Shown: positions 1 to 64,000 of the stretch, in pieces
How positions within the stretch are numbered: position 1 is the first letter of the stretch
Layout: every line of letters begins with the position of its first letter
Assembly (NCBI GenBank): GCA_963842525.1
Contig: CAWJGT010000009.1
Coordinates: 352,001-416,000, forward strand
Reading direction: 5' to 3'
DNA: 64,000 nt
Source of the DNA: an uncultured Holophagales bacterium
Lineage (GTDB): Bacteria; Acidobacteriota; Thermoanaerobaculia; Multivoradales; UBA5704
Notes under the pieces: generated by a model
Database searches by the model: none
The model's input: the letters and a program-made list of their open reading frames with translations, nothing else
What the model was told of the DNA's origin: nothing
Position numbers and translations under genes: made by a program

Positions 1-2104
1 GGGAGCGCTTCACCAGCTTCTCGTAGAGCGCCGCGGCGCGCTCCGGATCGCCGCTCGCGAGCTCGAGCTGAGCGAGTTGCGAGAGGCCGTCGAAATTTTG
101 AGGCTCGATGGCGAGCGCTGCCTCTAACGCCTGACGTGCCCCCGCGGCATCGCCATGGCGGTAGAGCATGCTGCTCAGGTTGGAGTACGTGCTCGGGGCC
201 GGCCGTTGGCGGACGACCTCGCGCATCAAGGCGAGGGCCTCCCGCCGCTGCCCCTTCTGTTCGAGGAACCAGGCCTGTTGTTGCAGGTTGCGGACGTTGC
301 CGGGCTCGAGCCGTCGCAGCCGTTCGAGGGCCGCAGCGGCCTCGTCCATCCTGCCGGCCGCCCGCGCGACCTCGGCCTGCTGCGCGAGGGCCCGGGGATC
401 CTCCGGCGCCACGGTGCGGGCGCGTTCCACCGCCTGGGTGGCGCGCTCCAGATCGGCGCGATTGCGCGTCTCCTCGAAGCGCTTGACCAGGGCGGAGGCC
501 CTTTCCAGGGGCAGCTCCAGAAAGTGGGGAGACGTGCGTTCCAGCCTCTCCAGCGCGGCGACGAGCTCGTCGGTCGCAAAGCCCTGCTCGCGGCGAAGGA
601 ACCGCCGTTTCAGGCGCAGATACGCCTCGTAGTCCTCGGCCCGCACCTCCAGGTCGCGGGCTCCCGGCCGCAGCCGGGCCTCGGGATAGGCGCCGCGCAG
701 GTGCTCGATGACCGCGAAGCTCATTTCCAGGAGGCTGCCGGCGTCGGCGGTGAAGCCCTCGGTCCAGAGCAGATGCCCATCCGCGCCGCGGAGGCGGCGC
801 AGCACCAGCCGGCAGCTTTGGGCGCCACACTCCAGACGCGAGGCAAGAACCTCGTCGGCCGCCAGGACGCGGGCGAGGGCCACCGGATCGGACGCCGCGG
901 GGTCGCCGCTGCCGGGCTCCAGGGCGGCGACGCTGCGGAAGCGGAGCAGGCCCTGGAGGAGCGCTGTGCGCACCGCGCCGGCCGCCAGGTCGAGGTCCCT
1001 GCCTTGGTCCTGCCGGGCCACGACCACGGTCTGCGGAACCGCCACGTACAGCGTCTTTGGAGGGCTCTGAAGCCAGACCGCCACCGCCGCGAGCGTGCCC
1101 AGGGCTGCGACGCCAGCGGCAGCGCGCCCCGCGAGCTTGCCACGGTAGCGGCGGGACCCGGGCAGGATCGTCGGCGTGTCGCGCGGGGTGCGGAGCGGAC
1201 CGCCGTCGCGCGCCTCCCAGGCCGTGTCCTCGGCGGGAAGCGACCTCAGGATCTCGTCGAGCTCGACCAGGGCCTCTGCGGCGCTGTCGGGACGCTTCCG
1301 CGGATCCTTTTCGAGCAGCCGGCCGATGAACCCCGACAGGGCCTCGGGCACGGCCGGATGGACGGACATCACCGGCGGAGGGTCCCAGGTGCAGATGCGG
1401 TGCAGGATCTCCGCAGCGGAGTCGCCGCGGAACGGCGAGTCGCCCGCCGTCATCTCGTAGAGCAGGCTGCCGAGGGCAAAGAGGTCGCTCCGCGGCCCCA
1501 CCTCGCGGCCGCGGACCTGCTCCGGAGACATCGCGGAGAGCGTGCCGACCAGCCTGCCGTCGGTCGAGATCCGGGTCTCGCTGGCCTCAGGGGCGACCCG
1601 ACGGGCCAGGCCGAAGTCGAGGATCTTGGCCTGTTCGACCTTGCCAGGCGAGCTGTCGGCCGTGACCATGACGTTCTCGGCCTTGAGGTCGCGGTGGACG
1701 ATGCCCGCGGCATGGGCCACGGCGAGCCCAACGAGGACGTCGCGGGCGAGGCGCGCTGCACGGCCGGGCGCCAGCGGGCCTTCGTGCAGCAGGTGGCGCA
1801 GCGACCGGCCCTCGACGAGCTCCATGACGATCCAGTCGCCGTCGCCGGACTCGACCCAGTCGAAGATCTGGACGATCGCCGGGTGGTGGAGCCGGGCGAC
1901 GGCCCGCGCCTCGCGCTGAAAGCGCTTGCGGGCTGTGCTGCCCTCTTCCTGCCCGGGCCAGATCCGCTTCAGGGCCACCGGGCGGTCGAGGCGCTCGTCG
2001 AAGCCCGCGTAGACCTCTCCCATCCCGCCGCGGCCGAGGCGGCGGTCGATACGGTACGGCCCGACCGGGCCGGTGCCGGCTCCAGGGGGGAGTGCAGAGG
2101 CCAA
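1..2104 (-). CDS. Ser/Thr protein kinase (Hanks type) with TM segment and C-terminal TPR repeats; 3' end beyond window
   Basis: Manual translation from TTG at 2104 gives LGRGGMGEVY, VALKRI, HRDLKAEN, DFGLA, MSPEQ and SDLFALG, then a hydrophobic segment and TPR-like helices. ORF 155..2194(+) is its antisense shadow. Confidence 0.9.
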   Translation of the reverse strand, partial: MASALPPGAGTGPVGPYRIDRRLGRGGMGEVYAGFDERLDRPVALKRIWPGQEEGSTARKRFQREARAVARLHHPAIVQIFDWVESGDGDWIVMELVEGRSLRHLLHEGPLAPGRAARLARDVLVGLAVAHAAGIVHRDLKAENVMVTADSSPGKVEQAKILDFGLARRVAPEASETRISTDGRLVGTLSAMSPEQVRGREVGPRSDLFALGSLLYEMTAGDSPFRGDSAAEILHRICTWDPPPVMSVHPAVPEALSGFIGRLLEKDPRKRPDSAAEALVELDEILRSLPAEDTAWEARDGGPLRTPRDTPTILPGSRRYRGKLAGRAAAGVAALGTLAAVAVWLQSPPKTLYVAVPQTVVVARQDQGRDLDLAAGAVRTALLQGLLRFRSVAALEPGSGDPAASDPVALARVLAADEVLASRLECGAQSCRLVLRRLRGADGHLLWTEGFTADAGSLLEMSFAVIEHLRGAYPEARLRPGARDLEVRAEDYEAYLRLKRRFLRREQGFATDELVAALERLERTSPHFLELPLERASALVKRFEETRNRADLERATQAVERARTVAPEDPRALAQQAEVARAAGRMDEAAAALERLRRLEPGNVRNLQQQAWFLEQKGQRREALALMREVVRQRPAPSTYSNLSSMLYRHGDAAGARQALEAALAIEPQNFDGLSQLAQLELASGDPERAAALYEKLVKRS

Positions 2105-2123
2105 GGCGTCGTCCTCGCGCCGG

Positions 2124-2820
2124 TCAGGTGCCGGGCTCCACCGGGCAGTAGAGATCCCGCCGCCGTTCCAGGTCCTCGACCACGGCGCGCTTGAAGCCGC
2201 GTGGACCGCCCTCGGCCATGCGGGCTTCGCGGTAGGCGGCGATGTCCAGCACCTCCAGCCGCATGCGGATCTTCTTGAAGAGGCGCGGAAAGCGCTCTCC
2301 CGGGACCTGGACGTGGTGCAGGCCGCCGCTGTAGGCGAGCAGCATCCTCCCTTCGCCGATCGTCTCCAGGATGTCGGCGATGCCGCCGCGCACCGTCATC
2401 GGCTTGCCGTCGGCGTCGAGCCCGGTGGCGCGCTTCATCCGCCCTTCGGGGAGGATGAGGACCATGGCGTCGGGATCGATCTGGCGCAGCACCTCGCGCC
2501 AGGACTCGTCGCGCTCGCGGGTGATCGAGATCACCCGCTTCGCCACCAGGCCGTAGAACCGGCCCACCACGGGACGGCCGGCGGTCTTCTGCGCGATCGG
2601 CACCACGCCGTGGCGGGCGAGCCGCCAGAGGAAGGAGATCGGGCGGGCCGCCGGCGAACAGCGCCTCGTAGAGGCTCGTGTGGTTGAGGATGGCAACCAC
2701 GCGGTGACCCCGCCAGGGGTGCGGCGGGACGTCGCCGATGAATTTCATGTCGATCCGGTAGAAGGTCCGCGCCAGCACCTTCACCACGACCAGGAAGAGG
2801 AAGACCAGATAGTCGCGCAC
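2124..2820 (-). CDS. Lysophospholipid/1-acyl-glycerol-3-phosphate acyltransferase family protein (frameshift near 2640)
   Basis: NHTSLYE (HX4D/E-like) lies in one frame and ILPEGRM in the next. TAGAAT lies 8 nt upstream of GTG 2820. Confidence 0.75.
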
Positions 2821-2855
2821 GCGGGGGGATTCTAACCTGATAGGCTGATGCACGA

Positions 2856-3737
2856 ATGGCACCGACCGGCCCCCAGCCGCCCGTCTCGGCGATCATCACC
2901 ACCTTCAACGAGGAGCAGCACATCGCCGGGTGTATCGAGTCGCTCCTCTGGTGCGACGAGATCCTGGTCGTCGACTCCTTCTCGACCGACCGCACGGCGG
3001 AGATCGCGCAGGGCTACGAGAAGGTCCGCTTCGTCCAGCGCACCTACTTCGGGTCGGCGTCGCAGAAGAACTGGGCCATGACCCAGGTCGAGCACGACTG
3101 GATCCTGATCTTCGACGCCGACGAGCGGTGCACCCCGGCCTTGCAGAGAGAGATCCAGAGCCTCCTTGCCGGGAATCCCACCCACGAGGCCTACACCATC
3201 AAGCGCCGCGTCTGGTTCCTGGGCAAGGTGATCCGCTTCTCCGGCTGGCAGCACGACCGCGTGGTCCGCCTGGTCCGCAAGGGATCGGCCCACTACCCCA
3301 ACCGCCGGGTCCACGCCGACATGATCACCCGCGGGCCGGCCCCGATCCTGAAGAGCCCCATGGAGCACTACATGACGGACTCGTTCGACGAGTACGTCCG
3401 GCGGATCGAGAAGTACAGCTTCTGGGGCGCGGCGCAGAACTGGAAGGAGCGCAAGCGGTCGGGCTTCGTCGAGGTCTTCGGCCGCTCGGGCTGGCGCTTC
3501 CTGCGTACCTACATCTTCCAGCTCGGCATCCTCGACGGCATGCACGGCCTGGTCTTCTGCATGCTCCAGGCGTACGGCACCTACCTCAAGTGGTCGCTCC
3601 TCTGGGGCTGGCACGTCAACGCCGCCCAGGGGCGCCAGCCGGTCCTGCCGATCTTCGACGACGACGAGAGCACCTGGCGCGGCCTGGAAGACGAGAACGC
3701 CGCCGGTGCCGAGCCGCACACCGACGCTCCGGCGTAA
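2856..3737 (+). CDS. Glycosyltransferase family 2 (WaaE/KdtX-like)
   Basis: IITTFNEE, VVDSFSTDRT, WILIFDADE (DxD) and RVH motifs. Confidence 0.9.
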   Translation: MAPTGPQPPVSAIITTFNEEQHIAGCIESLLWCDEILVVDSFSTDRTAEIAQGYEKVRFVQRTYFGSASQKNWAMTQVEHDWILIFDADERCTPALQREIQSLLAGNPTHEAYTIKRRVWFLGKVIRFSGWQHDRVVRLVRKGSAHYPNRRVHADMITRGPAPILKSPMEHYMTDSFDEYVRRIEKYSFWGAAQNWKERKRSGFVEVFGRSGWRFLRTYIFQLGILDGMHGLVFCMLQAYGTYLKWSLLWGWHVNAAQGRQPVLPIFDDDESTWRGLEDENAAGAEPHTDAPA

Positions 3738-3828
3738 AGCGCTCCTGTAACCTTTCCTGCCCTTCCGGCGTAAGCACGGTTGACAGGGGAACCTGCATCC
3801 GCCTTTCTCCGTCTTATCCGCAGGAGGG

Positions 3829-6288
3829 ATGAGCCTCATGAGCGCAGTCACGCGAGATCTCCGGTTCGGGCTCCGCCTGCTGTTCAAGAACCCCGGGCAC
3901 ACCATCGCGGCGATCCTCGCCCTGGCCTTGGGCATCGGGTTGTCGACCGCGATGTTCAGCATCGTCTATGGAGCGATCTTCCGCGGGCTCCCCTTCGAGG
4001 AGCCCGAACGGATCATGCACCTGGAGACGGCGAATCCTTCCCGCGACGAGCCCAGCCGCGAGGTCTTCCTGCACGACTTCCTCGACTGGCAACGGCGCCA
4101 GTCTTCCTTGGAGAGCCTGACCGGGTACTACACGGGCACGCTCAACCTGAGCAGTGCCGGGCAAGGGGGGGAGAAGCCCGAGCGCTTCGACGGCGGGTTC
4201 GTCTCCAGCGGCTTGCTGCGCGCCCTGCGCGTGCAGCCGGTCCTGGGCCGGGGCCTCCAGCCCGCTGACGACTCGCCCAATGCCGAGCCGGTGGCCCTGC
4301 TGAGCTGGGGCGTCTGGAAGGCCCGCTACGGCGGAGGTCCAGAGGTCGTGGGGCGGCCGGTGCGCATCAACGGCGTGGCGGGCACGATCATCGGCGTGAT
4401 GCCGCAGGGCTTCGCCTTCCCCGAGGCGGAGCAGGTGTGGACCAACCTGCGGCTGGATCCGCTGCGCATCGAGCGTGGAGAAGGAGAGACCCTGGAGGTC
4501 CTCGGCCGCCTGAAGCCGGGCGTGACGATCGAGCAGGCCCGGGCGGAGATGCAGACGATCGCCAAAGGGCTTGCCGCCGCGCACCCGAAGACCAACGAGG
4601 GGCTGGAGGCGCGCGTCAAGCCGCTCATGGACGAGTTCATGGAGGGACCGATCCGCGGCCTCCTCCTGACCATGCTCGGCGCCTGTCTCTTCGTCCTCCT
4701 GATCGCGTGCACCAACGTGGCGAGCCTGCTCATGGCCCGCGCCTCGCGCCGCACCCGCGAGCTGGCCATCCGCTCGACCCTGGGGGCGCCGCGCGGGCGG
4801 CTCGTCGGCCAGCTCCTGCTCGAGAGCCTGCTGCTCTCCTTCGCCGGCGCGGTCCCGGGCGTGCTCCTCGCCGCCTGGGGCGTACAGCTCTTCAACAACT
4901 CGATCGCGGAGCGCAATCCGCCATTCTGGATCCATATCGCCATCGATCCCGTGGCGCTGGCCTTCGCCTTCGGGACGGCGCTCCTGGCGGCCCTCGTCTC
5001 GGGGCTGATGCCGGCGCTCCAGGCCTCGCGGCCGGACGTCACGGACGTGCTCAAGGACGAGGGGCGCGGCAGCTCCGGCCTGCGCCCCGGGCGGATGAGC
5101 CGCCTGGTGGTCATCTTCGAGGTGGCCCTCTCCTGCCTGCTGCTGATCGGCGCCGGGCTGATGGTCAGGAGCATCGTCAAGCTGCGCACCCTGGACCTGG
5201 GCTTCGAGGAGAAGGGGATCCTCACGGCGCGCATCGCCCTGTTCGAGAGCGTCTACCCGGAGGAAAAGGACCGCGTCCGGTTCTTCGACCAGCTCATGGA
5301 CCGGCTGCGCGCGCATCCCGGGACCGTGACGGCGACCGCGAGCACCCTGTTGCCGGGCAACAACGGTGGCCTGACCCGTTTCGAGGTCGCCGGCCGCGCC
5401 TACGCCACCGAGCAGGAACAGCCGCTCACCTGGTTCGGCAGCGTCTCCGAGGACTGGTTCGAGACTTTCCGCATCCCCTTGCGGCGGGGGCGCGACTTCA
5501 ACCGGCTCGACACGCCCGACAGCCTGCCCGTGGCGATCGTCAACGAGAGCTTCGCCAGGACGGCCTGGCCGGGGGAGGACCCGCTCGGCCGGCAGATCCG
5601 CCTGTCCGGCCCGGACGCGGAGGGAGAAAAGTGGCGCACCGTGGTCGGGGTCGTGGCAGACAGCCAGATCGCCAGCTCGGAGGAGAGCGAGGAGTTCGAG
5701 CGGAAGGAGGGCCTCTACCTCCCGCTCGCCCAGGGCTGTCCCGGCTTCGTGAGCGTCGCGATCCGCACCCGGCAGGAGGCGGACCCGGCCGCCTTCACCG
5801 GGACGCTGCGCCAGGCGATCGCCACGATCGATCCGGACCTGCCCATCTATTGGCCCTATACGATGGAGGAGGTCCTGGTGCGGAGCCGCTTCTTCTCCAC
5901 CCTGTTCGGCACGCTTTTCGCCATCTTCGGCCTGAGCGCCCTGGTCCTGGCCTCGGTGGGCATCTACGGAGTGATCGCCTTCTCGGTGCAGCAGCGGACG
6001 CAGGAGATCGGCATCCGCATGGCGCTCGGCGCGCGGCGGCAGACCGTGCTCGGGCTGATCCTGCGGCAGGGGATGTGGCAGCTCGGCGTCGGCCTCGTCC
6101 TCGGCCTGCTCGGCGCCTGGCCGGTGTCGAAGCTGCTGGCGAACGTCCTGGTGGGCGTGAAACCGAACGATCCGGCGACCTTCGCCCTGGTGTCGTTCGT
6201 GCTCGCGCTGGTCGCCTTCGTGGCCTGCTGGCTGCCGGCCCATCGAGCCTCGGAGACCGATCCGCTGGTGGCGATCCGATACGATTGA
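3829..6288 (+). CDS. Duplicated MacB/FtsX-type permease (ADOP-like orphan permease), copy 1
   Basis: Two MacB-periplasmic + FtsX repeats; LALGIG, LLIACTNVASL, EIGIRMALGA and C-terminal DPLVAIRYD; SD AGGAGG upstream. Confidence 0.93.
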   Translation: MSLMSAVTRDLRFGLRLLFKNPGHTIAAILALALGIGLSTAMFSIVYGAIFRGLPFEEPERIMHLETANPSRDEPSREVFLHDFLDWQRRQSSLESLTGYYTGTLNLSSAGQGGEKPERFDGGFVSSGLLRALRVQPVLGRGLQPADDSPNAEPVALLSWGVWKARYGGGPEVVGRPVRINGVAGTIIGVMPQGFAFPEAEQVWTNLRLDPLRIERGEGETLEVLGRLKPGVTIEQARAEMQTIAKGLAAAHPKTNEGLEARVKPLMDEFMEGPIRGLLLTMLGACLFVLLIACTNVASLLMARASRRTRELAIRSTLGAPRGRLVGQLLLESLLLSFAGAVPGVLLAAWGVQLFNNSIAERNPPFWIHIAIDPVALAFAFGTALLAALVSGLMPALQASRPDVTDVLKDEGRGSSGLRPGRMSRLVVIFEVALSCLLLIGAGLMVRSIVKLRTLDLGFEEKGILTARIALFESVYPEEKDRVRFFDQLMDRLRAHPGTVTATASTLLPGNNGGLTRFEVAGRAYATEQEQPLTWFGSVSEDWFETFRIPLRRGRDFNRLDTPDSLPVAIVNESFARTAWPGEDPLGRQIRLSGPDAEGEKWRTVVGVVADSQIASSEESEEFERKEGLYLPLAQGCPGFVSVAIRTRQEADPAAFTGTLRQAIATIDPDLPIYWPYTMEEVLVRSRFFSTLFGTLFAIFGLSALVLASVGIYGVIAFSVQQRTQEIGIRMALGARRQTVLGLILRQGMWQLGVGLVLGLLGAWPVSKLLANVLVGVKPNDPATFALVSFVLALVAFVACWLPAHRASETDPLVAIRYD

Positions 6289-6351
6289 CCTCGTCCTGGA
6301 CGGCTACGTCTCGCCCTCCGTAGTATCCAGAGACTGCGGAGGGACGATCCC

Positions 6352-8814
6352 ATGACCATGATCGCGCGTGACGTTCGGTTCGGGCTGCGCCTGCTGGGGA
6401 AGAGCCCCGGCCACACCCTGGCGGCTGTGGTGGCCCTGACGCTGGGCATCGGGCTGTCGACCGCGATGTTCAGCGTCGTCTACGGCCTCATTTTCCGCGG
6501 GCTGCCGTTGGACGAGCCCGAGCGAATCCTCTACCTGGAGACCGCCCGTCCCTCCAAGGACCAGCCCAGCCTGGCGGTCCCTCTCCGCGACTTTCTCGAC
6601 TGGCGCCGCCGCCAGACCTCCTTCGAAGAGCTGGCCGCCTACTATCCGGGGACGATCATCCTGACCGGCGCAGGAGAGAAGGGCGAGAGGCCGGCCGAGC
6701 GCTTCGACGGCGCGTTCGTCAGCAGCGGGCTCCTGCCCGTGCTCCGGGTCCGGCCGCTCCTGGGCCGCGGCATCCAGCCGGGCGACGAAGCGCCGGGCGC
6801 CGCGCCGGTGGTCGTGCTCGGCTGGGGCGTCTGGAGGAGCCGCTACGGGGGCGACCCCCATGTGGTCGGCCGGACGGTCCGGATCAACGGCACGCCGGGC
6901 ACGATCGCCGGCGTCATGCCCCAGGGCTTCTCGTTCCCCATGCTGGAGCAGGCGTGGACCAACTTTCCCCTGGATCCGTTACGGGGCAGCCGTGGCTACC
7001 GCGAAACCGTGGCGGTGATCGGCCGCCTGAAACCGGAGGCCACCCGCGCGGCGGCGCGGGCCGAGATGGAAGGGATCGCCCGCGCGCTCGCCGCCGAGCG
7101 GCCGGACACCAACGAAGGGCTGGACGCCATCGTCAAGCCGCTCGGCGACGAATACGTGCCGCGGTCGATCCGCATGATGCTCTACGTCATGCTGGCGTGC
7201 TGCCTCTTCGTCCTCCTCATCGCCTGCACCAACGTGGCGAGCCTGTTGATGGCGCGAGCCTCACGCCGCACCCGCGAGCTCGCCGTCCGTTCGGCCCTGG
7301 GGGCGCAGCGCAGGACCCTGGTGCGCCAGCTCCTGCTCGAGAGCCTGCTGCTCTCGCTGCTGGGCGCCGTCCCGGGGGTCCTCCTGGCCGGCTGGGCCCT
7401 GGACTTCCTCAATGCAGCCATCGGCCTGATGAACCCGCCCTACTGGGTGCGGATCGCGCTCGACCCCGCCTCGCTGGTGTTCGCTCTGGGCCTGACCCTG
7501 CTGGCCGCCCTCGTGGCGGGGCTGATGCCGGCGCTCCAGGCCTCCCGGCCGGACATTACCGATGTGCTCAAGGACGAAGGGCGCGGCGGCCCGGCCCTGA
7601 TCCTCGGCCGGCTCAGCCGGTTTGTGGTCGTCGGCGAGCTGACGCTCTCGTGCCTGCTGCTGGTCTTCACGGGATTGATGGTCAAGAGCGTCATCAAGCT
7701 GCGGACGGTGGAGCTCGGCTTCGACCAGAAGGACGTGCTGACCGCCCGGGTCCCCTTCTTCGAGACTTCCTACCCCGAGGAGGCGGACCGCATTGCCTTC
7801 GTCGACCAGCTCGTGGCGCGGCTGCACGGGCACCCCGGAGCCCAGGCCGCGGCCACGACGACCATGCTGCCCGGCAACGGCGGCCCCACGAGCCTCTATA
7901 CCGTGGCCGGCCGCTCCTATCCCCGTCCGGAGGACCGGCCGGTCACCTGGACGGCCAGCATCTCTCCCGGCTATTTCGACACCTTCCGCATCCCGCTGCG
8001 CCACGGCCGGGATTTCGGTCCTCTCGACAAGGCCGGCGGCCTCCCTGTCCTGATCGTCAGCGAGAGCTTTGCCCGCGCCGCTTGGCCTGGGCAGAACCCC
8101 CTCGGCCGGCAGGTGCGGCTGGTCGGCGAGGAGGATGAGAAGGGGGAGGAGGCGGAGGCGCAGCCCTGGCGCACCGTGGTGGGTGTGGCGGCGGACACCG
8201 AGATCTCTGTCGGGACCCGCCAGGCCCAGTGGACCGAGATGGTCTATCTGCCTCTGGCCCAGGGCTGTCCCCGCTTCGTGAGCCTGGCCATCAAGACCCG
8301 CCAGGGGAAGCCGGAGGCCTTCACCGAAAGCCTGCGCGCCGTGGTCGCGGGCCTCGACAGCGACATGGCCGCCTACCGGATCTCCAGCCTGGAGGAGCTG
8401 CTAGCGCGCAACCAATTCCACAGCAACCTGTTCGCGATCCTGTTCGCGATCTTCGGCCTGAGCGCGCTGCTGCTGGCCTCGGTGGGCATCTATGGAGTGA
8501 TCGCGTTTTCGGTGGAGCAGCGCACGCGGGAGATCGGCGTCCGCTTGGCGCTCGGGGCGCGCCGGGAGAGCGTGCTCGGCCTGATCCTGGGGCAAGGGAT
8601 GAGGCAGCTCGCGATCGGCCTCGGCCTCGGACTGCTCCTCGCCTGGCCGGCAGTGCGGGTGCTGCGGCGCTTCCTCTTCGGGGTGCAGCCGAACGACCCC
8701 GCCACCTTCGCCACGGTCGCGCTCGTCCTCACGTTCATCGCCTTTGCCGCCTGCTGGTTCCCGGCCCGGCGCGCGGCGGCGACCGATCCGCTGGTGGCAA
8801 TCCGGTACGATTGA
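6352..8814 (+). CDS. Duplicated MacB/FtsX-type permease (ADOP-like orphan permease), copy 2
   Basis: Paralog of 3829..6288 with the same motifs and an identical C-terminal DPLVAIRYD. Confidence 0.93.
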   Translation: MTMIARDVRFGLRLLGKSPGHTLAAVVALTLGIGLSTAMFSVVYGLIFRGLPLDEPERILYLETARPSKDQPSLAVPLRDFLDWRRRQTSFEELAAYYPGTIILTGAGEKGERPAERFDGAFVSSGLLPVLRVRPLLGRGIQPGDEAPGAAPVVVLGWGVWRSRYGGDPHVVGRTVRINGTPGTIAGVMPQGFSFPMLEQAWTNFPLDPLRGSRGYRETVAVIGRLKPEATRAAARAEMEGIARALAAERPDTNEGLDAIVKPLGDEYVPRSIRMMLYVMLACCLFVLLIACTNVASLLMARASRRTRELAVRSALGAQRRTLVRQLLLESLLLSLLGAVPGVLLAGWALDFLNAAIGLMNPPYWVRIALDPASLVFALGLTLLAALVAGLMPALQASRPDITDVLKDEGRGGPALILGRLSRFVVVGELTLSCLLLVFTGLMVKSVIKLRTVELGFDQKDVLTARVPFFETSYPEEADRIAFVDQLVARLHGHPGAQAAATTTMLPGNGGPTSLYTVAGRSYPRPEDRPVTWTASISPGYFDTFRIPLRHGRDFGPLDKAGGLPVLIVSESFARAAWPGQNPLGRQVRLVGEEDEKGEEAEAQPWRTVVGVAADTEISVGTRQAQWTEMVYLPLAQGCPRFVSLAIKTRQGKPEAFTESLRAVVAGLDSDMAAYRISSLEELLARNQFHSNLFAILFAIFGLSALLLASVGIYGVIAFSVEQRTREIGVRLALGARRESVLGLILGQGMRQLAIGLGLGLLLAWPAVRVLRRFLFGVQPNDPATFATVALVLTFIAFAACWFPARRAAATDPLVAIRYD

Positions 8815-8817
8815 AGC

Positions 8818-9987
8818 ATGACGCCTCCCGCACCAGCCCTCCTCTCCCTCTTGCGTCAGCGTCAGGGAGAGATGGTGGAGCTGCTGCGAGACCTGGCGCG
8901 GCTCGAAACCCCTTCCCTCGTCCCGGAGACTCAGGAGGCGGTCTTCGCGCGGCTCGCTGATGAGCTTTCCGGAGCCGGGCTGGTCGTGCGCCGCGTGCGC
9001 GGCCGGACGAGCGGCGGCCAGATCTGGGCCGCGTCGCCCAGGGCCGCGCGGAACGGTCAGAGCGCCCAGCTCCTCGTCGGCCACTGCGACACGGTCTGGC
9101 CGCTGGGGACTGTCGAGCGGATGCCGGTCGAGGTCCGCGACGGCCGGCTCGCCGGGCCTGGCGTCTTCGACATGAAAGGCGGGCTTGTGCAGGGGATCTT
9201 CGCCCTGCGCGCCATGGCCGAGCTGCGAATTGAGCCGCCGCTCGCGCCGGTCGTCTTCGTCAGCTCGGACGAGGAGATCGGCAGCGCCGACTCCATGCCG
9301 CTCCTCCTGCGGCTGGCCCGCCGCGCCCGCCGGGTCTACGTCCTGGAGCCGGCGCTCGGGCCTGCGGGGAAGCTCAAGACCCGCCGCAAGGGCTCGCTCC
9401 GCTTCACGATCCGGGTCCACGGGCGGGCGGCCCATTCAGGGCTCGATCCGGAGAAGGGAGCGAGCGCTGTCCTGGAGCTCGCTCACGTCATCCGCAGCCT
9501 GTACGACCTGGCAGATCCGGAACGCGGCGTGAGCATCAACGTCGGGGTGGTCTCCGGAGGCATCCGCCGCAACGTGGTGGCGCCTGCGGCGCAGGCCGAG
9601 GTCGATGTCCGGGTGCTGCGCATGGAAGATGCCCGGGAGATTGAGCGGGCCATCCGATCGCTCCAGCCGCGGACGCCGGGAACGAGCCTGGAGGTCGAAG
9701 GCGGGCTCGACCGGCCGCCGCTCGAAGCCACGCCGGGCAATCGTCTGCTCTGGCAGGCGGCCGAGCGCTGCGCCCGGGAGCTGGGCGTCGAGCTGGGGGA
9801 GGGCACGGCCGGCGGCGCTTCCGACGGCAGCTTCACCAGCCAGATCGTCCCCACCCTGGACGGCCTCGGCGCGGTCGGCGACGGTGCCCATGCCGATCAC
9901 GAGCACGTGCTGGTCGACCGTATGCCCGAGCGCGCGGCCCTGTTGGCACTGCTGTTGCTGGAGCCTCACGTGCCTGGTGTATTGTGA
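8818..9987 (+). CDS. M20 family metallopeptidase (carboxypeptidase G2-like)
   Basis: GHCDTV, GPGVFDMKGG, SDEEIGS, GRAAHSG, GGASDG and AHADHE motifs. Confidence 0.92.
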   Translation: MTPPAPALLSLLRQRQGEMVELLRDLARLETPSLVPETQEAVFARLADELSGAGLVVRRVRGRTSGGQIWAASPRAARNGQSAQLLVGHCDTVWPLGTVERMPVEVRDGRLAGPGVFDMKGGLVQGIFALRAMAELRIEPPLAPVVFVSSDEEIGSADSMPLLLRLARRARRVYVLEPALGPAGKLKTRRKGSLRFTIRVHGRAAHSGLDPEKGASAVLELAHVIRSLYDLADPERGVSINVGVVSGGIRRNVVAPAAQAEVDVRVLRMEDAREIERAIRSLQPRTPGTSLEVEGGLDRPPLEATPGNRLLWQAAERCARELGVELGEGTAGGASDGSFTSQIVPTLDGLGAVGDGAHADHEHVLVDRMPERAALLALLLLEPHVPGVL

Positions 9988-10064
9988 CGGTGAGGATCGT
10001 ATAAAGGGAATGCATCCCCGCGGCCAGGGGGGCCGCGGTGCACCGGGTGGAAGGAGACAGTCGG

Positions 10065-10784
10065 ATGCGATGGGTGGCTTTGCTGTTCGTCCTGCTGGTC
10101 GCGGTGAGCGCTGGACCGGCCGCCGCAGGAACCTCGAAATCTTCAAATCCTGCCCTCACCAAAGACGAGACCCGCCGGGCCGAGCAGTGGCTCAAGGAAC
10201 TCGGCTTCTGGACAGGTCCCGTGGACGGCGTCTGGGACGGCGCCACGCGCCATGCCCTGGTCGCTTTTCAGAAGATCCAGGGAGCGAAGGCTACGGGGCG
10301 GCTGACCCGGGCCGAGTACAACGCCCTGTCGATGGCGGTGGCGCCGCGGCCCAGGCAGAAGAACGGGCCACACCTGGAGGTGGACCTCGCGCGGCAGGTC
10401 CTCTTCCTGGTCGACGCCGAGGGGAAGGTGGGCAACGTCCTGCCGATCTCCTCGGGCTCGGGCAAGCGCTTCTACGAGAACGGCTATCCGGAGACCCGGG
10501 CCATCACTCCCTGCGGCCGTCTGGAGGTCTACCAGAAGCTCTCCGGCTGGAAGACCAGCCCGCTGGGAGAGATGCACAACCCCATGTACATCGTGGGCGG
10601 CATCGCCATCCACGGCAGCCTGGACGTCCCGGCCTATCCGGCGAGCCACGGCTGCATCCGCATCCCGATGTTCGCCTCGAGCAGCCTGCCGAAGATGGTC
10701 CCGGTCGGCACCCCGGTCTACGTCTACGGCTGCAAGGACGAGGAGCCGAAGCCGGCGGCCGTGGCGGAGATCGCGCCGAAATAG
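10065..10784 (+). CDS. Secreted L,D-transpeptidase (YkuD) with peptidoglycan-binding domain
   Basis: Signal peptide, PG-binding motif GPVDG..T..ALVAFQ, and catalytic AIHG...SHGCIR. Confidence 0.88.
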   Translation: MRWVALLFVLLVAVSAGPAAAGTSKSSNPALTKDETRRAEQWLKELGFWTGPVDGVWDGATRHALVAFQKIQGAKATGRLTRAEYNALSMAVAPRPRQKNGPHLEVDLARQVLFLVDAEGKVGNVLPISSGSGKRFYENGYPETRAITPCGRLEVYQKLSGWKTSPLGEMHNPMYIVGGIAIHGSLDVPAYPASHGCIRIPMFASSSLPKMVPVGTPVYVYGCKDEEPKPAAVAEIAPK

Positions 10785-10861
10785 ACCTCAAACCCATGCG
10801 AGACGGGAACATTTTTGCAACTCTTCCCGTCTAACATGGCAGAGGTTACCTCCTGGACATA

Positions 10862-10889
10862 GCCTCCGCTCCGGGCCCGGGGCGGAGGC
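10862..10889. terminator. GC-rich hairpin between convergent genes
   Basis: GCCTCCGCTCCGG-gc-CCGGGGCGGAGGC inverted repeat. Confidence 0.5.
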
Positions 10890-10899
10890 CGCCGCTCAC

Positions 10900-13657
10900 T
10901 CAGTTACCTCCAATCCCCTGCGCCAGGAGAGAGGCGGCATCCTCGAGGAGGATCTGCGCCGCCAGCGGGCTCACATGCTTCGGGCTCTGAGCCCGGACCT
11001 CGGCGACGAAGGCTCGCAGGATATTCCGGCTCGTCTCGGTCCGGCCCTGCTGCGCCGCCTTGGCTGCGGCCTCGACCTTTGCGATGAGCGACCGCGCGGT
11101 CCCCCCGGACCGGATCAGACCCTGCGCCTGCGCGTTCCGGACGTCCTCCAGCAGGCTCGCGAACGTGGCCGTCCGCACGAGGCGCGAGACGGCCCCCGGA
11201 GCCGTGCGGAGCCCGAGGTCGAAGGTCGAGAGCGAGCCCTCGCCGGCGATCCCGGGCAGCGAGAGCGGCGGCTGCGCGTCGCCGTTCTGGTCGAACGCGC
11301 GGATCGTCAGCGTGTACGGTCCCGGCCGCGATCCCGCGAGCCGGATGCGGTAGTCCCCCTCCATCGGCTGGAAGATCGACACCGAATGGGCGAGCCCGAA
11401 CGGCCGGTCTCCCGACTCCTCATCTTCCACTCCGTCCAGCTCGTGCGAGGAGGACGGGATCTCCTGCAGCGGCTCCCCGCCGTCCGAGTCCTCTCCGGTC
11501 CTCCGGCCGAGGACGTCGGTCACCAGGAGCCCCACCCGGTCCTGCACAGAGACGTTCAGCTCGCTGATGTCGTCCGGCGGGTCCACCACCGCGCCCACGG
11601 TCTCGTACTCCGGCTGCCCGAGGGCGTTGCGGTACTCGTCGAGCGTCTTGCGCGGGACTGCCCGCGGGTAGGGGTCGGTGACCAGGAAGCTCACGCTGCC
11701 GCCGGAGCTGACTTGCCGGCCGGTGACCAGGACGTAATGGCCCAGGGCGCCTGAGCTGTTGGGCACCTTGACGATCACCGGATACGGCGTGGGCCCGCAG
11801 AGCGCATCCTCCAGGACCTTCTCCGCGCCTGCCGGATCGCGCAGCGAATTCCTGCTGCCGCCGAGGCTCGAGAGCTTGAAGAGCCGCAGGCCGGGATCGG
11901 TCTGGGCCCGCGAGAGGTCCCGCGTGGTATTGGCGAAATGGACCCCATGGGTCGCGGGATCGAAATCCCCCGGGTGGGTCTTCATGAACTGATTGAGCGC
12001 GCTCGGATCGATGGGGATGCCCGCGAAGGTGAGGGCCATGGCCAGCGAGGTCAGCGCGCAGCCGAGGTCGCCGATCGTGCACTCGTGGGAATCGGCCGCG
12101 GTGCAGGCCGTCGCCGGGCAGTGGTCGTAGTGCTCGCAGCTCCAGCGCGGATCCCGCTGCGACAGAGGCTGGACGTCCACCGAGCAGCCGTCGCCCAGGC
12201 CGGCGGCGTAGAGCTCGGGTATCCCCCGCGTATCCTGATCGGCAAGGTAGACCACGTGCCGGCCGTCGCCGGTGAGGGCATACCGCTGGATGCGGCCTCC
12301 AGCGACAAGCGGGCCGTTGAGGCGGGCGGGCGTCCCGCCGAGTACTGATACCTGGAAGAGCTCTGGCACGGAGGGGGTAGCATTCGCCGCCAGGTAGACG
12401 GCGGTTCTGCCGTCGGGCGTGAGTTGGAATTCGCGCACAATGTCGAAGCCGGCGAGCGGATGGCTGATCCGTATCGCGGTGCCCCTGGCGATCGGCACGC
12501 TGAAGAGGTCCTGATCGACATAGACCACCCGAGAGCTGTCGGCGGTGACGGACACGCGGCTCGGCCCCTCGCTGACAGGGGGGCCGCTCAACAGAACGGA
12601 GGGCCCTCCGGCGATGGGTATGTTGTAGAGCTCTTTGCGGGGATCGGAATCCCGGTTGGCCAGGTAGAGCACGGACGAGGAATCGGGGCTGATGAGGAAT
12701 GTGGTGAGCTGTGGCCCCTCCGCCAGCAGAATGGGCGGGCCGCCGGCCAGCGGAACGCTGTAGAGATGCTCGCTGTTGAGCACGAGCCACGCGCCGTCAG
12801 GGCTGATGGGGAGGATGGGAGCCCAGACCTGACCCAGGGGGAGCGCGGTCCCGCCCTGGACCGGCACGATGAAGGCATCGATGAAGCTGGCGATGTAGAC
12901 CACGCGGCCGCCGTCCGGCGTAAAGGTGAAACCTTGCAGGCTGCTGTCTCCGGGGTGGAGCACCACCGGCGGGCCGCCGGTCACCGGCACGCTGTAGAGG
13001 GCCTGGTGGGGAGAGATCCGGCCATCGTAGAGGATGTGACGGCCGTCGGCACCGAGGTGCAGATTGAACCAGCCGCCGCCGACGAACACCGGTCCGCTCA
13101 GGGCGAGGACGGTGCCGCCGCCCAGGAGCGGCTCGCTGAAGATCTCGCGGACCTTGCCGAAGTTGGGTCCGGTGATTCGCTCATAGACCACATGCGCGCT
13201 GTCCGCGGTGATCGCAAGGCTCGTGACGCCTCCGCCCGGCGGACCCTGGAGCTTCGACGGAGTCTCCTCCTTCCAGCGCGACTCGGAACACGCCGGTGCC
13301 GCCGCCCACCTTGGGAGCGACATGGACGACCCAGCGGCTGTCCGGGCTGATGGTGAAGATCGAGACGCCGCCGCCCGCGGGCAGCGGCCCGTTGAGCTTC
13401 ACGGGCTCACCGCCGTCCGGCGGTACGCTGAACAGCTCGGGGCTGCCCGCCGTCTCCTGGTCGGCTGCGTAGACGACCCGCCGGCCGTCCGGGCTCATCT
13501 GGAAGCCGAACGATACGCGACCCCCTGGAGGCAGCGGCCCGTTGAGCTTGCGCGGCGAGCTTGCGGCGGCTGCCCAGGCTGCAGGGCAGCAAGCGAGAAC
13601 GACGAGGCAGAAGGCGATTGCGGTCAGGGCTGAAAACGAGAAGCGGTGAGTATGCAT
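10900..13657 (-). CDS. Secreted beta-propeller repeat protein with C39-like cysteine peptidase and C-terminal FIMAH-like domain (frameshift near 13255)
   Basis: Signal peptide, repeated SPDGRxVVY..ELFSVP..GG blades, Q-x-D-P-R-W...GCALTS...GHYVLV...DP triad, and a helical tail LIAKVEAA...LRAFVAEVRAQ. Confidence 0.75.
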
Positions 13658-13729
13658 GGTCTCCCTCGGACATCCGGCGAGAAAGGCTCGGGGTCCGGCG
13701 GGACACAGACACACTCTGCGGCGCTTTGT

Positions 13730-13927
13730 TCAGACGGGCTTGTCGTCTTCGGCCCGCTCCCCACCGCCGCGCAGCTTCCGCGGCGCCCGGCCCTCCTGGC
13801 GCAGGGCGCGCACGAGGAGGAACTCGATCTGCGCGTTGACGCTGCGCAGGTCGTCGCCGGCCCAGACCCGGAGGGCCTCGTAGACCTCCGGGTCCAGCCG
13901 CAGCGGGTAATTCTTCCGGTCGGCCAA
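13730..13927 (-). CDS. Small Arc/ribbon-helix-helix DNA-binding protein
   Basis: YPLRLDPEVYEAL..WA..DLRSVNAQIEFLL; lies immediately after the SPFH gene. Confidence 0.8.
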   Translation of the reverse strand: MADRKNYPLRLDPEVYEALRVWAGDDLRSVNAQIEFLLVRALRQEGRAPRKLRGGGERAEDDKPV

Positions 13928-13934
13928 GCGTCCC

Positions 13935-14806
13935 TCAGTGATACAGGCTGCCCGCGTTGATCACCGGCTGCGGGTGACGGTCGCCGCAGAGCACCACCAG
14001 GAGGTTGCTGACCATGGCCGCCTTGCGTTCGCCGTCGAGCTCGACGACCCCTCTTTCAGCCAGCATCTCGAGCGCGTGCTCGACCATGCCGACCGCGCCC
14101 TCGACGATCTTGAAGCGGGCGGCCACCACGGCGCTCGCCTGCTGGCGCTGGAGCATCGCCGCCGCGATCTCGGGCGAGTAGGCGAGGTGGCTGATGCGGG
14201 CTTCGAGGACGTCGACGCCCGCCTGCTCCAGCCGGTCCTGGATCTCGCCGCGGAGCTGCCCCGAGATCTCGGCCGTGTGGCTCGACAGCGACATTTCACC
14301 CTCCGTCTCGGGCACATAGGCGTAGTGCGTGGCCAGGTTGCGCAGGGCCGCCTCGCTCTGCACGTGGACGAAGTTGATGTAGTCGTCCACGTTGAACAGC
14401 GCCTCGGCGGTGTCCACCACCTTCCACACCACCACGGTCGCGATCTCGATCGGGTTGGCGCTCCGGTCGTTGACCTTGAGCTTGCCCGTCTCGAAGTTGC
14501 GCGTGCGGACCGAGACCTTCCTCTTGCTGTAGAAGGGGTTGGCCCACCGCAGGCCGGCCTTGTGGGCGGTGCCCACGTACTCGCCGAAGAGCTGCAGCAC
14601 CTTGCTCTCGTTCGGATTGACCAGGAACAGCCCGCACAGGCCGAAGATCGTGGCGATCATCAACACGATGCTGCCGCCGACGCCCCAGCCGCTGCCCGCC
14701 CGGATCGCCAGGACGAGGCAGAGAATCGATAACAGGAACAGGACGAGGAACACCAACAACCAGGGGATGCCTGAGCTGCCGTTGGACTCCTTCTCGCGGA
14801 TCATGG
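13935..14806 (-). CDS. SPFH/band 7 domain membrane protein
   Basis: Two N-terminal TM helices, then KLKVND..NPIEI, QSEAALR and [17 protein letters not shown]. Confidence 0.9.
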
Positions 14807-15027
14807 TTCGGTTTCTCCCTTCGGTCGATACCAGAGTGATATCACTCTGATCTCGTCTACGCAAGAGGGGGCAGGAAGTTGCGTGACGCCGGGTCAGGGC
14901 GCGGCGCCCCTTCCTGGAGTGTGTCTCTGAAGTCTCCGTGAGAGGGCATCCGTCCTGGAAGCCCGGCGACCGGGACCCGCCGTTCCCAGCGACCGGGACC
15001 GCGAGCCGCGCCGGCTCCAGCGAGGCC

Positions 15028-15336
15028 GCTCCGCAAAACCAGTGTCAGCTCGCACTGGGCCAGCGTCCCGGGACACTGGCCCAGCGTACGCTCCGCAACG
15101 CCAGCGTGAGCTCACACTGGAGCAATGTCCCGGGACACTGGCCCAGCGTGTGCTCCGCAAAGCCAGCGTGAGCTACACTGGCGCAGTGTCCCGAGACGCT
15201 GGCCCAGCGTGCGCTCCGCAACGCCAGCGTGGCTCACACTGGAGCAATGTCCCGGGACACTGGCCCAGCGTGTGCTCCGCAAAGCCAGCGTGAGCTCACA
15301 TTAGAGCAGTGTCTCGGGGCGCTGGCCCATCCGTAC
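15028..15336. repeat. Tandem array of about five 61-62 bp units built from ~21-bp palindromic subunits
   Basis: Unit GCTCCGCAA(A/C)GCCAGCGTGAGCTCACACTGGAGCAATGTCCCGGGACACTGGCCCAGCGT starts at about 15028, 15090, 15152, 15213 and 15274. Confidence 0.9.
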
Positions 15337-15367
15337 GGGCGGCAGCGAGCGGCTTCAATGCAGGAGA

Positions 15368-16057
15368 TCAGTGCCGGTCTTCCAGGACGTAGCGCCAGTT
15401 GCCACCATGCGTCCGAAGGCGGAGCAGCCGGAACCGGCCGCCGAGCACTGACGAAGGCGTCCAACCGTCAGCGTCCGGCGGGACGGCGGCGTAGGCGTCG
15501 CCGCGGAGGGTGAAGATCTCGAACCTCAAATCCCCGCGAGCATCGACGAGCCAGTGCTCGGGGATCTCGGCCCTGGCATAGCGAGGAGGAAGGAGCACGG
15601 TGTCCTTCCGCACCGAGCTGTTGCTCACGACCTCGACGACCAGGTCGGGCGAGCCGTCCACGGTCGGAACGAGGTCGGGGCTCCGCTGCGCGGGGAGGAA
15701 TCGTGCCCGCCCGCTGTCGAAGGTATCCCAGAGGGCGACCAGGATGTCCGGCTCGGCCGACAGGCCAGCGTGGGCATTGGTGAGCCGGGTTCGATCGCTG
15801 TAGACCTCCCCGCGGTCCTGCTCCGAAACCACGATCTGCAGAGTCTTCGAGACCGCCACCTTGACGATCGAATGGCTCCGCGGCTCCTCCGGGCTCATGT
15901 CCACCTCCACCTCGCCTGCCAGGAAATCGATGCGCCCGGATTCGGGAAAGTCGTCGGACTCCATCCAGCGCTGGAAACCCTCGAAGGTGAGGGCGCCCAT
16001 CGGGACATGGACCCGCTCCTCGTCGTGGTCGTAAGCGGGGGCGTATGCATGTGCCAT
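15368..16057 (-). CDS. Uma2 family putative restriction endonuclease, copy 1
   Basis: EPD, PDLVVEVVSNSSVRKD, YARAEIPEHWLVD. Confidence 0.9.
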   Translation of the reverse strand: MAHAYAPAYDHDEERVHVPMGALTFEGFQRWMESDDFPESGRIDFLAGEVEVDMSPEEPRSHSIVKVAVSKTLQIVVSEQDRGEVYSDRTRLTNAHAGLSAEPDILVALWDTFDSGRARFLPAQRSPDLVPTVDGSPDLVVEVVSNSSVRKDTVLLPPRYARAEIPEHWLVDARGDLRFEIFTLRGDAYAAVPPDADGWTPSSVLGGRFRLLRLRTHGGNWRYVLEDRH

Positions 16058-16076
16058 GGTCAAATCCTACCGCTTC

Positions 16077-16781
16077 CTACCGCTGGTCGAGGTCCCGGTG
16101 CTCCAGGACATAGCGCCAGCTACCGTGAGGCGTGCGGTGCCGGACCAGCCGGAATCGCAGTCCGAGCCGAGGCGACGGCGTCCAGCCATCCGGGTCGGGA
16201 GGTACAGCGACGTACTCACCCTCCTGCAGGGTGAGGATCTGGAAGTGGTGCAACCCGACCCGGGCGTCCGCGAGCCAGTACTCGGGAATGCCGGCTCGGG
16301 CATAGAGGCGGCGGAGAACCTCGGTGTCCTTGCGGACTGAGCTGAAGCTCATCACCTCGACGACCAGGTCGGGCGAGCCTTCAAGAGCTGGTGTGAGGTC
16401 CGGATTGCTGCTTCCAGGGACATAGCGGACCCGGCCTCGCTCGAAGGTCTCGGAAAAGACAACCATGACGTCCGGCTCCGTCGACAGCCCGGCCTGAGGA
16501 TGGATGAGCCGTGTGCTGTCGCTATACACCTCTCCGAGATTCGCGTGCGACACCACAATCTGCAGACCTGTCGAAATCGCAACCTTGACAACGGAATGGC
16601 TCTTCGCATCCTCCGGGCTCAAATCCACCTCCACCTTGCCTGCCAGGAAATCGATCCGCCCGGATTCGGGGAACTCGTCGGACTCCATCCAGCGCTGGAA
16701 ACCCTCGAAGGTGAAGGCGTCCATCGGGACATGGACCCGCTCCTCGTCGTGGTCGTAAGCGGGGGCGTATGCGTGTGCCAT
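16077..16781 (-). CDS. Uma2 family putative restriction endonuclease, copy 2
   Basis: EPD, PDLVVEVMSFSSVRKD, YARAGIPEYWLAD; N-terminus near-identical to copy 1. Confidence 0.9.
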   Translation of the reverse strand: MAHAYAPAYDHDEERVHVPMDAFTFEGFQRWMESDEFPESGRIDFLAGKVEVDLSPEDAKSHSVVKVAISTGLQIVVSHANLGEVYSDSTRLIHPQAGLSTEPDVMVVFSETFERGRVRYVPGSSNPDLTPALEGSPDLVVEVMSFSSVRKDTEVLRRLYARAGIPEYWLADARVGLHHFQILTLQEGEYVAVPPDPDGWTPSPRLGLRFRLVRHRTPHGSWRYVLEHRDLDQR

Positions 16782-16909
16782 GGTTAAATCCTACCGCCGG
16801 CCGGCTCGGGAGCGTTACCCGATCCGCGCGTCGCTTCTGTCATCCTGCGGCAGTACGTCCTTGCGTGTCAAGAGCGCGGAAGCCCGCTCCTCGCTACCGC
16901 CAGATTGCG

Positions 16910-17338
16910 TTAAGCCGGGTCCCGTAACCCGAAGACTTCGAGGATCCGCCGGCTGAAGGCTCGCAGGTCTCCGAGGTGATGCTGAACGATCGCTTCCACG
17001 ATAGCGGGATCGACGGTCTCATACTCGTGGACTGCGATGTTGCGGAAGCCCACCATCTTTCGCAGATGGACCGCGAGCGCGGGATCGACGATGCCTCTCT
17101 TCTCAAGGAGAGTGAAGACCGCCGCCTGCGAGTCGGGAGGTCCATAGTCCTCCGCCGTCACGACGTGGTTCGCCAGATCGATCGCGGCCTGAATGGCCTT
17201 TTGTAGATTGTGGAGGGTGATGTCCTCGACGTCGGCAGGCAGGAGCTCGGCTCGCCGGGCGCCATGAACTTCAGTGATGCGGTCCAGGCAATGCTCGATG
17301 ACCGCGATCTTCCCCGTTACGACCTCACGGTCGACCAC
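16910..17338 (-). CDS. hepT: HepT/DUF86 HEPN ribonuclease toxin (type VII TA)
   Basis: RX4H motif in GFRNIAVHEY; overlaps the upstream MNT gene. Confidence 0.88.
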   Translation of the reverse strand: MVDREVVTGKIAVIEHCLDRITEVHGARRAELLPADVEDITLHNLQKAIQAAIDLANHVVTAEDYGPPDSQAAVFTLLEKRGIVDPALAVHLRKMVGFRNIAVHEYETVDPAIVEAIVQHHLGDLRAFSRRILEVFGLRDPA

Positions 17339-17732
17339 CGGCCACCCTTTCAAGGAGCCTCTTCTCGGAGCCACGGCGCAGGATCTTCAGGTCCTCGTAG
17401 AGGCTCCGGGTACGGACGACGAACGCGATCCGCCGCCTGGGGTCGCGGTCGAGCAGGAGGCGGCCATGCTTCAAGACCTGCATGGCGAGGATCGGCGAGG
17501 CCCGGTCGAGGTCCACCAGATCCACCTCCCGGCCGAGGATCTCCTCCAGATCACCCCGCGCGCCGAGGACAGCCAGAGGCTGCGGACGCGTTCGGAAAAG
17601 CGCGGCGAGATCGATGTCCGAGTCCGGACGTGCTCTCCCGTGGGCCTCCGAGCCGAAGACCCAGAGGGTGTCCAACCCGAAATGTTCTTCCAGGAAGTCC
17701 TCTGCCTGCTGGAGCTTGGCGCTCGCGATCAT
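17325..17732 (-). CDS. mntA: MntA minimal nucleotidyltransferase antitoxin
   Basis: FGSEAHGRARPDSDIDLA (GSX10DXD) and EVDLVDL. Confidence 0.88.
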   Translation of the reverse strand: MIASAKLQQAEDFLEEHFGLDTLWVFGSEAHGRARPDSDIDLAALFRTRPQPLAVLGARGDLEEILGREVDLVDLDRASPILAMQVLKHGRLLLDRDPRRRIAFVVRTRSLYEDLKILRRGSEKRLLERVAGGRP

Positions 17733-17883
17733 GTCTGCATGCTAGCAGAAGCGTGCCCGGCAGCTTGGGGTGCATAGCCGGCTGAGCAGCTAGTTCTGTA
17801 GCTCATTCTTTCGGAAACCGACCGGTCCTGGCCCTTCGATTCCCTCTCAGGCCCACCTTCCCGCGTAGCTTCCGCATTCGTTC

Positions 17884-17912
17884 TTGACGTACCGTTTCTT
17901 CTGCACTACGCT
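17884..17912 (+). promoter_or_regulatory. sigma70-type promoter, probably leaderless
   Basis: TTGACG - 17 nt - TACGCT, with ATG 17920 seven nt downstream. Confidence 0.65.
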
Positions 17913-17919
17913 GTCGTAC

Positions 17920-18207
17920 ATGCCGAAGACGGAGGTATATAGCTGGCGCCTGTCTCACCACCTGAAGTCCGAGCTCGAGGAGGCGGCGAGGGCCGAGGAG
18001 AAGAGCCTGGCAGAGCTTCTCGAGGAGATCGCCCGAAACTGGCTCGAGCGTGCGCGGACTCTGGGCGGAAACGAGGAGGAGCGCCAAGAGCGCCTGCGAG
18101 CTGCCGGGGCGAAGTTTGTGGGGTCGATCCAGGGCGACGACCCCGGGCTTGCCGAAAACGCCCGATCCGAAGTCCGCGCCCGGATCGCGCGCCGCCATGG
18201 CCGGTGA
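17920..18207 (+). CDS. RHH/CopG-like antitoxin
   Basis: YSWRLSHHLKSELEEAARAEEKSLAELL; overlaps the PIN gene. Confidence 0.75.
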   Translation: MPKTEVYSWRLSHHLKSELEEAARAEEKSLAELLEEIARNWLERARTLGGNEEERQERLRAAGAKFVGSIQGDDPGLAENARSEVRARIARRHGR

Positions 18208-18625
18208 CCTGCGGCCTCGCGGCCTTATCGATACCGGCGCCATCCTGGCCCTGTTGCATGGCAACGACCGTTGGCACCGGCGTTGTGCCGAAGCCTATGC
18301 AACCCTCTCTTTGCCGCTGGCCACCTCCGCGGCAGTCCTTGCCGAGCTCTTCCACCTTCTGGATCACCCGAGGAAGGCATCTGCCGCCTGGGGGTTCCTC
18401 CGTTCGAGCGCGGTGACAGTGCTTCCAATCGGAGATGACGATCTGCCCGGCCTCGAAGAGTTGATGCACCAGTACAGCGATCGGCCGATGGACTTTGCGG
18501 ATGCCACCCTGGTCCACCTTGCGAGGAGGGAAGGTTTGACGACGATCTTCACGGTGGACAACGACGATTTCGAAACCTACCGTATCGAAGGTAAGCGCCG
18601 TTTCCGCATCGTGCCGGGCCGGTAG
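18197..18625 (+). CDS. vapC: PIN-domain (VapC-like) toxin
   Basis: IDTG, VLAE, MDFADA and FTVDNDDF acidic motifs. Confidence 0.88.
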   Translation: MAGDLRPRGLIDTGAILALLHGNDRWHRRCAEAYATLSLPLATSAAVLAELFHLLDHPRKASAAWGFLRSSAVTVLPIGDDDLPGLEELMHQYSDRPMDFADATLVHLARREGLTTIFTVDNDDFETYRIEGKRRFRIVPGR

Positions 18626-18639
18626 GAGCTGCCGGCCTC

Positions 18640-21070
18640 TCAATCCCACTTCCGCAGGCTCAGTACGCGGAAGAACTCCTCCGCCACCTCGGCCGGCTCG
18701 CCCACCAGCGCTCCCGCCCCTTCCTCCGGCAGCCAGTCGGGTGGGAGGTGATGGCGGTAGGGGGCATGGAGGAAGCGCTGGTCGAAGAGGGCGATGACTC
18801 CGGTGTCCTGCGGGGAGCGGATGAGGCGGCCGGCGGCCTGGACGACTCTCGTCATGCCGGGGACCACGAAGGCGTATTCGAAGCCGCGGTTGAAGCGCTC
18901 CTCGTAGTAGCGCTTGAGGAGCTCCTGCTCCAGGGTCAGCGCGGGCAGGCAGGGGCCGACGACCGCCACGGCCTTCAGGACCTCGCCGGGATAGTCCACC
19001 CCTTCGGCGAAGACGCCTCCGGCGACAGCGACCAGGAGGATGTCGCCGAAGACGGCCGAGCGGAGGGACACTGGAGGATCAGCTCGCGCTCCTTGTCGCT
19101 GTCCGCCTGCTTCTGGACCAGGACCCTCTTGTTGCGCAGGCGCAGGCGGCCGGTCACCTCGGAGAGGAAGCCGTAGCTCGGGAAGAGCGCCAGGCAGTTG
19201 CCCGGCACGGCGTCGGCGAAGGCGGCGAGGCGCTCGGCGATGCGGTCGTAGTTGGACGGCCGCTGCCTCCAGGTGGTCTCGACCGTCGGATCGATCACCA
19301 CCCGGCGGTTCTCCGGCGGGAAGGGGTTCGGGATCTCGACGAAGGCGGTGCGGCCGGCCTCGAAGCCCAGGAGGCCGGTGTAGAACTCCGGCGGCGAGAG
19401 GGTCGCCGACAAGCCGACCGCCGCGTGGGTGCGCTTCAGGATGTCGCCCAGGAAGCGGCTCGGGTCCTTGCAGAGGATCTTGAGACGCGCGTCCCCCCGC
19501 CGCAGCTCGGCGCAATGGCTGAAGGCGCGCGTCCGACACCGCGAGGCCGTTCAGGAAGCGCAGGAAATTGAAATAAAGATTGACGAAGGGGTCGTCCGGC
19601 CGGAAGGTATGGGTCTCACGCTGGTATTCCAGGTAGTCGACGAACACGGCGTCGAGCTCGGGGCGGAGGCGCCAGAAGTGGTCTTCCTGGATCGGATACT
19701 CGACGGCCCGGTCGTTGCCGGGGCCCTCCTCCATGGCGTCCTCGACGGCGTTTTCGATGAGCTGCGCCAGGGTGAGGCAGAGGGCCTGGATGCGGAAGTA
19801 GATCGGGGCGCCGCCGTGGCGCGCCGCCTCGGCGGCCCGGCGGGCGTCGGCCGCCGAAAGCTCCGGGCTGTAGTAGCCGCGCCCGCGGTCCACCAGGTTG
19901 TGCACCTCGTCGACGATGAGGATGGTGTCCGACAGGTCCTGGTCCGGCCCGAAGGCAGTGAGCGAGACGTAGGGGTCGAAGGCGTAGTTGTAATCGCAGA
20001 TCGTGACCTGGACCCGGTTGGAAAGCTCCAGGCTCGACCTCGAAGGGGCAGACCTCGGAGGCCTTGGCCGCGGCGAAGACGTCGTCCGGCGCGATGGACC
20101 GGAACGACTCCCAGAGGCGGGGGAGGATGCCCGAGGTGACGAGCTTCAAGCCGTAATCCTTGGCGTAGCGGCAGTACTCCTCGTGGCAGAGGATCTGGTC
20201 GTTGGCGCACATCTTGGACTTGGCCCGCAGGCGCAGCGACCGGAAGGCCCCCTGCTGGTTGAGCAGGTCGAGCACCGCCGTGGCCATCTCCTGCTGGGTG
20301 GTCTTGGCGGTGAGGACGAAGAGCCGCTTGTCGTGGGCGAGGGCGTACTTCAAGGCCGGGTAGAGCGCCGCCACGGTCTTGCCGATGCCGGTGGTCGCCT
20401 GGAGCAGCAGGTGCTCGCGGTTGGCCACCGCGGTCTCGACCGCGGCAAGGATCAGGTCCTGCCCGGGACGGACCTCGCCGTAGGGGAAGACGAGGCGCTC
20501 GGCCGCCTCCTGCCGCTCGCGCCGCCGCTGGCGCTCGGACTCCCAGGCGTGGAGCAGCCCGTTCAGCCGCCGGTGGACGGAGACCTCCAGCAGGTGGAGG
20601 TCGATCGCCAGCTCCTCGCGCTCGACGTCGTCGCTGCCGATGGCAATCAGCACCAGCTCGGCGCGGACCGGGGCTTTCTCGGCGCGGCCGAGCATCCAGG
20701 CATAGAGGATGGCCTGGCGCTGGTACATCTCGCGGACCGGCGGCGGCAGGGCGCCGCCGCGGCGGACCGATTTGATCTCTTCGACGACCAGGGCGCCGTC
20801 GGGCTCCCTGCGCAGCCCGTCGATCCGGCCGTGGACGGTGACGGTCCAGCCCCGGTGCTCGAAGGTATGGCGGACCACGACCTCGCGGCGGTAGGTCGGG
20901 TCCTTTTCGAGGGCCTGCTCCTGGTAGCGGCCGTGGATTGCTTGGCCGAGCCACAGCCGCTCGTAGCCGCCGCGGTTGGCGAACCCCAGGCTACGCGTCA
21001 TCGGCGCATCCAGAAGGTCGGCAACCGACACGTCCAGGGTGAGGGTCTCGGGGTCGAAACGCGGCGCCAT
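18640..21070 (-). CDS. Fe-S DinG/XPD-family helicase with N-terminal Cas4-like PD-(D/E)xK nuclease (three frameshifts near 20030, 19530, 19070)
   Basis: GQAIH..GRIDG..EEIKS nuclease motifs, Walker A ATTGIGKT, Cys cluster KMC..C..C..CPFE, DEVH, SATL, and QAAGRLIRS. Confidence 0.88.
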
Positions 21071-22634
21071 CGGGGTATTGTACGGCGCGTTTGCGCCGTC
21101 GTTCCCCCTTACCGCTCGGCAGCTTCGGCAGCGCCGTCCGCTCCGCCGCCCGGCACCCCGCGCCGGCGCAGGTGCTCAGGGCCTTGACGATCGCGGAGAG
21201 CTTCCCGAGGTAGACCGGGGTCAGCGTCTTGGCGATGTTCTTCAGCTCGTGGGGGTCCTTCACCAGGTCGTAGTACTCCAGCTCGCCGGACTCGTACTCG
21301 ACGTACTTGAAGGTGGCGGTGCGCAGGCCGAGGTGGGTCGGGACCTCCTCGCCGCCCGGCACGTCCGAGGGCTCGAGCGTCGTGGCCGTGCTCTGAGGGG
21401 CCGCCACGAAGTGGTACTGCTCGAGCAGGACGGACTTCCGCCAGGCCGGCGGCTTGGGCTGGCCGCGGAGGAGCTGCGCCAGGGAGCGGCCGTCGGATGG
21501 TGCGAGGAGCGGGGTGCTGGTCAGCTCGGCGATGGTGGGAGCCAGGTCCACGCTCACCGCCAGCGCGTCCACCTTGAGGTTGGCAGGGATCCCCGGTCCG
21601 CGCACCAGGAATGGCACCCGGACGTCCTCCTCGTAGGGCGTGTACTTGCCTGAATTCAGGCGGTGCTGGCCGAGGTGGAAACCGTTGTCCGAGGTGAAGA
21701 AGATGTAGGTGTTGTCGAGCTGGCCGCTCTGGCTGAGCGATTCGACGATCCCGGCGACCATGTCATCCACCGCCTGCAGGGTGCGCAGCCGCAGCCGGTA
21801 CAGGATGCTGAGGTTGGTGACCTCCTGCTCGTTGAGCAGGGCTTTTTGCCGCACCTTGGGTTTGTCCTTCATGTCGCGCTCGTTGAACGACGGCGTGCGC
21901 GGCGCTTCCAGGCCGACGAAGAGCTTCGAGTGGCGCGGCGCCGGCACGCTCGGCTTGTGCGGCACGAACGGCGCCACGAGGAGGAAGAAGGGCTCCTCCG
22001 CCGCGATCGAGCGGGTCATGAAGTCGCGCGCCTGCTGGGCGAGGACGTCGGTCAGGTAGTCCTCCGGCGCCTTGCCGCGCCCGACCAGAACGCCGTTGTC
22101 GTTGACGGTGTAGTTGAAGCCGCCGTACGGAGCCCCGGCGGCCGGCGCGAACCACTCGTCCCAGCCCGGGGGGACATACGTCTTGTTTCCCACGAGCGGG
22201 TACTCGTTCATGTATTTGCCCAGGAGCGCGGTGCGATAGCCGTTCTGCTGCAGGGCAGCGGCCACGGTCTTCTCCTCGTGGCCCAGATTCATGAAGCGCA
22301 GGAACCCGCCGTCGGGCCGGAAATTCTGGTAGATGCCGTGGTTGTGGATGTACTTACCGGTCAGGATCGTGGCACGCGACGGGCAGCAGAGCGAGGTCGG
22401 CACGAAGTAATGGGAAAAGGTCGCTCCCTGCGCGCCGAGCAGGCTCCGGGTCTTCGGCATGTAGTCCATGCTGCCCAGGACGAGGTCCTGGTCGTCGGTC
22501 AGGACCACGACGATGTTGGGACGGGCGGCGGCGGCTGGCGGTGCGGCCGGGCCTTCCGCGGAAGAGCCGGCGGCCACCAGGCCGGTGGCAAGCAGGACGA
22601 GGCCGAGGATCGGAGCATGGGTCTTCGCAGGCAT
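20991..22634 (-). CDS. Secreted sulfatase (N-acetylglucosamine-6-sulfatase-like), copy 1
   Basis: PNIVVVLTDDQ, CCPSR formylglycine motif, TSDNGFHLGQH. The 3' end may be over-extended into the helicase. Confidence 0.9.
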   Translation of the reverse strand: MPAKTHAPILGLVLLATGLVAAGSSAEGPAAPPAAAARPNIVVVLTDDQDLVLGSMDYMPKTRSLLGAQGATFSHYFVPTSLCCPSRATILTGKYIHNHGIYQNFRPDGGFLRFMNLGHEEKTVAAALQQNGYRTALLGKYMNEYPLVGNKTYVPPGWDEWFAPAAGAPYGGFNYTVNDNGVLVGRGKAPEDYLTDVLAQQARDFMTRSIAAEEPFFLLVAPFVPHKPSVPAPRHSKLFVGLEAPRTPSFNERDMKDKPKVRQKALLNEQEVTNLSILYRLRLRTLQAVDDMVAGIVESLSQSGQLDNTYIFFTSDNGFHLGQHRLNSGKYTPYEEDVRVPFLVRGPGIPANLKVDALAVSVDLAPTIAELTSTPLLAPSDGRSLAQLLRGQPKPPAWRKSVLLEQYHFVAAPQSTATTLEPSDVPGGEEVPTHLGLRTATFKYVEYESGELEYYDLVKDPHELKNIAKTLTPVYLGKLSAIVKALSTCAGAGCRAAERTALPKLPSGKGERRRKRAVQYPDGAAFRPRDPHPGRVGCRPSGCADDA

Positions 22635-22691
22635 TTCGGGATCCTCGCAGGATGCCGTAGGGTACCACGGCAGTACAGCTCGCCGGGCTGT

Positions 22692-24209
22692 TTACGGACC
22701 AGGGACCGGCGCCGTTTCGGCCGCGCGGCAGCCCGCGCCGGCGCAGCGCCTCAGGGCCGCCATGTAGCGCGAGAGCCGGGCGGCGTAGGCCGGGTCCAGC
22801 GCCGCCGCCAGGTTGCTCAGCTCGTAGGGGTCCTTGATCAGGTCGTAGTACTCCCGTTCGCCGGTGTCGTACTCGACGTATTTGTAGGTCCGGGTACGCA
22901 GGCCGGTGAGAGTCGAATGCTGCTGGCCCGCCGGGACGTCCGAGGGCTCGAGCACGCCGCTTTCGTCCTGCGGCTCCTCGCGGAAGCCGAGCTGCTCGAT
23001 CAGGACCGCCTGCCGCCACGCGCCGGGCTTCCTGCCGCGCAGCAGCGGCACCAGCGAGCGGCCGTCGGAGGGCATCTGCAAGGTGGCGCCGGCGAGGTCC
23101 GCGATCGTCGGCGCCAGGTCGATGCTCATGGTGAACGCATCCACCTTGAGGCCGGCGGGCACGCCGGGGCCGCGGACCAGGAGGGGGACCCGGATGTCCT
23201 CCTCGAACGGCGTGTACTTGCTCGCCAGCAGCCGGTGCTGGCCCATGTGGAAGCCGTTGTCCGAGGTGAAGAAGACGTAGGTGTTCTCCATCTGGCCGGC
23301 CTGGCGGAGCCCGTCGAGCAGGCCGGCGACCATCTCGTCCACCGCCCGCAGGGTGCGCAGCCGCTTGCGGTAGAGCACGTCGAGGTTGCCCATCTCGTGG
23401 CGGGTGAGCGGGGGCCTCTGCCGGGCCTTCGGCTTGTCGCTCACGTCGGCCTCGTTGTAGGAAGGCGTCCTGGGGACCTGAGAGTCGCCGAAGGCCCGCG
23501 CATGCCGCGGCGCCGGGGTGCTGGGCTTGTGCGGCGCGTAGGGCGCCAGGTAGAGGAAGAACGGGTCCTTGCCGGCGGCGGCCCGGGCCACGAAGTCGCG
23601 CGCCTCCTCGGCGAGCACATCGGTCAGGTAGTCGTCCGGCGCCTCGCCGCGGGGGATGAGGGTGCCGTTGTGGTTCAGCCTGTAGTTGAATCCCGCATAG
23701 GCGGACCCGTCGATGGGCACGATCCACTCGTCCCAGCCCGTCGGGATGTGGGTCTCGTCCGACCCGGTGGGATAGTCGTTCAGGTACTTGCCGAAGAGGG
23801 CCGTGCGATAGCCGGCCCGGTCGAGGGTCACGGCGAGCGAAGTCTCCTCGCGGCCGAGCGCCCGGAAGCGCACGAAGCCGCCGCCGGGAGCACTGTTGAG
23901 GTAGACCCCGTGGTTGTGCGCGTACTGGCCGGTCAGGATGGTGGCGCGCGACGGGCAGCAGAGCGACAGCGGCACGTACTGCTGCGAGAAGACCGCGCCC
24001 CGTTTGGCGATCTGCCGCCAGGTCTGGGGCATGGCGTCGAGGGAATCCAGCAGGAGGTCCTGGTCGTCGGTCAGGATCAGGACGATGTTTGGCTTGGCCG
24101 CCCGGCGGGCAGGCTCCGCGGCGGGGCCGCTGCCTGACGAGGTCCCCGTCAGGAGGCCCGCGAGGATGAGGAGGCCCGTCAGGGCTGCGGTGTGCGGCTT
24201 CGACGGCAT
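22692..24209 (-). CDS. Secreted sulfatase (N-acetylglucosamine-6-sulfatase-like), copy 2
   Basis: PNIVLILTDDQ, CCPSR, TSDNGFHMGQH; paralog of copy 1. Confidence 0.9.
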   Translation of the reverse strand: MPSKPHTAALTGLLILAGLLTGTSSGSGPAAEPARRAAKPNIVLILTDDQDLLLDSLDAMPQTWRQIAKRGAVFSQQYVPLSLCCPSRATILTGQYAHNHGVYLNSAPGGGFVRFRALGREETSLAVTLDRAGYRTALFGKYLNDYPTGSDETHIPTGWDEWIVPIDGSAYAGFNYRLNHNGTLIPRGEAPDDYLTDVLAEEARDFVARAAAGKDPFFLYLAPYAPHKPSTPAPRHARAFGDSQVPRTPSYNEADVSDKPKARQRPPLTRHEMGNLDVLYRKRLRTLRAVDEMVAGLLDGLRQAGQMENTYVFFTSDNGFHMGQHRLLASKYTPFEEDIRVPLLVRGPGVPAGLKVDAFTMSIDLAPTIADLAGATLQMPSDGRSLVPLLRGRKPGAWRQAVLIEQLGFREEPQDESGVLEPSDVPAGQQHSTLTGLRTRTYKYVEYDTGEREYYDLIKDPYELSNLAAALDPAYAARLSRYMAALRRCAGAGCRAAETAPVPGP

Positions 24210-24228
24210 CGCACTATCCTCGCACAGG
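24160..24228 (+). repeat. 69-bp direct repeat, left copy (spans the sulfatase start codon)
   Basis: GCGAGGATGAGGAGGCCCGTCAGGGCTGCGGTGTGCGGCTTCGACGGCATCGCACTATCCTCGCACAGG, identical to 25726..25794. Confidence 0.92.
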
Positions 24229-24325
24229 GCCCCCTCTCGCGTTCGGGGAGGTGGGCCGGGAGCAATCTGAGCGAACTGATCCGCTTGTGTTGACAAGCGC
24301 GCTGTGTAAGGGTACGCATCCAGGA

Positions 24326-24682
24326 ATGGACGCGACGAAGACCCTCGACCATCCGTCTCCCGCCGGCGGCAGGGTCTCTCAAAGGCTCAAGGAGATCACG
24401 CGGCGTCTCGTGGCGGAGTTCGCGCCGGAGAGGATCATCCTCTTCGGTTCCCACGCCTGGGGCCACCCGGACGAGAACAGTGACGTCGATTTGCTGGTGG
24501 TAGTATCCGAGAGCGACCTGCCCCCGCCGCAGCGCGCAGCACGAGCCTACCGTTGCCTGCGCGAAGTGCCGGTTCCTCTGGACATCCTGGTCAAGACTCG
24601 GGAAGAGGTGGAGCGCACCCGCCACGTGCCCGCCTCGCTGATCAACGAAGTCTTTGAGCGGGGCTGGGTCCTCTATGGATGA
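24326..24682 (+). CDS. Minimal nucleotidyltransferase (MNT)
   Basis: ILFGSHAWGHPDENSDVDLLVV and PLDILV. Confidence 0.88.
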   Translation: MDATKTLDHPSPAGGRVSQRLKEITRRLVAEFAPERIILFGSHAWGHPDENSDVDLLVVVSESDLPPPQRAARAYRCLREVPVPLDILVKTREEVERTRHVPASLINEVFERGWVLYG

Positions 24683-25157
24683 GGCCCGGCGCCGTTTGGT
24701 CCAAGGTTGGTTGATCAAAGCGCTGCGCGACGTGGCCACAGCCCGCAAGCTGGCCCAGGACCCGAGCCCTCTTCTCGACACGGCGATCTACCACTGTCAG
24801 CAGGCGGCAGAAAAGGCTGTCAAAGGATTTCTCGCCTACCATGAACAGACGGTCGTCAAGACGCATGACGTCCGTTTTCTGGTGAACCAGGCTCTGGCGT
24901 TCGAGCCGGGCTTCGTGGAGTGGCTCGAGGCAGCCGAGTGTGTTACGCCTTATGCAACGGCGTACCGCTATCCTGGCGAGATCCTGGAGCCCGAGGAAGG
25001 AGAGTTCGAGACAGCGAGGGATGCAGCAGCCGGCCTCGTTGCGTTCGTGCTGCGCGTGCTGCCCGAGGACGTGCATCCAGGTGCAGAAGCGCGCGAACTG
25101 CTCGCGGGAGCATCTCTGAATGGTATGGACGAGGCTAAAAAGGGACACTGGCGGTGA
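24675..25157 (+). CDS. HEPN domain protein
   Basis: W...A..D, YHCQQAAEKAVK, KTHDV and RYP; overlaps the MNT stop. Confidence 0.88.
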   Translation: MDEARRRLVQGWLIKALRDVATARKLAQDPSPLLDTAIYHCQQAAEKAVKGFLAYHEQTVVKTHDVRFLVNQALAFEPGFVEWLEAAECVTPYATAYRYPGEILEPEEGEFETARDAAAGLVAFVLRVLPEDVHPGAEARELLAGASLNGMDEAKKGHWR

Positions 25158-25160
25158 GGA

Positions 25161-25694
25161 GTGCTATCTAATAGACAATCCCGTGAGTCAACCGCAGCCT
25201 CCAGAAGGCTCGCCGAAGACTTGGACATTGACCGCGAGGACCGTAAGGGCCAAGCGGCAGGGGGTCAGAACGACGAAGGAGCGGCGATCACTCGCGCTGC
25301 ATTCAGGCTGCTGAAGCGGGTAAATGTAGCATTCCTAATCATCTGTATTGCCACGGCTCGTCCCACCGGGCCAGCCTTTTCTAGTCAATCTTCGGCCGCA
25401 GAGAGCCGTGCCAATTCGAAGGACGGCCCCAAGAGGCAACCTCCTCGCGCTCGTGATGACATAGCCGAAGCAGCTGCTGAATATGGAGGAACGCCACCCG
25501 AATCAAAGCTGAAACCGCCAAACCCCTCCACCGAGCCACCTCAACCACCAGTGAAGAGGCCATCCATGGAGGATTGCGAGTGCCGATCAGGCGTGCGTCA
25601 CTGTTTGAAGGTTTTGGAGGGGTTTCAGGCGGGCGCGTTTACGCATCCTCACCTGAAGAGCTTCGCTAATCTATGGAGTCAGCCAACTCGGACG
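25161..25694 (+). pseudogene. Possible truncated lower-GC hypothetical ORF
   Basis: Frame stays open through a lower-GC stretch up to the right direct repeat; no recognisable motif. Confidence 0.2.
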
Positions 25695-25725
25695 GCTGCC
25701 CGACGACGTCCCTGTCAGAAGCCCG

Positions 25726-25794
25726 GCGAGGATGAGGAGGCCCGTCAGGGCTGCGGTGTGCGGCTTCGACGGCATCGCACTATCCTCGCACAGG
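25726..25794 (+). repeat. 69-bp direct repeat, right copy (orphan sulfatase 5' end)
   Basis: Identical to 24160..24228; imperfect similarity extends about 30 bp further left. Confidence 0.92.
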
Positions 25795-25828
25795 CCGAGC
25801 CGGGACCGGGGAGCAGAAATGATGAGGC

Positions 25829-25854
25829 CCAGGGGCGCAGGTCTGCGCCCCTGG
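25829..25854 (-). terminator. Hairpin downstream of the glycine-zipper gene
   Basis: CCAGGGGCGCAG-gt-CTGCGCCCCTGG. Confidence 0.6.
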
Positions 25855-25868
25855 ATCCGTGGTGGTTT

Positions 25869-26663
25869 TTACTGATTCCCAGGGGTGGTCGCGCGGTCCC
25901 AGGAGTCCTTGACGGCCTCCTTGGCGCGCTCCCACGTCAGACGGGATTTCCCCTTGGCCTTTTCCCAGCCGCGCTCGAGGTCGTTCTGGGCATCGTTCCA
26001 GTTGCGGCCCTGATACAGGCTGGCCGACTCGTAGCCGTAGCGGTAAGCGGGCTGGAGGTCGGTGTCGTAGTCGTGGCTGCCGCCCGCAGCATAGGGGCGG
26101 CTCTGCCAGCTCTGGCGCCAGTAGGGGTCCTCCTGGTTTTCGTAGCGGTACCGGCCCTCGACCCGGTTCCAGGCGTCGCGGGCCGCGTGGCGCGCTTCGT
26201 TCCAGCCGAGGCTCGCGTTGCGCGAAGTCCAGTCGCGTCCGAGGTCGCCTTCCACGTCGTTCCAGTTGATGTCGGTGTGACGGGTGCGCGCCTCCCAGCC
26301 ATAGCGGTAGGCGGGCTGCAGCTCCTCGTAGCTCCGGCCCTGGGCATACGGCCGGGTGGTGTAGTGCTCGCGCCAGAAGGTGTCTTCTTCGGTCGGGTTG
26401 ACCGACTCGGCCATCCCTTTGCCGGCGAGGCCGCCGGCCAGGCCGCCGACCGCGGCGCCGATCATCGCGCCCACCGGGCCGCCCACCGCGCCGCCGACCA
26501 CCGCGCCGACCGTGCCGCCGGTGGCGGCGCCAACCCCGGTGCCGACCGGATGGGCGCCCGGCTCGCCGGTGATCGGATCATGGTTTGCATCCTCTCGAGC
26601 CAGGTTCTCGGTCTCGAGCGTGGTTGTCTTCGTCGTTCCAGTCCGAACGTTGTCGTCTGCCAT
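25869..26663 (-). CDS. Glycine-zipper conserved hypothetical protein with duplicated aromatic-rich domain
   Basis: DPITGEPGAHPVGTGVGA.. glycine zipper and two DxxWR..RPY..PAYRYG.E..W repeats; SD AAGGAGG. Confidence 0.8.
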   Translation of the reverse strand: MADDNVRTGTTKTTTLETENLAREDANHDPITGEPGAHPVGTGVGAATGGTVGAVVGGAVGGPVGAMIGAAVGGLAGGLAGKGMAESVNPTEEDTFWREHYTTRPYAQGRSYEELQPAYRYGWEARTRHTDINWNDVEGDLGRDWTSRNASLGWNEARHAARDAWNRVEGRYRYENQEDPYWRQSWQSRPYAAGGSHDYDTDLQPAYRYGYESASLYQGRNWNDAQNDLERGWEKAKGKSRLTWERAKEAVKDSWDRATTPGNQ

Positions 26664-26772
26664 GCTGGTTCCTCCTTCGTCGGTTGTGCGGGCATTCGAG
26701 TCCAGCGGCCCCGTCCCTGCCCGGGACCCGAGAGGGGAGTCTGCAAAGGCGGGGCCAGGAGAGCGGGGTTTT

Positions 26773-27519
26773 TCAGCCAGGCGTGCCGGATGGGAGCGGG
26801 AGCCAGAGGTGGAGAAGGGAGATGTCTCCGGGACCGTGATTCCGGCCAGGATAGGTCCAGGTTCGCTGGTGGCCGGATTCGTAGATGAGGGGACCTCCGG
26901 AGAAATCGCGAGAGGAGCGGGGAGAATGGCGGACTTGGAGTTCTTCGGTCTCGGATGTGGCACGGCGAAGATAGGGTAGGAGGACGCCGGAGACGGAGAA
27001 GCCTGGATGCGCGTAGGCGAGCAGCATTCCGCAAGGCATCGCCCAGGCGTAGTCTCCGGCGACGAAACGTAGGATGCCGCCTCCGCAATACGCGGTCACC
27101 GGATGGCTTGGACCAACGATCTTGCATTCCACAAAGAGCGCATACAGAGACCGGTCGAGGCCCGGCTGGATGGAGATCAGCCGGAACGTGAGGTCCGGCC
27201 GCTTCTCCAGGGATTGGTTGTTGTAATTGGGGATCTCGGCTCCACGCACGACATCCTGGAAGAGAGAGCCTGTGAAGCCGGAAGGATGGCCGGGTTCCCC
27301 CAGGATGGTGTTGAGGGCAATCTCCAGCCGGGAGGTGATCGCCGGCTCCGGCTCTGCACAGAGGTTTCCTCCGTCCAAGGCCATCTGTTCCAGGATGCAC
27401 TCCCAGGCCGAGCGCAGAGCCTGGATGATGATCTGCTTGCAGACAAGCTCCAGATCACGGAGCGGGTAGGAAACTTCTGGCCTACGGAGGGGAGCCGTGA
27501 GGCGGGGACGCCGGCTCAT
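26773..27519 (-). CDS. PD-(D/E)xK superfamily nuclease-like protein
   Basis: KRPDL...FVECK...YC..GILRF motifs; ATG overlaps (ATGA) the stop of the spliced upstream gene. Confidence 0.7.
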   Translation of the reverse strand: MSRRPRLTAPLRRPEVSYPLRDLELVCKQIIIQALRSAWECILEQMALDGGNLCAEPEPAITSRLEIALNTILGEPGHPSGFTGSLFQDVVRGAEIPNYNNQSLEKRPDLTFRLISIQPGLDRSLYALFVECKIVGPSHPVTAYCGGGILRFVAGDYAWAMPCGMLLAYAHPGFSVSGVLLPYLRRATSETEELQVRHSPRSSRDFSGGPLIYESGHQRTWTYPGRNHGPGDISLLHLWLPLPSGTPG

Positions 27520-29470
27520 CGCGACTCCAGGAGACTCGGCAGGTGTTCCTGGATGATCGTGAGGGCGCATAGACGCGCCCGGCTGGGGGTCCAGGCCGAG
27601 TAGGCCGGGGGACCTTACGGCCCCCCAGCCCCTCTAAGAACCGTACGTGCGAGTTTCCCCGCATACGGCTCAAGCACCTCAAAGGCCGATCCGTGACCGA
27701 CCCGGTTGTCCCTACAACTGGACATCCTTTGCGATACTACCATGGCAGGCACCAGCTCTGGACCAGCCAGAGGAGGGGGCGCACAGACGGGTGGCCGAAC
27801 CACCTCCATCTCCTATTTGCCTTCCCCGTTCAAGGTGTTCTCCATACGCTCTCGCAAAGAGGCACCAGTCGGACGTGGGCTCACTTTCGTGCCGGGTGAC
27901 GTTGAAACCCGTATCCGCACCATTACAGGACGGCATTCGCTTCTTCCGACCTCCCAAGCCCGCACCTCCAATGAGATCCCCTTGCGGTTCACCTGCCCTT
28001 GCGGGCGAAGATACGGGGTTACCACGTTCCGCTCCTGAAGTCTGCGCGGGGTTAGGTACCTGCTGTCGACCGGGGAGCCCTATCGACCACGAGGTGGCAC
28101 CGTTAAATCCACCTCCGGCCCCCATACCTTTTGGTTCGAGCTTGTCAGCCACTTTAGCTCGTTCGCGCTTGACGGTCGTTGCACAGGTTCACATGTGTTT
28201 ACCTTACCCGCTACCTAGCCATTGCCCGGCTTGTGGCTGCCAGGAGAGCAGGTCCCTCACGGTTCCCGCCCCGCACGCTTGCGCGTGCCTCTGTACATTG
28301 TCGGAGCCGCTCTTTATTCAGGCCCCTAGGTTCACCCGGTGGTACGGGTGGTTCCGTCTCTGACTGCGAGGGGAACAACTTCATATATAAAGCGACATCG
28401 TGTCGCAGTAGCGGTATTGCCGCAGGACGGCGAGCAGCAGGCAGCGCTCGCGAGGCTGGACGAGCACGATCTGGCTGGCCCCCTCCTGATCGGCTTGGTC
28501 GAGAAGGTCGCGCAGGATACTGGCCTTCGGATTCTTCCCGGTTGAACTGTCCAAGCCGAGACAAAGGATCTCCCATGGGGAGTCCGCCGGCCGCTGGAAG
28601 CGGAGGACGCTCAGGCGATGCCCAGCGGTATAGGCGAACGGCTCGAGCTCGCGCTGGAGCCGGGCCGCAAACTCGGTGATCTCGGAGTCCCAAGGCGGAC
28701 GTTGCGCTTCCTGGCGGACCCCGGTATACGGCAGGCCGGTGGCGAGCGTGTCGCGGATGGCCTCCGTATCCCACCGGTTCAGGCTGTAGGCCCGCGCCGC
28801 CCAGTCATCAATCTCGCGCCAGGGCTCCTCACCCGAGAAGAGAGCCTCTGAAAGGGGTTCGATCGCGGAGCGGAGCGGAGCTGTAAGCTTCTCCAGGGGA
28901 CGGAGAGGAAAGCTGTCCACATCCTCCTTGTACAGGGCGTCCCGCTCGACGCCGAACTGACCGCTCGTCAGCAGGGCGTGCCAGAGAAAGAGATCGCTGT
29001 GGATGAGAAGGACGAGATAGCGCGCCAGGGTTTCGGGCTCGCGATGCCCGCAGGCGCTGTAGCCGTAGAAGGATTCGCTATAGGCAAGATTCGAGAGACA
29101 GTAGAACGCCCGACCTTGTGTACGGTCGCGCGGTGTCGATTTTCGGGCAACCACCAGGGGGCCCTCGTAGATGGTCTTCTTGCGCCGGCGGTGTACCGTG
29201 AGCCGGTTGAAGCGCGGCAAGCTTTCGGGATCAATCCTGATTGAGCCCCGGTACCTCGTCGTGAGCTCCGGAAGGTCTTTCAGAAAATCGGCGTCCTGAT
29301 TTCTCCCTTGCACCTGATATCCCGCCCCGGTGCGATCCTCTCCGAAAGATTGCAGAACTGTCGGCCAACGGTGGGCACGGATTTTTTGGAGCACCGAGGC
29401 ATCGAGCGCCGTGTTTCTTGCGGATCTCCCGAACCGGCAATAGCCTCGGCTCTCTTCGGCTCGGCGTATC
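27516..29470 (-). pseudogene. C-terminal (target-recognition) part of an N-6 DNA methylase / type IIG-like RM protein, split by a group II intron (exons ~29470..28409 and 27594..27516)
   Basis: TALD..L.KI, IYEGPLVV.RK, YSESFYGYS, LLTSGQFGVERD. Removing the intron restores QYRY|WTPSRARL..ESR*. No methyltransferase motifs (GxG, NPPY/W) upstream. Confidence 0.7.
27595..28408 (-). mobile_element. ORF-less group II intron (814 nt)
   Basis: 5' end CTGCGACACG; canonical 34-nt domain V GAGCCGTATGCGGG-GAAA-CTCGC-AC-GTACGGTTC (27638..27671); domain VI hairpin with bulged A ending CTACTCGGC; excision restores the host reading frame. Confidence 0.92.
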
Positions 29471-29689
29471 CAGCCCAGAGTATACGAGGAGCGTGAATCA
29501 GGCGCAAATCTGTGTGGCTGACCGCGATGTCTTTTGAGGCCTTCGGAATGCCGGAACGGTAGAGCTGCTCCGGCTCGGCGGCCAGCCGGACGGCCCGATG
29601 GAGCTCCCGCTCCGCGAAGCCTGCGAGCCGCTCGTCTCCGGGAGCGGCACAAGCCGATTCCTGGAGGCTCCGGCTGTTTTTGTGGGAGA

Positions 29690-29932
29690 TCCGCTCCGCG
29701 GAGCGGACCGTCTGTTCCGCGGAGCGGAGGACCTGGACCGCGGAACGAGTCGTCCGCTCCGTGGCGCGAGCGCCCGCTCCATGGTCTGGGCGATCTGCTC
29801 CATTGGGTGGCCTGCTCCACGGTCTGGGTGGCCTGCTCCACGGAGCGAGTGGGTCAGACCCTGGCGCGGACGGCACGTTCCGCGGCTGGACAGCCCGTTC
29901 CACGGAGCGGCTCGTCCGCTCCGCGGAGCGGG
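29690..29932. repeat. Degenerate ~21-bp-periodic tandem repeat with palindromic CCGCTCCGCGGAGCGG units
   Basis: Recurrent (G/T)CC(G/A)CGG cores about every 21 bp; heptad-like translations such as RSAEQTV/RSAERIS. Confidence 0.75.
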
Positions 29933-30050
29933 AGGCCCAGAATTCGGTGGTGCCGGCTCAGGAGGTGGCCAGGAACAGGCAGGAACAGGTGCGAGAAGGC
30001 CGGTCTTCCGCCTTGCCTTCCCTGCCGGGCTCCGGTACCCTCCCGGCAGC

Positions 30051-31055
30051 ATGAAACACCTGGGATCGGTGCTCCTCCTGGCTCTTGCGCTCGGGCTGGT
30101 CGCCTGCCAGCCGCGTGGGCGCGCCGCGAGCGACGCGGACAAGGTGCATGTCGGCATCGTCTTCGATGCCGGCGGCAAGGATGACCGGTCGTTCAATGCC
30201 GCGGCATGGAAAGGGGCCACTCGCGCGGTCAAGGACTTTCCCATCGTGCTGCGCGATGCCGAGCCGGGCGATCCGACGTCGGTCGAGCCCGCGCTGCGCG
30301 CCTTTGCCGAGCGCGGTTATGACCTGGTGATCGGCGTCGGCTTCTCGCAGACCCCGATTGTGACGGCGGTGGGCACGGATTATCCGGAGCTCGACTTCGC
30401 CATCGTCGACGGCGTCACCGAGCTGCCCAATGTGGCTTCGCTCATCTTCAAGGAGCACGAAGGCTCCTATCTGGTCGGCATGATCGCCGCCCGCACGACC
30501 AAGACAGGCGTGCTCGGCTTCGTCGGCGGCATGGACATCCCGCTCATCCACAAGTTCGCGACCGGCTACGAGGAGGGGGTGCACGCGGTCGATCCGAAGT
30601 TCCGGGTGATCCAGAACTACGTCGGCGTCACCGATGCGGCGTGGAACAACCCGGGCAAGGGCAAGGAGCTGTCGGTCGCGCAGATCGGCAAGGGGGCGGA
30701 CGTCATCTTCGCCGCCGCCGGCAACTCGGGGCTCGGCGCCTTCGACGCCGCCGAGCAGTACGACAAGTTCGTCATCGGCGTCGACTCGAACCAGAACTGG
30801 GTCAAGCCCGGCCACGTGCTGACCAGCATGGTCAAGCGGGTCGACAACGCCGTCTACCAGATCATCCGCGACCGGGTGCAGGGCAAATTCAAGGGCGGCA
30901 TCCACGTCTACGGCCTGGAGAACGACGGCATCGGCTACGCAATGGACCAGTACAACGAGAAGCTGATCCCACCCGACGTGATCCGCGAGGTCGAGGCCGC
31001 GAAGCAGAAGATCATCCGCGGCGAGATCAAGGTCACCGACGCGATGGCCAAGTGA
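30051..31055 (+). CDS. BMP-family (nucleoside) ABC substrate-binding lipoprotein
   Basis: Lipobox [24 protein letters not shown] and IGVDSNQ. Confidence 0.93.
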
Positions 31056-31069
31056 GGAGCCCGCCGACC

Positions 31070-32586
31070 GTGCTCGAGCTCCGCGACATCACCAAACGCT
31101 TCGGCGCCGTGCTCGCCAACGACCGGGTCGGCCTGCGGGTCGAGCCGGGGACGATCCATGCCATCGTCGGCGAGAACGGCGCCGGCAAGTCGACGGCGAT
31201 GCGCATCGCCTACGGCTTCTACGCCGCCGACTCCGGCGAGGTCCTGGTCGACGGCGAGGTGCGGCGGATCGAGTCGCCGCACGACGCGATCCGCCTCGGG
31301 GTCGGCATGGTGCACCAGCACTTCATGCTGGTCGACACCATGACCGTGGCCGAGAACATCGTGCTCGGTGCCGAGCCCGGGAGCGCCGTGGCGCTCGACC
31401 TCGCCGGCGCCGAGGAGCGGGTACGCGCCCTGTCGACCGAGCTCGGCCTCGCCGTGGACCCGCGCGCCCGCATCGAGGACCTCTCGGTCGGCCAGCAGCA
31501 GCGGGTCGAGCTGCTCAAGGCGCTCTACCGCAAGGCGCGACTGCTGATCCTCGACGAGCCGACCGCGGTGCTCACGCCGCAGGAGGTCGGCGAGCTGTTC
31601 GCGATCCTGCGCCGGATGCGTGCGCAGGGGAGCACGGTCGTCATCATCACGCACAAGCTCTCGGAGGTGCTCGAGCTTTCGGACGCTGTGACGGTGATGC
31701 GCGACGGCCGGGTGGTCGGCGGGCTGCAAGACCGCCGACACGAACGCCGACCGAGCTCGCCCGCCTGATGGTGGGCCGCGACGTGCTGCTGCGCGTCGAG
31801 AAGGCGCCGGCCAAGCCCGGCGCGGTCGTCCTCGAGGCGCGCGACCTGGCGGTGACCGCTTCCGACGGCACGCGGCCTCTGGCCGGCGTCTCGTTCGACC
31901 TCCGCGCCGGCGAGATCGTCGGCGTCGCCGGGGTCGAGGGCAACGGCCAGACGGAGCTGGTCGAGGCGCTCGCCGGCCTCGTCGCTCCGCAGCACATCGC
32001 GGGCGCGGTGCGCTTCGAAGGATCGGACCTCGGACGCCTCGACGCCCGCCAGCGCAAGGAGCGGGGGATTGCGCATGTGCCCGAGGACCGCCACCGCCGC
32101 GGCCTGCTGCTCGACTTCGACCTGGCGGAGAACTCGATCCTCGGCGTGCAGCGCCGGCCGCCCGCGGTGTCGGGTCCGGGCGGTGTCTGGCTGGATCAGA
32201 AGGCAATTCGCGAGCGCGCGCAGCGGATCGTACGCGACCTCGACGTCCGGCCGCCGAACCCGGACCTGCCGGCGCGCGCCCTCTCCGGCGGCAACCAGCA
32301 GAAGCTGATCCTCGGCCGCGAGCTCGATCTGCACCCGAAGCTGCTGCTCGTGGCGCAGCCGACGCGCGGGGTCGACATCGGCGCCATCGAGCGCATTCAT
32401 CGTGAGATCGTCGCCCAGCGCGACGCCGGCTGCGCCGTCCTGCTCGTCTCGGCCGAGTTGGAAGAGGTGACGGCGCTCGCCGACCGGCTGCTGGTCTTCC
32501 ACCAGGGGAAGATCGCCGGCGAGGTCGACCCCGCGCAGGCGACGCAAGCCGAGATCGGCCTGCTGATGACCGGAGGCCGTGCATGA
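31070..32586 (+). CDS. Nucleoside/sugar ABC ATP-binding protein, two-domain (frameshift near 31730)
   Basis: [24 protein letters not shown]; second half GVEGNGQ and LSGGNQQK. Confidence 0.92.
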
Positions 32587-33663
32587 AGAACATCAGGAAG
32601 TTACTGCGCCCGATCGCCGTCCCGCTGCTCGCCATCGCCGCGGCCTTCCTCGTCGGCGCGATCTTCATCGCCGCCGTCGGGGACAACCCGTTGGAGACCT
32701 ACGGCCTGCTGATCGGCAGCGCCCTCTCCTGGCCGGACGGCATCGGCTACACGCTCTTCTACGCCACGCCGCTCATCTTCACGGGCCTGGCAGTGGCGGT
32801 TGCATTGCGCTGCGGCCTGCTCAACATCGGCGCGGAAGGGCAGCTCGTGATGGCGAGCGTTCGCCGCCGCGTGGGCCGGGATCACCTTCGCCGGCCTGCC
32901 GGCCCTGGCTCTGGTCCCGCTCTGCATGCTGGCGGCGGTCTTCGCGGGGGGAGCCTGGGCCGCGGTGCCGGGCGTGCTGCGGGCGCGCTTCGGCGCGCAC
33001 GAGGTCATCACCACGATCATGATGAACTTCATCGCCGCCGGCCTCGCCAGCTATTTCACCCAGTACCACTACAAGGAGCCGGGCGACGCGATCCTGGAGA
33101 CGGCCCCGATCGCCGAGGGGGCCCGCATCGCGCGGCTCGGCCGGTTCGTGCCGGGCTTTCCCGAGCGGATCCCGCTGAACGTCACGTTCCTGCTCGCGCT
33201 CGCCGCCTGCGTCCTGGTCTGGATCTTCCTCTGGCGGACGCGCTGGGGGTACGAGATCCGCGCCACCGGCGCCAATCCGTCGGCGGCCGAGTACGGCGGC
33301 ATCTCGATCGGGCGGCAGATCGTGCTGGCCATGGCCGTCTCGGGAGCGCTCGCCGGCATGGTGGGGATCAACGAGGTCATGGGCTACCGCTACCGCTACT
33401 ACGACGGGTTCTCGGCCGGCTACGGCTTCACCGGCATCGCCGTCGCCCTGCTCGGCCGCAACCATCCGGTGGGCGTGCTGCTGGGGGCCCTGCTCTTCGG
33501 CGCCTTCCTGCGCGGCGGCCTGTTCGTGGACATCTTCACCGAGCACGTGTCGAAGGACCTGGTGCTGGTGCTCCAGGCGGTGATCATCCTGTTCGTGGCG
33601 GCGGAGGCGCTCTTCCGCGGGCCGTTCGGCCGCTTCGGCCTGCTCAAGCGCTCGAAGATCTGA
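32583..33663 (+). CDS. Nucleoside ABC permease 1 (frameshift near 32860)
   Basis: [29 protein letters not shown] and [15 protein letters not shown]. Confidence 0.9.
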
Positions 33664-33683
33664 GAAGAGAGGGTTCTGGAGCA

Positions 33684-34556
33684 ATGGCGGACATCTTCAA
33701 GATCGCGCTGCTCTTCTCCACGATCCGGCTGGCGACGCCCCTGCTGCTCGCGGCCCTGGGCGGCCTCTATTCCGAGCGCGCGGGCGTCATCAATATCGGC
33801 CTGGAGGGGATGATGCTCGCCGGGGCGTTCACCGCCGCGGTGGTGACGCACTTCTCGGGCAGTCCCTGGATCGGGCTTGCCGCGGCCGTGGCGGCAGGCC
33901 TTGCCACTGCGCTCATCCATGCGATTGTCTGCATCCATGGCCGCGCCGACCAGGTGGTCAGCGGCACGGCGATCAACATCCTGTTCCTCGGCCTGCCGGC
34001 GCTGCTCTCGGGCGCGCTGTTCGATTCGACCGGGGCGACGCCGCAGATCCCGCAGCAGGACCTGCTGCCGTGGACGCCGATCGTCCTTGCCTTCGGCCTC
34101 GTGCCGGTTACCTGGTACGTCCTGAACCGCACCCGCTTCGGGCTGCGCCTGCGTGCCGTGGGAGAGAACCCGGAGGCGGCCGATACCGCCGGGATCGACA
34201 TCCTGAAGGTCCGCTACGCCGGCGTCCTCCTCTCGGGCGCGCTGGCGGCGCTCGGCGGCGCCTACCTGTCGATCGGCCAGTCGTCGCTCTTCACGCGCAA
34301 CATGACGGCCGGCCGCGGGTTCATCGCTCTCGCCGCCCTGATCTTCGGCAAGTGGCGGCCGGTGCAGACGATGCTCGCCTGCCTCCTGTTCGGGCTCGCC
34401 GAGGCGGTCTCGATCCAGATGCAGGGAGTCGCGCCGATCCCCGTCGAGTTCATCCAGATCATCCCCTACGTGCTGACCCTCGTGGTGCTGGCCGGCTTCA
34501 TCGGGCGCTCCCGGCCGCCGCGCGCTCTGGGGCAGCCTTACGAGAAAAAGAGATGA
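33684..34556 (+). CDS. Nucleoside ABC permease 2
   Basis: SERAGVINIGLEGMML, GENPEAADTAG and GRGFIALAALIFGKW. Confidence 0.92.
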   Translation: MADIFKIALLFSTIRLATPLLLAALGGLYSERAGVINIGLEGMMLAGAFTAAVVTHFSGSPWIGLAAAVAAGLATALIHAIVCIHGRADQVVSGTAINILFLGLPALLSGALFDSTGATPQIPQQDLLPWTPIVLAFGLVPVTWYVLNRTRFGLRLRAVGENPEAADTAGIDILKVRYAGVLLSGALAALGGAYLSIGQSSLFTRNMTAGRGFIALAALIFGKWRPVQTMLACLLFGLAEAVSIQMQGVAPIPVEFIQIIPYVLTLVVLAGFIGRSRPPRALGQPYEKKR

Positions 34557-36469
34557 GGTCTATGCCTTCTCTACGCTCTCTGCCGCTCCTCCTGGTCCTC
34601 CTGCTCCCTCTGGTTACCGCTCCGTCCGCCTTCGCGGCCGACGACGAGCTGGCGGCGCTGGTCTCCCGCATGGCCCGCATCGGGTCGTGCAACTCGCCGA
34701 GCTTCGCGCCCGACGGCAAGCGCCTCGCGGTGGTCTGCAACCTGAGCGGCCTGCCGCAGGTGTGGGTCGTGTCCACCGCGGGCGGCTGGCCGTCCCAGGT
34801 CACGGCGCTCGACGACCAGGTCACCGGCGTCGACTGGTCGCCCAAGGAGCCGGACGTCCTCGCCTTCTCTCTCGCTCCCGGCGGAGGCTTGAACGAGCAG
34901 GTCTACGTCGTGCGGCCCGACGGGCTGGCGCTCCAGCGCATCACCGAGGGGGGGAAGGTCAACAACCAGCTCGCGGGCTGGACCTCCGACGGCCGCTTCC
35001 TGCGGCTGGGCTCGAATCGCGCCAATCCCGGATCGCTCGACTCCTACCTGTTTGACCTGCCGCGCGGCCGGCTGCGGCTGGTCGCGGTCAACCCCGGCGT
35101 CGGCGGTCTGGCCGACGTCAGCCGCGACGGCAAGTGGGGGCTGGTCAACCGGGTCAAGAGCCGCGGCGACAGCAACCTCTACCTGGTCGGCATCGAGGAG
35201 AGGGGAGAAACGCTGCTCACCCCGCACGAGCCGCCCGGGACGTTCGGCGGCGGCGTCTTCTCGCCGGACGGCCGGACGGTCTACCTCGTGTCGAACAAGG
35301 ACCGCGACCGCGTCGCCTTCGCCCGGGTGCGCCTCGACGGCGCCGGCAAGCCCGGGCCGATCGAGGTGGTTGCCGGCCGCGACGACGCCGAGCTGGACAA
35401 CTTCGAGATCACCGAGGACGGCAAGACCGCCGTTCTGGTTTGGAATGTCGCCGGCCGCTCCGAGCTGGCCTTCCTCGACCTCCTCGATCCCGAAACGGGG
35501 AAGGAGACCCCGGGCCCGAAGCTCCCTGGCGACCTGGTGGGCGGCCTCGACTTCTCCGCGGACGGCAGCCAGCTCGCCCTGGTTGTCTCGGGCTCGACCC
35601 GGCCGGCGGACGTCTGGGTGCTCGACCGGACCTCCGGCGAGATCCGGCAGGTGACCTTCAGCCCGCACGCCGGCGTGGCCCTCGAAACCCTCGTCGCGCC
35701 GGAGCTCGTCGAGTTCGCCGCGCCGGACGGCATCCAGCTCTCGGGCTGGCTCTACCGCGCGGCTGGCAAGGACCAGCCCGGACCGGTGGTCCTCAGCTTC
35801 CACGGCGGCCCCGAGGGGCAGGAGCGCCCGTCCTTCAACTCGACCTACCAGGCCCTGCTGGCGCGCGGCATCTCGGTCTTCGCCCCCAACGTGCGCGGCT
35901 CGTCCGGCTTCGGCAAGAAGTTCGTCAACCTGGACAACGGCGCGTTGCGGGTGGGCTCCGTCAAGGACATCAAGGCCTGCGTCGACTACCTGGTCCAGGA
36001 GAAGGTCGCCGACCCGAAGCGGGTCGGCATCATGGGCGGCTCCTACGGCGGCTACATGACCATGGCCGGGCTGGCCGAATACCCCGACAGCTTCGCAGCC
36101 GGGGCCAATCTTTTCGGAGTCGTGAACTTCGAGACCTTCTTCTCCCACACCGAGCCCTGGATGGCAGCCATCTCGACCATCGAATACGGCGATCCGGCGA
36201 CCCAGAAGGACATGCTGCGCGACCTGTCGCCCATCCACAAGGTGGACCGCGTCAAGGCCCCGACCCTTGTCCTTCACGGCGCCAACGACACCAACGTGCC
36301 GGTCGTCGAGGCCGAGCAGGTGGTCGACAGCCTCAAGAAGAGAGGGGTCCCGGTCGAATACGTCCTCTTCCCGGACGAGGGGCACGGGTTTCGCAAGACG
36401 CCCAACCGAGTCCGCTCGACCGTGGCGGTCGTGGAATGGTTCGACCGCTACCTGAATGCAGGGAAATAG
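34553..36469 (+). CDS. Secreted S9 family peptidase (prolyl oligopeptidase/acylaminoacyl peptidase)
   Basis: Signal peptide, beta-propeller, HGGPE, GGSYGG, HGANDTNV and DEGHGF. Confidence 0.93.
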   Translation: MRSMPSLRSLPLLLVLLLPLVTAPSAFAADDELAALVSRMARIGSCNSPSFAPDGKRLAVVCNLSGLPQVWVVSTAGGWPSQVTALDDQVTGVDWSPKEPDVLAFSLAPGGGLNEQVYVVRPDGLALQRITEGGKVNNQLAGWTSDGRFLRLGSNRANPGSLDSYLFDLPRGRLRLVAVNPGVGGLADVSRDGKWGLVNRVKSRGDSNLYLVGIEERGETLLTPHEPPGTFGGGVFSPDGRTVYLVSNKDRDRVAFARVRLDGAGKPGPIEVVAGRDDAELDNFEITEDGKTAVLVWNVAGRSELAFLDLLDPETGKETPGPKLPGDLVGGLDFSADGSQLALVVSGSTRPADVWVLDRTSGEIRQVTFSPHAGVALETLVAPELVEFAAPDGIQLSGWLYRAAGKDQPGPVVLSFHGGPEGQERPSFNSTYQALLARGISVFAPNVRGSSGFGKKFVNLDNGALRVGSVKDIKACVDYLVQEKVADPKRVGIMGGSYGGYMTMAGLAEYPDSFAAGANLFGVVNFETFFSHTEPWMAAISTIEYGDPATQKDMLRDLSPIHKVDRVKAPTLVLHGANDTNVPVVEAEQVVDSLKKRGVPVEYVLFPDEGHGFRKTPNRVRSTVAVVEWFDRYLNAGK

Positions 36470-36493
36470 ACGACTTTCGATATACTGAACGAG

Positions 36494-37975
36494 ATGCCGC
36501 TGCCGGTCTGGAGAAAGCTCCTCGTCCCCCTCGCCCTGGCGGCGTTGCTGCTGCCGCTGGGGCCGGCGCCTGCGGCCATTCCCGAGATCTCCGCAGCGGT
36601 TCCAGCACCTGCGGCCGGGCCGAGTCTGCTGGAGCGTGCTCTCGACGTCGAGCTGAGGAGTGCCCTGCGGGTCACGGCCGCTCTCGGCGTCCACATCGTG
36701 GAGATGGACAGCGGCGAGACCGTCTTCGCCTACAACCCCGACGAGCCGCGGGTCATCGCCTCCAACACCAAGCTGTTCACCACGGCGGCGGCGCTCGACG
36801 CGCTGGGGCCGGGCTACTTCTTCGAGACGCGTTTCCTGCTCCGCGGCCGAGCCAGAGGGGATGTGCTCGACGGCGATCTGGGTGTCGTCGGGGGAGGCGA
36901 TCCGCATATCTCCGGCCGCGACTATGCCGGCGACTCGTACGCGGCGTTCCGTCCCTGGGCGCGGGAGCTGCGGGCGCGTGGCATCCGCCGGGTGCAGGGG
37001 GACATCTACCTGGCGGACGGCTGGTTCAAGGGGCCTCTCATCCATCCCGACTGGCCGCGCGATCAGCTCACCAGTTGGTACGAGGCGCCGGTCGGCGCGC
37101 TCTCGTTCAACGACGACTGCATTCTGGTGCGGGTCTGGCCGGGCCGGTCGGGCGGCGCGGCCAAGGTCGAGCTGGTGCCGAACGTGCCGATCCTGCGGAT
37201 CGAGAATTCGGCCCGCACGGTGGCCCGCGGCGGCAACATCGTCATCCACCGGACCGACGACCGGCTGATCGTGCGCGGCACGATCGGCGTGAATTCGGGG
37301 CCCGCCGAGACCTGGGTGACGATCCCCGATCCGGCGACCTATTTCGGCGAAGGGCTGCGGGCGGCGCTGCGCGAGGAGGGGGTGGAGGCGGCCGGCCGGC
37401 TGCGTCCGGTGCCGCAGCTCCCCGGGGCGATCTGGGAGCGGGTGGCGGTGCACCGGAGCGACCTGCTGTCCGTGCTCACGGTGACCAACAAGCGGAGCCA
37501 GAACTTCTACGCCGAGATGCTTGCCAAGCAGCTCGGAGCGCTGCGCTGCCTCGAGGGGAGCTGGCCGCAGGGGGTGCGCGCCATCAGCGAGTTCCTCACC
37601 GGCATCGGCATCCCGGCGGGCGCCTTCCGGATGTCCGACGGCTCAGGGATGAGCCGCAACAACCTGTTCGCGCCGCGCCATCTGACCACGCTGCTGCGCC
37701 ACATGTTCTTCCATCCGGCCGGCCGGGAGTTCGCGCAGACGCTTCCCTACGCGGGCGAGGACATGGGGTCGTGGAAGCGGCGGATGTCGGCGCCGCCCTA
37801 CCGCGGCAACGTCTTCGCCAAGACGGGCACGCTCAACAGCGTCTCGGCCCTGTCCGGCTACGCCAAGGCGGTGTCGGGCAAGTCCTACGCCTTCTCGATC
37901 CTGCTCAACCGCACCGCCGGAGACGCCCGGGCGGCGCAGGACCGGATCGTCATGGCGTTGATCGATCACGGGTAG
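36494..37975 (+). CDS. dacB: D-alanyl-D-alanine carboxypeptidase/endopeptidase (PBP4, S13)
   Basis: ASNTK (SxxK), SQN (SxN), DGSG and KTG motifs. Confidence 0.93.
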   Translation: MPLPVWRKLLVPLALAALLLPLGPAPAAIPEISAAVPAPAAGPSLLERALDVELRSALRVTAALGVHIVEMDSGETVFAYNPDEPRVIASNTKLFTTAAALDALGPGYFFETRFLLRGRARGDVLDGDLGVVGGGDPHISGRDYAGDSYAAFRPWARELRARGIRRVQGDIYLADGWFKGPLIHPDWPRDQLTSWYEAPVGALSFNDDCILVRVWPGRSGGAAKVELVPNVPILRIENSARTVARGGNIVIHRTDDRLIVRGTIGVNSGPAETWVTIPDPATYFGEGLRAALREEGVEAAGRLRPVPQLPGAIWERVAVHRSDLLSVLTVTNKRSQNFYAEMLAKQLGALRCLEGSWPQGVRAISEFLTGIGIPAGAFRMSDGSGMSRNNLFAPRHLTTLLRHMFFHPAGREFAQTLPYAGEDMGSWKRRMSAPPYRGNVFAKTGTLNSVSALSGYAKAVSGKSYAFSILLNRTAGDARAAQDRIVMALIDHG

Positions 37976-38033
37976 CCCCCACTCCTGGGGCCACCTGAGC
38001 TGCGATATCCTTGAGCCAGAAGGAGACCACCTT

Positions 38034-39320
38034 TTGATCACGTCCGAGGTGCGCCCGGTCAACTACCGGGGACTGATGAAGAAGGTCGAGCAGGTGGTGG
38101 CGGCCATGGAACGGGCCGAGGACCTGGGCACCACGATCCATTCGCTGCTCGAGATCATCATCAACAAGTTCCGCGACGAGCTCGGGATCTATGGCGGCCG
38201 GCTCTACCAGCGGCGGGGGAACGCCTATGTGCTGCAGGCGATCTTCGGCGACGCCAAGGAGGCGCCGCGGGGCCTCAAGGTCCCCCTCACCTACCCGCCG
38301 ATCCAGCTCGTCCTCGAAGAGGGCTCCGTCTACATGGGGGCCGACGACCCGCGCATGGATCCGAGCTTCGAGAGCCTGATCGGCGTCCGCAGCTACGCGG
38401 CGATCGAGGTGGGGGACGAGGAGTACATCCTGGCCTTCGACGTGGCCTCCGACGACCGGGGGGACGACATCCTCTTCTCGCTGGGCATCCTGCGCCACAG
38501 CATCAACCAGAAGATCCGGCGCGACCGGATGGAGGGGATCTTCGCCGAGGCGCGGAAGATCCAGGCGTCGATCCTGCCGAAGCGGGCGCCGGCCTTCGGC
38601 GACTTCGACTTCGCCGGCCGCTCCGAGCCCATGGAGGCGGTGGGCGGCGACTTCTTCGATTTCATCCCGGTGACCGACAAGATCCTCGGGCTTGCCATGG
38701 CCGACGTCTCGGGGCACGGCCTGCCCGCGGCCCTCCAGGTGCGCGACATCTACATGGGGCTGCGCATGGGCCTGGCGCGCGACTTCAAGATCGTGCGCAC
38801 GGTGGAGCGGATGAACAACATCATCCACCAGAGCACGCTGACCAGCCGTTTCGTGTCGATGTTCTACGGCGAGCTGGAGCTCAACGGCGTTTTCATCTAC
38901 GTCAACGCCGGCCATCCGCCGCCGTTCCACGTGGCCGCCGACGGCACCGTGCGCCACATGGAGGAGGGGGGGCCGGTGCTGGGGCCGCTGCCGGGAGCTA
39001 GCTACGAGCGCGGCTTCGTGATCATGAAGCCGGGCGACATGCTGGTCTTCTACACGGACGGCATCTGCGAGACGCGCGGGCGGGAGCGTGAGGGCGAGCC
39101 TCTGGAGGAATACGGCGTGGAGCGCCTGCTGGAGATCGCCCGCAAGTGCCTGGGCCGGCCCGCCCAGGAGGTGGTCGACACCGTCTTCGCCAGCGTCGAG
39201 GCCTTCAGCGACGGCGCGCCGGCCGACGACGACCGCACGGTCATGGTGGTGACCTATCCCACGTCGGCGGGCGACCTCCAGTCCACGCGGGCCTTTCCGC
39301 GGCCGCCCGGGATCCGGTAG
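38034..39320 (+). CDS. PP2C/SpoIIE-family phosphatase (RsbU-like) with N-terminal GAF-like domain
   Basis: VGGDFFD, ADVSGHG, NAGHPPP, YTDG and DDRT. Confidence 0.9.
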   Translation: MITSEVRPVNYRGLMKKVEQVVAAMERAEDLGTTIHSLLEIIINKFRDELGIYGGRLYQRRGNAYVLQAIFGDAKEAPRGLKVPLTYPPIQLVLEEGSVYMGADDPRMDPSFESLIGVRSYAAIEVGDEEYILAFDVASDDRGDDILFSLGILRHSINQKIRRDRMEGIFAEARKIQASILPKRAPAFGDFDFAGRSEPMEAVGGDFFDFIPVTDKILGLAMADVSGHGLPAALQVRDIYMGLRMGLARDFKIVRTVERMNNIIHQSTLTSRFVSMFYGELELNGVFIYVNAGHPPPFHVAADGTVRHMEEGGPVLGPLPGASYERGFVIMKPGDMLVFYTDGICETRGREREGEPLEEYGVERLLEIARKCLGRPAQEVVDTVFASVEAFSDGAPADDDRTVMVVTYPTSAGDLQSTRAFPRPPGIR

Positions 39321-39377
39321 GACCCCCCGGTAGGGTCCTCACCTCTGAGGTATCATCTCCCCTCCAAGGAGGACTTC

Positions 39378-40187
39378 ATGAAAGCACTTCAGAGATTTGT
39401 CACACTCTTCACCCTGCTCGCCGTCGCCGCGGTGCCGTGCTTCGCGGGCGTCCACTACAAGTCCACCACCAAGACCCAGGACGGCACCGGCAAGGCCAGC
39501 AACATGGAGGTCGAAGGCTGGGTCGCCGGCGAGAAGGCGCGCGTCGAATTCAAGGAGGCCGGCGGCAACCCGGTCGCCAAGGAAGGCGCCTTCCTGATCA
39601 CCCGGGACGGCGGCAAGACCGTCTATTTCGTCGATCCGGAGGAGAAGACCTACGCCGTGTGGGACCTGAGCGCCATGCTCGGCGTCGCCGGGGCGGTCAT
39701 GAAGGGCATGGGGCCGTTGCTCAAGTTCGAGTTCACCACGCCCAAGGTCGAAAAGCTTCTCGAAGAGGACGGCGGCACCCTGCTGGGCATGCCGACCAAG
39801 CACTACAAGTACCGCACCAGCTACACCATGAAGATGAAGGTGTTCGGCATGGCCAACGATGCCGACATCGTCAACGAGCAGGACATCTGGGCCACCGAGA
39901 AGCTGCAGGACGCCGCGCTCGGCGTATGGCTGCGGTCGGAGCCGCCGCGCACCGGCAACGAGCAGCTCGACAAGCTGATCTCCTCCGAGATGGGCAAGGT
40001 CCAGGGCTTTCCGCTGAAGACCGTCACGGTCAGCACGACGACCCAGAAGAAGAACAACAAGCAGACCGTCACCCGCAGCACCATGGAGGTGACGCAGCTC
40101 GAAACCGCCACCCCCGCGGCCGCCTCCTTCGAGATCCCCGCCGGCTACAAGGAGACGCAGCTCCTCCCCATGCAGGGCGGACGATGA
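39378..40187 (+). CDS. Secreted DUF4412-like protein
   Basis: Signal peptide, beta-rich sequence, GFPLK and C-terminal FEIPAGYK; SD AAGGAGG. Confidence 0.7.
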   Translation: MKALQRFVTLFTLLAVAAVPCFAGVHYKSTTKTQDGTGKASNMEVEGWVAGEKARVEFKEAGGNPVAKEGAFLITRDGGKTVYFVDPEEKTYAVWDLSAMLGVAGAVMKGMGPLLKFEFTTPKVEKLLEEDGGTLLGMPTKHYKYRTSYTMKMKVFGMANDADIVNEQDIWATEKLQDAALGVWLRSEPPRTGNEQLDKLISSEMGKVQGFPLKTVTVSTTTQKKNNKQTVTRSTMEVTQLETATPAAASFEIPAGYKETQLLPMQGGR

Positions 40188-40220
40188 GGCGATTGCACAA
40201 GAATTCAGGAGCCAGAGACC

Positions 40221-40697
40221 ATGCATCGTACTGTCCTTTTTGTCCTTGCCGTCCTTGCCGTCCTTGCGGCGGTCGCCACCCCCTCCCAAGCCGCTGACAC
40301 CTACGGCAGCGGCGTCACCCTGCCGGAGGCCACTCCGATCGAGAAGATCCTCGCCGACCCTGACTCCTACGTGGGCAAGCGGGTGCGGATCGAGGGCCAG
40401 GTCATGGACATCTGTCCCATGAAGGGCTGCTGGATGGAGCTCGCCGAGGAGAAGGGCGGCGCCGCCAGCATCCGCGTCAAGGTCGACGACGATGTGATCG
40501 TCTTCCCGGCGACTGCCAAGGGGAAGATCGCCGCGGCGGAAGGGACGGTCGAGGCGATCCCGATGACGCGGGAGCAATACGTCGGCTGGCTGGAGCACCT
40601 GGCGGAGGAGCGCGGCCAGAAGTTCGATGCCGCGGGCGTGGGCGAAGGGCCGTTCCGCATCCTCCAGATCCGAGGCGAAGGCGCCCGCATCGAATGA
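40221..40697 (+). CDS. Secreted DUF4920-like OB-fold protein
   Basis: Signal peptide and GQVMDICPMKGCWM motif. Confidence 0.75.
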   Translation: MHRTVLFVLAVLAVLAAVATPSQAADTYGSGVTLPEATPIEKILADPDSYVGKRVRIEGQVMDICPMKGCWMELAEEKGGAASIRVKVDDDVIVFPATAKGKIAAAEGTVEAIPMTREQYVGWLEHLAEERGQKFDAAGVGEGPFRILQIRGEGARIE

Positions 40698-41248
40698 GCG
40701 GGCGGGAGCGCAAGGGCGGCGAGCGCCTGGAGAGCCGGGAGGTTTTCCGCGGGCGCACGATCCAGTTGGATGTGGAGAAGGTGCGCTTGCCGAACGGCAA
40801 GGTGATGGACTTCGAGATGGCCCATCACCCGGGCGCCGCCGCCGTGGTGCCCGTCCTCCCGGACGGCGACGTGCTGCTCATCCGCCAGTACCGGTACGCG
40901 ACCGGAGGCTGGCTGCTGGAGGTGCCGGCCGGCAAGCTCGACCGCGGCGAGGCGCCGGAGGCCTGCGCTGCCCGCGAGACCGAAGAGGAGACCGGATACC
41001 GGCCGGGCGAGTTGCGCCCGCTCGGCTGGATCTGGACCAGCCCCGGCTTCCTCGACGAGAAGATCTGGCTCTTCCTCGCCACCGGCTGCCAGCCCACGCA
41101 GCAGCAGCTCGGGGACGACGAGGTGCTGGAGATCGAGCGCATGCCGGTCCGCGAAGCGATCGACAAGGCGTTGCGCGGCGAGATCCACGACGCGAAGTCC
41201 GCCATCGCGCTGCTGCGGGCGGCAAGATACCTGGATGGCCGGCCTTGA
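40694..41248 (+). CDS. NUDIX hydrolase (ADP-ribose pyrophosphatase-like)
   Basis: HPGAAAV, QYRY, and Nudix box PAGKLDRGEAPEACAARETEEETG. Confidence 0.92.
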   Translation: MSGRERKGGERLESREVFRGRTIQLDVEKVRLPNGKVMDFEMAHHPGAAAVVPVLPDGDVLLIRQYRYATGGWLLEVPAGKLDRGEAPEACAARETEEETGYRPGELRPLGWIWTSPGFLDEKIWLFLATGCQPTQQQLGDDEVLEIERMPVREAIDKALRGEIHDAKSAIALLRAARYLDGRP

Positions 41249-42266
41249 TGCCGGAGCGCGCGGCGTGAGCCCGCCCCGGCTGGGCTTCGTCGGCCTGGGG
41301 TGGATCGGCGCCATGCGGCTGGAGGCGCTCGCCGGCGCGGGCGCAGGCGAGGTGGCCGCGCTCTGCGACGCGGTTCCGGGACGGCTGGAGTCGGTCGCCC
41401 GGGCGCATCCGGGGGCGCGCTGCTTCGAGGGCTTCGAGGAGATGATCGCGCGCGCCGGCGACCTCCAGCTCGACGGCCTGGTCATTGCCACTCCCAACTC
41501 CCTCCATGCTCCGCAGGCCCTGGCGGCCCTCGACGCCGGCCTCGCCGTGTTCTGCCAGAAGCCGCTGGCCCTCAACGCCCGCGAGGCACGCGAGATGGTG
41601 GGCACGGCGCGGCGGGCCGACCGCCTGCTGGGCGTGGACTACTCGTACCGCTTCACGGACGGCGCCCGCCGGCTGCGCGAGCGCATCGCGGCCGGAGCGC
41701 TGGGCCGGGTCTTCAGCCTCGATACGGTCTTCCACAACGCCTACGGGCCGGACAAACCCTGGTGCTTCGATCCCAAGCTCTCGGGCGGCGGCGCGCTGAT
41801 GGACCTCGGCGTCCATCTGATCGACCTCGCCCTCTGGCTGTTGGACGATCCCAAGGTGCGGGCCGTGCAGGGGAGCGCGTTCCGCAACGGCGAGCCGCTC
41901 GACGGCCTGGACGGCGGAGGGATCGACGACTTTGCGAGCGCGCGGGTGGAGCTGGAAGGGGGAGCCCTGGTCTCGCTGGCGGTGAGCTGGAACGCCCACG
42001 CCGGCCAGGACTGCGTCATCCGCGCGACCCTGTTCGGCACCGGGGGTGGGGCCGAATTCCGCAACGTCGGGGGGAGCTTCTACGACTTCGAGGTGGCGCA
42101 TTTCGCCGGCCGCTCGACCGAGGTCGAGGTCCGCGAATCGCGCGACTGGCTGGGCAAGGCGATCCAGGACTGGGCGCGCCGCCTCGCTGCCGGTAACCGG
42201 TTCGATCCGGAGATCGAACGCAGCGTGGCCGTCAGCGAGGTCGTGGACTCAGTGTATGGGAGATGA
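41235..42266 (+). CDS. Gfo/Idh/MocA oxidoreductase
   Basis: GLGWIG, IATPNSLH, CQKPL and GGGALMDLGVH. Confidence 0.92.
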   Translation: MAGLDAGARGVSPPRLGFVGLGWIGAMRLEALAGAGAGEVAALCDAVPGRLESVARAHPGARCFEGFEEMIARAGDLQLDGLVIATPNSLHAPQALAALDAGLAVFCQKPLALNAREAREMVGTARRADRLLGVDYSYRFTDGARRLRERIAAGALGRVFSLDTVFHNAYGPDKPWCFDPKLSGGGALMDLGVHLIDLALWLLDDPKVRAVQGSAFRNGEPLDGLDGGGIDDFASARVELEGGALVSLAVSWNAHAGQDCVIRATLFGTGGGAEFRNVGGSFYDFEVAHFAGRSTEVEVRESRDWLGKAIQDWARRLAAGNRFDPEIERSVAVSEVVDSVYGR

Positions 42267-42925
42267 GGGCTCATCCCGGATGAACAGGTATTCCTGGATG
42301 CCGTGCCGGAGCAGGAACGAGCGGTCCACCTGGAAGCCGCCCATGGCCTGGTTGAGCTCCGCCGGAGCGAAGCGCGGCCCGGGGCGTTCGACCGTGGTGC
42401 GCCGCTCATAGAGGAGCTGTTCCGGGCTCTGGATGCGGAAGCGGATCGGCTGCGCCGGAATCGTCTTGTGGATCCAGATCAGGGCGAAGACGAGAGCGCC
42501 CGGCCGGCACAGCCGCCGCAGCTCCGAGGCCAGGTACCTCAGCTCCTTGCGGCTGAGATAGTTGTACAGGTCCCACGCGAAGACGATGTCGTACACCGTC
42601 CCCTCGGGCACCGCCAGGAGCTGCGAGAAGAAGTCGGGGCCGCAGCTCCCCCGCCGCCGCCGCCCTCGGCCGCGGACGACCGCGAGGCGTAGAGGTCCTC
42701 GATCGACAGCTTGCAGCCGAACTGTGAAAGGTATTCGACGTTGCTGCCGACCGCCGAGCCGAGGTCCAGGATGTTGAGCTTCGGCCGCCGCCCCATCGCA
42801 TCGAAGAGGGAGGGCAGGGCGAGCGAGCGGTGGACCTCCGGCTCGGCTTCGGTCTGCGTCGCGGCGCCCGGCCTGCCTGCCGGCTCCCGGTCCTTGCGTT
42901 GGCTGCGGAACGGGAACCAGCTCAT
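42249..42925 (-). CDS. Class I SAM-methyltransferase-like protein (frameshift near 42650)
   Basis: ILDLGS, YDIVFAWDLYNYL and LCRPGA; ATGA-coupled to bactofilin. Confidence 0.65.
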
Positions 42926-43500
42926 GCCGGGCGGGCCATCCCCACCGGGCTGTCCCCCGTCCGTCCGTCCGCCGGAGCCGGGGTGGGCGCGCTGGCGATC
43001 CGGCTCTGCTCGGGCCTCGATTCAGGCCGCGAGTCCGGCCTCGCCTCGGGCCGCGCCGGGCTCGGCCGGACGGCGTCCTTCGGCTCCATGTCGATGCTCC
43101 CCTTGAAGCGGGAGCCGTCCTCCAGCACCACCCGCGGCGACGTGATGTTGCCGCGCACCGCGCCCGACTGACGGACGATCGCCTGCTCCTGCGCGAAGAC
43201 GTTGCCGTCCACCTCCCCCTCGATCATCACGACCCGGCCGAAGACGTCGGCCCGGACGCGGCCGTTGCGGCCCACCGTCACGTTGTTCTGCTTGAGGTCC
43301 ACCTTGCCCTCGACGCGGCCCTCGATCACGAGGTCCTCTTCGCCGGTCAGGTCGCCCTTGATGAAAATGGAGGGACCGATCGTGGCCCGGTCCGAGGTCC
43401 GGCGTGGCGCCTCGGGAGACGGGGCCGGAGCCGCAGGGCGGGGAGCCGCAGCCGGCTCGGCAGGGGTGTAGGTGGGGGGATCGTCCTTCTTCCAAGCCAT
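42922..43500 (-). CDS. Bactofilin (polymer-forming cytoskeletal protein)
   Basis: TIGPSIFIKGDLTGEEDLVIEGRVEG...GSRFKGSIDM beta-helix flanked by Pro-rich tails. Confidence 0.93.
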   Translation of the reverse strand: MAWKKDDPPTYTPAEPAAAPRPAAPAPSPEAPRRTSDRATIGPSIFIKGDLTGEEDLVIEGRVEGKVDLKQNNVTVGRNGRVRADVFGRVVMIEGEVDGNVFAQEQAIVRQSGAVRGNITSPRVVLEDGSRFKGSIDMEPKDAVRPSPARPEARPDSRPESRPEQSRIASAPTPAPADGRTGDSPVGMARPA

Positions 43501-43608
43501 GGAACTTCTCCTTCTACGTCAGACGTGGTATCAGCAGGGTAGGGTCGTGGAAGAGAGAAGTCAAGGTTTAAATAGCAATTCGCCTATACATTAGCTGCGG
43601 GAGTGGAA

Positions 43609-44038
43609 TCACCCCGCCAGGCGGGCGTTCAACGTGATCTCGACGCCGGCCAGAGCCTGGGAGACGGGGCATCCTTCCTTGGCCTTTTTCGCGTGCTCCT
43701 GGAAGGCGGCCTCGTCGAGGCCCGGTACCGCGGACTCGTTGTCGAGCTCGATGCGGGTGATCTTGAATCCCTCGCCGACCTTCTCGAGGTGGACCTTGGC
43801 GGAGGTGGCGACCCGCGTCGGGGTATGGCCCGCGCGGCCGAGCCCGGCCGACAGCGCCATCGAGAAGCAGCCGGCGTGGGCGGCGCCGATGCAGCTCCTC
43901 CGGATTGGTGCCTTTGGCCTCCTCGAAGCGCGAGCCGAACGAATAGGGCCCTTCGTACGCGCCGCTGCCCAGCGCGACCTTTCCGTGCCCTTCCTTGAGA
44001 CTCCCTTCCCAGACGGCGTTGGCTGTGCGTACCGGCAT
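43609..44038 (-). CDS. osmC: OsmC peroxiredoxin (frameshift near 43890)
   Basis: A.WEGSLKEG.G, YSFGSRFE, GTNPEEL / AAHAGCFSMAL and CPVSQAL. Confidence 0.9.
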
Positions 44039-44052
44039 GACGTTCCTCCCTC

Positions 44053-44490
44053 TTATTCTTTCTTTTCGTTCTTGTGTTTGTCCGGTTCGGCGGCTCGGAA
44101 GACGAGCTTGGTGCCCGGCGGGAGCTCGCGGAGGCGCGTGATCTCGACGGCCCGATCCGCGTCCCAATCCACGTGCAGATCGAATTCGACGACATCGCTG
44201 GGGGCGATCCCGTCCAGCGAGACCCCTTCGGCCACAGCGAAAGGCATGTTCATGGGGTCCATGCCCTCCACCTCCCCGCTCTGCCCCACGAAATCGTCCA
44301 CGGCCTCGTGACTGATGTAGAGGCCGGACCCGGGGCTGCTCGGATCGGGGAGCTGCGTCACCTGGCCGCGCACGGTGTAGGTGCGCCCCCCCTCCGCCGA
44401 GGCGGTTTTCTGCTCCCCGCAGCCCGCAACGGCCAGAAGAGCGAGCGCCAGGAATGCGATGCTGGCCAGGGTTTCGAGCCTCGTCTTCAT
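44053..44490 (-). CDS. CusF-like copper-binding lipoprotein
   Basis: Lipobox VAGC, and ISHE...MDPMNMPF His/Met motif. Confidence 0.75.
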   Translation of the reverse strand: MKTRLETLASIAFLALALLAVAGCGEQKTASAEGGRTYTVRGQVTQLPDPSSPGSGLYISHEAVDDFVGQSGEVEGMDPMNMPFAVAEGVSLDGIAPSDVVEFDLHVDWDADRAVEITRLRELPPGTKLVFRAAEPDKHKNEKKE

Positions 44491-44556
44491 GGCAGGCGGG
44501 ATCGTAGCACGGGCACATGGCTTGATATGGTTCTGCCGGAGGCGAGAGGAGGAGCG

Positions 44557-46209
44557 ATGAGCGAGAAACGGGGCGACGGGCAGGAGCTGCGGCTGGGCCG
44601 GTGGAGCGAGGTGGTGGAGGCGCGCCTGCGCCGGTGGGAGGCGGAAGATTTCGGACGGCGGCTCTGGGCGAAGGACCACACGCTCTGGTCGCCCGAGCCG
44701 GTCCCCGAGCTGACCGACCGGCTGGGGTGGCTCGAGCTGCCGGACACCATGCCGTCGCAGATCGACGAGCTCGAACGCTTCGCCGCCGGGGTCCGCGACG
44801 AGGGGTTTCAGGAGGCGGTCGTGCTGGGCATGGGCGGCTCCAGCCTGGCGCCTGAAGTGTTCGCCCGCACCTTCGGCGCGGCTCCCGGTCATCCGGCCCT
44901 CTCGGTGCTCGACTCCACCCATCCGGACGCCGTGACCGAGGCGGCTGCGCGGCTCGATCCGGAACGGACGCTCTTCCTGGTCTCCAGCAAGTCGGGAACG
45001 ACGACCGAGACGAGCTCTCTGTTCCGCTACTTCTGGGAGAAGACCGGCGGCGCCGGCCGGTGCTTCGCGGCGATCACCGACCCCGGTACGCCGCTGGAGC
45101 GGCTGGCGCGCGAGCGTGGCTTTCGCGCCGTGTTCCACGCACCCGATGAGGTCGGCGGACGCTACAGCGCCCTCACCACGTTCGGCCTGGTGCCGGCGGC
45201 CCTGCTCGGCATCGACCTGCGGCGCCTGCTCGACCGCGCCCGGTCGATGGCCGGAGCGTACGGGCCCGGCCTGCGCCTGGGCGCCGCCCTGGGCGAGCTG
45301 GCCCGGGCCGGCCGCGACAAGCTGACCTTCCTCACTACGCCGGGCTTGGCGTCCTTCCCCGCCTGGATCGAGCAGCTCGTGGCCGAGAGCACCGGCAAGC
45401 ACGGCCAGGGAATCGTGCCGGTGGTCGGCGAGCCGCCGGGCGGGCTGGACCGCTATGGCGACGACCGGATCTTCGTCGCGCTGCTTCTCGCCGGGGAGAG
45501 CGACGCCCAGGAGGAGCGGCTCGCCGCTCTCGAGGCGGCCGGCCACCCGGTCGCGCGGTTCCGGCTCTCCGATCCCTACGATCTGGGCCGCGAGATCTTC
45601 CGCTGGGAGGTTGCGACCGCGGCCGCCGGCGCCGTCCTCGGGATCAACCCCTTCGACCAGCCGGACGTGCAGCTCGCCAAGGAGCTGGCCGGGCAGGCGA
45701 TGAAGGAGCGCGGGCGCGGCGCGGCCCCGTCCTCCTCACCCGAGGCGGCCGCCACGGACGCCGGGGCGCTCGGCCGCGCCCTGCAGGACTGGCTCGCCGG
45801 CACGTCCGCCGTGGACTACCTGGGCATCCACGCCTACCTGCCGGCGTCCACTCCGGTGACCGAGGCGCTCCACAACATGCAGGGCACGCTCCGCGACCGC
45901 ACCCGTTGCGCCGTGACGGCCGGTTACGGCCCGCGGTTCCTCCACTCGACCGGTCAGCTTCACAAGGGCGGCCCGGCCGGTGGCCGCTTCCTCCAGATCG
46001 TCGACGACACCGGCGACCGGGTGCCGGTGCCCGAGACCGACTACAGCTTCGGCGTGCTGGTCCGAGCCCAGGCGAATGGCGACCGGCAGGCCCTGGAGCA
46101 GCGGGGGCGCAAGGTCCTGCGCGTCGCCCTGGGAGCCGGCGTGCCGGCGGTGCAGGAGGGGCTCCAGACCCTGGTGAGCCTGCTGGCGGGCTCGGCGGAG
46201 CGACCGTGA
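44557..46209 (+). CDS. pgi: Glucose-6-phosphate isomerase (Tal-Pgi-type PGI domain)
   Basis: GMGGSSL, SSKSGTT, VGGRYS, EQLVAESTGK, NPFDQPDV and HSTGQLHKGG. Confidence 0.92.
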   Translation: MSEKRGDGQELRLGRWSEVVEARLRRWEAEDFGRRLWAKDHTLWSPEPVPELTDRLGWLELPDTMPSQIDELERFAAGVRDEGFQEAVVLGMGGSSLAPEVFARTFGAAPGHPALSVLDSTHPDAVTEAAARLDPERTLFLVSSKSGTTTETSSLFRYFWEKTGGAGRCFAAITDPGTPLERLARERGFRAVFHAPDEVGGRYSALTTFGLVPAALLGIDLRRLLDRARSMAGAYGPGLRLGAALGELARAGRDKLTFLTTPGLASFPAWIEQLVAESTGKHGQGIVPVVGEPPGGLDRYGDDRIFVALLLAGESDAQEERLAALEAAGHPVARFRLSDPYDLGREIFRWEVATAAAGAVLGINPFDQPDVQLAKELAGQAMKERGRGAAPSSSPEAAATDAGALGRALQDWLAGTSAVDYLGIHAYLPASTPVTEALHNMQGTLRDRTRCAVTAGYGPRFLHSTGQLHKGGPAGGRFLQIVDDTGDRVPVPETDYSFGVLVRAQANGDRQALEQRGRKVLRVALGAGVPAVQEGLQTLVSLLAGSAERP

Positions 46210-47207
46210 TCCTGGCCGGGGACATCGGCGGCACCAAGACGAACATCGGCCTCTTCGAGGTCCAGGAGGGCCGGCCGCACCTGGTCAGGGCCGAGACCTA
46301 TGTGAGCGAGGAGCACGCGGGGCTCGCGGCCCTGGTGTCGGCGTTCCTGGCGGAGCATCCGGAGGCGCGGATCGAGGCAGCGTGCTTCGGGGTCCCCGGC
46401 GCGGTCCTCGACAACCGGGCCGTGACGCCGAACCTCTCCTGGGACGTCGACGGCGACCGGGTCGCCGCCGAGACGGGCATCCCCCGGGTCGTGCTGATCA
46501 ATGACCTGGTGGCTACGGCGGAGGGGATCCCCCTCCTGGAGGAGGACGAGCTCGCCACCCTCCAGACGGGCGTGCCGGACGCCCCGGGGCGGGAGGGGAA
46601 CCGGGCCCTGATCGCCGCCGGGACCGGGCTCGGCACGGCGCTGCTGCCGCGGATCGGCGACCGCTGGGTGCCTGTCCCTTCCGAGGGAGGGCACGCCGAT
46701 TTCGCTCCCCGCAACGAGGACGAGATCGGCCTGCTGCGTTCCCTGCGGGAGCGCTTCGGGCGGGTGAGCGTCGAGCGTGTGATCTCGGGCCCCGGCCTCT
46801 TCAATATCTACAGCTTTCTGCGCGATACCCAGCACGTCCAGGGCAACCCGCGGGTGCAACAGGCCCTGGCCGAGGGCGAGGACCCGGCGCGGGTGATCGG
46901 CGAAGCGGCGCTCGCCGCCGACCCGGAGGCGCGCTGCGGCCTCTGCTCACGGGCCCTGGAGATCTTCGTCGCCGTCTATGGCGCCACGGCGGGCAACCTG
47001 GCGCTGCTCGGCACGGCCACGGGCGGGGTCTACGTCGGCGGCGGCATCGCGCCGAAGATCCTGGCGCGCCTGCAGGACGGGCTCTTCGTGCAGACCTTCG
47101 TGGCCAAAGGGAGATACACACCCTACCTGGAACGGGTCCCGGTGCGCGTCATCCTGAACGACCGCGCGGCGCTGCTCGGCGCGGCGCGGCGGGCCGCGGC
47201 GCTGTAA
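46206..47207 (+). CDS. glk: Glucokinase
   Basis: ILAGDIGGTKT, LIND, GTGLG, SEGGH and GGGIAPK; GTGA overlap with pgi. Confidence 0.93.
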   Translation: MILAGDIGGTKTNIGLFEVQEGRPHLVRAETYVSEEHAGLAALVSAFLAEHPEARIEAACFGVPGAVLDNRAVTPNLSWDVDGDRVAAETGIPRVVLINDLVATAEGIPLLEEDELATLQTGVPDAPGREGNRALIAAGTGLGTALLPRIGDRWVPVPSEGGHADFAPRNEDEIGLLRSLRERFGRVSVERVISGPGLFNIYSFLRDTQHVQGNPRVQQALAEGEDPARVIGEAALAADPEARCGLCSRALEIFVAVYGATAGNLALLGTATGGVYVGGGIAPKILARLQDGLFVQTFVAKGRYTPYLERVPVRVILNDRAALLGAARRAAAL

Positions 47208-47357
47208 GCCCTCTCCCCCCGCCCCCCTCTCCCGTGCGGCCTGCCACTCCCCACCCCGAACGGGAGAGGGGGAAAACCAAGAATTGGGTGGAGGCGCCCC
47301 TCTCCCGCTCGGGGTGGGGGAGGGGTGGCCGCGCGGGGGAGGGGTCGGGGGAGGGGG
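47208..47357. repeat. REP-like composite palindromic element between convergent genes
   Basis: Two CCCTCTCCC...GGG(A/G)GAGGG hairpin units, plus an outer CCCTCTCCCCC / GGGGGAGGGG inverted repeat. Confidence 0.7.
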
Positions 47358-47561
47358 CCAAAAAGCGGCAGCCCCTGGACAAAAAAAGAGACGGCGCATA
47401 GGGCCGTCTGGGAATGGGGAGGTTCTGTTCGATCCGCTTCTTCTGCATTCGCGATGCCAGGGCTTTTTCTGACGGGGAAGGAAGGCGGCAGCTTCCTGAA
47501 CCGGCGCTCCTGGCGTCCTCCTCCGGGCATGATCGGCCAAAAAGGCACGGTGCGGGCGCTG

Positions 47562-49185
47562 TCACTCCTGCGGCGTCTGCATGCCCGCGGGCGCATCCGC
47601 GCCGCGGTGGCTTCCCGGAGTACAGCCCAGAGGGCCGGTGGCGGGTTGCCAGTACTCGGGTTTCCAGAACGGCACATTGTCGAAGCCCCCATGGGTCTGG
47701 GGGTGACATTTCTCGACGGCCGAGCCGAAGTCGAAGGCCTTGATGTGGACCCGGTCCCGGATCTCGGCCGGTGTCCGGTCGACCTCGCGGAGCAGGTTGA
47801 AGATCCGGCCCGCGGTACGGTCGAGGCGGTAGCGGGGGTCCTCCAGGAAGTTGTCGATCCAGACGAGCAGCGAGCCGCGCGGGGCGACCTCGAACCACGG
47901 CCAGTGACGCTCCAGGAATTCGGCCCGCTCCTGCAGGGTCAGGTGGTAGATCCGGGTCTCCCTGTGGGCCGGGTTCATCATGTAGGGGAAGATCGTGTCC
48001 TGGTAGTCGTCCAGGCTGCACGCCGCCGCCATGTAGACGATGTTCTTGACATGGAGCTGCGGGAAGTGCCGGAGTGCGTTGTTGAGGATGATCGCCCCCA
48101 TGCTGTGGCCGATGATGGTCAGCTCCAGATCGGGATGAGCGCTCTGGACGGACAGGAGCTTGCGGAAGAAGGGGGAGAGCGGGCCGTCGCCGGTGGCGCC
48201 CTGGAGGACCTCCGGAGTCCCGGGGTACCTCGGCTGCCTCTCCTTGTTCGAACAAGATACTCGTCCGCCTGTTCAGGATCTCCCAGGCGGGCTGGCCGAG
48301 GCCCTCAACGAGAGGCGTGGTGATGATCTTGGTGAACCCGATGGGGAACCAGCTCATGGCATCCGCCGCCTTACGGCCTCCCGAGCGGCGGTCCACGCCC
48401 ACGTAGATGTCGAGGGGAATCTCTCCGGCCTCGTACCTCCTCAGGGCGTCTTTCCAGTCGTTGTCCCTCCGCGCGGAGGCGGCGTCGAACAGCTCCTCTG
48501 TCCCGGAGCTGGGCAGGCTGGCATAGGCGGAGATCAGGTCCTCGGCGAAGACGAAGGGAGAGGTCAGCTTGGCGGTCCTGCCCTTGATCTGCCCTTGGCG
48601 GACCCGGAACAGGTGGTCGCGATAGTTGGAACGGAGGGAGGAGCTCCAGTTGATGAAAATGGGGTAGAAGTCGTCCTCCACACACTCTTTCTTTTCTCCG
48701 GTCCTTTTCCTGACTTCGTCGCAGGCGAGGAGGCCCTCCTCCCGCTGGAGAGTCGGCCCGATGTCGTTGAGGCCGCCGTGGAGGTAGATCATCACCTGTC
48801 TCTTGCCCGAGGCGAGGAGGCCCTGGAAGACCAAGTCGAGGTGCTCCTCGTACTCATCGCAGTGCTCGGGCTGGAAAAAGCGGCTGGGGAGGAGGCCTCT
48901 CCAGGAGTTGACGACCGCCGGCGTTCCATCGTCCTGGTGGGGTCCCGTCGCCGTTGAAACCGATTCGGCGATCCCGCAGGGCACCTCCTCGTCGTCCTTC
49001 TTCTCCCTCGGCTCTCCCTTGATGGGAAACGAGTCGATGTGCACTGGTTGCCCTTCCCCGGAGTACATCAGGGTGTGGGGTCTGTAGATGGTTGCTGTCT
49101 GCGTCTTGAGCGCGCTGCATCCGCTGGCCGCTAGGACGAGCAGAACCAAGGACAGAGGTCTGGACGAGGACGACAGGAATTCCAT
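47562..49185 (-). CDS. Alpha/beta-hydrolase-fold lipoprotein (frameshift near 48200)
   Basis: Lipobox ASGC, YLHGGLN oxyanion-type motif, GHSMG nucleophile elbow and terminal HGGF. Confidence 0.7.
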
Positions 49186-49279
49186 GGGCGATCTCCTCCG
49201 GAAGGGAGAGATGCGACAGCTTTCAAGCCGGCACACTCCGATCTATTGGACGGACGAGACCGCCGGAATCGCGAAAGGT

Positions 49280-49402
49280 TCAGCTTTTCAGATGCCTGGC
49301 CAGGAACGCCGTGGTCTTCTGCCAGGGCATCCTGGGCCGCGGCGTTGTAGTTGCCGCCCGAGGGGTTGGCGAAGGCGTGGTCGGCATCGTCGTAGATGGA
49401 TC
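49280..49402 (-). pseudogene. C-terminal remnant of a dienelactone hydrolase
   Basis: Translates as IYDDADHAFANPSGGNYNAAA..(shift)WQKTTAFLARHLKS*; no start codon or upstream part. Confidence 0.7.
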
Positions 49403-49404
49403 TG

Positions 49405-51479
<2,075 letters not shown>

Positions 51480-51483
<4 letters not shown>

Positions 51484-53072
51484 CGGCCTCCTCCGCCCCC
51501 TTCGGACACGACGCGCACGAGGCTGTAGTCGTGCGCCGGCACCAGGCCGCGCGCCTCCACCTGCGGCAGGCCCCGGACGCCCGCGCGGTAGACCAGGATC
51601 CGGACCCCTTCGGCCAGCGGTGCAATCGGCAGGTCGCGGGCGAGGATCCGCTGCGCCCGGAAGTAGGCGCGGGCGCGCCGCGACAGGTCGACCGACCGTG
51701 CCCCCTCCGCCAGCGCCGCGTCGAGCTCCGGGCTCTCGTAGCCCATGAACTGTGTGGGTCCGCGCGAGCCGAAGCGGACGTTCAGGTTCTCGGGATCGGG
51801 GCCCTGGCTGCCGGCGATCACCGCCAGGTCGAAGTCGTGCCGCGTCAGGATGCGCTCCAGCACCTGGTCCAGGGGCAGCAGGATGGGACGGACCTCGATA
51901 CCCACGGTCCGGAGCTGCTCGCGCAGCACCCCGGCGATCTCGGCATAGGGCGAGACCGAGGTGGTGACCAGATCGAGCTCGAGCCGGACCCCGTCCCGGC
52001 GCGGCGGCCATCCGGCTTCGTCGAGCAGCTCTCGGGCGCGGTCGCGGTCGAAGTCGGGCACGCGCGCGTCGCCGTTGTAGGCCCAGGCAATGGAGGGCGT
52101 ATAGAAGCCGAAAGCGGGCGCGCCATAGCCGTGGAGCGCCCGCCGCAGGATGTCGTGGCGGTCGATCGCCCGGTTGACCGCCTCGCGCACCCGCAGGTCC
52201 GCCAAGGGCCGGCGGCGCAGGTTGAACCCGCAATAGATGCGGGAATCGCTCATCGCATGGCTCACCCGCACCCGGCGGTCCTGCTCCAGGCGGGGGATCA
52301 GGCTCAGGGGAGGGCGGACAACCGTGAAGTCGACCCGTCCCGACAGGAGCATCTCGGGGATGCTTTGCGAATCACTGGAGAACGTATAGACGAGGCGGTC
52401 GAGCCAGGGGCCGGGCCGGTGGAAGGCGCGGTTGGGAACGAGCACGATGCGCTGGCCGCGCACCCACTGCCGCAGCTTGAACGGTCCGGTGCCGACCGGC
52501 TGACCCTCTCGTTCCTTCTGCCTGGGGCCCGCGAGGTGGCGGGGGAGGATGTGGCCGCCCGGCCCGGCGAGGTCGGTGAGGAACGGCGCCCAGGGCTCCT
52601 TCAGCCGGACCACCACCGTCGCCCGGTCCGGGCTCTCGATCCGATCGATCCGCCGCGCCGCCTCGGCGAGGAAGCCGGGTTGGGCGATCAGGTGCTCCAG
52701 GGTCCAGACGACGTCGCCGGCCGTGAAGGGGGCGCCGTCGTGCCAGCGCACACCGTGGCGCAGGCGGAAGGTGTAGACGAGGCCTGCCGGGTCCACCGTC
52801 CAACTCTCCGCCAGGTCCGGAAGGAGACGGGAGTCGGCATCGAGGCCCACCAGGTGGCTGTAGAGGTTCTGCGCCAGGAGGAGGGCGGCCTCGTCGCGGT
52901 TCGATCCGGAGACCAGGCTCCGGGGCTCATAGGGCAGGACCACCCGCAGCTCGCCGCCTCCGCCCTTGACCGGCCGCAGGGGGACGGAGCCGCGCAGCCC
53001 CCAGCCGAGGGCGACCAGGAGGACCGCCAGAAGCGAGATACGGAGCCACCCTGTCGGGGTACGGATCTTCAT
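51480..53072 (-). CDS. ABC family 5 (peptide/nickel) extracellular solute-binding protein
   Basis: PDLAESW, YTFRLR.GVRWHDG.PFTA.DV, GTGPF and DLRVREA...AIDR. Confidence 0.9.
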
Positions 53073-53195
53073 CGATGTCTCAAACGGCCCGTCAGGCACA
53101 CGAAAGCTTGATGATTTCTGTGAGCAAGAAACGTGCCTCGCGGTCGACCTCCGGGAGAGGGGTGCCGGGCCGAAACACCATATACTGTGGGCTGC

Positions 53196-54077
53196 GTGAA
53201 AATCTTCTTCAAATCCCTGGCCGCCCTCCTCTTCCTGACCCTCGCGGTGTGGGCGATCCGCTCCGATTCGGTGCCGGAACGAGGAAGCGCGAGCGCGGCG
53301 CCGCTCGGTCCGGCACCTGCCGGAGGGGACGCCGATTGGCGCACCTCTCCCCTGTGGGACGACGGCAAGGCCGAGTTCTGCGCCTACGACGTCACCTGGG
53401 CCCGCTACGGCCACCGCTTCGACGGCCGCGCCCTGCTGGTCCTAGTCAAGGAGCCCTGGGCGCCGGACCTGGACGTCAAGGCGGATACGCCGCGGCAGAA
53501 CGGCTTCGAGGTGCTGAAGCTCAACCACAGCCGCGACGTGCCGACGGGCATGTACACCTACCACCAGATGGCGAGCGTCTTCGCCCGCCGCGACACGGGC
53601 GCCCTGCGCAAGATCGCCGCCACCAGCGCCGAGGCGTGCGGCGTCTCGACGGCCGAGATGGTGGGGGAGACGCTCGAGACCCGCTCCTACTTCGACGGCC
53701 AGGGGGACCGCTCGCAGCCCTGGCCGGCCGGCGCGCTTCCCGAGGACGGCCTCCCCCTGTTCCTGCGCAGCTACGTCGCAGCGCCGGCGCCTGCCACCCT
53801 GAACGTTTTCCCGTCGTTGATGCAGACCCGCTTTCCCGCGCTCGAGCCGGCGGCCTGGCGGGTCGAAAAAAAGACGGTTGATGACGGAATCGAGCTGCGC
53901 CTGACGAACGGCCCCGCCTGGCTCGCCTACACCTTCGAGGCCGCCCGCCCGCACCGCCTCCTCCGCTTCGAGCGCGAGGACGGCACGGTCTACCGCCTCG
54001 CCAAGTGCGAGCGCGTCGCCTATTGGGAGAAGCACAACCCGGGCGACGAGGCCTGGTGGCCGGAGCGGGCGCCGTAA
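53196..54077 (+). CDS. Conserved exported hypothetical protein
   Basis: N-terminal hydrophobic segment; WDDGKAE..RYG..VKAD..VLKLN..TG.Y.Y motif; typical codon bias. Confidence 0.7.
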   Translation: MKIFFKSLAALLFLTLAVWAIRSDSVPERGSASAAPLGPAPAGGDADWRTSPLWDDGKAEFCAYDVTWARYGHRFDGRALLVLVKEPWAPDLDVKADTPRQNGFEVLKLNHSRDVPTGMYTYHQMASVFARRDTGALRKIAATSAEACGVSTAEMVGETLETRSYFDGQGDRSQPWPAGALPEDGLPLFLRSYVAAPAPATLNVFPSLMQTRFPALEPAAWRVEKKTVDDGIELRLTNGPAWLAYTFEAARPHRLLRFEREDGTVYRLAKCERVAYWEKHNPGDEAWWPERAP

Positions 54078-54091
54078 CGGAACAGGTCTTT

Positions 54092-54515
54092 TCAGCTCTT
54101 CGCGGGAGGCGCCCCGCCGAACTCGTCCACGAGCTGGCGCAGCCGCGCCAGGAAGCTCCCGCAGCGCCTTCCGGCTGTCGTCGCTGCCCGGCGCCCCTTC
54201 AGTCAACGTGCTCGGGTCCACCGCATAGGGCGCAGGGTGGAGCTGCTGGAGCCCGCCCATCATCTTCCCGCGGCCCGGCATCGGCCCGATGCGCCGGGGA
54301 AACACCGCCTGGAAAAAGCTGTCCGCCGGCAGGTCGAGGATGCGGCACACCTCCAGCACGTGCCGCACCCGTAGCTTCACCTTCCCGCCGAAGATCCGCG
54401 ACAGATAGCCGGTGCTCAGGCCCATCTCCCGCTCGATGATCCGGTGCGATACGCCGCTCAGGCGCACCGCTGTCCGCAACGCCTCCGTGATGCGGCCGAT
54501 CTCCTCTTCCGTCAT
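54092..54515 (-). CDS. XRE-family helix-turn-helix regulator (probable frameshift near 3' end)
   Basis: LRTAVRLSGVSHRIIEREMGLSTGYLSRIFGG..L...VL; TATACT 7 nt upstream of ATG. Confidence 0.8.
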
Positions 54516-54678
54516 GCCTGGAAGTATACCCAGGACACCGGCAAGTTTCCATGGTCCGCGACACTGGCTCCCGATGATTGACAATAAAGTCAGCGATGCT
54601 GATGATGAAGCCGCCGTCGTCGTGGCGGTACGGAACGTCCCCGCGGCCGGGGACGCCGGACTTCATTCCAGAGGAGGG

Positions 54679-55201
54679 ATGCCGATGTTGAAACCGCCGG
54701 AAGAAATGGACCTCAATGCCTTCGACAGGCGTTTTCTCAATCTCATCGACGTGCTCGACGAGGCTCCGGGCTGCTCGCAGGCGGACTACGGCGGGCCTTG
54801 GAAGATCGTGCCGCTGAGCCGGGAAGCTCGGGGTCTTCCGCAGTTGGGAAGACCCACGGGCCGGAGACCTGCCGACCGTGGTCACGGGCCTGCGCGAGAC
54901 GGCCCTGCGCTTCACCGCGGTCCTGCCCTGTGCCGGCGTCGAGCACTCCCTGTACCTGGCCGACTCTCCCGAGGCTCACGGCTTCGCGATCCGGGGCGCG
55001 GGTCCGGAGGCCCTCGCCTGGATGCAGCATTTCAATCCGGACCTCTTCGAAGCCTACCGGGTCTCGGAGCATCTGGCGCGCTCGCCCGTCAGCGTGGCGG
55101 CGGTTCTGGAGTCCGCGGGGCCGCTGGCGATCCATCACGTGGGCCGCATCCTGGCGCGCAACATGGGGGCGCAGGTCCGGCGGTTGCATCCGCGGCGCTG
55201 A
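54679..55201 (+). CDS. Hypothetical protein (frameshift near 54830)
   Basis: SD GAGGAGG; NAFDRRFL..EA..ADYGGPW joins HLARSPVSVAAVLESAG in the adjacent frame. Confidence 0.6.
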
Positions 55202-55219
55202 GCCCGGGGGCCTGGGGAG

Positions 55220-55831
55220 ATGACCGCCGGCCGCCTCCGCCTCGTCCGGTCGCTGGTTCGGGCCTTCTTCCCGGAATACCTGCGGCTGGTCGAGCCCGAT
55301 GCCGCGGAGCGCCTGCGCCTGGACCGCCTCGAGTGGCTCCACCTGCCGGGCCCGGCTCTCGCCGCCGAAGCCCTGGAAGCCGGGGGAGGCAAGGCCACCC
55401 TGGTGCTCCGGATCGACCGCGGCGAGCCGTCGCCGGACGATCTCTCGAGCTGGCTGGTGCGCGGCCCCGGCCGGCTGAAGGTTCACTATGGCCGGCCCGT
55501 CCTGCTCCACGTGCTCAGCGTAGAGCAGGGCCGGCCCGGGGTGAACCTGGACACGGCCGTGGCGGCGCGGCTGGCGGGCTTCGAAGCGCTCCGGATCTTC
55601 TATACCCGGTTCGGTCTCGCGGGCGCCCGGGCGGAATACTGGTTGAGCCGGCCCGAGCCCCTGGCCTGGGCCCTCGCCGCCTGGATGAGCCCGTCCCGCC
55701 TCAGCCGCGCCGAGCTCCGCGAAGCCTGCCAACGCCGCCTCGCCGCCGCTTCCCTGCCCGAGGAACGGAGGAAGCTGCTGCTGCGCTTTGCCGCGAGCGG
55801 ACCAGGGGGCCTTCGCGAGTCGCTTACATAG
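55220..55831 (+). CDS. Degenerate Rpn/transposase_31-like protein
   Basis: LVRAFFPEYLRL..P..A..L....EWL and P..LAWALAAWM resemble the Rpn family; the catalytic HxExQ motif is not evident. Confidence 0.5.
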   Translation: MTAGRLRLVRSLVRAFFPEYLRLVEPDAAERLRLDRLEWLHLPGPALAAEALEAGGGKATLVLRIDRGEPSPDDLSSWLVRGPGRLKVHYGRPVLLHVLSVEQGRPGVNLDTAVAARLAGFEALRIFYTRFGLAGARAEYWLSRPEPLAWALAAWMSPSRLSRAELREACQRRLAAASLPEERRKLLLRFAASGPGGLRESLT

Positions 55832-56119
55832 TATCCACCATCCTCCATTCTACTACACGTTCCGCCACGCCAAACTCAGCGACTCTCATCGATCCGTCTG
55901 CATCCGTTGACCAGAACCGTGAAAAAGAAGTAGGGTTCCGTAACGCCGCAACGCGAATGTAGTCGAGCTCGGTAACAAGAGGCGCAGGATTGACAGCGGG
56001 GGTGGGGGAGACATTCTCCTCACTGCCCTGCGAGACTAGAGGCCTTGCAACGCGACGCAGCGCCGCGGGCGCCGGGGCCGTGGGGGCGTCCGGCCTGTCC
56101 CGCGGGCAAGGAGGTCAAG

Positions 56120-56416
56120 ATGTCTCGCCGGATCGTCCGAACGCTCTTTGCCGTAGCCCTCGTGCTGGCCCTCGGCGCAGCCTCTCCCGCTCAGGCTGCG
56201 GTCTTCGGCCCATCTGTCAACGCTCTGGATGTCTGGAGCCGTGCCGTCGCCTGGTTTGTGAGCCTGTGGAACGGCGCGGCGGATGACGACCAGGGCCACA
56301 CGATCGACCCCAATGGCCTGACCGCGGCAACAAGCGACCAGGGCCACAGCATCGACCCCAACGGCCTGACGGCGCCGGATGACGACAAGGGATGGACGAT
56401 CGACCCCGACGGCTAG
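56120..56416 (+). CDS. 98-aa secreted peptide with three D-x-G-x-x-I-D-P-[ND]-G repeats
   Basis: SD AAGGAGG, Sec signal ending AQA, cores DQGHTIDPNG / DQGHSIDPNG / DKGWTIDPDG at a 16-aa period. Confidence 0.85.
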   Translation: MSRRIVRTLFAVALVLALGAASPAQAAVFGPSVNALDVWSRAVAWFVSLWNGAADDDQGHTIDPNGLTAATSDQGHSIDPNGLTAPDDDKGWTIDPDG

Positions 56417-56424
56417 GTGAAGTG

Positions 56425-56447
56425 GGGGGCGGCCCTCCGCCGCCCCC
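56425..56447 (+). terminator. Hairpin after the peptide gene
   Basis: GGGGGCGGC-cctcc-GCCGCCCCC. Confidence 0.55.
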
Positions 56448-56532
56448 TCGCCGTTCCCGTAACTGAGAACTGCCGGCGCGCTTTTGTGAGAGAATGATGC
56501 CGCCGGTTCGGGAATCCGAAAGGAGGTTGCGG

Positions 56533-57882
56533 GTGAGCGAGCATCCCTCAGCGGAGGATCTACGGGGTCTGTTCTTTGGCGGCGTGCCGGAAGAGCGGTT
56601 GCGCGCCGCCGTTCTTCACCTGCTGCGCGGCTGCCCGGAGTGCCGCGCCGCAGCGTTCGAGCATGCCCGGGCCATGGCGGCGCCTTTTCCGCGGGAGGCC
56701 CAGATCCCACCGGAGACGGACAAGGCCTACGACGCCGCGATCCGGCGCTCTATACAGGCAGCCCGCCGGTACCTCGAGCAGGAGGAAAAGCTCCCGGGCC
56801 GGATCGAGGAGGCCCGCGCCCTGCTCGACGCGAAGGACATGGACGGCTTCATCCGCGCACCGCGCTGGCTGTACGGGCTGCCCTTCGTCGAGGCCCTGCT
56901 GGAGCGGAGCTGGGCCGTGCGCCACGACGACCCGCAGAAGATGGTCCTTTATGCCCTTTTCGCCTCCCTCGAAGCCGACCAGCTCGACCGGAAGAAGCTC
57001 GGTGAGCAACGGGTGGAGGACATCCGCTGCCGGGCGTTGGTCGAGCTGGCAAACGCCCACCGGGTCGCGGACGACCTGCGGCAGGCCGAAGTAGCCCTGG
57101 GGGAAGCGGCGGAAGCCTTCCAGAAGGGGAGCAAGGACGATCGGCTCAAGGCGCGGCTCCTCGAGGTGCAGGCCTCGCTGTATGGCGACGAGCGGAGCTT
57201 CGACCTCTGCTTTCAGTCGCTGGACCTCGTGATCGCCCTCCATCGTCGCCTTGGAGACGACCACATGGTGGGGAGGGCGCTGATCAAGAAAGGTCTCTTC
57301 CATGGTCACAATCAAGATTTCGACCGGGCGATTGAGCTCCTGGAGCAAGGGTTTACCCTCATCGATGATAAGCGCGACCCGAAGCTTGCCATGGGGACCG
57401 TCCACAATATCGTCCACTTCTTGGTCAAGCGTGGGAGCTATCGCAAGGCCCGCAGACTGCTTTGGGAGAATCTCTGGCGGTACGAGAAGCACGGTGGGGA
57501 AATCGACCGCATCAAGGTCTGGGGCCTTCGCGGCCTGATCAACACCGGGCTCGGGAATTTCAAGCTGGCCGAACAGGAATTCCGCAAGGGAAAGGAAGGC
57601 CTCGAGGCAGCCGGCCTTCGTTACACTGCAGCCATCGCGGCCCTCGATCTGGCCGATGTCCAGCTCCGTCAGGGTAAGACGAAAGAGGCGCAGGCCCTGG
57701 CCCGCGAGGCGGTGGACGTCTTCCGCTCTTTGAGAATCAGCCGCGAGACCGAGATCGCGGTCCTGTTCCTGGAGGAGACTGTCAAGCAGCGTCTCCTGTC
57801 GAGCGCCGTCCTGCGGGAGATCGCCGAGTTCCTGCGCCGCGCCGAGCAGGACTCCGGAGCCCGGTTCGAGCCGAAGATCTGA
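56533..57882 (+). CDS. TPR-repeat protein with N-terminal anti-sigma-like zinc finger
   Basis: SD AGGAGG; EHP...HLLRGCPEC; then all-helical TPR-like repeats (ELANAHR, GRALIKKG, LGNFKLAE); no TM helix. Confidence 0.8.
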   Translation: MSEHPSAEDLRGLFFGGVPEERLRAAVLHLLRGCPECRAAAFEHARAMAAPFPREAQIPPETDKAYDAAIRRSIQAARRYLEQEEKLPGRIEEARALLDAKDMDGFIRAPRWLYGLPFVEALLERSWAVRHDDPQKMVLYALFASLEADQLDRKKLGEQRVEDIRCRALVELANAHRVADDLRQAEVALGEAAEAFQKGSKDDRLKARLLEVQASLYGDERSFDLCFQSLDLVIALHRRLGDDHMVGRALIKKGLFHGHNQDFDRAIELLEQGFTLIDDKRDPKLAMGTVHNIVHFLVKRGSYRKARRLLWENLWRYEKHGGEIDRIKVWGLRGLINTGLGNFKLAEQEFRKGKEGLEAAGLRYTAAIAALDLADVQLRQGKTKEAQALAREAVDVFRSLRISRETEIAVLFLEETVKQRLLSSAVLREIAEFLRRAEQDSGARFEPKI

Positions 57883-57894
57883 GGCCGCCGCGTC

Positions 57895-58240
57895 CCGCGG
57901 GACTATAGACATCCTCCGCGGCGACGCGCAGTGGTCCCGCGGGACCGGCCAGGCTCACCGTGGGACCATGGATACTCTCCTCGGCGGCGTGCAGTGGTCC
58001 TGCGGGACCGGCAAGGCTCACCGCGGGACCATAGACATCCTCCGCGGCGGCGTGCAGCGGTCCCGCGGGACCGGCAAGGCTCACTGCGGGACCAGGTACA
58101 TTCTCCGCTACGGCGTGCAGTGGTCCCGCGGCACCGGCAGGGCCCACCGCGGGACCATAGACATTCGTCGCGGTGGCGTGCAGTGGTCCCGCGGCACCGG
58201 CAAGGCTCACTGCGGGACCAGGTACGTTCACCGCGGGGCC
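57895..58240. repeat. Tandem array of ~5.5 x 63-bp units (3 x 21 bp) between convergent genes
   Basis: Units start at 57895, 57958, 58021, 58084, 58147 and 58210; each full unit holds a variant of the palindrome GGTCCCGCGGGACC. Confidence 0.92.
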
Positions 58241-58312
58241 ACACGGACATGCAGGAGTGGTGTCCGTCGCCACTCCGGCGGTCTCCTCTGCCGCTCCAGG
58301 TTTCTGGAATCC

Positions 58313-59548
58313 TTACAGCGTCGTCAGTACCTTGGCCAGGCGCTCGACCGCCCAGTCGATCTCTTCCTTTTTGATGGTCAGCGGCGGCGCGATACGGATG
58401 ACGTGGTCGTGGGTCTCCTTGCAGAGGAGCCCTTCCTTCTGCAGCGCCTCGCAGAAGCGACGGGCGCCGCCGGCCTCGCGGTGCAGCTCGATGCCGATCC
58501 ACAGGCCCTTGCCACGGACCTCCTTGATGTGCTGCGAGGAGATCTGCCGCAGGCGGTCCATGAAGTAGGGGCCCAGGGCGGCTGAATTCTCGATCATCTC
58601 CTCGTCGACCAGGACGCGCAGCGCGGCGCGCGCCACGGCCGCGGCCATCGGGTTGCCGCCGTAGGTCGAGCCGTGCTCGCCAGGCTGGAAGACCCCCATC
58701 ACCGGGTCGTCGGCCAGGATGCCGGAGACCGGGTAGAAGCCGCCGGAGAGGGCCTTGCCCACGATCACGACGTCGGGCCGGATCTCCTCGTGCTCGAAGG
58801 CGAACATCTTGCCGGTGCGGCCGAGGCCGGACTGGATCTCGTCGGCGATCAGCAGCGCGTTGTGCCGCTGGGTGATCTCGCGCAGGCGGCGCAGGTAGCC
58901 TTCGGGCGGCACCACGATGCCCGCCTCGCCCTGGATCGGCTCGACCAGCACCGCCGCCACGTTCGGGTGCATGGCCGCCTCGACCGCGTCGGCATCGCCG
59001 TAGGGGAGGACGCGGAAGCCGGGGGTGAAGGGGCCGAAGCCGGCGCGGTAGAGCTCCTCGGTCGAGAAGCTGACGATGCTGATCGTGCGGCCGTGGAAGT
59101 TGTTGCCGAAGGCGAGGATCTCGGCCTGCCCCTCGGGGATGCCCTTGACCTGGTAGCCCCACTTGCGGGCGGTCTTGAGGGCGGTCTCGACCGCTTCGGC
59201 GCCGGTGTTCATCGGCAGGAACTTGTCGAAGCCGGTGAGCTCGCAGATCTCCTTGTAGAAGGGTCCGAGCTGGTCGTTGCGGAAGGCGCGCGAAGTGAGG
59301 GTCACGGAGTAGGCCTGGTCGAGCATCGCCTGCAGGATCTTGCGGTGGCCGTGGCCCTGGTTGACGGCCGAATAGGCGGCCAGGAAATCGAGGTACTTGT
59401 TGCCCTCGACGTCCCAGACCCAGACGCCTTCGGCACGGCTCACCACCACGTCGAGCGGGTGGTAGTTGTGCGCTCCGAAGCGGTCTTCGAGGGCGATGTA
59501 GTCCTCGGTCTTCATCTGCTTCTTCTCTTCAAGCACAAAGGTGCTCAT
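58313..59548 (-). CDS. rocD: Ornithine--oxo-acid transaminase
   Basis: [47 protein letters not shown] and GKALSGG. Confidence 0.95.
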
Positions 59549-59715
59549 ATCTCCTCCAGGTGGTAACCGGTACCAGGGCGAATGGGTGGGGATTTCCCGG
59601 GGCGGACAGCGGCCCGAGCCGCGATCGGCCGCCGTATTAATGCGCCACATTGTGCCACAACGGACGGCGGATTTCAGGCGGGCCGCCGTCCCTGCTATCA
59701 TGCTGGCCGTAAGTC

Positions 59716-61245
59716 ATGCCTGACTATTCCAACGTTCCGCGGGACTCCCGTCGCGTCCCCATCGCGACGAAGGTCCAGTTCAAGTTCGACCGCTTCAGCG
59801 GTTTCCTGAGCGAGTACTCCGCCAACATCTCGCCCACGGGGCTGTTCATCGTCACCAAGACGCCGGAGCCGGCCGGCCGGGTGCTCGAGCTGGAGTTCCA
59901 CCTCGGCGACGGCTTCGAGATCATCAAGGGCAACGGCGAGGTGGTGTGGACCCGCACGGTCGCCGACGGCCCCCACCGGCCGGCGGGCATGGGCCTCCGC
60001 TTCCTGGAGCTGAGCCCGGGGAGCAAGGACCTCATCTACCGCATCGTCGACCAGTACGTGCTGGCGGGCGGCACGCCGTTCGACCTGATCGAGGCCGGGG
60101 GCGGGGTCGCTGCATCCTCTTCGGCGCCCTCCCGCGTCCCGGCCGAGGCGGACGACCTCCTGGCCCCCCTGCCGCCGCTGGACCTGGAGCCGGACCCGTT
60201 CCCGGACCTGGAGCCGGAGCCGCTCAAGGAGTCCTCTTCGAACGTGCTCCCCTGGCGCCGGCCGCCGGATCTCCGGATGGTCGAAGAGCCGGGGCTCGAG
60301 CCGGCCGGCGAGATCTTCGCGCTGGAGGAACCGGGTGCGCTCCCGGTTTTCGAGAGCCGGCCGGACCCGCTCTCGCTGCCCTCGCTGCCCTCGCTGCCAA
60401 CACCGGCCCCCTTCGCCGCCTCCGTCCCTTCGTCTGCGGCCGACGAGCTCTTCGCGTCGTATCTCCCCAAGCCGGCCGAGCCTCCGGAGCCGACGATGTC
60501 GAGGACTCTGTCGAGCCTCGCCGGCAGCGCCTCCGCGCAGGCCGAGCGCCGGCTGGCTCCGTGGGTGCTTGGGCTCGTCCTCCTCTGCGCGCTCGCCGCG
60601 GCCGGGATCCTTTTCCGCGACGATCTGCTCGGCCTCATCGGCCTGGGAGACGATGGAGAGGAGGTCGCGGCGGCTCCAACGACCCGGCCGCAGGAGCTGC
60701 CGCTCCGGCGGACGCAGCCTGCCGTACCGCCGCCTCCTTCCGCATCGGCAGCACCCGGCCTGACGTCCGACGTCGAGCCGGCGAAGCCCGCACCAGCCCT
60801 TGAGACGACCACAGCTCCAGACGCCGCCCCGCGGGAGCCCGCGGCCGAGGAGCCGCTGCCGGAGGTGGTGCAGCGCAAGCCGGCTCCGGAGCCCGCGGCC
60901 GTGCCGGCGGTGAGCGCCGTCGAACGGATCACCTTGGAGCCGACCGCCGGCAGTACCGTCGTGGTGCTCTGGGGCAACGGCGTCTTCCAGCCGCAAAGCT
61001 ACAGCCAGAGCCGCATGGACGGGCCGCCGCGCTCTCTGATCCGTCTCACCGGCATCCGCCGGCCCTTCTCGCCGACCCGCATTCCGGTCGGCACCCCCCA
61101 GGTGCGGCAGGTGCGGACCGGCTATCACGAGAAGGCCGGGGGCAATGAGCTCCACATCGTGCTCGACCTCGGGGGGCCGGGCGTCAAGATCACCCGGATC
61201 GATCAGGACGGCCAACGCCTGCGGATTCATCTGGAGGGACCGTAA
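59716..61245 (+). CDS. PilZ-domain (myxobacterial TIGR02266-like) / TM / Pro-rich / C-terminal AMIN-like protein
   Basis: RDSRR..NISPTGLFI..GEVVW..GMGLRF; TM LAPWVLGLVLLCALAAAGILF; C-terminal PPRSLIRL..VRQVRTG..LHIVLDL. Confidence 0.8.
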   Translation: MPDYSNVPRDSRRVPIATKVQFKFDRFSGFLSEYSANISPTGLFIVTKTPEPAGRVLELEFHLGDGFEIIKGNGEVVWTRTVADGPHRPAGMGLRFLELSPGSKDLIYRIVDQYVLAGGTPFDLIEAGGGVAASSSAPSRVPAEADDLLAPLPPLDLEPDPFPDLEPEPLKESSSNVLPWRRPPDLRMVEEPGLEPAGEIFALEEPGALPVFESRPDPLSLPSLPSLPTPAPFAASVPSSAADELFASYLPKPAEPPEPTMSRTLSSLAGSASAQAERRLAPWVLGLVLLCALAAAGILFRDDLLGLIGLGDDGEEVAAAPTTRPQELPLRRTQPAVPPPPSASAAPGLTSDVEPAKPAPALETTTAPDAAPREPAAEEPLPEVVQRKPAPEPAAVPAVSAVERITLEPTAGSTVVVLWGNGVFQPQSYSQSRMDGPPRSLIRLTGIRRPFSPTRIPVGTPQVRQVRTGYHEKAGGNELHIVLDLGGPGVKITRIDQDGQRLRIHLEGP

Positions 61246-61257
61246 AAGGGTGATAGA

Positions 61258-62373
61258 ATGCCGGTCCCCGACCCGGTGGTAGATGCAGGCAGCCCGATGT
61301 CGAATGTGAAGCGGCTCAAGCGCCAGATACTCCAGGAGCTGGTGCAGGAGAATGTAGATCTCCTCCACGGCCGCCCTGCCCGGCGGGTGCGCCCGCGCCC
61401 CGGCCGCCTGTGGACGGTGCCCCGCGTCCTGGCGTTCTCCCTGTTGCCCATCGCGCTGCTCGGCTCGACCCGGCTGATCTCCTCGCTGGAGTCCCGCCAG
61501 CCACCGAATCCTGTCGTTGCGTCGGTCGCCCCTCCGGCGCCGGCCCCATCGGTCCAATCCGTCCCATCGGTCCGACCGGTCCAGACGGTTCAACCCCCAC
61601 CGCCAGCCACGGGAGCTCGCGTCGAGCCGCCGAAGCCGATCGACGCGGCGGTCTTCCCGCTGGCGGTCCGCCGGGTGGCGCTCGATCCGGGGCACGGCGG
61701 CGAGAGCCTGGGCACCCACACGCCGCTCGGCCTGATGGAGAAGAACCTGACACTCGACGTCGCCCTGCGGCTGCGCAAGCTCCTCGAGGCCGACCATTTC
61801 GAGGTCGTGATGACGCGCCAGGACGACGGGGACGTGCCGCTCTCGCAACGCGGCGCCGCCGCCAACCAGGGGGATGCCGACATCTTCGTCTCGATCCACG
61901 TCAACTGGATCGAGAACCGGCAGGCGCGCGGGGTCGAGACCTACTACCTGGGGCCGACGAACGATCCGTTCCTGACCCGGCTCGCGGCGGCGGAGAACCG
62001 GGAATCCGGCTATTCGATGGCCGACATGCGGCAGCTCCTCGACCGCATCTACGCCAACGTGCGCCAGGACAATTCCCGCAAGCTGGCCGAGGTCGTCCAG
62101 GCGTCGCTGTTCAGCTCGCTGCGCCAGTTCAATCCCAACCTCGACAACCGGGGGGTCAAGGCGGCCCCCTTCATCGTCCTGCTGACCACCGAGATGCCGG
62201 CCATCCTCGCTGAGGTATCCTGCCTGTCGAACGACGAGGAGGCCGAGCTCCTGTCCAAGCCCCACTACCGGCAGTACATCGCCGAGGCGCTCGCGGCGGG
62301 GGTCCGCTCCTATGCGGACGCCGTCGCCGGGGCGCCGCCGGAGGGGCCGCAGAGCCGTAAGAAAGGAACCTGA
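61258..62373 (+). CDS. Membrane-anchored N-acetylmuramoyl-L-alanine amidase (Amidase_3)
   Basis: LDPGHGG, EKNLTL, FVSIHVN and PAILAE zinc/catalytic residues; N-terminal TM and Pro-rich linker. Confidence 0.92.
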   Translation: MPVPDPVVDAGSPMSNVKRLKRQILQELVQENVDLLHGRPARRVRPRPGRLWTVPRVLAFSLLPIALLGSTRLISSLESRQPPNPVVASVAPPAPAPSVQSVPSVRPVQTVQPPPPATGARVEPPKPIDAAVFPLAVRRVALDPGHGGESLGTHTPLGLMEKNLTLDVALRLRKLLEADHFEVVMTRQDDGDVPLSQRGAAANQGDADIFVSIHVNWIENRQARGVETYYLGPTNDPFLTRLAAAENRESGYSMADMRQLLDRIYANVRQDNSRKLAEVVQASLFSSLRQFNPNLDNRGVKAAPFIVLLTTEMPAILAEVSCLSNDEEAELLSKPHYRQYIAEALAAGVRSYADAVAGAPPEGPQSRKKGT

Positions 62374-63413
62374 TGGATACGTATGACAAGCAGCGTGATG
62401 TCCTCCACGTGGGGATCGACCTGGGGACGTCGCGGAGCTCGATCTCCGCGTCCAACGGCCAGCGCCATGTGGTGGAGAGCTACGTCGGCTGGCCGCTCGA
62501 CATGGTGGCCCGCAAGGTTCTGAAGAAGCCGGTCCTGATCGGCCGCGAGGCGCTCGACAACCGGTCCATGCTCGACCTCCACCGGCCGCTGGAGCAGGGG
62601 CTGATCAAGGAGGGGTCGGACAAGGACGAGGCCGCGGTGCGCGAGCTGCTCTGGCACCTCCTGTCGCTCGCCGGGGTCAACCGCGAGAGCCGCAACGGCC
62701 TCAAGGTGCGGGCGGTGGTCGGCGTCCCGGCCGAGGCGCTGCGGGTCAACAAGCAGCAGGTCCGCAAGGCGCTCCAGGGCGTGGTGGACAGCCTGATGAT
62801 CGTCTCCGAGCCGTTCGCCGTGGCCTATGGGCTGGAGTCGCTGCTCCACAGCATGATCATCGACCTGGGGGCGGGCACCACCGACTTCTGCGTCATGAAC
62901 GGCCGCCTGCCCACCGAGGACGACCAGCGGACGCTGCCGCAGGCGGGCGACTGGATCGACGAGCAGCTCTTCCGGCTGGTCCGCGACCGCCATCCGCAGG
63001 CCAGCGTCTCGCAGCACATGGTGCGCACCTGGAAGGAGGAGGGGAGCTTCGTCGGCAACAACAAGATGCCGGTGGTGGTCACCGCGCCGGTCGCCGGCAA
63101 GCCGACGCAGATCGACATCACCCAGGAGATGCGGCAGGCCTGCGAAGGCATCCTGCCGCCGCTGTCCGAGTCGATGCTCGACCTGCTCTCGCGGGTGCAG
63201 CCCGAGTACCAGGAGCGGGTCCGCCAGAACATCATCGTCTCCGGCGGCACCGGGTTGATCCGTGGCCTGGGTCCCCGCCTCGAGCAGGATCTGCAGCAGG
63301 TGGGCGGCGGCAAGGTGCGGGTGGTCAAGGACCCGGTTTTCGTCGGCTCCGACGGCGGCCTTTCCATCGCCCTCGACGCACCCGAGGGAGACTGGGAGAG
63401 GCTGGGCGCCTGA
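62373..63413 (+). CDS. MamK-like bacterial actin
   Basis: VGIDLGTS, VVGVPA, IVSEPFAVAYGL, IIDLGAGTTD, FVG, QPEYQ..V.QNI.V.GG and VKDPVF are collinear with MamK as recalled; TGATG overlap with the amidase. Confidence 0.85.
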   Translation: MDTYDKQRDVLHVGIDLGTSRSSISASNGQRHVVESYVGWPLDMVARKVLKKPVLIGREALDNRSMLDLHRPLEQGLIKEGSDKDEAAVRELLWHLLSLAGVNRESRNGLKVRAVVGVPAEALRVNKQQVRKALQGVVDSLMIVSEPFAVAYGLESLLHSMIIDLGAGTTDFCVMNGRLPTEDDQRTLPQAGDWIDEQLFRLVRDRHPQASVSQHMVRTWKEEGSFVGNNKMPVVVTAPVAGKPTQIDITQEMRQACEGILPPLSESMLDLLSRVQPEYQERVRQNIIVSGGTGLIRGLGPRLEQDLQQVGGGKVRVVKDPVFVGSDGGLSIALDAPEGDWERLGA

Positions 63414-63443
63414 GCCCTGACGCCTCAGACGGGAGACCACCTC

Positions 63444-64000
63444 ATGTTCGGATCCATGGTGCTGGAAGTCGCGGTCGGCGTCATCTTCGTGTACCTGTTG
63501 CTGAGCCTGATGGTCACCGCGATCACGGAGTTGATCTCGGGATGGCTCAAGTGGCGGGCCACCGATCTCCGGAAGGGGATCCGCAGCCTCCTCGAATCCG
63601 GGGACTCCGAAAAATGGGTGAACGCGCTGTACGAACACTCGTTCATCCAGGGGCTCTCTCCGACGGAGGAGAAGGAGGCGAAGGGGAAAGGCCCGTCCTA
63701 CATCCCGTCGCGCACCTTCACCCTCGCCCTTCTGGACGTAGTTCGTGACACCAATTCGGCGGGCGAGCTCCTCGCCCGGGTCCTGCGCCAGGCGCTCGAC
63801 ACGGCTCCGGATTCGGCATCACTGGCCGATCTGAAGAAGGGGATCAAGGACGAGCTCCAGAAGATCCCGGATGACAAGGTGGGTGCGGGCCTCAAGGGAC
63901 AGGCCGCGGCGCTGGTCGACCGAATCCCAGCCAGTGTGTCTCTGGCCGATGCGAAGAAGGATCTCGGCGCTTATCTGCAACAGCTCTCCGGCCGATCGCT
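63444..64000 (+). CDS. Conserved membrane protein; 3' end beyond window
   Basis: MFGSMVLEVAVGVIFVYLLLSL..ITE.I...LKWRA..L..GI and PSYIPSRTF; frame open to the window end. Confidence 0.75.
   Translation, partial: MFGSMVLEVAVGVIFVYLLLSLMVTAITELISGWLKWRATDLRKGIRSLLESGDSEKWVNALYEHSFIQGLSPTEEKEAKGKGPSYIPSRTFTLALLDVVRDTNSAGELLARVLRQALDTAPDSASLADLKKGIKDELQKIPDDKVGAGLKGQAAALVDRIPASVSLADAKKDLGAYLQQLSGRS

Follow-up and report, generated by a model that had tools for sequence, protein, structure and literature searches.

The place and time at which bacteria cleave their cell wall are a central unsolved question. The control of amidases known so far is periplasmic, through LytM activators and AMIN or SPOR targeting, or else it passes through FtsEX; in Escherichia coli, AMIN, SPOR and LytM factors all take part in it. 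On the cytoskeletal side, the actin MamK of magnetotactic bacteria is served by the adaptors MamJ, MamY and McaA/B. The passages considered here from the paper on BeeR describe a MamK relative from Verrucomicrobiota, non-magnetotactic bacteria, that forms three-stranded tubes and whose function is unknown; they make no mention of an amidase or an operon (PMC11929497).

The window, by which we mean the whole 64,000-nucleotide stretch of DNA that was analysed, comes from a soil acidobacterium. At positions 59716–63413, three genes in the same (+) orientation encode a PilZ-transmembrane (TM)-AMIN protein, a membrane-anchored N-in Amidase_3 protein and an actin of the MamK family. Like MamK, with which it is homologous from end to end, this actin is without a membrane anchor of its own and would act through a partner encoded alongside. 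Unlike MamK, it has no magnetosome context, it belongs to a separate clade and scores below the NCBIfam MamK cut-off, and it is paired with a peptidoglycan amidase that has a tail in the cytoplasm. It shares with BeeR the standing of a MamK relative outside magnetotactic bacteria, but of the two MamK is much the closer relative. The locus resembles ParM–ParR of plasmid R1 (ParMRC) in having adjacent adaptor and actin genes and a short partner helix that is predicted here to lie in the actin cleft; it differs in having no DNA cargo or centromere and an envelope enzyme as the partner. As in the MreB–RodZ elongasome, a cytoplasmic actin would be joined to periplasmic wall enzymes via a bitopic membrane protein, although MreB directs synthases and is itself membrane-binding, whereas here the enzyme is a hydrolase that doubles as the bitopic partner, in a genome with a true MreB gene at another site.

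With the septal amidases AmiA, AmiB and AmiC of E. coli, the amidase has in common a catalytic type with a regulatory insert, and the AMIN and SPOR modules of the system recall the control of those enzymes (AmiC and the SPOR proteins FtsN, DamX and DedD). It differs from them as follows: the AMIN domain, which AmiC carries beside its catalytic domain, sits on a separate PilZ protein and not on the amidase; an uncleaved TM anchor and cytoplasmic tail replace the export signal; and, in contrast to AmiA and AmiB with EnvC/NlpD and FtsEX, there is no LytM or FtsEX gene in this locus. A literature search found no published description of the pairing of an amidase with a MamK-type actin. A dedicated actin with its gene tied to that of an amidase would bring in a new principle, a cytoplasmic filament positioning a hydrolase. 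The linkage, which holds across one whole actin clade, would also give the large MamK-like family outside magnetotactic bacteria a first function. The gene pairing, taken with the structural models, points to an undescribed steering of wall cleavage from inside the cell.

Organisation of the locus

The first reading frame (59716–61245, +) encodes the PilZ-TM-AMIN protein of 509 residues, identified by its profile matches and here regarded as an accessory member of the module. The second (61258–62373, +) encodes a bitopic N-in N-acetylmuramoyl-L-alanine amidase of 371 residues, assigned to the AmiA/B/C type from profiles, an orthologue alignment and a model. The third (62373–63413, +) encodes a MamK-family actin-like ATPase of 346 residues, placed in an amidase-linked clade by profile, structure alignment and tree. 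The junction between the first two genes reads ...CCGTAA-aagggtgataga-ATG, leaving a gap of 12 bp, while that between amidase and actin reads ...CCTGATGG, a TGATG overlap in which TGA and ATG have one base in common. Third-position GC reaches 0.89 in the PilZ-AMIN frame, 0.89 in the amidase frame and 0.95 in the actin frame, the overall value being 0.69, a pattern expected of real genes. A sequence-only reading of the window had described three co-oriented genes with this gap and overlap, and the open reading frames and junction sequences bear it out. Its domain calls (PilZ, AMIN-like, Amidase_3 and actin homologue) are supported by profile and structure matches, and its topology, a cytoplasmic PilZ joined through the membrane to an extracytoplasmic AMIN domain and a TM-anchored amidase, agrees with the single hydrophobic segment found in each of these two proteins.

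A fourth co-oriented gene, left out of that reading, encodes a membrane protein of 538 residues and begins 30 bp past the actin; only its start (63444–64000, +) falls within the window, the gene running beyond the window end (L003:6445-8061). No terminator-like site is seen in the 30-bp interval, and at this locus the gene is probably co-transcribed with the actin. A search for RNA runs containing the locus found none. The protein finds no match in any of 100 related loci; it has 904 homologues elsewhere and matches no Pfam family, and on these sequence comparisons it is outside the conserved module. The genes within about 10 kb encode an ornithine aminotransferase, a TPR protein, the PilZ-AMIN protein, the amidase, the membrane protein and TamB/TamA, with no magnetosome gene among them.

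The amidase–actin pair

Of the 24 other Acidobacteriota genomes in which the actin occurs, 20 supplied a total of 20 loci, and in all 20 the amidase gene lies directly upstream of the actin gene; the same holds in 78 of 80 genome-contig loci. Pooled, and with two duplicates dropped, the count is 97 of 99 related genomic loci, and the two loci without an upstream amidase have only 65 and 7 bases of upstream DNA. The amidase stop and the actin start are separated by at most 30 nt in 63 of 69 pairs, with an overlap in 25. A metagenome set comprised 80 loci of actin relatives at 44–51%. Here the amidase accompanies 26 of the 27 actins that score at least 430 bits against the clade HMM, the 27th starting at base 3 of its contig; it was found beside none of the 53 sister-clade MamK-like actins (at most 403 bits), 40 of which have at least 1 kb of upstream sequence. 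In a phylogenetic tree, all 49 amidase-linked actins fall into one clade (SH-like support 99) and none of 50 unlinked actins falls inside it.

The third gene behaves differently. PilZ-AMIN adjoins the pair in 20 of 65 loci overall: in all 11 with an actin at least 80% identical to that of the window, in 5 of 14 at 70–80% identity and in 4 of 38 at 60–70%. In four loci (L019, L021, L095 and L096) its place is on the downstream side of the actin, it is unlinked to the pair in one genome (G119), and in seven loci a SPOR-domain protein holds its place, other lineages having SPOR or nothing. Counting by type, the third gene beside the pair is AMIN-type in 26 loci and SPOR-type in 7, and all of these proteins are bitopic. 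We conclude that the conserved unit is the amidase–actin pair, not three genes, and that PilZ-AMIN is a lineage-specific accessory of this pair. The idea of a three-gene operon as a conserved unit is thus not upheld, and the survey of synteny around homologues of the actin, suggested with it, came out in favour of the amidase (97/99) and against PilZ-AMIN (20/65). Second-messenger control, also proposed, survives at most as a lineage-specific addition and not as a property of the whole module, since PilZ-AMIN is missing from most carriers.

The PilZ-AMIN protein

This protein consists of a cytoplasmic PilZ domain, a poorly conserved Pro/Glu-rich linker, one TM segment, a Pro/Ala-rich periplasmic linker and a C-terminal AMIN domain. 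The PilZ domain (residues 9–112; 59740–60051, +) scores 44.6 bits with PF07238 (cut-off 22.5), and the protein matches TIGR02266 with 71.6 bits (cut-off 68.7). RxxxR and (D/N)xSxxG are the c-di-GMP-binding motifs of PilZ domains. Both are present, as RDSRR (R9–R13) and NISPTG (N37–G42), and are kept in the upstream-type homologues, and the domain is a candidate c-di-GMP receptor; the downstream-type copies (L019, L021 and L095) have RxxR in place of RxxxR. The TM segment (residues 282–300; 60559–60615, +) is the only hydrophobic one, with a mean Kyte–Doolittle value of 2.36 over 19 residues.

The AMIN domain is placed at residues 402–507 (60919–61236, +) by a family HMM. Its PF11741 score is 17.0 bits on the whole protein, under the cut-off of 20.5, and 21.7 bits on the isolated domain, and 11 of 26 family members match the profile at E ≤ 0.1. 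The AlphaFold2 (AF2) model of the domain has a pLDDT of 95.3, and its two best PDB matches in Foldseek are the AMIN-bearing proteins PilQ (3jc8_Qa; TMq 0.72, rmsd 2.8) and AmiC (4bin; TMq 0.70, rmsd 2.7), with E-values of only 2e-3. On the evidence of this model, the C-terminal domain has the AMIN fold.

The actin

NF040964, the MamK family, is the best NCBIfam model for the actin, matching at profile positions 1–331 of 335 with 374.7 bits, below the cut-off of 400. The MamK structures 5ljw, 5jyg and 5ljv align with residues 8–345 (E = 2e-79). In the alignment with 5ljw (E = 2.1e-79; residues 8–345 with 9–342), E146 lies opposite E143, and D164 opposite D161, both of them ATPase residues of MamK. 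D16, G18, T19, E146, D164, G166, T169 and D171 are invariant in 71 sequences, leaving the nucleotide-binding motifs intact. BeeR comes second both among solved relatives (8r2n, E = 3.5e-39) and among NCBIfam models (NF053558, 196.9 bits of 530). A hydropathy scan reveals no hydrophobic, membrane-binding segment. The genome encodes a separate true MreB (488.6 bits), which makes the actin–amidase system additional to mreB, in line with the earlier suggestion that it is independent of mreBCD.

The amidase and its cytoplasmic tail

The catalytic domain of the amidase (residues 140–350; 61675–62307, +), which is delimited by Pfam, the orthologue alignment and the model, scores 163.7 bits with PF01520 (cut-off 27). 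Residues H146, E161, H214 and E319, the Zn-ligand and catalytic Glu positions of Amidase_3, are invariant in 69 orthologues, and the intact Zn ligands noted at the outset are thereby confirmed. The enzyme aligns in a single stretch with AmiB (3ne8), AmiA (8c2o) and AmiC (4bin), including an insert, LTRLAAAENRE (239–249), that corresponds to their regulatory-helix region and lies opposite akslaesenkv and akylserenra in these alignments. E246 and N247 of the insert are invariant in the 69 orthologues, the AF2 model places helices at 237–248 and 254–263, and the model superimposes on AmiA 8c2o with TMt 0.82 and rmsd 2.4. By alignment and model, the enzyme is of AmiA/B/C type with a predicted regulatory (autoinhibitory) helix insert. 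Its equivalog scores are below the cut-offs (AmiA 100.3/400, AmiC 96.5/700 and AmiB 87.1/532 bits). A Pfam profile search found no AMIN domain on the amidase, and its N-terminus consists of a cytoplasmic tail and TM segment, not an AmiC-type AMIN domain. The single hydrophobic segment (residues 57–75; 61426–61482, +), within an AF2 helix spanning 53–76, follows a basic stretch, with six K/R before it and one after. Beyond it, a periplasmic linker of about 60 residues is disordered (AF2 pLDDT 43–55), so that the tail would set the position of the catalytic domain only loosely.

The tail itself comprises about 50 residues. Alignments and the AF2 model define in it a conserved amphipathic helix, residues 13–36 (61294–61365, +), the predicted actin-docking element. 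Its motif, ..LKRxLLxxxVxEN(L/V).., is kept in 79 of 79 complete amidase N-termini while the periplasmic linker is not conserved; K21 is nearly invariant and N32 invariant in the 69 orthologues, and a distant subclade keeps the tail as ..ILRGVYE(E/D)NL... When the tail was predicted in complex with the actin, the ipSAE values, which express the model's confidence from alignments built for this analysis, were 0.84, 0.87 and 0.86 (median 0.86) against 0.48 for the best control; of 80 solved complexes 58 attained that mark, as did 2 of 110 mismatched pairs. The runs agree in at least 73% of their contacts, and the partner pLDDT is 62 or higher. On the amidase, the predicted contacts use residues 16–41, the conserved tail helix; on the actin, they line a cleft formed by residues 124–158, 177–179 and 332–345, a placement that would resemble the ParR–ParM mode of binding. 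Helices are well known to bind in actin clefts, and the pass may for this reason partly reflect likeness to solved actin–peptide complexes.

On the actin side, a first test, fixed in advance, gave no sign of clade-specific conservation at the predicted interface, whether by positions (3/23 at the interface versus 17/315 others, Fisher p = 0.15) or by mean conservation (0.77 versus 0.72 elsewhere on the actin, p = 0.25). The interface stood out only under a stricter criterion that was adopted after the fact (7/23 versus 16/315, p = 3e-4), and all these p-values are too strong because the sequences are related. The cleft may also be the longitudinal-contact site of MamK-type filaments, in which case the tail could bind monomers or filament ends only. 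The proposal that actin and amidase belong together is supported by invariant synteny, a single clade, a conserved tail and docking predicted above controls; the last had been put forward as a check on the pairing.

A model for the module and its alternatives

The reading that we favour, at a probability of roughly 0.55, is a two-gene cytoskeleton-to-cell-wall module in which a filament positions the amidase via its tail helix, with a lineage-specific third member. Given its end-to-end homology with MamK and intact nucleotide-binding motifs, the actin would polymerise in the cytoplasm. In vivo, the tail helix (about 13–36) would dock in the cleft, and the amidase's place in the envelope, its clustering or its travel would be dictated by the filament, which would thereby set where peptide stems come off the glycan strands. 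In the window's lineage, PilZ-AMIN would be a second bitopic protein, its periplasmic AMIN domain attaching to the peptidoglycan where the enzyme works and its PilZ domain, in the cytoplasm, rendering the system responsive to c-di-GMP; this position is taken by a SPOR-domain protein in other lineages. AMIN and SPOR are both septal-wall-binding domains and, by this analogy, the module most likely serves the separation of daughter cells or a related step of local wall splitting. Besides this amidase, the genome contains two other Amidase_3 genes as well as 14 matches to Peptidase_M23, so the actin-linked enzyme is not necessarily the chief one in separation.

One could go further and see a ParMRC-like cytomotive machine for an enzyme, although we consider this unlikely. 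The cleft would be exposed only at filament ends, where the tail would bind, and ATP-driven insertional growth of MamK-type filaments would push or drag single amidases along the inner membrane, for example from mid-cell outwards or septum-wards. The wall cutter would travel under cytoplasmic control, gated in this lineage by c-di-GMP through PilZ-AMIN, and the machine would rank as the first cytoskeletal motor devoted to a hydrolase of peptidoglycan.

The amidase might instead be a wall anchor and not the cargo: the filament would position something else, for instance a compartment, part of the nucleoid or a machine of the envelope, and the amidase with the AMIN or SPOR protein would fasten its ends to peptidoglycan. 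The same tail conservation and predicted docking fit this arrangement, as do an actin without a hydrophobic segment and third genes that carry wall-binding domains and no catalytic domain. We find it doubtful, in that the invariance of the four Zn-ligand and catalytic positions and of E246 and N247 argues for a working, regulated enzyme over a mere anchor, and no third conserved 'cargo' gene is seen in the 99 loci. It also seems improbable that the two proteins are simply needed together, for example in division, and are translationally coupled without contact. Tight coupling and synteny are expected of functionally related, non-interacting proteins too, and the pre-set interface test was negative, but a conserved 25-residue helix in the cytoplasmic tail of an enzyme that works in the periplasm requires a partner on the cytoplasmic side, the complex prediction scores above its controls, and the linkage is strictly confined to one actin clade.

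Rather poorer still are the prospects of an activity switch analogous to FtsEX–EnvC–AmiA/B, in which the ATP cycle or polymer state of the actin controls the amidase on the far side of the membrane, whether through clustering or through relief of autoinhibition by the helix, without positioning it. The regulatory insert and a partner ATPase with intact motifs are what such a switch would call for; a single TM segment followed by some 60 residues of low-confidence linker is, however, a poor conduit for conformational signals, and the Peptidase_M23 proteins could supply conventional activators. That the actin is a genuine magnetosome MamK or a magnetosome-island remnant is scarcely credible: its best solved relatives and best NCBIfam model are those of MamK, but it scores under the family cut-off, its neighbours within about 10 kb include ornithine aminotransferase, TPR protein and TamA/TamB genes and no magnetosome gene, and the amidase-linked actins form their own clade. 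The carriers of the pair are mostly uncultured Acidobacteriota, and the labels of metagenome-assembled genomes also name Nitrospira, Binatia and Rokubacteria.

The conserved unit is an amidase–actin gene pair

The sequence-only reading had described three co-oriented genes, and they are indeed found on the forward strand as open reading frames for a PilZ–TM–AMIN protein (59716–61245), an Amidase_3 protein (61258–62373) and a MamK-family actin (62373–63413); inspection of the junction sequences reveals the 12-bp gap and the TGATG overlap that it had reported. The GC content at third codon positions of the three frames is 0.89–0.95, typical of real genes, in DNA that is 69% GC overall. The source genome comprises 9.95 Mb in 34 contigs, and the names on the close homologues are those of Thermoanaerobaculia and Acidobacteriota MAGs.

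Of 301 genomes sampled from the phylum, 25 carry the actin, the source genome included. The other carriers comprise all 11 remaining members of the family and order to which the window belongs, 8 of the 15 others of its class and five elsewhere. With four of the five loci of genus g7 left out, 20 of these 24 carriers supplied a locus, and in every one the amidase gene lies directly upstream of the actin gene. When one genome per species was scanned, 80 more loci came to light, their actins 65–87% identical; the amidase is beside the actin in 78 of these, and the remaining two contigs begin 65 and 7 bases upstream of the actin. In 63 of 69 pairs, no more than 30 nt separate the amidase stop from the actin start. 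Conserved synteny of the actin neighbourhood, for which the sequence-only reading had proposed a survey, holds for the amidase directly upstream but not for the three-gene unit: a PilZ–AMIN gene is found beside the pair in 20 of the 65 loci flanked on each side by 2 kb or more of sequence. We conclude that the conserved unit is the amidase and the actin.

In metagenomes, a scan that started from more distant relatives returned 80 loci, which split cleanly by clade HMM score. Among the 27 actins scoring 431–620 bits, 26 have the amidase and the 27th is without upstream DNA; the amidase was found with none of the 53 actins scoring 221–403 bits, 40 of which have at least 1 kb upstream. In a FastTree phylogeny of 129 rows, in which 23 hand-picked close loci were used and three partial metagenome actins were dropped, the 49 amidase-linked actins form one clade with a support of 99, and none of the 50 unlinked actins falls inside it. 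Two further actins fall in the clade: a representative on a long branch, whose context is unknown, and that of the locus lacking upstream DNA. At 50% clustering, the clade has two full-length representatives, one with a member named by NCBI from a Nitrospira MAG, and some loci carry Binatia or Rokubacteria MAG labels.

The actin is most similar to MamK

The actin scores highest against the MamK family model, at 374.7 bits for a cut-off of 400, and its best structural matches are also to MamK, with an E-value of 2e-79 for residues 8–345 aligned to 9–342. Its relatives are, in order, MamK and then BeeR, with MreB far behind; a separate true MreB (488.6 bits) is encoded in the genome. BeeR is another MamK relative whose function is unknown (PMC11929497), and the word amidase is absent from the passages of that paper that were consulted. 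In the literature, judged at abstract level at most and supplements aside, no account emerged of a pairing between a MamK-type actin and either an amidase or a PilZ protein, and MamK was not found together with 'N-acetylmuramoyl-L-alanine amidase'.

Many MamK-like actins form the C-terminal part of proteins of 520–1232 aa (representatives P0134–P0164 and P0195 of the actin search). A Pfam scan of 19 proteins ruled out those of 700–1232 aa as amidase fusions: 16 of the 17 fusion-length proteins scanned match no Pfam family ahead of the actin domain, and the exception, P0195 (768 aa), is FtsZ (Tubulin and FtsZ_C) fused to actin. Apparent amidase–actin fusions of 695 and 729 aa at the fetched loci L092 and L094 are not real, as each has an in-frame stop inside.

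The amidase and its cytoplasmic tail

The product of the second gene is an Amidase_3 protein (163.7 bits) in which a cytoplasmic tail and a basic stretch precede a transmembrane segment at residues 57–75, flanked by six Lys/Arg residues before and one after; the catalytic domain is reached through some 60 residues of linker modelled at low confidence. This domain can be aligned in one stretch, through the regulatory insert, to AmiB (3ne8), AmiA (8c2o) and AmiC (4bin). His146, Glu161, His214, Glu246, Asn247 and Glu319 are invariant in 69 amidase orthologues, and the model matches AmiA with a TMt of 0.82. On the strength of this alignment, these residues and the AmiA match, we assign the protein, as judged from sequence and model, as an enzyme of the AmiA/B/C type that is AMIN-less and membrane anchored.

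A helix motif in the tail, ..R(I/L)KRxLLRxAVxEN(L/V)DxIxG.., occurs in all 79 amidases with complete N-termini, and a distant amidase subclade keeps ..ILRGVYE(E/D)NL... The motif is followed by basic residues and then the transmembrane segment, and the periplasmic linker is not alignable. The AlphaFold2 model of the amidase has a helix at residues 13–36.

Structure prediction of the actin with the amidase N-terminus, as the sequence-only reading had proposed, was carried out with one actin protomer (alignment A3) and amidase residues 1–55 (alignment A4). The resulting ipSAE scores of 0.84, 0.87 and 0.86 exceed those of the controls, 0.48, 0.00 and 0.00; 58 of 80 solved complexes attain the score mark, as do 2 of 110 mismatched pairs. 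The runs have at least 73% of their contacts in common, with a partner pLDDT of at least 62. The predicted contacts involve residues 16–41 of the tail, which are the conserved ones, and residues 124–131, 141–158, 177–179 and 332–345 of the actin. Under a criterion set in advance, clade-specific conservation at the predicted actin interface was not significant (3/23 versus 17/315, p = 0.15); a stricter criterion, chosen afterwards, gave 7/23 versus 16/315 (p = 3e-4), and these p-values overstate the significance, the sequences being related. The complex prediction supports, rather than demonstrates, binding of the amidase tail to the actin.

The tail HMM, run at maximum sensitivity against 3096 ORFs of 53 sister loci (MamK-like actin loci outside the amidase-linked clade), did not rise above noise, scoring 5.6 bits at best. 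Stretches resembling 'DRxKI..AV.E' can be picked out by eye in some upstream ORFs of these loci and were not counted as evidence for the motif. A co-oriented, coiled-coil-like ORF recurs upstream of the actin in the sister clade (for example L175:3070–3849, L156:3152–3943, L105:2395–3240 and L111:2535–3416), and in L156 and L175 its end is 76–152 bp short of the actin. This ORF may encode the adaptor of that clade.

PilZ–AMIN and SPOR proteins beside the pair

The N-terminus of the first gene product is a PilZ domain (44.6 bits; TIGR02266, 71.6 bits) with the motifs RDSRR and NISPTG. The protein has a single hydrophobic segment, at residues 282–300, and its interdomain sequence is barely conserved. 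AMIN scores 17 bits in the whole protein and 21.7 bits for the domain alone (cut-off 20.5), and is matched by 11 of 26 family members. In the PDB, the AlphaFold2 model of the C-terminal domain (pLDDT 95.3) matches two AMIN domains best, that of PilQ at a TMq of 0.72 and that of AmiC at 0.70, with E-values of about 2e-3.

Of 101 loci, 26 have a PilZ–AMIN gene adjoining the pair, 23 of them with both domains in one frame. Where each flank is 2 kb or longer, the gene is present in 11/11 loci whose actin is at least 80% identical to that of the window, 5/14 at 70–80% and 4/38 at 60–70%. In the window's relatives it precedes the pair, and in L019, L021, L095 and L096 it comes after the actin. In genome G119, an unlinked homologue on another contig (L184, G119:C111:58155–61502) has an extremely acidic linker and a PilZ domain with neither RxxxR nor (D/N)xSxxG. 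Among the four genomes of family f8, three gave only PilQ-like AMIN matches and one gave no match. At seven loci, a bitopic SPOR-domain protein is encoded downstream of the actin in place of PilZ–AMIN.

Possible function

The simplest account has the filament acting on the amidase through the cytoplasmic helix, by which it would hold, cluster or move the enzyme. Bitopic AMIN- or SPOR-bearing proteins would then assist at the wall in particular lineages, and in that of the window PilZ would provide a c-di-GMP input. AMIN and SPOR bind the septal wall in model organisms, and for this reason we infer that cell separation is the likeliest role of the module.

The predicted tail contact would equally suit an amidase that serves as a wall anchor for some other cargo, which we regard as improbable for an enzyme with six invariant residues. 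The close spacing of the genes might reflect mere co-expression of actin and amidase; set beside the shared tail motif and its predicted contact, this too seems unlikely. Less likely again is that the actin works as an activity switch of the amidase it would contact. A magnetosome relic, for all the similarity to MamK, is scarcely credible, judged from the neighbouring genes, the family score and the tree.

Flanking genes

An ornithine aminotransferase gene lies upstream of the module on the opposite strand. Downstream, a fourth gene on the forward strand begins 30 bp after the actin (63444–64000), leaves the window and ends at position 8061 of L003, the fetched locus that reaches past the window end (L003:6445–8061). 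TamB and then TamA genes follow, convergent. A scan of L003:2400–8400 revealed no promoter-like sites and four terminator-like sites, against 2.4 expected, none of them between the four genes; an Rfam search of 55000–64000 gave no match. Among sequencing runs, a search for the locus listed DNA runs alone, at word shares of 0.12 or less, and no RNA run. The product of the fourth gene, a membrane protein of 538 aa, has three hydrophobic segments and matches no Pfam family. Its 904 homologues, mostly of 380–450 aa and mostly from Acidobacteriota (one has a Gammaproteobacteria label), match only its first 83%, and the last 90 or so residues may, on sequence grounds, be a read-through or frameshift tail. 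This protein was ruled out as a conserved fourth member of the module, a homologue being found in 0 of 100 related loci.

Just past the window, on the reverse strand and adjoining TamB, L003:11941–14766 encodes an unusual 941-aa fusion of a BrkB/YihY-type membrane domain (177.9 bits) with TamA POTRA and Omp85 domains. A 462-aa TPR protein is encoded at 56494–57882, with paralogues of 25–30% identity at L003:15275–16534 and 16787–17680. Such paralogues occur within a few kilobases of the module in the close relatives L027, L028, L029, L037, L038 and L083, directly upstream of the PilZ–AMIN gene in L037 and L083. Between the TPR and aminotransferase genes, a 63-bp tandem repeat (57895–58220; 5.2 copies, 84% matches) has frames open on both strands. 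A small ORF at 56045–56416, with a signal-like N-terminus, contains a 48-bp repeat (56275–56413; 2.9 copies) that encodes 'DDxGHxIDPNGLTA' units.
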